Shown: positions 1-32,000 of the stretch, one piece after another
Layout: the number at the start of each line of letters is the position of its first letter
How positions within the stretch are numbered: position 1 is the first letter of the stretch
Assembly: GCF_964059045.1 (NCBI RefSeq)
Contig: NZ_OZ060402.1
Coordinates: forward strand, 1 to 32,000
Source: Candidatus Saccharimonadota bacterium
GTDB lineage: Bacteria; Pseudomonadota; Gammaproteobacteria; Enterobacterales; Enterobacteriaceae
Reading direction: 5' to 3'
Length of the DNA: 32,000 bases
Program-made: the position numbers and the translations under genes
Notes under the pieces: model-generated
The model's input: only the letters and a program-made list of their open reading frames with translations
What the model was told of the DNA's origin: nothing
The model's database searches: none

Positions 1-215
1 ATATGCAAAACGTTTTAATATCATTTATTTATAATAAATATTATTAATTAAATAAAATATTATTAGTATTTTCATATAATCAAATATTTAATATATTTTT
101 TTATTATCATATTTTACAATTTTTTTATTTGTATATTTTTTTTTTTATTTGTATAATTCTATTAATTTTCAAGATCATAAAAATAAAAATTTTAAAAAAG
201 TAGGTTAATATATTT

Positions 216-2117
216 ATGACAAAAAATATTTTTGATGTAATTGTTATAGGAGGAGGACATGCTGGAACTGAAGCAGCATCAGCTGCTGCAAGAATGAAAA
301 AAAAAACTTTATTATTAACACAAAAAATTAATACAATAGGTTCATTATCATGTAATCCAGCAATTGGTGGAATTGGAAAAAGCCATTTAGTAAAAGAAAT
401 TGATGCATTAGGTGGTCTAATGGCTATAGTCACTGATTATGCAGGTATTCAATATAAAATATTAAACTCCAAAAAAGGACCAGCAGTAAAATCAACAAGA
501 GCACAAACAGATAGAATCTTATATCAACAAAATATGATTAGATTATTAAAAAAACAAAAAAATTTATTTATTATTGAAGATGAAGTTGAAGATTTAATAA
601 TCAAAAATGATTTTATTCAAGGTATAATCACTAAAAACAAAAAAAAAATCTATGCAATATCTGTAATATTATCTACAGGAACATTTTTAAATGGTACAAT
701 CCATATTGGATCAAATAAATTAAAAGGAGGTAGAATAGGAGATCAATCTTCTATAATTTTATCAAAACGATTAAGAGAAATGCCATTTAAAATTAATCGA
801 TTAAAAACAGGAACACCACCAAGATTAGATGGAAAAACTATTGATTATAAAAAATTAAATATTCAACATGGGGATAATCCAACACCATATTTTTCATTTA
901 TAAAAAAAAATCATAATAGACCATTACAAATACCTTGTTATATTACCAACACTAATGAAAAAACTCATGAAATTATCAGATTAAATTTTTATAAAAGTCC
1001 AATATATCAAGGTAAAATAGAAGGTATAGGACCTCGATATTGTCCTTCAATAGAAGATAAAGTTTTTCGTTTTAAAGACAAAAATAGTCATCAAATATTT
1101 TTAGAACCAGAAGGTTTAACTACTAATATTATTTATCCAAATGGAATTTCAACTAGTCTACCATTAGAAACACAAAAAGAAATAATTAATTCTATTGTAG
1201 GTTTAGAAAAAACTAAAATCATTCAACCTGGTTATGCCATTGAATATGATTATTTTGATCCTAGAGATTTAAAATTAACATTAGAAAGTAAAATAATTAA
1301 TGGTTTATTTTTAGCAGGGCAAATTAATGGTACTACTGGTTATGAAGAAGCAGCTGCTCAAGGAATATTATCTGGTATAAATGCTAGTTTATATGCATCA
1401 AATTTAGAACCTTGGTTTCCAAAAAGAGAACAAGCTTACATAGGTGTTTTAATTGATGACCTTTGTAATAAAGGCACGACTGAACCATATCGTATGTTTA
1501 CATCAAGAGCTGAATACAGGTTATTATTAAGAGAAGATAATGCTGATATAAGATTAACTGAAATAGGTCAAAAACTAAATTTGATTGATGAATACAGATG
1601 GGAATATTACAATCAAAAAATAATTAAAATAAAACAAACAAAAGAAAAATTAAAAACAATGATTTTTCATCCTAATACAGAATCAACACTATATTTAAAG
1701 AATAAAAAATGTATTAATATTAAAAAAAAAATTACTGCTGAAGAATTGTTAAAAAGACCTGAAATTAACTACAAAGATCTCATGAAAATAAAATTAATAC
1801 CGAATGTTCATTATGAAACCGAAATATTAGAACAAATTGAAATAGAAATAAAATACTTAGGATATATTCGACGTCAAGAAAATGAAATAAAAAAACAAAC
1901 AAAAAATGAAAATACTAATTTATCTCCATACATCGATTATACAAAAATAGTAGGTTTATCAAAAGAAGTCATATCAAAATTAAATACTTACAAACCAATG
2001 ACTATAGGACAAGCATCTAGAATTTCTGGAATTACTCCTGCAGCAATATCAATAATATTAATTTATTTAAAAAAAATATATTTAATTAATAAATATAAAA
2101 AAAACAATAACAATTAA
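216..2117 (+). CDS. mnmG: tRNA uridine 5-carboxymethylaminomethyl modification enzyme MnmG (GidA)
   Basis: 633-aa ORF with an N-terminal FAD-binding motif ([14 protein letters not shown]). Collinear end to end with E. coli GidA/MnmG (~629 aa). Sits upstream of the atp operon as in enterobacteria. Confidence 0.97.
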
Positions 2118-2418
2118 ATTATTTATATATTATTCATAATATAAAATTATATTAATTTTTTTATTTTTTAAAATTACCAATTTAAAAAAATAAATATTTA
2201 TATATATACTATTTCAAATAATAATAATTATAAATTTATTCATAAAAATTTAAATTTTAATATATATTAAAATAAATAATATTTATTCAAAAATAATAAA
2301 AATTATTTTTTGGATAATAAATATATCAATAATTGAGTTTAAATTAAACATCTTAAATACATTTAATTAATTATTTTAAATTTAATCAAAAATATTTTTT
2401 ATCTTGATTATTTATTAA

Positions 2419-3294
<876 letters not shown>

Positions 3295-3333
3295 TTATTA
3301 TAATAATAATTTAAAATTTTATTTTTACATTAG

Positions 3334-3585
<252 letters not shown>

Positions 3586-3622
3586 TTTTATGAAAATATT
3601 TTTAATATATAAAATTATTCTT

Positions 3623-3662
3623 ATACAAATCTTTATGCTGTAAACAGCATAAAGATTTGTAT
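3623..3662 (+). terminator. Intrinsic-terminator-like hairpin between atpE and atpF (possible attenuator or 3' stabiliser)
   Basis: Perfect 18-bp stem ATACAAATCTTTATGCTG (3623-3640) / CAGCATAAAGATTTGTAT (3645-3662), loop TAAA, followed by TTTTATTT. Verified base by base. Confidence 0.5.
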
Positions 3663-3702
3663 TTTATTTAATTACATTTAATTTAATCCAAGGTAAAATA
3701 AT

Positions 3703-4173
3703 TTGAATTTAAATGCTACGATTTTAGGACAAACAATTTCGTTTATTTTTTTTGTTTGGTTTTGTATGAAATTTATTTGGCCTCCTGTAATTACAATGAT
3801 TGAAAAAAGAAAAAAAGAAATTATAGATTCTTTTAATTTGATTAAAAAAAGAAAAACAGAATTATTATTAAAAGAAAATGAAATAAAAAAAATAATAGAA
3901 CATGCTCATATAAAATCTGATGAAATTATAAAAAAAGCATATATTAGTCAGAATGATATTATTGAAAAAGCAAAAAAAAAAGCTATAAAAGAAGAACAAA
4001 AAATAATGGAAACAATGAATTTAAAATTAGAATTAAAATATAATAAAATCAATGAGGAACTACAAAAAAAAACAGGATTGTTAGCAATAATAATAGCAGA
4101 AAAAATATTAAAACGTTCTATTAATAAAAAAGACCATGAAAATCTTATTCATCAAATAATATCAAAATTTTAA
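3703..4173 (+). CDS. atpF: F0F1 ATP synthase subunit b
   Basis: 156 aa, TTG start. N-terminus MNLNATILGQ is identical to E. coli AtpF. One TM helix followed by a long charged helix. Confidence 0.94.
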   Translation: MNLNATILGQTISFIFFVWFCMKFIWPPVITMIEKRKKEIIDSFNLIKKRKTELLLKENEIKKIIEHAHIKSDEIIKKAYISQNDIIEKAKKKAIKEEQKIMETMNLKLELKYNKINEELQKKTGLLAIIIAEKILKRSINKKDHENLIHQIISKF

Positions 4174-4184
4174 GAAAAAAAATT

Positions 4185-4718
4185 GTGAATTACTATATTA
4201 CTTTATCAAGACCTTATGCAAAAGCAATTTTTAATCTTGCTATCAAAACAGATACTATACAAGATTGGAATGAACAATTATTTTTTTGTTCAGAAATTTC
4301 AAAAGAATTATTTAAAAATAAAAAATACAATAATTATTTCAATAATGAAATTTTATTTAAAATATTTGTTACAATTGGGGAAAAACATATTAATCAAAAA
4401 ACAAAAAATTTAATAAAAATCATGGCTAAAAATAAAAGATTAATATTATTTCCTAATATCTTTAATTTTTTTTGTAATCTAAAAAATAATTATAATAATA
4501 TAATTAATTTAGAAATTGTATCATCTTTTCAATTAGAATTAAAAATTTTAAATATTGTTCATGAAAGACTATTACAATATTTTTCTAAAAAAATTATTTT
4601 TAAACATACTATTGATAATAGTATTATCGGTGGGTTAATTATTAAAATAGATGATCAAATTATTGATTGTTCAATTTTAAATCAAATTAAAAAATTAAAT
4701 AACATATTAAATTTTTAA
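4185..4718 (+). CDS. atpH: F0F1 ATP synthase subunit delta
   Basis: 177 aa (same as E. coli), GTG start. The RPYAKAIF motif matches E. coli RPYAKAAF. Lies between atpF and atpA. Confidence 0.92.
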   Translation: MNYYITLSRPYAKAIFNLAIKTDTIQDWNEQLFFCSEISKELFKNKKYNNYFNNEILFKIFVTIGEKHINQKTKNLIKIMAKNKRLILFPNIFNFFCNLKNNYNNIINLEIVSSFQLELKILNIVHERLLQYFSKKIIFKHTIDNSIIGGLIIKIDDQIIDCSILNQIKKLNNILNF

Positions 4719-4732
4719 GAGAAAAATAATGT

Positions 4733-6271
4733 ATGCAATTAAATGCTATTGAAATAAGTGAATTAATACAAAAAAGAATTACTCAATTTGAAATTGAGTA
4801 TAAAATGGAAAATGAAGGAAAAATTATTTCTGTTGTTGATGGTATTATAAAAATATATGGTTTATCTCAAGTAATGCAAGGTGAAATGTTGTTAATACCA
4901 TCATGCAAAACATTTGCAATTGCTTTAAATTTAGAAAGAGATTCAGTCAGTGCTATTATTATGGGACCTTATACACATATCACTGAAAATATGACTATTA
5001 AATGTACGGGTAAAATACTAGAAGTTCCTGTAGGAGAAGAATTGCTAGGAAGAGTAGTAAATACATTAGGTGAACCAATTGATGGAAAAGGAATAATTAA
5101 TTATAAACAATTTTCTTCTGTTGAAAACCATGCTCCAAACGTCATTAACAGAAAATCTATTCATGAACCCATCCAAACTGGTTATAAATGTATAGATACT
5201 ATTATTCCTATTGGAAAAGGTCAAAGAGAATTAATTATAGGAGATAGACAAACAGGAAAAACAACACTTGCTATAGATACAATTATTAATCAAAAAAAAA
5301 CAAATATAAAATGTATTTATGTTTCTATAGGACAAAAAATCTCTAATGTTGTAAATATTGTTGAACAATTAAAAAATCATAAAGCATTACATAATACTAT
5401 TATATTAGTAGCTTCAGCATCAGAATCAGCTGCTTTACAATATTTATCACCATATTCTGGATGTTCCATGGGTGAATATTTTAGGAATAAAGGTGAAGAC
5501 GCTTTAATAATTTATGACGATTTATCTAAACATGCTATAGCATATAGACAAATTTCTTTACTATTAAAAAGACCACCTGGACGTGAAGCATATCCTGGAG
5601 ATATATTTTATTTACATTCGCGATTATTAGAAAGATCAGCATGTATTAATGAAAATTATGTAGAAAAATTGACTAAAGGAAAAATAAAAAATAAAACAGG
5701 ATCATTAACAGCATTACCCATTATTGAAACCCAAGAAGGAGATGTTTCTGCTTTTGTACCGACTAATGTTATTTCAATTACAGATGGACAAATATTTTTA
5801 GAAAGTAATTTATTTAATTCTGGTATTAGACCAGCAGTAAATCCAGGAATTTCAGTTTCTCGGATTGGAAGTGCTGCACAAACTCAAATAATTAAAAAAT
5901 TATCTGGAGGAATTAGAACAGCATTAGCTCAATATAGAGAATTAGAAGCTTTCTCACAATTTTCTTCAGATTTAGATGATGTTACTAAAAAACAATTAAT
6001 AAATGGGCAAAAAATAACTGAATTACTAAAACAAAAACAACATATGCCATTATCTATAGCAGAACAAGCTATACTTTTATTTGCTTCAGAAAATAATTAT
6101 TTTGATGATATTGAAGTTAAAGATATTACTTTATTTGAATATAAATTATTAGAATTATTTAATGATAAACATAAACAACTAATACACAATATTAATAAAA
6201 ATGGTTTATATAATGAAGAAATAAAAAATGAATTTCATTTAATTATTAAAAAAATTAATATAAAAGAATAA
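4733..6271 (+). CDS. atpA: F0F1 ATP synthase subunit alpha
   Basis: 512 aa. Walker A GDRQTGKT. Long conserved blocks ([36 protein letters not shown]). Confidence 0.98.
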
Positions 6272-6307
6272 AACAAATTTTTTAAAAACGATAATTCAGG
6301 AATCATC

Positions 6308-7180
6308 ATGGCTGTAGTAAAAGAAATAAAAAATAAAATTAATAGTATTATTAATACAAAAAAAATTACAAAAGCCATGGAAATGGTTGCTGTATCTAAA
6401 ATGAAAAAAATTCAAGAAAAATTATTTAATTGTCGTCCATATTATGAAAATTTAATTAAAGTAATCAATCATATTACTTATGCTAATTTAGAATACAAAC
6501 ATCAATATTTTCAAAAAAGAAAAGTTAAAAATATCGGAATTATAATTATTTCTACTGATAGAGGTTTATGTAGTAATTTAAATACTAATCTTTTTAAAAA
6601 AATATTATTATATATTGAAAAGTATTCAAAAAAAAATATTACATTTAAATTAATTATTTTTGGATCTAAAGGTTGGAAATTTTTTAATGATTTAAATATT
6701 AATATATTAGGTGGAATGACAGGTATTCATGAAAAAATAAATATTTCTGAATTATTAGGACATATTCATATTTTCTTAAAAGAATATAATCAAAAATCAA
6801 TTGATAAAATATCTATTGCTTATAATCATTTTTACAATACTATGATACAAAAACCCAAAATTATTAATTTATTACCAATAAATCAGACAATACAACAAGA
6901 TGCAATCACAAGATGGGATTATATATATGAACCAAATTCCAAAATATTGCTAGATACCTTGTTAAACCGATTTATTGAATCTCAAATTTATCAAAGTATT
7001 TTAGAAAATTTAACAAGTGAACAAGCAGCTAGAATGATTGCGATGAAAACAGCAACTGATAATAGTAGTAATGTAATTAAAGAATTAAAATTAATTTATA
7101 ATAAAGCACGTCAATCTTCAATAACACAAGAATTAATTGAAATTATTTCAGGTGCTTCTGTAATTTCAACTAATGAATAA
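6308..7180 (+). CDS. atpG: F0F1 ATP synthase subunit gamma
   Basis: 290 aa. N-terminal KEIKNKINSI.NT.KITKAMEMVA and C-terminal ARQSSITQELIEIISGA match the gamma subunit. Confidence 0.96.
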   Translation: MAVVKEIKNKINSIINTKKITKAMEMVAVSKMKKIQEKLFNCRPYYENLIKVINHITYANLEYKHQYFQKRKVKNIGIIIISTDRGLCSNLNTNLFKKILLYIEKYSKKNITFKLIIFGSKGWKFFNDLNINILGGMTGIHEKINISELLGHIHIFLKEYNQKSIDKISIAYNHFYNTMIQKPKIINLLPINQTIQQDAITRWDYIYEPNSKILLDTLLNRFIESQIYQSILENLTSEQAARMIAMKTATDNSSNVIKELKLIYNKARQSSITQELIEIISGASVISTNE

Positions 7181-7197
7181 AATAATTCGAGGTTTAG

Positions 7198-8583
<1,386 letters not shown>

Positions 8584-8620
8584 AAACATATAATTTGATG
8601 TATTAATACTGGAATACATT

Positions 8621-9028
8621 ATGAATTGTTATCTTAATGTTGTTAGTCTCGAAAAAAAAATCTTTTCAGGAAAGATATTAAAAATAAAAATATCCGGTAT
8701 AGAAGGAGAACTTGGAATTTATCCTGGTCATTCTCAATTGTTAACCATGATTCAACCAGGATTATTAGCCTTAACCAATATAGATAAAACAACAGAATAT
8801 ATTTATTTATCCGGTGGTATTTTAGAAATACAACCGCAATTAATTACTATTTTATCTGATACAGCAATCCGAGGAGTAGATTTAGATATTGAATTAATAA
8901 AAAAATCAAAAAAAGAAGTAGAAAAAATGATTAAAAATAATGTTAACAAAATTGATTTAAAAATAAAATTAATACAAACTATTGCAAAATTGAAAGTTAT
9001 TGAAGTGATGAAAAAATCAAAAAATTAA
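8621..9028 (+). CDS. atpC: F0F1 ATP synthase subunit epsilon
   Basis: 135 aa, last gene of the cluster. GELGIYPGH and LSGGILEIQP motifs are typical of epsilon. Confidence 0.94.
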   Translation: MNCYLNVVSLEKKIFSGKILKIKISGIEGELGIYPGHSQLLTMIQPGLLALTNIDKTTEYIYLSGGILEIQPQLITILSDTAIRGVDLDIELIKKSKKEVEKMIKNNVNKIDLKIKLIQTIAKLKVIEVMKKSKN

Positions 9029-9034
9029 AATGTT

Positions 9035-9084
9035 ATCAATGAAAGCTTTTTAATTAAAATTTTAATTAAAAAGCTTTCATTGAT
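9035..9084. terminator. 50-bp perfect palindrome, putative bidirectional terminator between convergent atpC and gyrB
   Basis: ATCAATGAAAGCTTTTTAATTAAAA|TTTTAATTAAAAAGCTTTCATTGAT. Every position pairs with its mirror (checked 9035<->9084 through 9059<->9060). Starts 6 nt after the atpC stop. Confidence 0.6.
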
Positions 9085-9236
9085 TTAAAAAATTTTAAAA
9101 AATATAAAATTTTTATGTATATATAATGAATTATATTTAATTATAATAATATTTATAATTATTTAAATTTATTATTAGTAATAAAAATTTTTTTAAAAAA
9201 TTTTAAATAAATATGATTAAATAGATTATTTTTAGA

Positions 9237-11651
<2,415 letters not shown>

Positions 11652-11854
11652 TCATACTCCTAATCAATATAAATAAAAATGATATTAATTATTTTTGTCC
11701 ACATTGTTATATTTATTTTATTATCATTTTTATGTATAATAACATTACTTATATATATATTTGTAAAGGATAAAAAATATTTTTAAAAAAAATAATAAAA
11801 TATTATCTTTAAAAAATATTTTAATGTTGTTGAAAAAAATAAAAAATAAATCAA

Positions 11855-12967
11855 TTACATTCGAATTGGCATAATAATATATTTAGAAAATGTTTTAATT
11901 GTATCTTCAATTTGAATACTAGATATTGGTATATTTAATATAAATCTAACATTATCACCTTGAATAATATTTAATACATCTAAAATATAATTTACATTAA
12001 AAGAAAATTCTATTTTTTCAAAATTATTTTGATAATGAAGATTGATAATTTCTTCAGCTAATTCATCTATTTGATTATTACTAGTAATTTTTAATTGATT
12101 ATCACTAATTATAAAAGATATACCTCTAAATTGTTCGTTACATAAAATAGCAACTCTTAATATTGAACTACGTAATAATTTTGTGTTAATTTCAATAATT
12201 TTTTTTTTATTACTCAATAAAATATTAGAATAATTAGGAAATTTTTCATCTATCAATTTTGTAGTAAATATTAAATCTTTTTTTTGAATAGATATACTTT
12301 GTTTAGTAATAAATATTTTTAACATATCCTTAGAATAATTTAAAATTTTAATTAATTCTACAACACCTATTCGAGAGATAATAATTGAAAATTCTGAAAT
12401 AAAATTTTGAAATGAAATGTTACAAATAGCTAATCTATAACCATCAGTAGTAACACTACGAATATTATTTTTTTTGATTTCAAATAACATACCATTTAAA
12501 TAGGATCTGATATCTTGTTTAGCCATGCAAAAATAAGTTGATGCAATCATATATTTTAAAAATTTTTCTTGTAGTATAAAACTAGTTTGAATCGAATTAA
12601 TGAACTTTGGAAATTTAGGAAAATTTTTACTATTTAAAGTAGATAAAGAAAAAAAAATTTTATTTGATTTTAAAATTATTTTATCATTTTTTAAATATAC
12701 TTGAATAATAGATTGAGGTGGTAATGAACGACAAATATTTAAAAATTTACGTCCAGGAATAGTTATTGTTCCAATAACATAAGGTGTGGATAAAATAATT
12801 TTAGCTATTATTTCTATTTCTAAATTAGTACTTATTAAAAATAAAAATCCTTTTGTAACATTGATTAAAATATTATTAATAATTGGAAAATCAATATTCT
12901 TACCTAATAAAATACTAATTTTTTGTACAGATTCTAACAATATTTTTTGTTCTATAGTAAATTTCAT
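11855..12967 (-). CDS. dnaN: DNA polymerase III beta sliding clamp
   Basis: 370 aa. MKFTIEQ start and C-terminal IIMPIRM resemble E. coli DnaN (MKFTVER ... VVMPMRL). Lies directly downstream of dnaA. Confidence 0.95.
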   Translation of the reverse strand: MKFTIEQKILLESVQKISILLGKNIDFPIINNILINVTKGFLFLISTNLEIEIIAKIILSTPYVIGTITIPGRKFLNICRSLPPQSIIQVYLKNDKIILKSNKIFFSLSTLNSKNFPKFPKFINSIQTSFILQEKFLKYMIASTYFCMAKQDIRSYLNGMLFEIKKNNIRSVTTDGYRLAICNISFQNFISEFSIIISRIGVVELIKILNYSKDMLKIFITKQSISIQKKDLIFTTKLIDEKFPNYSNILLSNKKKIIEINTKLLRSSILRVAILCNEQFRGISFIISDNQLKITSNNQIDELAEEIINLHYQNNFEKIEFSFNVNYILDVLNIIQGDNVRFILNIPISSIQIEDTIKTFSKYIIMPIRM

Positions 12968-12971
12968 AAAT

Positions 12972-14036
12972 TTATATTGATAATGTTTTAATTAAGTTGA
13001 AAAAGTCATTATTGATGTTATGATTTTTTTGTATTAATTGTTCTATAGTTCTACATGCATGTAAAACTGTTGTATGATCACGTCCTCCAAAAGCATTACC
13101 AATTTCTGATAAACTGTAATTAGTTAATTTTTTTGTAATAGCCATTGCAATTTGTCTAGATAAAACTATTGATCTTAAACGTTTTTTAGATAATAAATCA
13201 GTTAATTTAATTTGATAATATTTTGATACCATTTTTTGAATGATATCAATAGTTACTATTTGTGTTTTATTAAATAAATTGTATAATATTTTTTGAACAA
13301 AATTAATTGTAATTTTTTTATGATTAAAAATAGATTTTATAATAATTGTATTAATTATTATTTCTAAGTCTCTGACATTAGAATGTAATTTTTTAGCTAT
13401 AAAATAAGCTACATCTTTTGATAATAAAATATTTTTTTCATAAGCTTTATGAATGAGAATAGACATTCTAGTATTTAACTCAGGTGGATTGATTGCTATA
13501 ACTAAATCAAAGTTAAATTTTAATTTTAAAAAATCTTCTATTCCTTTAATTTCTTTAGGATAACAATTAGCAGTTAAAATAATTTGTTGATTTCCTTGTA
13601 GTAAAGTATAAAATGTATGAAAAAATTCTTCTTTGCATTTTTCTTTATCTGAAAAATATTGAACGTCATCAATTAAAAAAAAATCTACTGATTTATAATA
13701 ATTTTTTAATCGATCAATTATTTTATATTTTAATGCATAAATTATATTTTTAATAAATAATTTGGAATTAATATATATAATTTTAGCATTTTTTTTATTT
13801 AAAATAACATTATTTGTTACCGCATTTAATAAATGTGTTTTACCTAAACCAGTTTTACTATATAAAAACAAAGGATTGTATTTTTTTCCAATATTGTTTG
13901 CAATTTGATATGTTATAGAACGTGCTAAATGATTAGATTTTCCTTCTACAAAATTATCAAAATTATAGTTTTTGTTAATATTTGAACAATAAGATAAATT
14001 TAATTGAGATTGATTAATATGAATTTGATTTATCAT
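12972..14036 (-). CDS. dnaA: DnaA fragment 2: AAA+ domain III and DNA-binding domain IV (gene interrupted by a frameshift, see findings)
   Basis: 354 aa. FDNFVEGKSN, Walker A GLGKTHLL, Walker B LIDDVQ, C-terminal GGRDHTTVLHACR helix-turn-helix. Collinear with roughly E. coli DnaA residues 115-467. Its ATG overlaps the TGA of the upstream fragment (ATGA). Confidence 0.9.
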   Translation of the reverse strand: MINQIHINQSQLNLSYCSNINKNYNFDNFVEGKSNHLARSITYQIANNIGKKYNPLFLYSKTGLGKTHLLNAVTNNVILNKKNAKIIYINSKLFIKNIIYALKYKIIDRLKNYYKSVDFFLIDDVQYFSDKEKCKEEFFHTFYTLLQGNQQIILTANCYPKEIKGIEDFLKLKFNFDLVIAINPPELNTRMSILIHKAYEKNILLSKDVAYFIAKKLHSNVRDLEIIINTIIIKSIFNHKKITINFVQKILYNLFNKTQIVTIDIIQKMVSKYYQIKLTDLLSKKRLRSIVLSRQIAMAITKKLTNYSLSEIGNAFGGRDHTTVLHACRTIEQLIQKNHNINNDFFNLIKTLSI

Positions 14037-14347
14037 AAAATTATTTTTTTTTTTATTTTAATTGATTTTTCTTTTTCTTTATTTAAAATTTCTTGAATAA
14101 TTTTAATTTTTAATAAAGGATGATTAGGTCCAAAATAACTATAAAGTAATTGATTAAAATCATGAAGATATTTTTTCTTAATCCAATCTAAAACAAATTG
14201 ATTTGGAGCATATAATTCAAATATATTATTATTTATTAATTGAGCTTTTAATGGTCTAATCCACATACTAAATTCAATTGGTGACAATTTATTTTTCAAA
14301 ATAGTTAAAAAATATTTCCAAATATATAATGACACAATATTCTCCAT
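14033..14347 (-). CDS. dnaA: DnaA fragment 1: domain I plus start of the domain II linker
   Basis: 104 aa. EFSMWIRPL and LYAPNQFVLDWI match E. coli DnaA domain I (EFSMWIRPL, LYAPNRFVLDWV). Ends KKKIIL-stop just after an A11 run (plus-strand T11 at 14044-14054). Confidence 0.9.
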   Translation of the reverse strand: MENIVSLYIWKYFLTILKNKLSPIEFSMWIRPLKAQLINNNIFELYAPNQFVLDWIKKKYLHDFNQLLYSYFGPNHPLLKIKIIQEILNKEKEKSIKIKKKIIL

Positions 14348-14723
14348 AATTAATAATTTAACAACATAGATTAATAGAAAAATATTTTTTTATATTTTTT
14401 ATTTTTATAAGATTAAAAACAAATAAAAAAATAAAATTATTATTTAATGTATATTTTAAAAATTATTATTAAAAATATCTTTTTTCATATTTTTAATATT
14501 TTATAATTTATGTAATAATTATATATATTTACTATAAAAAATATAAACAATAACAATCAATAAAAATATTTATAATTATATTTTTTTAAAATATAATTTT
14601 ATTAATGATATATATATTAATAAAAAATATTTTAAACATAAATTGATTTTTATCTTTAAAAAAGATTTTTCAATGCCATAGCCATAAGCAATAACCTTGG
14701 TAAATAAATTACATATGATAGAA

Positions 14724-14752
14724 TTGACATAAATTTACTAGAACAATATATA
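14724..14752 (+). promoter_or_regulatory. Putative sigma-70 promoter for rpmH-rnpA
   Basis: Perfect -35 TTGACA (14724-14729), 17-nt spacer, TATATA (14747-14752; TATAAT follows at 14751-14756), about 45 nt upstream of the rpmH ATG. -10-like hexamers are cheap in this composition, but TTGACA is not. Confidence 0.4.
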
Positions 14753-14797
14753 TAATGAAAATAAATATATTAATAAATAAAATATAAGGATAAAAAA

Positions 14798-14941
14798 ATG
14801 AAAAGAACATTCCAACCATCTATTATTAAAAGAAATCGTAGACATGGTTTTCGTTCTCGTATGTCAACTAAAAATGGACGATATATTTTATCTCGTAGAA
14901 GAAGTAAAATGCGTGCTTGTTTAACTGTTTCTTCTAAATAA
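14798..14941 (+). CDS. rpmH: 50S ribosomal protein L34 (too short to appear in the supplied ORF track)
   Basis: Hand translation gives [47 protein letters not shown] (47 aa), closely matching E. coli L34 ([39 protein letters not shown]..). Preceded by AAGGA and followed by rnpA, as in almost all bacteria. Confidence 0.96.
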
Positions 14942-14953
14942 TATCTATATGTA

Positions 14954-15298
14954 ATGTGTAGATATTATTTTAAAAAAAAATTAAAATTATTAAAATCAAA
15001 AAATTTTAACTATGTTTTTAAAAAACAAAATAAAGTAATTTACAAAGAATTTATTATATTATCTTGTATAAATAATTTATTTTATCCTCGTCTCGGTTTA
15101 ATTGTATCTAAGAAAAATATTAATAAATCTCATGAAAGAAATCGTATTAAAAGATTAATTCGAGAAACTTTTAGATTATCACAATATAAATTATCACACA
15201 TGGATTTTGTTGTAATTGTAAAAAAAAACGCAAAAAAGAATAATAATATAACATTAATTAATATTTTAAAAATTTTATGGATGGAATATTATCAATAA
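14954..15298 (+). CDS. rnpA: Ribonuclease P protein component
   Basis: 114 aa. The ERNRIKRLIRETFR motif matches E. coli ERNRIKRLTRESFR. Lies immediately after rpmH. Confidence 0.94.
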   Translation: MCRYYFKKKLKLLKSKNFNYVFKKQNKVIYKEFIILSCINNLFYPRLGLIVSKKNINKSHERNRIKRLIRETFRLSQYKLSHMDFVVIVKKNAKKNNNITLINILKILWMEYYQ

Positions 15299-15513
15299 AA
15301 AATTTTTTATTCTTGTATTTTAATATATTTCATCAAAAAATTTTTATTAACTATTTTATTTGAATAATTACTATAATTTATTTTATTTAAATTGTATTGT
15401 TTTCAAAAAATATATTTTATGAAAATACATTTTAAAAAATTTAAAATAATTTATATTTTTATGAAAAAAAATACATTATTAATTAATAATAAAATCAAAA
15501 GAGATTTCAAATA

Positions 15514-17130
15514 ATGGATTTATTAAAACGTAATTTTTTTGTTTTTTCTTTTATATTCATTTCTGTATTATTGTGGCAAACATGGGGGAATGAATTAAAA
15601 ATTAATCATCAAAATAAAAATCAACAAAATATAATTTTTTCTGCATTGAAAAAAAATAATTTTATTAATAAAAAAAAATATGTAATTTTAGAAAATGATG
15701 TTGTTTCTATTATTATTAATCAAAATGGAGGAAATATAGAAAAAGTTATTTTATTAAAGTATAAAGATTCATTAAACTCAATTAAATTATTTCATTTATT
15801 AGAAAATAAAAAAAATTTTATTTATCATGCACAAAGTGGAATAATTAAAAATTATCAATTAAATCATTTTAATCATCAAATTTATCCTTTTTATAAGTCT
15901 AATAATAAATTATTTAAATTAAAAAAAACAGAAAAAGAATTAAGAATTCCTTTTTATTGGGTAGACAAAGATGGTATTGAATATATCAAAACATTTATTT
16001 TAAAAAATGGAAAATATTATCTTAAAATTGAAGATAAAATAAAAAATAATAAAAATATTCCATTAAATATATCCATATATAGACAGTTAAAACAAACTAG
16101 TAAATTACCTGTGCAAGAAAAAAATAAAAATAATAACTTTTCTTTACATACTTATCGTGGTTCAGCATATTCGACTGAAAATGAAAAATATAAAAAATTA
16201 GAATTTAATAAAAGTAATAATATACCATTAAATATTCAAACTTCTAATGGTTGGATTGCAATGCTACAACAATATTTTATTAGTGCCTGGGTGCCAATTA
16301 TTCCAAAAGATAATATAATTTATACTAATTTTTTAAAAGATCGTAATCTTTCTATTATTGGATATAAATCTAATGCAGTATTTATAGCTCCTTTTTCTAA
16401 TTATAGTTTTAAATCTCATCTTTGGATTGGTCCTGCAATTCAAGATGAAATGAATAAGATAGCTAATCATCTTGATTTAACAGTTGATTATGGTATATTT
16501 TGGTGGTTATCTCAACCATTATTTAAGTTATTAAAATTTTTTCATATGTTTATTGGGAATTGGGGTGGTTCTATTATTGTTATTACTATTTTAATTAAAT
16601 TAATAATGTATCCTTTAACTAAATCGCAATATTTATCTATGGCAAAAATGAGAAAATTGCAACCTAAAATTAATCAAATTAAAGAAAAATATCATGATGA
16701 TCCAAAAAAAATGAGTAAAGAAATAATTTTTTTATATAAAACTGAAAAAATTAATCCATTGAAAGGATTTGTTCCTTTATTAATTCAAATGCCTATTTTT
16801 TTAGCTTTATATTATATGTTAATTAATGCAGTCGAATTAAGACATGCTCCATTTTTATTTTGGATAAATGATCTTTCAGGAAAAGATCCTTATTTTATTT
16901 TACCAATATTAATGGGAATAACTATGTTTTTAATTCAATATATTTCTCCCAATACCATTACTGATAAATTACAAAAAAAAATTATGAATTTTATGCCTTT
17001 AATATTTACAATATTTTTCTTATGGTTTCCTTCAGGTTTAGTTTTATACTATATAATTAGTAATATAATCACAATCTTACAACAAAAAATAATTTCTCGT
17101 AGTTTAAAGTATATTAATTACTCAAAATAA
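15514..17130 (+). CDS. yidC: Membrane protein insertase YidC
   Basis: 538 aa. N-terminal TM helix, large periplasmic domain, then a conserved C-terminal core (KSQYLSMAKMRKLQPKI, NPLKGFVPLLIQMPIFLALY, GLVLYYIISN). Confidence 0.96.
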   Translation: MDLLKRNFFVFSFIFISVLLWQTWGNELKINHQNKNQQNIIFSALKKNNFINKKKYVILENDVVSIIINQNGGNIEKVILLKYKDSLNSIKLFHLLENKKNFIYHAQSGIIKNYQLNHFNHQIYPFYKSNNKLFKLKKTEKELRIPFYWVDKDGIEYIKTFILKNGKYYLKIEDKIKNNKNIPLNISIYRQLKQTSKLPVQEKNKNNNFSLHTYRGSAYSTENEKYKKLEFNKSNNIPLNIQTSNGWIAMLQQYFISAWVPIIPKDNIIYTNFLKDRNLSIIGYKSNAVFIAPFSNYSFKSHLWIGPAIQDEMNKIANHLDLTVDYGIFWWLSQPLFKLLKFFHMFIGNWGGSIIVITILIKLIMYPLTKSQYLSMAKMRKLQPKINQIKEKYHDDPKKMSKEIIFLYKTEKINPLKGFVPLLIQMPIFLALYYMLINAVELRHAPFLFWINDLSGKDPYFILPILMGITMFLIQYISPNTITDKLQKKIMNFMPLIFTIFFLWFPSGLVLYYIISNIITILQQKIISRSLKYINYSK

Positions 17131-17221
17131 TAAAATATAAAAATTTTTTTATAAAAATATTAAAATATATTAAAAAATATTAATAATATTTTTTATTTTA
17201 AATCAAAAGAAAAATAAAAAA

Positions 17222-18583
17222 ATGATCTTTTATGATACGATTATAGCTCAATCTACTCCAGTAGGAAAGGGTGGGATAGGAATAATAAGGATATCAGGTA
17301 TTGATGCAGATAAAGCAGCCATTATGGTTTTAGGGAAAATACCAATTCCAAGATATGCAACATTTTCATTGTTTAAAGATAATAAAAAAAATGTTTTAGA
17401 TGAAGGTATAGCTATTTGGTTTCCAGCTCCTTATTCTTTCACAGGAGAAAATATACTAGAATTACAAGGACACGGTAGTCCTATAATTTTAGATTTATTA
17501 ATTAAAACTATTTCATCTATTCCTGGTATTAGAATAGCAAAACCAGGAGAATTTTCTGAAAGAGCTTTTTTAAATGAAAAATTAGATTTAATTCAAGCTG
17601 AAGCTATTTCTGATTTAATTAATGCTAATTCCGAAAAATCTATTCAACTTTCATTAAGATCGATGAAAGGAGAATTTTCTAAATATATTTATCAGTTAGT
17701 TAAAAAAATAAATAATATTCAATTAAAAGTTGAAGGATCTATTAATTTTATTGAACTTGAAGATATAAAATTATCAAAAAATTATATATATAAAAAATTA
17801 TTAAATATATTAAATGATTGTAATATTATTCATAAACAAGCTAGACAAGGTAGTGTTTTAAAAGAAGGTATTAAAGTAGTTATTGTTGGTCAACCAAATG
17901 CTGGAAAATCTAGTTTATTTAATCAGTTATGTGCTGATAACAAAGCTATAGTAACTAATATTAAAGGTACTACTAGGGATGTTTTACATGAATATATTAA
18001 CATTAAAAATATTATATTTCATTTAGTAGATACTGCAGGATTACGTAATCCTACAAATGAAATTGAAAAAATTGGTATTGATTTATCATGGAAAGAAATT
18101 TATAATTCTGATCATATATTATTTGTGATTGATGGTAGTATGAATTTTGAAAAACAATCACAATTATATTTAAAATATGTTGCTCTTTTCCCTAAAAACA
18201 TAAATGTTAGTATTATAATTAATAAAAATGATTTATTTTTAAAAAAGAATAATTTTTTTAAAAATAAAAATAATTTATTATATTTGTCATCATTAACTGG
18301 TGAAGGAATTGAAGCATTAAATCAACATTTATTAAAAACGCATATATCTAATATTGATAATACAGAAAGTTTATTTTTAGCTAGAAGAAGACATTTAAAT
18401 ATATTAAATGAAATTTATTTAATAATTTTGAATAGTAAAAAAAATTGGATTTTATCTCAAAATCTTGAATTATTAGCTGAAAATTTAAATATTGTAAAAA
18501 ATAAATTAAATGAAATTACTGGAGTGGTAAAAAACAAAAATATATTAGATGAAATTTTTTCTAAATTCTGTATTGGAAAATAA
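17222..18583 (+). CDS. mnmE: tRNA modification GTPase MnmE (TrmE/ThdF)
   Basis: 453 aa. G1 GQPNAGKSSL, G3 DTAGLR, C-terminal FCIGK motif. Follows yidC as in E. coli. Confidence 0.96.
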   Translation: MIFYDTIIAQSTPVGKGGIGIIRISGIDADKAAIMVLGKIPIPRYATFSLFKDNKKNVLDEGIAIWFPAPYSFTGENILELQGHGSPIILDLLIKTISSIPGIRIAKPGEFSERAFLNEKLDLIQAEAISDLINANSEKSIQLSLRSMKGEFSKYIYQLVKKINNIQLKVEGSINFIELEDIKLSKNYIYKKLLNILNDCNIIHKQARQGSVLKEGIKVVIVGQPNAGKSSLFNQLCADNKAIVTNIKGTTRDVLHEYINIKNIIFHLVDTAGLRNPTNEIEKIGIDLSWKEIYNSDHILFVIDGSMNFEKQSQLYLKYVALFPKNINVSIIINKNDLFLKKNNFFKNKNNLLYLSSLTGEGIEALNQHLLKTHISNIDNTESLFLARRRHLNILNEIYLIILNSKKNWILSQNLELLAENLNIVKNKLNEITGVVKNKNILDEIFSKFCIGK

Positions 18584-18725
18584 TTGTGATTTAAGATAAA
18601 TATAAAAATTAAATTTGATTTATATAATAATAAAAATATTGTTTTGTTAAAATTTAAATATATCTTTTTTTATTTTGATTTTTAATTCATATATAAAAAT
18701 TTTTTATTCATATATAAAAAATATA

Positions 18726-18798
18726 TGCCCGAAGGCGGAATTGAACCACCGACACGGGGATTTTCAGTCCCCTGCTCTACCAACTGAGCTATTCGGGC
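18726..18798 (-). tRNA. tRNA-Phe (anticodon GAA)
   Basis: Minus-strand read GCCCGAAUAGCUCAGUUGGUAGAGCAGGGGACUGAAAAUCCCCGUGUCGGUGGUUCAAUUCCGCCUUCGGGCA, 73 nt. 7-bp acceptor stem, D stem GCUC/GAGC, anticodon stem GGGGA/UCCCC with loop CUGAAAA, T arm GGUGG-UUCAAUU-CCGCC. Close to E. coli tRNA-Phe. The 3' CCA is not encoded. Confidence 0.96.
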
Positions 18799-19009
18799 AA
18801 TATTGTTATTTAATCATTAATTTTCTATTAAAGTCAATCTTTTTATTGATTTTTTAATAAAAAATAATTTTATAAGATATAAATAAACTATTTAATAAAA
18901 TATATTTATATATTACAAATAATATAATCACTGCATTATATGCTATTATGCTATAATTAAATTTTAAAATTATATCAAATCCATTATATTAATAAAAAAA
19001 AACATATAA

Positions 19010-19042
19010 CCCTTGAAAGTTTTAATAAGAATCCTCATATCT
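19010..19042 (+). promoter_or_regulatory. Sigma-32 (heat-shock) promoter of groES-groEL
   Basis: CCCTTGAAA (19010-19018), 14-nt spacer, CCTCATATCT (19033-19042). Compare the sigma-32 consensus CCCTTGAA -N13-15- CCCCATNT. About 90 nt upstream of the groES ATG. Confidence 0.75.
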
Positions 19043-19133
19043 GAAGATAAGTACTATTACTTTTAGTATATTTTAATAAATTTTTAAATTTATTAAAATA
19101 ATTTATTAGATTTATTAAAAGGAAAATTATTAC

Positions 19134-19424
19134 ATGAAAATTCGTCCATTACATGATCGTGTTATTGTAAAAAGACAAGAAGCAGAATCTAAATCAGCTG
19201 GTGGAATTGTATTAACTGGTTCAGCTGCTAGTAAATCTACTCGTGGAACTGTAATTGCAGTAGGAAATGGTCGTATCTTAGATAATGGTAATATTAAAGC
19301 ACTAGATGTAAAAGTTGGAGACATTGTAATTTTTAATGAAGGTTATGGTGCTAAAACAGAAAAAATGGATCATGAAGAGGTTTTAATTTTAACTGAAAGT
19401 GACATTTTAGCAATTGTTGAATAA
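19134..19424 (+). CDS. groES: Co-chaperonin GroES
   Basis: 96 aa. [14 protein letters not shown]...[10 protein letters not shown] is nearly identical to E. coli GroES. Confidence 0.98.
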
Positions 19425-19452
19425 TAAACAATCTGCTTATTTTTTTAACTAA

Positions 19453-21120
<1,668 letters not shown>

Positions 21121-21146
21121 ATTTTTTAAAATTTTTATTAATGTAT

Positions 21147-21183
21147 ATCTCCAGGCTATTTTATATAAAAATAGCCTGGAGAT
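21147..21183 (+). terminator. Rho-independent terminator of groESL
   Basis: 16-bp perfect stem ATCTCCAGGCTATTTT / AAAATAGCCTGGAGAT (relatively GC-rich core CTCCAGGC), loop ATATA, followed by TTATTTTTTATTTT. Starts 27 nt after the groEL stop. Confidence 0.8.
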
Positions 21184-21501
21184 TTATTTTTTATTTTATT
21201 ATAAAATATTATTATAATAATCATCATTAATAATAAAAATAATTACATATATAAAATTTTTTAACAAAATATGTTATTAATTAAACATAATGATTATAAT
21301 TAATAACATTATTAATAATATTATTTTTGACTGTTTAAATATAAAAATAATTTTAATTATCAAATTAAATTGTAATTAATATTATTAAATGTATTTCATT
21401 TTTATTGATTATAAAAAATTATTTAAAAAATTTTAATTTTTATTTAATTGATTTTTATTGTGCGTGTAAACTAAAAATATTATTAATTAATAGAGAAATG
21501 T

Positions 21502-22074
21502 ATGACTATATATAACAGTAATAATTTTAAAATTGGTTTAAAAATTATTTTTGAAAACGAACCTTGTTGCATTGAAAGTAGTGAATTTATTAAACCTGGA
21601 AAAGGTCAATCTTTTACACGTATTAAAATTCGCAAATTATTAACAGATCAATTATTAGATAGATCATTTAGATCAACAGAATATTTTAAAAAAGCTGATA
21701 TTTTTGATGTTAAATTATTATATTTATATAATGACAACATTTGTTGGCATTTTTTAAATACTCAAAATTTTGAACAATATTCTGCAGAAAAAAAATTATT
21801 GTATAAAAAATTACAATGGTTAATTGAACAAAATTATTATATGACTACTTTATGGAATAATCAGATTATTTCTGTAATACCGAGTAATTTTGTTGAATTA
21901 AAAGTAATAAAAACAACACCTGGAATTAAAGGAGATTCTTTAAACAATAATGTAAAAATTGCTATATTAAATAACAATGCAAAAATTAAAGTACCATTGT
22001 TTATAAAAACAGGAGAAATAATAAAAGTAGACACAAGATCAAATCAATATATTTGTAGAATTAAAAACAATTAA
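21502..22074 (+). CDS. efp: Elongation factor P
   Basis: 190 aa. The KPGKGQSFTRIKIRKL motif matches E. coli KPGKGQAFARVKLRRL and contains the modified Lys34. Confidence 0.95.
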   Translation: MTIYNSNNFKIGLKIIFENEPCCIESSEFIKPGKGQSFTRIKIRKLLTDQLLDRSFRSTEYFKKADIFDVKLLYLYNDNICWHFLNTQNFEQYSAEKKLLYKKLQWLIEQNYYMTTLWNNQIISVIPSNFVELKVIKTTPGIKGDSLNNNVKIAILNNNAKIKVPLFIKTGEIIKVDTRSNQYICRIKNN

Positions 22075-22124
22075 AAATTTATTTAATATTATTATAATAT
22101 AGATTATATTTATATTGATTTTTA

Positions 22125-22865
22125 TTAAAATTCATTTCCTTTTATATATTTTCTATAACTATCCCATTCAAAGTTTAACCATAAACTATTACCCAGTCGC
22201 ATACGATCTATTACTCTTTCACCTAATAAATTAGTCATTCCTCGATAATTTAAATTAGATAACATTCCAGTAGCACGTTTAGAAGATGAACGACGGTCTA
22301 CTATTTGATTAATAATCACTTTTTCGTAACGTGATTCCGTTTGCATACCTATTTCATCAATCATTAACAAATCGACAGTACTTAAATTATTTAATAATTT
22401 CTCTTCTGTATTAGCACTAAAACCATTAAAGGTGCTTTTTATATTTGACATTAAATCAGCAACAGTTACAATTAAAACACTTTTTCCATTTAATATTAAA
22501 TAATTACCTATTGCAGAAGCTAAATGATTTTTTCCAGTACCTGGTCTTCCAGAAAAAATAAAACTAGATATATTGAAATTAAAATTTTTGGCATATTTTT
22601 TTGCACAATCTAACACTTTTTTATGACCATTATGATGTATTCTATAATTATCAAATGAACAATTTATATATAATTCTTTGATTCCTGATCTACCTAAAAT
22701 TTTTTCCATTTTTGTTGCTTGATTTTCTCTTAAAATGGATTCAGAAGATAATCTTCCTTGTTCTTGATTCCAAGATAATAATTCAGATTCATCTTTAAAT
22801 TTTGGTTTTATTCTATGAGGTACTAGTTGTTGTAATCTTTTTAAAAGATTTGTGTATTTTTGCAT
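22125..22865 (-). CDS. dnaC: DNA replication protein DnaC (helicase loader)
   Basis: 246 aa from the ATG at 22865. MQKYTNLLKRLQQLVP aligns with E. coli MKNVGDLMQRLQKMMP; the track start at 22880 is a TTG extension. Walker A GRPGTGKNHLA, DEIG, YEKVIINQIVDRRSSSKR and LGERVIDRMRLGNSLW are nearly identical to E. coli DnaC. Confidence 0.95.
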   Translation of the reverse strand: MQKYTNLLKRLQQLVPHRIKPKFKDESELLSWNQEQGRLSSESILRENQATKMEKILGRSGIKELYINCSFDNYRIHHNGHKKVLDCAKKYAKNFNFNISSFIFSGRPGTGKNHLASAIGNYLILNGKSVLIVTVADLMSNIKSTFNGFSANTEEKLLNNLSTVDLLMIDEIGMQTESRYEKVIINQIVDRRSSSKRATGMLSNLNYRGMTNLLGERVIDRMRLGNSLWLNFEWDSYRKYIKGNEF

Positions 22866-22989
22866 TTTTGTTGATCTCAAAAATATATAATAATAATAAA
22901 ATTAAAAATTTTAATTTTTAAATTAATTGAATGATTAAAAATATTTTTTAAAATAAAAATCATTTTAAATTAATCAATAGAATAATTTA

Positions 22990-23553
22990 TTACCTACGAA
23001 TATATAAATAATAAGATACTTTTTTATTATTTTTTTGTTTATATAAATGCCAATTTTTTGGAATATTCAATAAATTAAAATCATTTTTTTTTTCAATATA
23101 AATTATAGATTGAGATTCTAAACAATTGTATGTTTCTAAAAAAAATATTATCTTTGAAATCAGTTCTTGATCAAAAGGAGGATCAATAAATATAATTTGA
23201 TATTTTTCCTTATTTTGTTTTAACCAATGAAAAAAATTATCATGAATAACATTACAATAATTTAAAATTTTTAACCTTATTAAATTTTTTTTTAATTGAT
23301 TAATAGATTTTTTATTAATGTCAATTAAAGTAACTGATTTTGCAAAACGAGAAATAGATTCTATACCCAGTGCACCACTGCCCGTAAAACAATCCAGACA
23401 TTTTGAATTTTGAATATCTTGATTTAACCAATTAAATAATGTTTCCCTCATGTAATTAGTAGTTGGACGTATATTATTATTTGAACAAATAGATATTAAA
23501 CTATTTTTTAAATATCCTCCAATAATTCGAATTTTGCCATAATTACTGTTCAT
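22990..23553 (-). CDS. rsmD: 16S rRNA (guanine966-N2)-methyltransferase RsmD (YhhF)
   Basis: 187 aa. IRPTT..MRETLFNWL, SAM motif DCFTGSGALGIE, catalytic DPPF. Divergent from ftsY as in E. coli. Confidence 0.9.
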   Translation of the reverse strand: MNSNYGKIRIIGGYLKNSLISICSNNNIRPTTNYMRETLFNWLNQDIQNSKCLDCFTGSGALGIESISRFAKSVTLIDINKKSINQLKKNLIRLKILNYCNVIHDNFFHWLKQNKEKYQIIFIDPPFDQELISKIIFFLETYNCLESQSIIYIEKKNDFNLLNIPKNWHLYKQKNNKKVSYYLYIRR

Positions 23554-23689
23554 TTTTATATTAAATTTATATGTTATTTATTACTTATTATAATAAAAAT
23601 TAAGATATATTTAAAATATTTATTATATTACAATAATATTAAACATTTTAAAATATTTAATTTTTAATCTTATATATTAGGAAAATTTT

Positions 23690-24814
23690 ATGACAAAAGA
23701 TAAAAAACGGAATTTTTTTTCTTTTTTTTCTTTCAAAAATAAAAAACAAATTTTAAAAAAAGAAGATAATCATTCTAAAGATTTAATTATTCTTAAAAAA
23801 AAACCTATTAATCTATTTAATAAAGAAGATGTATCTCAAAAAGAAAAAAAAAATTATATTTCAAATATTAATCATAATGTTAAAAAAAAGAATTGCAATT
23901 TATTCATGAGATTGAAAAATAGTTTATATAAAACCAGTAAAAAATTTAGTATAAATTTTATAAATTTATTTTCCAAAAAAAATATTAATTGTTCTATTTT
24001 TGAAGAATTAGAAGAAAAGTTATTATTAGCAGATATTGGTTTAGATACTACAGATTATATTATTAATAATATTAAAAAAAAAATTAATGATATAGAAATA
24101 AATAATTTTAATTGCATTTATACAATTTTAAAACAAGAAATGTTAACAATTTTAAAAAAAACAGAAAAACCATTCTTAAATAATCAAAATTATGTTCCAT
24201 TTGTAATTTTAATTGTAGGAGTAAATGGAGTAGGAAAAACAACAACAATTGGTAAATTAGCTAAAAAATATAAATTACAAGGAAAATCTGTTATGTTAGC
24301 TGCAGGTGATACATTTAGATCAGCAGCAGTAGAACAATTACAAAAATGGGGGGAATTAAATGATATTATAGTAATATCTTCACCAATTCAAAAAGTTGAT
24401 CCAGCTTCTGTCATTTTTAATTCTTTAGAACATGCTCTAGCTAATAAGATTGATATCTTAATTATAGATACTGCAGGAAGATTACATAATAAATTTGATT
24501 TGATGCAAGAACTAAAAAAAATTATACGAGTTATTAAGAAAAAAATTTCTCTAGCACCTCATGAAATTTTATTAATTATTGATGCATGTACTGGTCAAAA
24601 TGCAATAAATCAAACTAAATTATTTCATGAAAATTTAGGTTTAACTGGTATTATATTAACAAAAGTAGACGGTACTGCTAAAGGTGGAATAATTTTTCCC
24701 ATTGCTCATAATTTTAAAATTCCGATAAAATATATAGGTATTGGAGAAAAAGAATTGGATTTAATAAAATTTAATAGCATAAATTTTGTTGATGTTTTAT
24801 TTGAAAAAAGATAA
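23690..24814 (+). CDS. ftsY: Signal recognition particle receptor FtsY
   Basis: 374 aa. N-terminus MTKDKKRNFFSFF resembles E. coli MAKEKKRGFFSW. NG domain with GVNGVGKTTTIGKLA, DTAGRL and LTKVDGTAKGG. Confidence 0.96.
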   Translation: MTKDKKRNFFSFFSFKNKKQILKKEDNHSKDLIILKKKPINLFNKEDVSQKEKKNYISNINHNVKKKNCNLFMRLKNSLYKTSKKFSINFINLFSKKNINCSIFEELEEKLLLADIGLDTTDYIINNIKKKINDIEINNFNCIYTILKQEMLTILKKTEKPFLNNQNYVPFVILIVGVNGVGKTTTIGKLAKKYKLQGKSVMLAAGDTFRSAAVEQLQKWGELNDIIVISSPIQKVDPASVIFNSLEHALANKIDILIIDTAGRLHNKFDLMQELKKIIRVIKKKISLAPHEILLIIDACTGQNAINQTKLFHENLGLTGIILTKVDGTAKGGIIFPIAHNFKIPIKYIGIGEKELDLIKFNSINFVDVLFEKR

Positions 24815-25070
24815 ATAAAATTTAATGATTTGATATATAAGATTAATAAAAATAATAAATATCACTAGTTATGAATATAAATAATAATCTTGATTAAAAA
24901 ATAATTCAATATGTCAGTATATTATATTTATAAAATAATTATATAATATAAGGTTGTATAACAAATTATATTTTATGGTATATAATATAATTAAATTTTT
25001 TAAAAATACGGATTATAAAGTTTTTAAAATAATATTAATAACAATATAATTAGTAAAAACGAGTTATTAA

Positions 25071-25928
25071 ATGATTAATAAAAAAAATAGATTTATAATC
25101 ACTTCTTTAGGAAATCTTGAATCTTATATTAGATCAGCTAATTCTTGGCCTATGTTATCATTAGAAGAAGAACAGTTTTTATCTAAAAGATTATATTTTG
25201 ATAGTGATTTAAATGCAGCTAAGACTTTAATTTTGTCTCATTTGCGTTTTGTTATACATATAGCTAGAAGTTATTCAGGATATGGTTTACCTCAAGCGGA
25301 TTTAATTCAAGAAGGTAATATAGGATTAATGAAATCAGTTCGAAGATTTAATCCAGAAGTAGGAGTACGTTTAGTATCTTTTGCAGTACATTGGATCAAA
25401 TCTGAAATTCATGAGTACGTATTAAGAAATTGGAGAATCGTAAAAATTGCTACAACAAAATCACAAAGAAAATTATTTTTTAATTTAAGGAAAACAAAAA
25501 AAAGATTAGGTTGGTTTAATGAATCTGAAGTAAATATAGTAGCTAAAGAGTTAGGTGTTAGTAGTGAAGATGTAAGAGAAATGGAATCTCGTATGTCGGC
25601 ACAAGATATTACAATTAATTTAAACAATGAAGAAGATTCTCCAGATGGAAAAATTACTACTGTTATGCCATATCTAAAAGATAATGCATCAAATTTCGCT
25701 AATTTATTAGAAAAAAATAATTGGGGTCAATATGCTACAATAAAATTAACTAATGCATTATTAGGATTAGATGAAAGAAGTAGACATATTATTAATGCAA
25801 GATGGTTAAATGAAAATAATAAAATTACATTACAAAAAATTGCTAATGATTATGGTATTTCAGCAGAACGTGTACGACAATTAGAAAAAAATGCTATGAA
25901 AAAATTGAGGATAGCAATAGAAACATAA
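25071..25928 (+). CDS. rpoH: RNA polymerase sigma-32 factor RpoH
   Basis: 285 aa (284 in E. coli). [68 protein letters not shown] (the RpoH box region is nearly identical to E. coli), [19 protein letters not shown]. Confidence 0.98.
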
Positions 25929-26243
25929 AATATAATAATTTATTTTATAAATTATATATACAAAAAATTGATTTTTAAAATTTATTTAATAATTACTATA
26001 TAAAATATTTATATTATATTGAATACGAAAATATTTTTTTACAAACATATTTTTTTTCAATAAAAAAATATATTAGCATCAGTAAAATATTTTATAATAC
26101 TAATTATTTTACTGATCCTAATATGAATAAAATTTTATAAAAATTTATTATTTTAAAATAAATCTTAATAGGTTTACATCATTTTAATATTATATTATAG
26201 TATGAAAAATAATTTGTAATTTTTTATAAAAAATTCTAATTTT

Positions 26244-27056
26244 ATGTATAAAATTATTGTATCTGATTTAGATGGAACACTATTAACATCTCAATATAAT
26301 ATTACTGATTTTACTAAAAAAATATTATTATTATTAATTTCTAAAGGAGTGCATTTTATTTTTGCAACTGGTAGACATTACATAGATGTATTTAAAATTA
26401 GTGATAATTTAAATATAAAATCATATATGATTACATCTAATGGTTCTCAAATATACAATCAAAAAAAAGAATTAATTTTTAATCAATTTTTATTAAAAGA
26501 AATTGCTATTTCTTTATGTAAAATTAGATATATAGATAAAGAAATTATGACTCATTTATATTGTAATCATCAATGGTATACAAATTCATCTTGTTCCAAA
26601 AAAAATATTTTTTGTAAAAAATTATTTTTAAAAAATAAAATTTTTAATTTAGAAAATTTTTGTTTTGATAAAGTTAACAAGATATTTTTCACTTCTAATA
26701 ATATTAAAAAATTAAAATTATTAGAACAAGAAATATTAGAAATATGGAGTAATAAAAAAAATATTAATATTTTTTTTTCATTTCCAGAATGTTTGGAAAT
26801 TGTTCCTTGTGGTGTTTCAAAAGGATCTGCATTAAATATTATATTAAAGTTAATAGGATATTCTTTAAGTGATTGTATTTCTTTTGGAGATGGTATGAAT
26901 GATCAAGACATGCTGAATATATCTGGAAAAGGATGTATAATGAAAAATGCAGATCCTTGTTTAAAATTAGCCCTTCCTCATTTAGAAATCATAGGTGATA
27001 ATAATAATAATGGATTAGCACATTATTTATGCAAAATATTTCATATTAATATATAA
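26244..27056 (+). CDS. yigL: Cof-type HAD-IIB sugar/pyridoxal phosphatase, YigL-like
   Basis: 270 aa. HAD motif I SDLDGTLL, FATGRH, IKSYMITSNG (identical to E. coli YigL), GDGMNDQDML. Located next to metR as yigL is in E. coli. Confidence 0.82.
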   Translation: MYKIIVSDLDGTLLTSQYNITDFTKKILLLLISKGVHFIFATGRHYIDVFKISDNLNIKSYMITSNGSQIYNQKKELIFNQFLLKEIAISLCKIRYIDKEIMTHLYCNHQWYTNSSCSKKNIFCKKLFLKNKIFNLENFCFDKVNKIFFTSNNIKKLKLLEQEILEIWSNKKNINIFFSFPECLEIVPCGVSKGSALNIILKLIGYSLSDCISFGDGMNDQDMLNISGKGCIMKNADPCLKLALPHLEIIGDNNNNGLAHYLCKIFHINI

Positions 27057-27109
27057 TATATATATTAAATTAATTATTAATTTTATTTAACATTAATAAT
27101 AATGTTTTT

Positions 27110-27994
27110 TCAAAATAATTTATTCATATTTAATTTTATAAATTTTACAAAATCTATAATTAAAGATTTTTGTTTTTCTTCAGGACGAATAGCTGCATAT
27201 AAATTACTCCATAAACCTTTATATCCCAATTCTCTTGTTGCTACTAAACCTTGTTTTTCGAAATTATAAACTACCCAATAAGGTAAAGCAGTGACTCCCA
27301 TCTTGGCAGATACCATTTGAATTAATAAAGATGTATTATCTACATTTTTAAATAATGGAATGATTCCAGCAGGTTTTAAAAAATGTTTCCAAATATCTAA
27401 TCTAGTAAGATCTATTGGATAAATCATTACTATCTCTTTTTGTAGATCTATCGGTAAAATATTTTTTTTTTTTAATAAAGGATGATCTATAGACATAACT
27501 AAACGAATTTCAAATTTAAAAACAGATAAATAAGATAATTTAGATTGATATAAAATGTCTGAAGTAAATACTAAATCGATTTTACCTTTTTGAAGATCTG
27601 GTTGAGGATTAAATATAACTTCTGATTTTAAGTTTATTTTTCGTTCTGGCCATTTTTTTTTAAATTTCATTAAAATTGGAATTAACCATTGAATACAACT
27701 ATGACATTCAATAGCAATATGTATGGTTTTTTTATAATTATGATAACATGATTGCATAGCTATTTTAATTGTTGGTAAAATTTTTTCAGATAAATTTAAT
27801 AAAATTTTACCTTGTACAGTAAATTCTAAAGGTATACTTTTTCTTATGAATAATTTAAATCCTAATTGTTGCTCTAATTTATTTATTTTATGAGACAAAG
27901 CAGATTGTGTTTGATGTAATTTTATTGCTGCTGCCGTAATTGAATTACTATTTTTTAATTCTTGTAATATTTTTAGATGTTTGATTTCAATCAT
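27110..27994 (-). CDS. metR: LysR-family transcriptional activator MetR
   Basis: 294 aa. MIEIKHLKILQ...LHQTQSALSHKINKLEQQLGFKLFIRKS and IAIECHSCIQWL match E. coli MetR closely. Divergent from metE. About 20 aa shorter than E. coli at the C-terminus. Confidence 0.93.
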   Translation of the reverse strand: MIEIKHLKILQELKNSNSITAAAIKLHQTQSALSHKINKLEQQLGFKLFIRKSIPLEFTVQGKILLNLSEKILPTIKIAMQSCYHNYKKTIHIAIECHSCIQWLIPILMKFKKKWPERKINLKSEVIFNPQPDLQKGKIDLVFTSDILYQSKLSYLSVFKFEIRLVMSIDHPLLKKKNILPIDLQKEIVMIYPIDLTRLDIWKHFLKPAGIIPLFKNVDNTSLLIQMVSAKMGVTALPYWVVYNFEKQGLVATRELGYKGLWSNLYAAIRPEEKQKSLIIDFVKFIKLNMNKLF

Positions 27995-28121
27995 GATATT
28001 CCTTCATGTTCATAATGTAGTATTTGCTCTTGTTAATTTTTAATAAATCAAGAACAATAATACATAGTATTAATAAAATAATTAACTTATTTATTAAAAA
28101 TGTTTTTAATAAGGATAATAA

Positions 28122-30398
28122 ATGACAATTTTAAATCATATTCTTGGTTTTCCTAGAATTGGTTGTAATCGAGAATTAAAACAAGCACAAGAAAAATATT
28201 GGAATAATCTTATTTCACAAAAAGAATTATTATCTGTAGGATACAATATAAGAAAATATAATTGGAGAAAACAAATAGAAGAAAAGATAAATTTTTTAAC
28301 TGTTGGTGATTTTGCTTGGTATGATCATGTTTTAAATACTAGTATGTTATTAGGAAATATTCCTGAAAGGCATAAAAATATTGATAAATCAGTTGATTTG
28401 GATACTTTGTTTCGTATTGCTAGAGGGCACGCACCAACTGGTCAATCAGTTGCAGCTTCTGATATGACAAAATGGTTTGATACGAATTATCATTATATAG
28501 TACCAGAATTTTTTGAAAATCAAAATTTTAGTTTAAATTGGATACAATTATTTCAAGAAATTGATGAGGCTTTACTACTCAATCATACCATAAAACCTGT
28601 CATTTTAGGTCCTTTGACTTATCTTTGGTTAGGAAAATCAAAAAATAATTCTTTTAATAAATTAGATTTATTAAATAGTATATTACCTGTTTATAAAAAA
28701 ATATTAAAAGAAATTTCAAAAAGAAATATTACATGGATTCAAATTGATGAACCTATATTAGCATTAGAATTACCGACAGAATGGAAAAAATCTTTTATTT
28801 TAACATATAATTATTTATATAGTTCTATAAAAATATTATTGACCACTTATTTTGATAGTATAAATCATAATTTAGATATAATAACTCAATTACCAATACA
28901 AGGATTACATGTTGATGTTATATTTGGTCAATATAATTTATCTAAGTTAAATAAAATTATACCAATAGATTGGGTTCTTTCTTTAGGTGTAATTAATGGT
29001 AGAAATATTTGGAGAACAGATTTAATTAAATGGTTTCAATTAATACAACCAATAACTAATATGCGTACTAATTTATGGATTAGTACTTCATGTTCTTTAT
29101 TACATGTTCCTGTAGATTTAAATATTGAAAAAAATTTGAATGATGAAATTAAAAGCTGGTTTGCTTTTGCAATACAAAAATGTACTGAGCTTAATTTATT
29201 AACTGATGCATTAAATAATAATGATACATATAAAATTAATGAATGGAGTAAACCAATTCATACTAGAAAAAATTCAAATTTAGTACATAAAATAAATGTC
29301 CAGGATAAATTAAATTCTATTACTGAACAAAATTTTCATCGAAAAAATAAATATTCTATTCGATCTCAAATTCAAAATAAAAAATTTAATTTTCCAATTT
29401 TGCCAACTACTACTATTGGTTCTTTTCCTCAAACTGTTGAAATTAGAAAATTACGTTTAGATTTTAAAGAAAAAAATATAACTAAAGAAAAATACAACCA
29501 AAAAATTTCAAATTATATTAAAGATATTATACATGAACAAGAAAAAATTAATTTAGATGTTTTAGTACATGGTGAACCAGAAAGAAATGATATGGTAGAA
29601 TATTTTAGTAAAAAATTAAATGGATTTATATCAACTTCTCATGGTTGGGTTCAAAGTTATGGTTCACGCTGTGTCAAACCACCAATTATCATTGGAGATA
29701 TCAGTCGATCTGAAGATATGACTGTTAAATGGTCAAGATATGCACAATCTTTAACTAAAAAACCAGTTAAAGGAATGTTAACAGGTCCTGTAACTATGTT
29801 ATGTTGGTCTTTTTCAAGAGAGGATTTAAGTAAAAAAAATATTGCGAATCAAATTGCATTAGCCTTAAGAGATGAAGTGCACAGTTTAGAAAAATCTGGT
29901 ATTCAGATTATTCAAATTGATGAACCAGCTTTAAGAGAAGGTTTACCATTACGAAAAAGCTTATGGGATAATTATTTATTATGGGCAACAAATGCATTTA
30001 AATTAGCATCTTCTGGAGTTAATGATGAAACACAAATTCATACTCATATGTGTTATTGTGAATTTAATGACATTATGAATTCTATTTTATTGTTAGATGC
30101 AGATGTAATTACTCTTGAAACTTCTAGATCTGACATGGAGTTATTAGAATTCTTTAAAGAATTTAATTATGTTAATTCAATAGGACCTGGGGTATATGAT
30201 ATTCATTCTCCTAATATTCCTACTGTAGAATGGATTGAGAATTTATTAAAAAAAGCACTAAATTATATCTCATTAGATAGACTATGGGTAAATCCTGATT
30301 GTGGTTTAAAAACTCGAAATTGGAAAGAAACAAGAAAAGCATTAAAAAATATGATTACAGCGGTTAAGAATATTCGTTCTAAAATGAATAGTATTTAG
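28122..30398 (+). CDS. metE: Cobalamin-independent methionine synthase MetE
   Basis: 758 aa (753 in E. coli). [61 protein letters not shown] (zinc ligands). Confidence 0.97.
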
Positions 30399-30519
30399 CA
30401 TTGTACAAAAAAAAGATGCTTCATTTTAAAAATGAAGCATCTTTTTTTTGTACAATGCTAAATACTATTCATTTTAGAACGAATATTCTTAACCGCTGTA
30501 ATCATATTTTTTAATGCTT
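30337..30519. repeat. 183-bp perfect palindrome (91-bp inverted arms around a single centre base at 30428) spanning the metE 3' end, the whole spacer and the purH stop
   Basis: I checked every pair i <-> 60856-i from 30427/30429 out to 30337/30519 and found no mismatch. Symmetry breaks at 30336/30520 (A/A). Confidence 0.95.
30407..30449. terminator. Core bidirectional intrinsic terminator inside the palindrome
   Basis: A8 (30407-30414), 13-bp stem GATGCTTCATTTT / AAAATGAAGCATC, T8 (30442-30449). This A-tract/hairpin/T-tract architecture can terminate both convergent transcripts. Confidence 0.6.
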
Positions 30520-32000
30520 AAAATGCCTTATATTAGTAAAAATCATAATCATATTGTATTCATTTACTGCTTGAATCACTTCTTTATCACGAATAGATCC
30601 ACCTGATTGAATAATACAATTTACACCATTCTTTTTTGCTATATCGACATTATCTCTAAAAGGAATAAAAGCATCTGAAGCCATAATAATATTTTTAATT
30701 TTTATTTTTTGGTCTATTAATTTGAGATTTGCTATTTTTGTTGAATATATACGACTTGTTTGGCCTGAACCAATACTAATAGTTTTTTTGTTTTTTACAT
30801 ATACTACAGCATTTGATTTTACAAATTTTACTACTTTCCAAGCAAAAATTGCATCTTCATATTCTTCATGATTTGGTTTACAATTACTAACTATAGTCCA
30901 TGTTTTTTCGTTGATATTTTCAGAATCAATATCTTGAACAAGAACACCACCATTAATTTGCTTAAAACTAAATTTATTTTTTTGTTTTTGAATATTAGAA
31001 CAGATTAATACTCTTATGTTTTTTTTTGTTTCTAATATTTTTAATGCATTTTTACTAATATTAGTTGCAATAATTACTTCAACAAATTGTTGATTAATTA
31101 TAGTTTGAACTGTATCAGAATTTAATAAACCATTAAATGCTATTACACCACCAAATGCAGATGTAGGATCACATTTATATGCAGAGATATATGCATTAAT
31201 AATAGAGATGTTTTCTGATACTCCACAAGGTGTACCATGTTTTACAATAACGCATGCTGGTTTTAAAAAAGTTTTAACACATTCCCAAGCAATATCAGCA
31301 TCAGATAAATTATTATATGATAATAATTTTCCTTGTATTTGTTTTGCAGCAACAATATCAGTAGGTTTTTGAGTATTATCAAAATATAAAGCTGCTTTTT
31401 GATGATGATTTTCACCATAACGTAAATTTTGTTTTTTAATAAGATTCAAATTAATGATTTTAGGTAAATATATAAAATTATTTTTTTCATTATAATATTC
31501 ATTATATTTGGTTTTTAAACATCCAAAAATAATAGAATCATATTGAGAAATATATTCAAATGCTTTACATGCCATGTAAAATTTATTTTTTATAGGAAAA
31601 TTATTATTATTTTCATCAAGTATTTTGATTGCTTTTTTATAATCTAAAGGGTCAGTTAAAACCATAACATCTTGATGATTTTTAGCGGCAGATCGAATTA
31701 AAGTTGATCCACCTATATCAATATAATTTATAATATCATCCATATTATTAATATTTTTTGACATATTTTCTAAAAATGGATATAAATTAACAACAACAAT
31801 GTCAATTGGAATTATATTATATAATTTCATTACAGCATCATCTTTTTTTCTTCTTCCTAAAATTCCTCCGTGAATTTTAGGATGTATAGTTTTTATTCTT
31901 CCATCCATTAATTCAGGAAATTCAGTATAATCTGAAATATTTTTAAAAGGAATGTTATTTTTTTTTAAAAATACAGATGTACCTCCTGTTGATAATATAT
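30511..32000 (-). CDS. purH: Bifunctional AICAR transformylase / IMP cyclohydrolase PurH (5' end lies beyond the window)
   Basis: The track ORF starts at an internal Met ([20 protein letters not shown] = E. coli [20 protein letters not shown], about residue 63). The frame stays open to position 32000 (..[29 protein letters not shown]). The C-terminus NIRHFKH resembles E. coli ..RHFRH. Confidence 0.96.
   Translation of the reverse strand, partial: [495 protein letters not shown]

Follow-up and report, generated by a model that had tools for sequence, protein, structure and literature searches.

The window (the whole 32,000-nucleotide stretch of DNA that was analysed) carries on its reverse strand a dnaA locus consisting of two open reading frames (ORFs) that lie in different frames and are jointly collinear with full-length DnaA. 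A single uninterrupted dnaA frame is absent, and the frame changes at a run of 11 adenines (A11). The sequence-only reading had described this split together with an ATGA stop/start overlap, and both were confirmed by the sequence, the ORF list and Pfam. The upstream ORF, hereafter called frame A, contains domain I and the start of the domain II linker and matches DnaA_N (PF11638, E 4.7e-14). It encodes 100 amino acids when read from a GTG codon, or 104 when read from the ATG at 14347, and ends with a TGA at 14035-14033. The downstream ORF (frame B, 354 amino acids) matches Bac_DnaA (PF00308, E 9.2e-53) and Bac_DnaA_C (PF08299, E 5.7e-29) and ends with a TAA at 12974-12972; dnaN starts 5 nucleotides further downstream, at 12967. 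The junction on the coding strand is TCA ATT AAA ATA AAA AAA AAA ATA ATT TTA TGA, with the A11 run coding for lysines in the variable domain II linker. A TAA closes frame B a few nucleotides before the tract, and the TGA of frame A sets the downstream limit of the switch, so that the change of frame is confined to 14057-14037, in or next to the tract. Either A12 or A9 in place of A11 would bring dnaA into frame. The coordinates of these features are collected in Table 1.

Table 1 Features of the split dnaA locus, in window coordinates
Feature	Position	Strand	Evidence
dnaA locus, two ORFs	12972..14347	-	sequence, ORF list, Pfam, best protein match
Frame-A ORF: domain I and start of domain II linker	14033..14335	-	Pfam DnaA_N
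Frame-B ORF, 354 aa: remainder of linker, AAA+ domain III and DNA-binding domain IV	12972..14036	-	Pfam, ORF list
A11 run, frameshift site (T11 on plus strand)	14044..14054	-	sequence, run count
TAA closing the domain III-IV frame, just 5' of the tract	14058..14060	-	sequence
ATGA: frame-B ATG (14036-14034) overlapping frame-A TGA (14035-14033)	14033..14036	-	sequence
Probable true start GTG	14333..14335	-	public 454-aa protein starts here; MSL.. alignment
GGAG Shine-Dalgarno-like motif, 6 nt upstream of GTG	14342..14345	-	sequence; overlaps in-frame ATG 14347-14345

Repair of the gene by a single added A gave 454 codons (18.5% GC) with no second stop or shift, and the predicted protein aligned with its relatives end to end. 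The best match of the repaired protein was CAL4317703.1 from Buchnera aphidicola (Eriosoma grossulariae), which is 454 amino acids long and 100% identical. The restored junction, ..IKKKNNFMINQ.. (..KIKKKNNFMINQ..), had been predicted from the sequence and is identical to that of the public protein; the corresponding junction peptides are (K)KKNNFMINQ and (K)KKNNFMINQIHINQSQLNLSYCSNINK. An exact match in the protein collection was also found for the dnaN of the window. Based upon these protein matches, the window is assigned to the Buchnera aphidicola of the aphid E. grossulariae. A GGAG motif precedes the GTG by 6 nucleotides, the public protein begins at this codon, other DnaAs have their MSL.. 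start at the corresponding place, and the 'ME..V' arrangement upstream of this start also occurs in the DnaA proteins of E. lanigerum Buchnera and Serratia symbiotica. Judged from these features, the GTG at 14335 is a likelier start than the ATG at 14347, giving predicted products of 100 and 354 amino acids, or 454 when repaired. The 104-residue first part and the total of about 458 residues given in the earlier reading are revised accordingly.

The way in which this gene has been deposited is informative. Neither of the split ORFs was present in the protein collection, and CAL4317703.1 is the exact reading with one added A, from which we infer that the submitters joined the coding sequence across the tract. 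The DnaA entry of the E. grossulariae symbiont is NCBI-only, unlike that of its dnaN, which UniRef lists as well, and a second, UniRef-listed DnaA for this symbiont was not found in the protein collection. The intact dnaA of E. lanigerum Buchnera is represented by a CAL entry and also by a RefSeq WP_ entry. As deduced from these protein-level entries, the pattern fits a situation in which RefSeq treats the E. grossulariae dnaA as frameshifted and the submitters join it across the tract. The joining was probably deliberate. In its methods, bioRxiv 10.1101/2022.08.28.505559, which we attribute to the same group as the genome submitters, gives annotation across the tract as its practice for such genes, citing Tamas 2008, and states that such sites were curated by hand and deliberately kept. 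The public annotation thus appears already to handle dnaA as an intact, functional gene.

The sequence-only reading had offered an assembly error, a genuine frameshift rescued by slippage and a truly split DnaA without ranking them. Rescue by slippage fits best: there is only one lesion, it lies in a long A run of the sense strand, and both halves are otherwise open with their key residues kept. The designed split was unsupported. We put the probability at about 0.55 that a genuine A12-to-A11 deletion has occurred in the dnaA linker and that full-length DnaA is still made, at reduced yield, via slippage. The frameshift would in that case be present in the genome itself, as a one-base deletion in the lysine-coding run of a variable linker. 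RNA polymerase slipping on the T11 template would produce a share of A12 or A9 transcripts, and/or ribosomes would slip back one base on A_AAA_AAA, a slippery heptamer contained in the A11 run. Such -1 ribosomal slippage was missing from the mechanisms listed earlier. A -1 slip on the A run and an extra A in the mRNA yield the identical protein, with the junction KKKNNF, so that the expected product would be a 454-residue DnaA containing ..KIKKKNNFMINQ.. at reduced yield. One lysine more or less is probably tolerated by the linker, and any in-frame product could therefore be usable. Ribosomes that do not slip would stop at the TGA, and some may restart at the overlapping AUG to give an incidental domain III-IV by-product. 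An earlier relaxation of constraint on DnaA in the lineage of Eriosoma Buchnera may explain why the reduced dosage would be tolerated.

Slippage of this kind has precedents. In Buchnera and Blochmannia, long poly(A) runs are corrected in 12-50% of transcripts (review PMC5009743). About 30% of transcripts are full-length in Blochmannia vafer, in which the frameshifted genes include visC, with an 11-A tract, and the essential replication genes dnaX and dnaG, shifted in the same way (PMC3017870). E. coli ribosomes slide on poly(A) (PMC4363877), and the A_AAA_AAA within A11 resembles the sites of ribosome sliding and -1 frameshifting on poly(A) (Koutmou et al. 2015; dnaX-type A_AAA_AAG). A programmed -1 signal of the dnaX type was considered and rejected: the heptamer is present, but unlike dnaX-type sites the dnaA tract has neither an upstream Shine-Dalgarno-like stimulator nor a downstream structure, the predicted RNA fold downstream of the tract (-3.7 kcal/mol, z = +0.82) showing no structure beyond that of shuffled sequences. 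Any ribosomal contribution would be unprogrammed sliding. The nearest available DnaA relative is 60-61% identical and not frameshifted, and an in-frame A9 occurs at almost the same linker position in the dnaA of Pemphigus Buchnera. Conservation of a frameshift across strains is the usual argument for slippage maintained by selection. No match to the tract flanks, with A9-A13 allowed, was found in a metagenome scan, and a contig scan with back-translated patterns of the repaired DnaA, which were too specific, returned Bacillus dnaA only.

Two alternatives concern whether the frame is broken at all and, if so, whether the break is functional. The true or majority tract may be A12 (or A9), with dnaA intact and A11 either a consensus error or one allele among several within the host. 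A/T runs of 11-12 are the hardest positions to call, Buchnera carries many chromosome copies per cell, and dnaA, as the master initiator of replication, is normally essential. Only one other A/T run in the coding sequence of the window reaches a length of 11 or more, the gene is otherwise perfect, and the public protein corresponds to A12. On the other side, 30 A/T runs of at least 9 were counted in the coding sequence of the window and 29 are in frame, among them eight of length 10 and the second of the two longest, an A12 at 27462-27473; the dnaA tract is the only one that breaks a frame. These other runs argue against a systematic homopolymer problem. Of the in-frame A10 runs mentioned in the earlier reading, the first in mnmG lies at 297-306 and not at 296-305. 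The lack of a second UniRef-listed DnaA, set against the UniRef listing of dnaN and the WP_ entry for the E. lanigerum DnaA, suggests that the deposited DNA carries the shift, and the hand curation described by the presumed submitter group points the same way. Insofar as it is weakened by the in-frame tracts and by the missing entry, the assembly-error option is less likely, but it is a serious possibility. The other alternative is a working two-piece DnaA, in which domain I (about 100 amino acids) and domains III-IV (354 amino acids) would act together or separately, the second piece being translated by termination-reinitiation at the ATGA. It draws on the exact overlap of ATG and TGA, on conservation in both halves and on dnaN, which also lacks a Shine-Dalgarno-like motif, so that coupling without such a motif may be used in this genome. 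Yet when 50 single-A deletions were simulated at other tracts of the window, 6 produced the same ATGA overlap and 10 placed a start codon within 10 nucleotides of the new stop. The ATGA most likely arose by chance when the frame shifted, and the deletion simulation led us to reject it as a designed coupling signal. The initial methionine of frame B is not conserved, being L, I or W in relatives; no Shine-Dalgarno-like motif precedes its ATG, the 20 nucleotides upstream, a stretch that spans the tract, containing no G; and DnaA is a single polypeptide in every relative examined. The translational coupling proposed earlier is not supported by these observations. Loading of DnaB by the E. coli protein requires that domain I be tethered to domains III-IV, and to our knowledge no split DnaA is known. 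A functional split is accordingly considered highly improbable.

The remaining alternative accepts the frameshift as real and takes it as early pseudogenisation, a recent neutral lesion in a dnaA that is being lost, with the slippage product irrelevant and replication starting independently of DnaA, as it does in endosymbionts without the gene. The substitution pattern gives it some weight. The arginine finger of box VII has been lost (R285K), together with R281F and D269N, and among 120 DnaAs these three changes occur only in the two Eriosoma Buchnera. Measured from E. coli DnaA, the Eriosoma Buchnera protein is 1.7-2.0 times as distant as the DnaAs of two other Buchnera, versus 0.82-1.41 for the same ratio in 11 neighbouring genes, and in both Eriosoma Buchnera DnaA has evolved at about twice the rate of its neighbours. 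With this acceleration and without its arginine finger, dnaA may matter little and the frameshift may be neutral decay. The mutH and dnaT genes are missing from their usual places, and loss of dnaA is reported for the symbionts of two Cerataphidini aphids, the Buchnera of Ceratovacuna nekoashi and Pseudoregma panicola (bioRxiv 10.1101/2025.07.09.664008). A search of the window for DnaA boxes (TTWTNCACA) gave 3 sites where 6.4 were expected; the sites form no cluster, and neither mnmG nor dnaA has one upstream. This search is uninformative, however, because the origin proper probably lies outside the window, upstream of position 1. Against pseudogenisation, the gene has one lesion only in 454 codons that are otherwise open despite the low GC content. 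Also retained are the domain I contact residues W6, E21 and F46, the Walker A (K178/T179) and Walker B (D235/D236) residues, sensor II R334, and R399, D433, H434 and T435 of the DNA-binding domain IV; G172 in domain III is changed to S. The acceleration is common to the intact copy of E. lanigerum and is larger there: at the 221 columns that are invariant in 11 other DnaAs, 15 private changes were found here versus 32 in E. lanigerum. Judged by these counts, the frameshifted dnaA is not decaying faster than the intact copy. The presence of the same changes in the intact copy indicates that the relaxation is older than the frameshift, and an ORF that has stayed open in both lineages through about 40% amino-acid divergence since their split argues for continued selection. 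We consider pseudogenisation unlikely.

A further reading is a longer-term erosion of the gene. The losses at R285, R281 and D269 would have preceded the split between the E. grossulariae and E. lanigerum symbionts, with the ATP- and DnaA-box-binding residues kept, so that DnaA may act only as a weak initiator or DNA-binding regulator, and the dosage of such a weakened protein could now be cut by the frameshift. Complete loss of dnaA is known in Blochmannia and Wigglesworthia. We suggest, tentatively and as an unlikely outcome, that Eriosoma-clade Buchnera are in the course of losing initiation by DnaA and that the A11 frameshift is the earliest lesion to be seen, which would make this an intermediate stage on the route that led to complete loss of dnaA in Cerataphidini Buchnera, Blochmannia and Wigglesworthia. 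The notability that the earlier reading attached to a decaying DnaA finds some support in the acceleration, the lost arginine finger and the dnaA losses in other Buchnera. The locus is like those of endosymbionts without dnaA in belonging to an obligate symbiont with eroding replication and repair genes, a relaxed DnaA and no DnaA-box cluster in the window, and unlike them in that dnaA is complete but for one base and its DNA- and ATP-binding residues are kept.

Poly(A)-tract frameshifts rescued by transcriptional slippage were reportedly described by Tamas et al. 2008, Wernegreen et al. 2010 and Williams & Wernegreen 2010. The dnaA case resembles such genes in Buchnera and Blochmannia: the insect endosymbiont is AT-rich, the gene is whole except for one indel, the indel falls within a long run of A on the sense strand, and the annotators treat the gene as functional. 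As with dnaX and dnaG of B. vafer, a replication gene is affected. Unlike the frameshifted genes of B. vafer, whose rates lie within the genome-wide distribution (PMC3017870), the Eriosoma dnaA shows a lineage-specific rate acceleration. No report of dnaA among poly(A)-frameshifted, slippage-rescued genes was found in literature searches. Overall, the lesion is of a familiar and ordinary kind, and the erosion of dnaA adds modest interest. Slippage frameshifts are already recognised in AT-rich endosymbionts and one more case adds little; the value comes from the gene, which has been lost in several symbionts, now including some Buchnera. The substitution pattern combined with a dosage-reducing frameshift may represent a living intermediate towards DnaA independence. 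The locus also advises caution for pipelines that would call this dnaA a pseudogene or two genes.

Elsewhere in the window, the start of an ORF at 31908 in the ORF list pointed to a possible further frameshift in purH, at an A9 run (31958-31966). This candidate was rejected, as translation shows that the frame is open to the end of the window.

The dnaA gene of this genome, Buchnera aphidicola of the aphid Eriosoma grossulariae, is divided between two minus-strand ORFs in different frames. This had been proposed from the sequence alone and is confirmed by the sequence, the ORF list and Pfam; the A11 tract, the overlap of ATG and TGA, the upstream TAA and the reading restored by one added A are likewise as described in that sequence-only reading. 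The junction on the coding strand is TCA ATT AAA ATA AAA AAA AAA ATA ATT TTA TGA, and addition of one A to the tract gives ..IKKKNNFMINQ.. in a continuous frame. Because a TAA closes the downstream frame, the frame change is confined to 14057-14037, in or beside the tract.

Features of the dnaA locus and other elements of the window
Feature	Position	Strand	Basis or remark
dnaA ORF1, 104 aa	14347-14033	-	ORF list; Pfam DnaA_N, E 4.7e-14
dnaA ORF2, 354 aa	14036-12972	-	ORF list; Pfam Bac_DnaA 9.2e-53 and Bac_DnaA_C 5.7e-29
A11 run, coding strand	14054-14044	-	read from sequence
ORF2 ATG, overlapping ORF1 TGA	from 14036; TGA 14035-14033	-	read from sequence
TAA closing downstream frame	14060-14058	-	read from sequence
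Likelier dnaA start, GTG	14335 (14333-14335)	-	GGAG upstream at 14345-14342; shared start of the public protein and other DnaAs
A12 run, sense strand, in frame in intact LysR-type metR (27110-27994)	27462-27473	-	window's longest homopolymer
tRNA-Phe (GAA)	18725-18799	-	in mnmE-groES spacer; only RNA gene detected in window

The protein repaired by one added A was 100% identical to CAL4317703.1 (454 aa), the public DnaA of this symbiont, which contains the junction KIKKKNNFMINQ of that same reading. Neither split ORF was found in a collection of 15 billion proteins, and dnaN of the window had an exact match in the public protein collection. The DnaA entry of this genome occurs in NCBI only, whereas its dnaN is also in UniRef; for the intact dnaA of the Eriosoma lanigerum symbiont, a CAL entry is accompanied by a RefSeq WP_ entry. 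These protein entries lead us to infer a frameshift in the deposited DNA itself, no RefSeq protein for this dnaA, and a coding sequence joined across the tract by the submitters. Annotation practice of this kind is described, with citation of Tamas 2008, in the methods of bioRxiv 10.1101/2022.08.28.505559. Reading dnaA as a joined gene is already embodied in the public annotation; our literature search found neither this case nor any other dnaA frameshifted at a poly(A) tract.

The window has a GC content of 21.9%, and 30 A/T runs of at least 9 lie within coding sequence (twenty of length 9, eight of 10, one of 11 in dnaA and one of 12 in metR). There is a strong strand bias, with 25 of the 30 being sense-strand A in lysine AAA codons and five sense T. 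The first A10 run of mnmG, misplaced in the earlier reading, is at 297-306. The run in dnaA is the only one to break a frame, and a truncation of purH suggested by the ORF list was rejected, its frame being open up to the window end; there is therefore no sign of systematic homopolymer error. The A12 of metR is equally slippage-prone and would yield out-of-frame transcripts. In the Pemphigus symbiont, dnaA carries an in-frame A9 at nearly the same linker position (nt 292 versus nt 282 of the gene), so a lysine-coding A run is a recurrent linker feature, and contraction from A12 to A11 is the simplest history of the tract.

The repaired protein was aligned with DnaA of E. coli and 119 database DnaAs. 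It retains W6, E21 and F46 of domain I, Walker A K178/T179, Walker B D235/D236, sensor II R334, and the DNA-binding residues R399, D433, H434 and T435. It also carries D269N, R281F and R285K (E. coli numbering; R285 is the box VII AAA+ arginine finger), changes present, among 120 DnaAs, only in the E. grossulariae and E. lanigerum symbionts. Divergence from E. coli was measured as Kimura distance between orthologues and expressed relative to the Formosaphis and Pemphigus symbionts; the ratios were 1.71 and 2.03 for DnaA, compared with 0.82-1.41 across eleven genes around it, so DnaA is specifically accelerated. Of 221 columns unchanged in 11 other DnaAs, the two Eriosoma symbionts both differ at 34, with an identical replacement at 19; constraint on DnaA had thus been relaxed, or had changed, by the time the two lineages diverged. 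Private changes at these columns number 15 for E. grossulariae, as against 32 for E. lanigerum with its intact gene, making the frameshifted copy the more conservative of the two. Since the split the frame has been kept open in both lineages through about 40% amino-acid divergence. These comparisons indicate that the acceleration is not caused by the frameshift. An Eriosoma-clade DnaA with R285K, R281F, D269N and roughly twofold acceleration may be a new observation, and would matter if it truly marks a lineage heading to DnaA independence.

The best-supported explanation is that the tract really has lost one base, that the linker tolerates the change, and that full-length DnaA is made at reduced yield. 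After loss of one base from A12, transcript slippage on the poly(A) run would restore the frame in a share of mRNAs; a -1 ribosomal slip on the run, equivalent to adding one A to the mRNA, would do the same, so the mRNA slippage proposed earlier stands as one of two possible routes. The prevailing route, and any need for the product, are matters of inference. Domain II of DnaA is variable in length, as is visible in the alignment, and an in-frame product that has gained or lost a single lysine there should therefore be harmless. In Buchnera and Blochmannia, 12-50% of the transcripts of frameshifted genes are put back in frame by slippage on long poly(A) runs (PMC5009743). Blochmannia vafer carries comparable frameshifts in dnaX and dnaG, both essential replication genes, and full-length mRNAs make up about 30% of transcripts (PMC3017870). 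Sliding of ribosomes on homopolymeric A is documented in E. coli (PMC4363877). The present case shares with endosymbiont poly(A)-tract frameshifts, whose functional hallmarks are mixed transcripts and conservation across strains, one indel within a long run of A in an otherwise intact gene, which favours the option of a probable slippage rescue in the sequence-only reading. It is an ordinary instance of this known class in AT-rich insect endosymbionts, in a modestly interesting evolutionary context, and differs from dnaX-type programmed frameshifting because no stimulators are present.

Assembly error, also raised earlier, would mean a true tract of A12, obscured by a homopolymer miscall or by heteroplasmy. 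At a length of 11-12 this is plausible, the dnaA run being one of the two longest coding runs of the window, but the other 29 coding tracts are clean and the pattern of public protein entries also argues against it, leaving it unlikely. Early pseudogenisation of dnaA is quite unlikely, because there is a single lesion, the key residues are kept and private changes have accumulated more slowly than in the unbroken copy of the E. lanigerum symbiont; the DnaA-specific acceleration and lost arginine finger point the other way, as do the mutH and dnaT missing from their usual positions, the lack of DnaA-box enrichment in the window, and the dnaA loss reported in two Cerataphidini Buchnera. It overlaps the contraction reading, because slippage products arise whether or not they matter. 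A designed two-piece DnaA coupled through the ATGA overlap is very improbable. In a simulation that shortened 50 sense-strand A runs (length at least 8, in the window's other genes) by one A each, the first stop in the shifted frame followed at a median of 15.5 nt, some start codon lay within 10 nt in 10/50 cases, and an exact ATGA overlap with the downstream frame arose in 6/50. The ORF2 methionine is L, I or W in relatives, and a conserved split gene was rejected, every relative examined encoding a single polypeptide. No G occurs in the 20 nt 5' of the ORF2 ATG, and no structure was detected 3' of the tract (z = +0.82). The same lack of G holds for dnaN, so reinitiation without a Shine-Dalgarno-like motif is not impossible. 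The overlap is most readily explained as a side effect of the shift in AT-rich coding sequence.

The window carries, in this order, mnmG, atpBEFHAGDC, gyrB, dnaN, dnaA, rpmH, rnpA, yidC, mnmE, tRNA-Phe, groES/EL and efp, followed by dnaC, rsmD, ftsY, rpoH, a HAD-family hydrolase gene, metR, metE and purH, which is the Buchnera arrangement. Its only perfect DnaA box (TTATCCACA) is at 12785-12793 on the minus strand, inside the 5' part of dnaN; none was found upstream of mnmG (1-215) or dnaA (14348-14797), and TTWTNCACA was not enriched across the window (3 found, 6.4 expected). An intergenic T11 is present at 136-146 on the plus strand, about 70 nt 5' of the mnmG start, in a region that should adjoin the replication origin. 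In the Pemphigus symbiont mutH lies between mnmE and groES, and in that of Formosaphis dnaT adjoins dnaC; no remnant of either was detectable anywhere in the window, including the usual sites (18584-19133 and 22881-22989), and yidD, recF, rsmG and atpI were likewise absent from it. If mismatch repair is gone, the missing mutH would make indels in homopolymers more frequent.

The span proposed earlier for ORF1 holds for the ORF itself, but the GTG is the likelier start of the gene. The in-frame ATG at 14345-14347 (minus strand), four codons 5' of it, is really part of an ATGGAG Shine-Dalgarno region. The 'ME..V' prefix also occurs in the RefSeq call for the E. lanigerum symbiont and in a Serratia symbiotica protein, and automated callers therefore tend to over-extend dnaA by 4-5 codons.

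Follow-up and report, generated by a model that had tools for sequence, protein, structure and literature searches.

A long palindrome at the metE/purH junction of Buchnera from Eriosoma and Mindarus aphids, with arms that change in lock-step

We found that the convergent metE and purH genes of Buchnera aphidicola from the aphid Eriosoma grossulariae were separated by nothing but a perfect 183-bp palindrome, and that comparable palindromes, each built from the genome's own metE tail, occupied the same junction in four related symbionts. It was probable that this palindrome was real and inherited on the chromosome. Namely, a bidirectional terminator hairpin would have grown into the coding tail of metE and would have been kept perfect by RecA-independent copying from arm to arm at the DNA level.

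The window, i.e., the whole 32-kb stretch of DNA that was analysed, came from this aphid symbiont. The metE gene (28122-30398, plus strand) was an open reading frame for a cobalamin-independent methionine synthase of 758 aa with the Pfam domains PF08267 and PF01717 (Meth_synt_1/2), and its product was 100% identical to CAL4317980.1/WP_367676607.1. The purH gene (minus strand, from 30511 to the window end at 32000 and continuing past it) was an intact open frame for the bifunctional AICAR transformylase/IMP cyclohydrolase with the Pfam domains MGS and AICARFT_IMPCHas, and it matched at 100% the 528-aa PurH of Buchnera aphidicola (Eriosoma grossulariae).

An inverted-repeat search placed the two arms at 30337-30427 and 30429-30519, each 91 nt long and 100% complementary to the other, around a single centre base (A, 30428). 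By direct reading, the metE stop codon TAG was at 30396-30398 and the purH stop codon (TTA on the plus strand) at 30511-30513; all 112 nt of the spacer between the genes belonged to the palindrome. The left arm comprised the last 59 coding nucleotides of metE (codons K-A-L-K...N-S-I), the stop codon, and 29 non-coding nucleotides. The right arm was its exact reverse complement, i.e., the metE tail mirrored as non-coding sequence, and it also provided the stop codon and the last two codons of purH: its outer nine nucleotides (30511-30519, AAGCATTAA/TTAATGCTT) were at the same time the K-H-stop end of that gene. The core (30407-30449) consisted of A8 (30407-30414), a 13-nt stem (30415-30427), the centre base, the other stem strand (30429-30441), and T8 (30442-30449), and it resembled a bidirectional intrinsic terminator in its sequence, in its folding, and in comparison with the cores of relatives. 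A mirrored mini-ORF predicted from the sequence alone (30458-30505, minus strand) was a by-product of the symmetry. All of these coordinates agreed with those of a first-pass annotation of the window.

A palindrome of 183 bp is far above chance expectation, and the next-longest perfect one in the window had arms of only 25 nt (9035-9084). The non-coding arm had no second copy within the window. Thus, a dispersed palindromic repeat (REP/BIME, MITE, or IS200/IS605-type ends) was rejected, since the arm was unique in the window and derived from the local metE tail. The MetE tail aligned with the C-termini of other Buchnera MetE proteins, and therefore the left arm was native and the right arm was the copy. 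This was also the direction of copying, from metE into the purH flank, that had been proposed earlier.

The metE-purH spacer was then aligned with those of sister strains, as the first-pass annotation had recommended. A second Eriosoma symbiont (L081, OZ060395.1) had arms of 76 nt that were 97% complementary, and the E. harunire symbiont (CP188086) had arms of 71 nt. The arms of the symbionts of Mindarus keteleerifoliae (CP135024) and M. japonicus (CP135030) were 146 and 129 nt long, respectively, and in these two genomes, as in E. harunire, they were 100% complementary. Together with the window, five Buchnera lineages carried the structure at the same metE/purH junction, and in each of them the right arm mirrored that genome's own metE tail over 28 to 91 coding nucleotides (31 to 94 counting the stop codon). 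The cores of the other Eriosoma and Mindarus symbionts (AAAAAGAGGATGCT, AAAAGGATGCTAC, and AAAAAGAAGGCGCT) were probably homologous to that of the window, judging from the sequences. Thus, the earlier suggestion of a very recent accident did not hold, because at this junction relatives had palindromes that were as long or longer and in which both arms had changed.

The mirrored tail was absent from three other Buchnera (L085, L086, and L091), two of which had the same gene arrangement. They had plain hairpins 3' of metE, with arms of 22, 16, and 27 nt, respectively, and no extension. In local alignment against 2000 shuffles, neither L085 nor L091 showed remnants of a mirrored tail, and by the same procedure a candidate decayed outer arm in E. 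harunire that would extend to the border of the other Eriosoma symbionts (4721-4745 against 4911-4935, 72%) gave no signal. A further locus, L089, proved unrelated, being a purH-purD contig. The mirrored tail was not a general trait of metE 3' ends either. Namely, 78 low-GC metagenomic and 79 enterobacterial metE 3' ends had at most three mirrored 12-mers each and a longest perfect arm of 12 nt, against 20-83 mirrored 12-mers in the five carriers; the 79 enterobacterial loci were the matches of a full-length MetE contig search (free-living Enterobacterales, via the universal HMCYCEFN motif). No other long palindrome was present in any locus examined, i.e., the window and seven loci of 5-8 kb, and our literature search found no prior description of a metE/purH palindrome in Buchnera.

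The main evidence for copying between the arms was their lock-step evolution. Arm identity was 97-100% within genomes and 64-83% between genomes, which is the pattern expected of gene conversion and which supported ongoing arm-to-arm correction, one of the four options that had been offered for the perfect symmetry. The arms of the two Mindarus symbionts differed by 22 substitutions and 19 gap columns (two indels), every one of which was mirrored. Over all carriers, two-sided changes were observed at 65 of the 100 consensus stem pairs, and G-U pairs were nearly absent. The synonymous divergence of metE was 0.60 between the two Mindarus symbionts, 0.60 between the window and L081, and 0.81 between the window and E. 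harunire. At such values (0.6-0.8) an unconstrained arm would be expected to diverge heavily, whereas the arms within a genome differed by 0-3%. The base composition also followed the gene: the GC content of the right arm was 0.24-0.38 compared with 0.07-0.14 in the adjoining free spacers of relatives, and in the window it was 0.24, similar to the coding arm. Moreover, the third-codon GC of the mirrored codons was raised relative to palindrome-free lineages (31/110 versus 10/93; Fisher p = 0.0026, with lineages that are not independent). Unbiased copying would not be expected to have this effect, which is rather a sign of GC-biased repair or of selection favouring a stable stem, and possibly of a function.

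We propose that the structure started as an ordinary bidirectional intrinsic-terminator hairpin between the convergent genes. Fold-back (template-switch) copying in an ancestor would have extended it outward, making the purH-side flank the reverse complement of the metE 3' tail, and repeated DNA-level copying between the arms would have kept them identical since then. The plain hairpins at the same place in L085, L086, and L091, together with the apparently homologous cores of the carriers, provided the short inverted repeat that template switching needs as a seed, and the products had its other hallmark, since arms were exactly complementary in four genomes. During replication, synthesis could switch templates within the molecule at the hairpin, or mismatches could be repaired in a hairpin or cruciform after its extrusion. 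RecA would be needed for neither of these candidate routes; quasipalindrome template switching in E. coli is RecA-independent. The two routes would leave the same sequences, and the enzymology was inferred. Symmetry of the loop centre was discarded as an indicator of any particular switching mechanism, since centres made of A and T alone are too often symmetric by chance. The left arm, which encodes the MetE C-terminus, would be under purifying selection, and conversion would tie the non-coding arm to it. As a result, the mirror would track the gene, have coding-like GC content, and escape both AT drift and the deletion of spacer DNA. The palindrome would be tolerated, and the extension would not need a function. 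RecA is absent from all Buchnera, and nearly all homologous-recombination proteins are missing (PMC1193525). According to this literature, recombination of the RecA/Rad51 type, which characterizes gene-converted palindromes, would not be available at this junction.

Could the long stem instead be a selected structure? The fold of positions 30300-30550 was very strong, at -138.9 kcal/mol on the plus strand and -138.1 kcal/mol on the minus strand, while the shuffled sequences had means of about -34.6 (z = -24.6 and -26.9, respectively). The folding on both strands, which had been suggested earlier, thus supported the notion that a metE transcript reading through the centre folds into a 91-bp duplex. 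The same did not apply to a transcript ending at T8, which was predicted to keep only a 20-bp core hairpin on either strand. A consensus terminator scanner reported no site at the core, although A8, the 13-bp stem, and T8 were present by eye; this was likely because the stem runs through the T tract and leaves no unpaired T run after it. A known RNA family was rejected as well, given that a search of Rfam 15 returned only sub-threshold matches to generic miRNA-precursor hairpin models.

A selected structure was, in our assessment, unlikely. Under this explanation, read-through RNA would fold into a duplex of 70-150 bp that serves as an RNase III substrate or stops exonucleases, thereby insulating the convergent genes or setting their mRNA 3' ends, and pairing on both strands would be under selection. 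Such selection would account for the persistence of the palindrome across speciation (dS of about 0.6) in genomes prone to deleting non-coding DNA, and the strength of the read-through fold on both strands (-138 kcal/mol) is in line with it. Selection favouring a stable stem could account for the raised GC content of third codon positions and of the non-coding arm, and since both strands are transcribed, selection on the two would demand Watson-Crick pairs without G-U. However, the arm length and the extent of mirrored metE varied widely among the carriers, three Buchnera managed without the mirrored tail, and the long stem would never be present in transcripts that terminate at the T tract. 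The absence of an RNA-family match above threshold also weighed against it. Furthermore, RNA pairing would not need arms of 129-146 nt to be 100% identical, down to mirrored indels, and such identity is what DNA copying typically produces. Function did not follow from the conservation, as DNA-level copying explains the perfect Watson-Crick identity, the variable length, and the patchy presence equally well, and a function for the extension beyond the core was unproven.

The outer borders of the arms were informative about inheritance. M. keteleerifoliae and M. japonicus had exactly the same border, the borders of E. grossulariae and L081 differed by at most 1 nt, and the flanks outside these shared borders were unrelated within both species pairs. 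This indicated inheritance rather than independent accidents. On the other hand, no border was common to Eriosoma and Mindarus, nor to E. harunire and the other two Eriosoma symbionts. These differences would require at least some re-extension or an independent origin. L081 still had a spacer of 80 nt ahead of purH; since its outer arm border was within 1 nt of that in the window, the border predated the abutment on purH. The first-pass annotation had regarded the 9-nt AAGCATTAA as a microhomology where the fold-back copy landed, and this claim has to be reinterpreted given the older border. Most simply, the abutment in the window would be a later deletion between direct repeats that matched at 8 of 9 positions, the arm end TTAATGCTT and the purH end TTAATGTTT. 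Namely, the remaining spacer of 80-90 nt would have been lost in the E. grossulariae lineage, probably by slippage between these repeats, and as a consequence the arm would have come to supply the last two codons and the stop codon of purH. The lysine codon of purH was AAG in the window only and AAA in six other Buchnera lineages, which is suggestive, though no proof, of an overwriting of the last purH codons by the arm.

It was rather improbable that inheritance played no role and that the terminator hairpin was a mutational hotspot at which each lineage acquired its own young fold-back copy. Independent copies would explain why the borders differed (71 nt in E. harunire, about 91 nt in the other Eriosoma, and 129-146 nt in Mindarus), why there were no decayed remnants outside the present arms, and why four of the five copies were flawless. 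Nevertheless, at a dS of about 0.6 and with unrelated flanks, they would not be expected to have the same border in both Mindarus symbionts, nor borders at most 1 nt apart in E. grossulariae and L081. The L081 copy was already diverging, with two mismatches, a register shift of 1 nt, and a loop of 19 nt, and hence was not very young. Five hits at one junction and zero at the other terminators of the same 32 kb and seven 5-8-kb loci would also be a remarkable coincidence.

The reality of the palindrome was supported by independent assemblies, with read-level support from E. harunire. Its genome (CP188086) was assembled from Nanopore reads (miniasm, Racon, and Pilon), and independent short-read contigs of the same symbiont (Illumina, SRR33632139) stopped at position 4770 of locus L082 and restarted at 4854. 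These ends were exactly 30 nt inside each arm, as a true inverted repeat predicts at k = 31, which we take to be the k used by Logan; the end on the purH side was predicted first and then confirmed. Accordingly, the Nanopore assembly and the independent short-read k-mer assembly concurred on both arm borders. Such k-mer assemblies break exactly at the arms, leaving metE truncated in short-read contigs. In the Illumina-only contig L088, the mirror was joined to the purH flank, and the contig included 30 nt of mirrored metE codons. Moreover, L081 and the window were submitted in one series (adjacent OZ accessions), and L081 retained mismatches and a loop, so the pipeline behind the window does not force perfect arms. 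Overall, the structure was observed in five lineages with four pipelines (SPAdes with 251-bp reads, the probable case for the window; Nanopore with miniasm/Racon/Pilon; MEGAHIT/NOVOPlasty/Geneious/Pilon; and the independent short-read contigs) and two read technologies.

Perfect palindromes with a centre of 0-1 nt are a known signature of fold-back chimeras, the evidence for the window was its assembly rather than its reads, and several assemblies were Pilon-polished. An artefact, whether from chimeric reads formed at the strong hairpin or from imperfect arms made uniform by polishing, had been among the earlier options but was highly improbable: four projects and pipelines gave the same structure, chimeras make no fixed junction of the kind in L088, L081 kept its mismatches, and at 91 nt the arms were shorter than the reads (251 bp) and the largest k (127) of the project from which the window probably came.

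Several known systems resemble the inherited palindrome that we propose. In quasipalindrome correction and inverted-repeat expansion by template switching (the Ripley model, E. coli hotspots, yeast, and primates), a short inverted repeat likewise seeds the copying of one arm from the other. Template-switch mutations, described in yeast and primates (PMC8604942, PMC13100816, PMC7954356), similarly involve perfect complementarity, clustered "multiple substitutions", and outward arm growth. However, the described events usually span a few to tens of nucleotides and are seen as single mutations, whereas the Buchnera arms were 71-146 nt long and extended over an essential coding tail. The perfect state was held through speciation, and this implied many successive copying events.

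Large gene-converted palindromes, such as those of the human Y and X chromosomes (PMC8327919, PMC6790999), plastid inverted repeats, and plasmid inverted repeats with symmetric indels (PMC13155455), have the same combination of arm identity within genomes and divergence between species. They are also alike in conserved borders, symmetric indels, and the buffering of genes inside the arms. Their arms are, in contrast, kilobases to megabases long, separated by a spacer, and maintained by homologous recombination, whereas those in Buchnera were about 100 nt long with a centre of 0-1 nt, one of them was coding, and no RecA was available. The window core had the canonical layout of bidirectional Rho-independent terminators, at the place of plain hairpins in other Buchnera. 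The symmetry, however, extended 50-125 nt past the A and T tracts and took in the stop codon and part of the coding sequence, an extension that termination neither needs nor explains.

In E. coli, long perfect palindromes are inviable or are deleted via SbcCD cleavage. The Buchnera palindromes of 183-293 bp, with an AT-rich centre, belong to the same class, which extrudes hairpins and cruciforms (for background, see PMC4948707), and unlike in E. coli they appear to be stably inherited in a natural chromosome. Presumably, Buchnera tolerates them owing to the loss of SbcCD and relaxed hairpin processing.

As a class, perfect palindromes of about 180-290 bp cannot be maintained by E. coli; here, natural bacterial chromosomes seem to transmit them stably, in overlap with an essential gene. 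Their lock-step arms are direct sequence evidence of frequent intramolecular conversion in a RecA-less genome that is a textbook case of recombination-free evolution. In this natural system, RecA-independent template switching or hairpin repair could be measured for its rate, tract length, and GC bias, as could the degree to which secondary structures are policed less strictly in reduced genomes. The same system bears on whether a non-coding copy coupled to a selected gene protects or burdens that gene. A bolder and more tentative proposal, which we regard as possible, is that Buchnera has an active, RecA-independent, hairpin-mediated, and possibly GC-biased gene conversion that turned a terminator into a self-renewing palindrome, with a mirror that is re-templated from the end of an essential gene and is able to write back into it. 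If this were true, the junction would represent a bacterial counterpart, in miniature, of the Y-chromosome palindromes and a local shield against Muller's ratchet, in contrast to the usual view of Buchnera as recombination-free and helpless against AT-biased decay.

A repeat search and direct reading reproduced the coordinates and the zero-mismatch 91-bp arms reported by the first-pass annotation for the metE/purH junction. The 183-bp perfect palindrome consisted of a left arm at 30337-30427 and a right arm at 30429-30519 (91 nt each, 100% complementary) around a single centre base (30428). Its core (30407-30449) was a 13-bp stem flanked by A8 and T8 tracts. The last 59 coding nucleotides of metE (28122-30398, plus strand) and its TAG stop codon (30396-30398) lay within the left arm. 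On the other side, the K-H-stop end of purH (minus strand, stop codon at 30511-30513, open to the window end) coincided with the outermost 9 nt (TTAATGCTT) of the right arm, and the 112-nt spacer between the genes was nothing but palindrome. Since the MetE tail aligned with the C-termini of other MetE proteins, the left arm, judged by sequence, is the original and the right arm the derived copy.

MetE and PurH were 100% identical to Buchnera aphidicola (Eriosoma grossulariae) proteins. According to NCBIfam, the neighbours included MnmG (216-2117), AtpC (8621-9028), GyrB (9237-11651, minus strand), YigL (26244-27056) and an intact MetR (27110-27994, minus strand, 388.8 bits), which made the window origin-proximal. 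No comparable palindrome was found elsewhere in the 32 kb. The runner-up, a perfect 50-bp palindrome at 9035-9084 (25-nt arms, 0-nt centre), started 7 nt past the atpC stop codon at the convergent atpC/gyrB junction and was fully intergenic; it looked like another terminator turned perfect without growth into coding sequence. A dispersed repeat was ruled out by a search of the window, and the palindrome region had no match above threshold among Rfam families.

We compared the metE 3' region from seven further Buchnera lineages, and four of them carried the palindrome. The second Eriosoma symbiont (L081, OZ060395.1; MetE 74% identical to that of the window) had 76-nt arms at 97% with an inner 14-bp stem and a 19-nt loop, two mismatches (5219C·5404A and 5288C·5335T) and a 1-nt register shift ahead of the inner stem. 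The other three were perfect: E. harunire (CP188086; 71-nt arms, 1-nt centre), Mindarus keteleerifoliae (CP135024; 146-nt arms, 1-nt centre, 293 bp) and M. japonicus (CP135030; 129-nt arms, 0-nt centre, 258 bp). Excluding the stop codon, 59 metE coding nucleotides were mirrored in E. grossulariae, 58 in L081, 28 in E. harunire, 91 in M. keteleerifoliae and 85 in M. japonicus. The remaining lineages, OZ060370.1, OZ060408.1 and an Aphidinae-type Buchnera represented by short-read contigs, had plain terminator hairpins only and no mirrored metE tail. In OZ060408.1 (3778-4003), trkH on the strand of metE took the place of the convergent purH, a local rearrangement compared with the remaining Buchnera loci, and the terminator was a plain perfect 32-bp palindrome (3785-3816). 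In each locus examined, the metE palindrome was the sole long one. A LysR-type gene was present upstream of metE in OZ060370.1 and the Aphidinae-type lineage, none was called in the four additional carriers, and YigL was reduced to a 48-aa fragment in E. harunire; metR presence and palindrome presence did not correlate across lineages. Outside Buchnera, the mirrored tail was absent from 78 low-GC metagenomic and 79 free-living enterobacterial metE loci, where the longest perfect arm was 12 nt and at most 3 12-mers were mirrored, versus 20-83 in the five carriers.

In every carrier the right arm mirrored the left arm of its own genome, and arms of different species were 64-83% identical. The arms of the two Mindarus species differed by 22 substitutions and two indels (19 gap columns), each of which recurred in the opposite arm. 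When the five species were aligned, pair-keeping changes on both sides were seen at 65 of the 100 consensus pairs and G-U pairs were almost nil. A G-rich 13-nt stretch (within GTCAGGTGGATGGGAAGGAATGGTC) in the inner non-coding arm of M. keteleerifoliae (4778-4829) had no counterpart in M. japonicus (4772-4812) and was exactly mirrored in the other arm; it lifted the GC content of the inner non-coding arm to 0.40 in a genome of 24% GC. The metE dS was 0.60 for the Mindarus pair, 0.60 for E. grossulariae and L081, and 0.81 for E. grossulariae and E. harunire, so that tens of mismatches with its partner were expected for a free non-coding arm. The observed differences were 0, 0, 0, 0 and 2-3. The right arms had a coding-like GC content of 0.24-0.38, and the adjoining free spacers 0.07-0.14. 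The outer border (TTTAAAAACAAGAAC...) fell on the same nucleotide in both Mindarus species and within 1 nt in E. grossulariae and L081 (AAGCATTAA versus AGCATTAAG). Shared borders together with arm identity within genomes indicated that the palindrome was older than at least two speciation events and was continually re-homogenised. Thus, of the explanations first proposed, ongoing arm-to-arm correction was supported and a very recent origin was not. As a rough inference from the four perfect copies out of five, conversion outpaces arm mutation several-fold.

The purH end was AAA-CAT/CAC-stop in six other lineages and AAG-CAT-TAA in the window only, where the penultimate lysine codon at the arm/purH overlap (30511-30519) had changed synonymously and counter to the AT bias. 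An AT-rich spacer separated the arm from purH in L081 (80 nt) and E. harunire (93 nt). On these sequences, the simplest history of the abutment would be a later deletion: the ancestral arm may already have ended in ...TTAATGCTT, slippage between this end and the TTAATGTTT of purH (8/9 identical) would have taken out the spacer, and the retained copy would have altered the lysine codon, opposite to the genome bias. The fold-back landing at the 9-nt microhomology suggested earlier would yield the same sequence but was less parsimonious given the spacer and border of L081.

Folding of 30300-30550 gave -138.9 kcal/mol (z = -24.6 versus shuffled controls) for the plus strand and -138.1 kcal/mol (z = -26.9) for the minus strand; the DNA hairpin at 30337-30519 reached -99.8 kcal/mol (z = -30.4). 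The 91-bp transcript duplex previously envisaged was predicted for read-through transcripts only, since those ending at the T8 tract formed just the 20-bp core hairpin.

A selected function for the extension was unlikely. Persistence in deletion-prone genomes spoke for it, as did third-codon GC, which was 0.20-0.35 in the mirrored codons (30337-30395 in the window) versus 0.10-0.15 gene-wide in the carriers, and pooled over the mirrored codons of the carriers was 31/110, versus 10/93 for the corresponding 31 codons of three lineages lacking the palindrome (Fisher p = 0.0026, with lineages that were not independent). However, arm length varied, other Buchnera lacked the palindrome, indels were mirrored and the arms were identical at the DNA level. 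The raised GC is compatible with GC-biased repair and also with selection for a stable stem.

An assembly or library artefact was very improbable. CP188086 was built from Nanopore reads (miniasm, Racon) with Illumina run SRR33632139 for polishing, and two contigs from a separate short-read (Logan) assembly of that run matched it with zero mismatches. With E. harunire arms at 4741-4811 and 4813-4883, the metE contig stopped at 4770 and the purH contig at 4854, a value predicted in advance. Each broke exactly 30 nt into its arm, as a unitig must at k = 31, which we take to be the Logan setting, if the inverted repeat is true. In the purH contig, the purH flank was joined to 30 nt of metE codons in reverse complement, a junction beyond what fold-back chimeras can make. 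In carriers with a more upstream arm start, such a contig end would cut metE short, and these breaks may explain why exact-protein look-ups of the window MetE find no such contigs. The Mindarus genomes came from a different group and pipeline (Illumina 2x150, MEGAHIT, NOVOPlasty, Geneious, Pilon). For the window, the project most probably relied on reads of 251 bp and a SPAdes assembly with k values as high as 127, so that read length and maximum k each exceeded the 91-nt arm. L081, submitted in the same series under adjacent OZ accessions, kept its mismatches, so the pipeline did not create perfection.

As for how the arms could be re-homogenised, RecA and nearly all homologous-recombination proteins are missing from all Buchnera (PMC1193525), leaving two candidate mechanisms. 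These would be RecA-independent template switching (Ripley-type quasipalindrome correction and inverted-repeat expansion) and mismatch repair inside an extruded hairpin or cruciform. In either case the terminator hairpin would act as the seed; its centre consisted solely of A/T in four carriers and was A/T-rich in the fifth, E. harunire. Selection would act on the left arm only, as the MetE C-terminus, and conversions writing harmful right-arm changes into metE would be purged. Such purging may slave the mirror to metE and shield it from decay and deletion, which would explain persistence without any function. Perfect palindromes of 183-293 bp are presumably tolerated because SbcCD-type cleavage of hairpins has been lost.

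Known precedents are the homogenisation and expansion of inverted repeats through template switching and, in large palindromes, conversion between the arms; the literature searched held no prior description of the metE/purH palindrome in Buchnera. What is new is the combination of perfect palindromes of ~140-290 bp, their inheritance across species, a RecA-less endosymbiont and the overlap with an essential coding tail, extending in the window to the last codons of purH.
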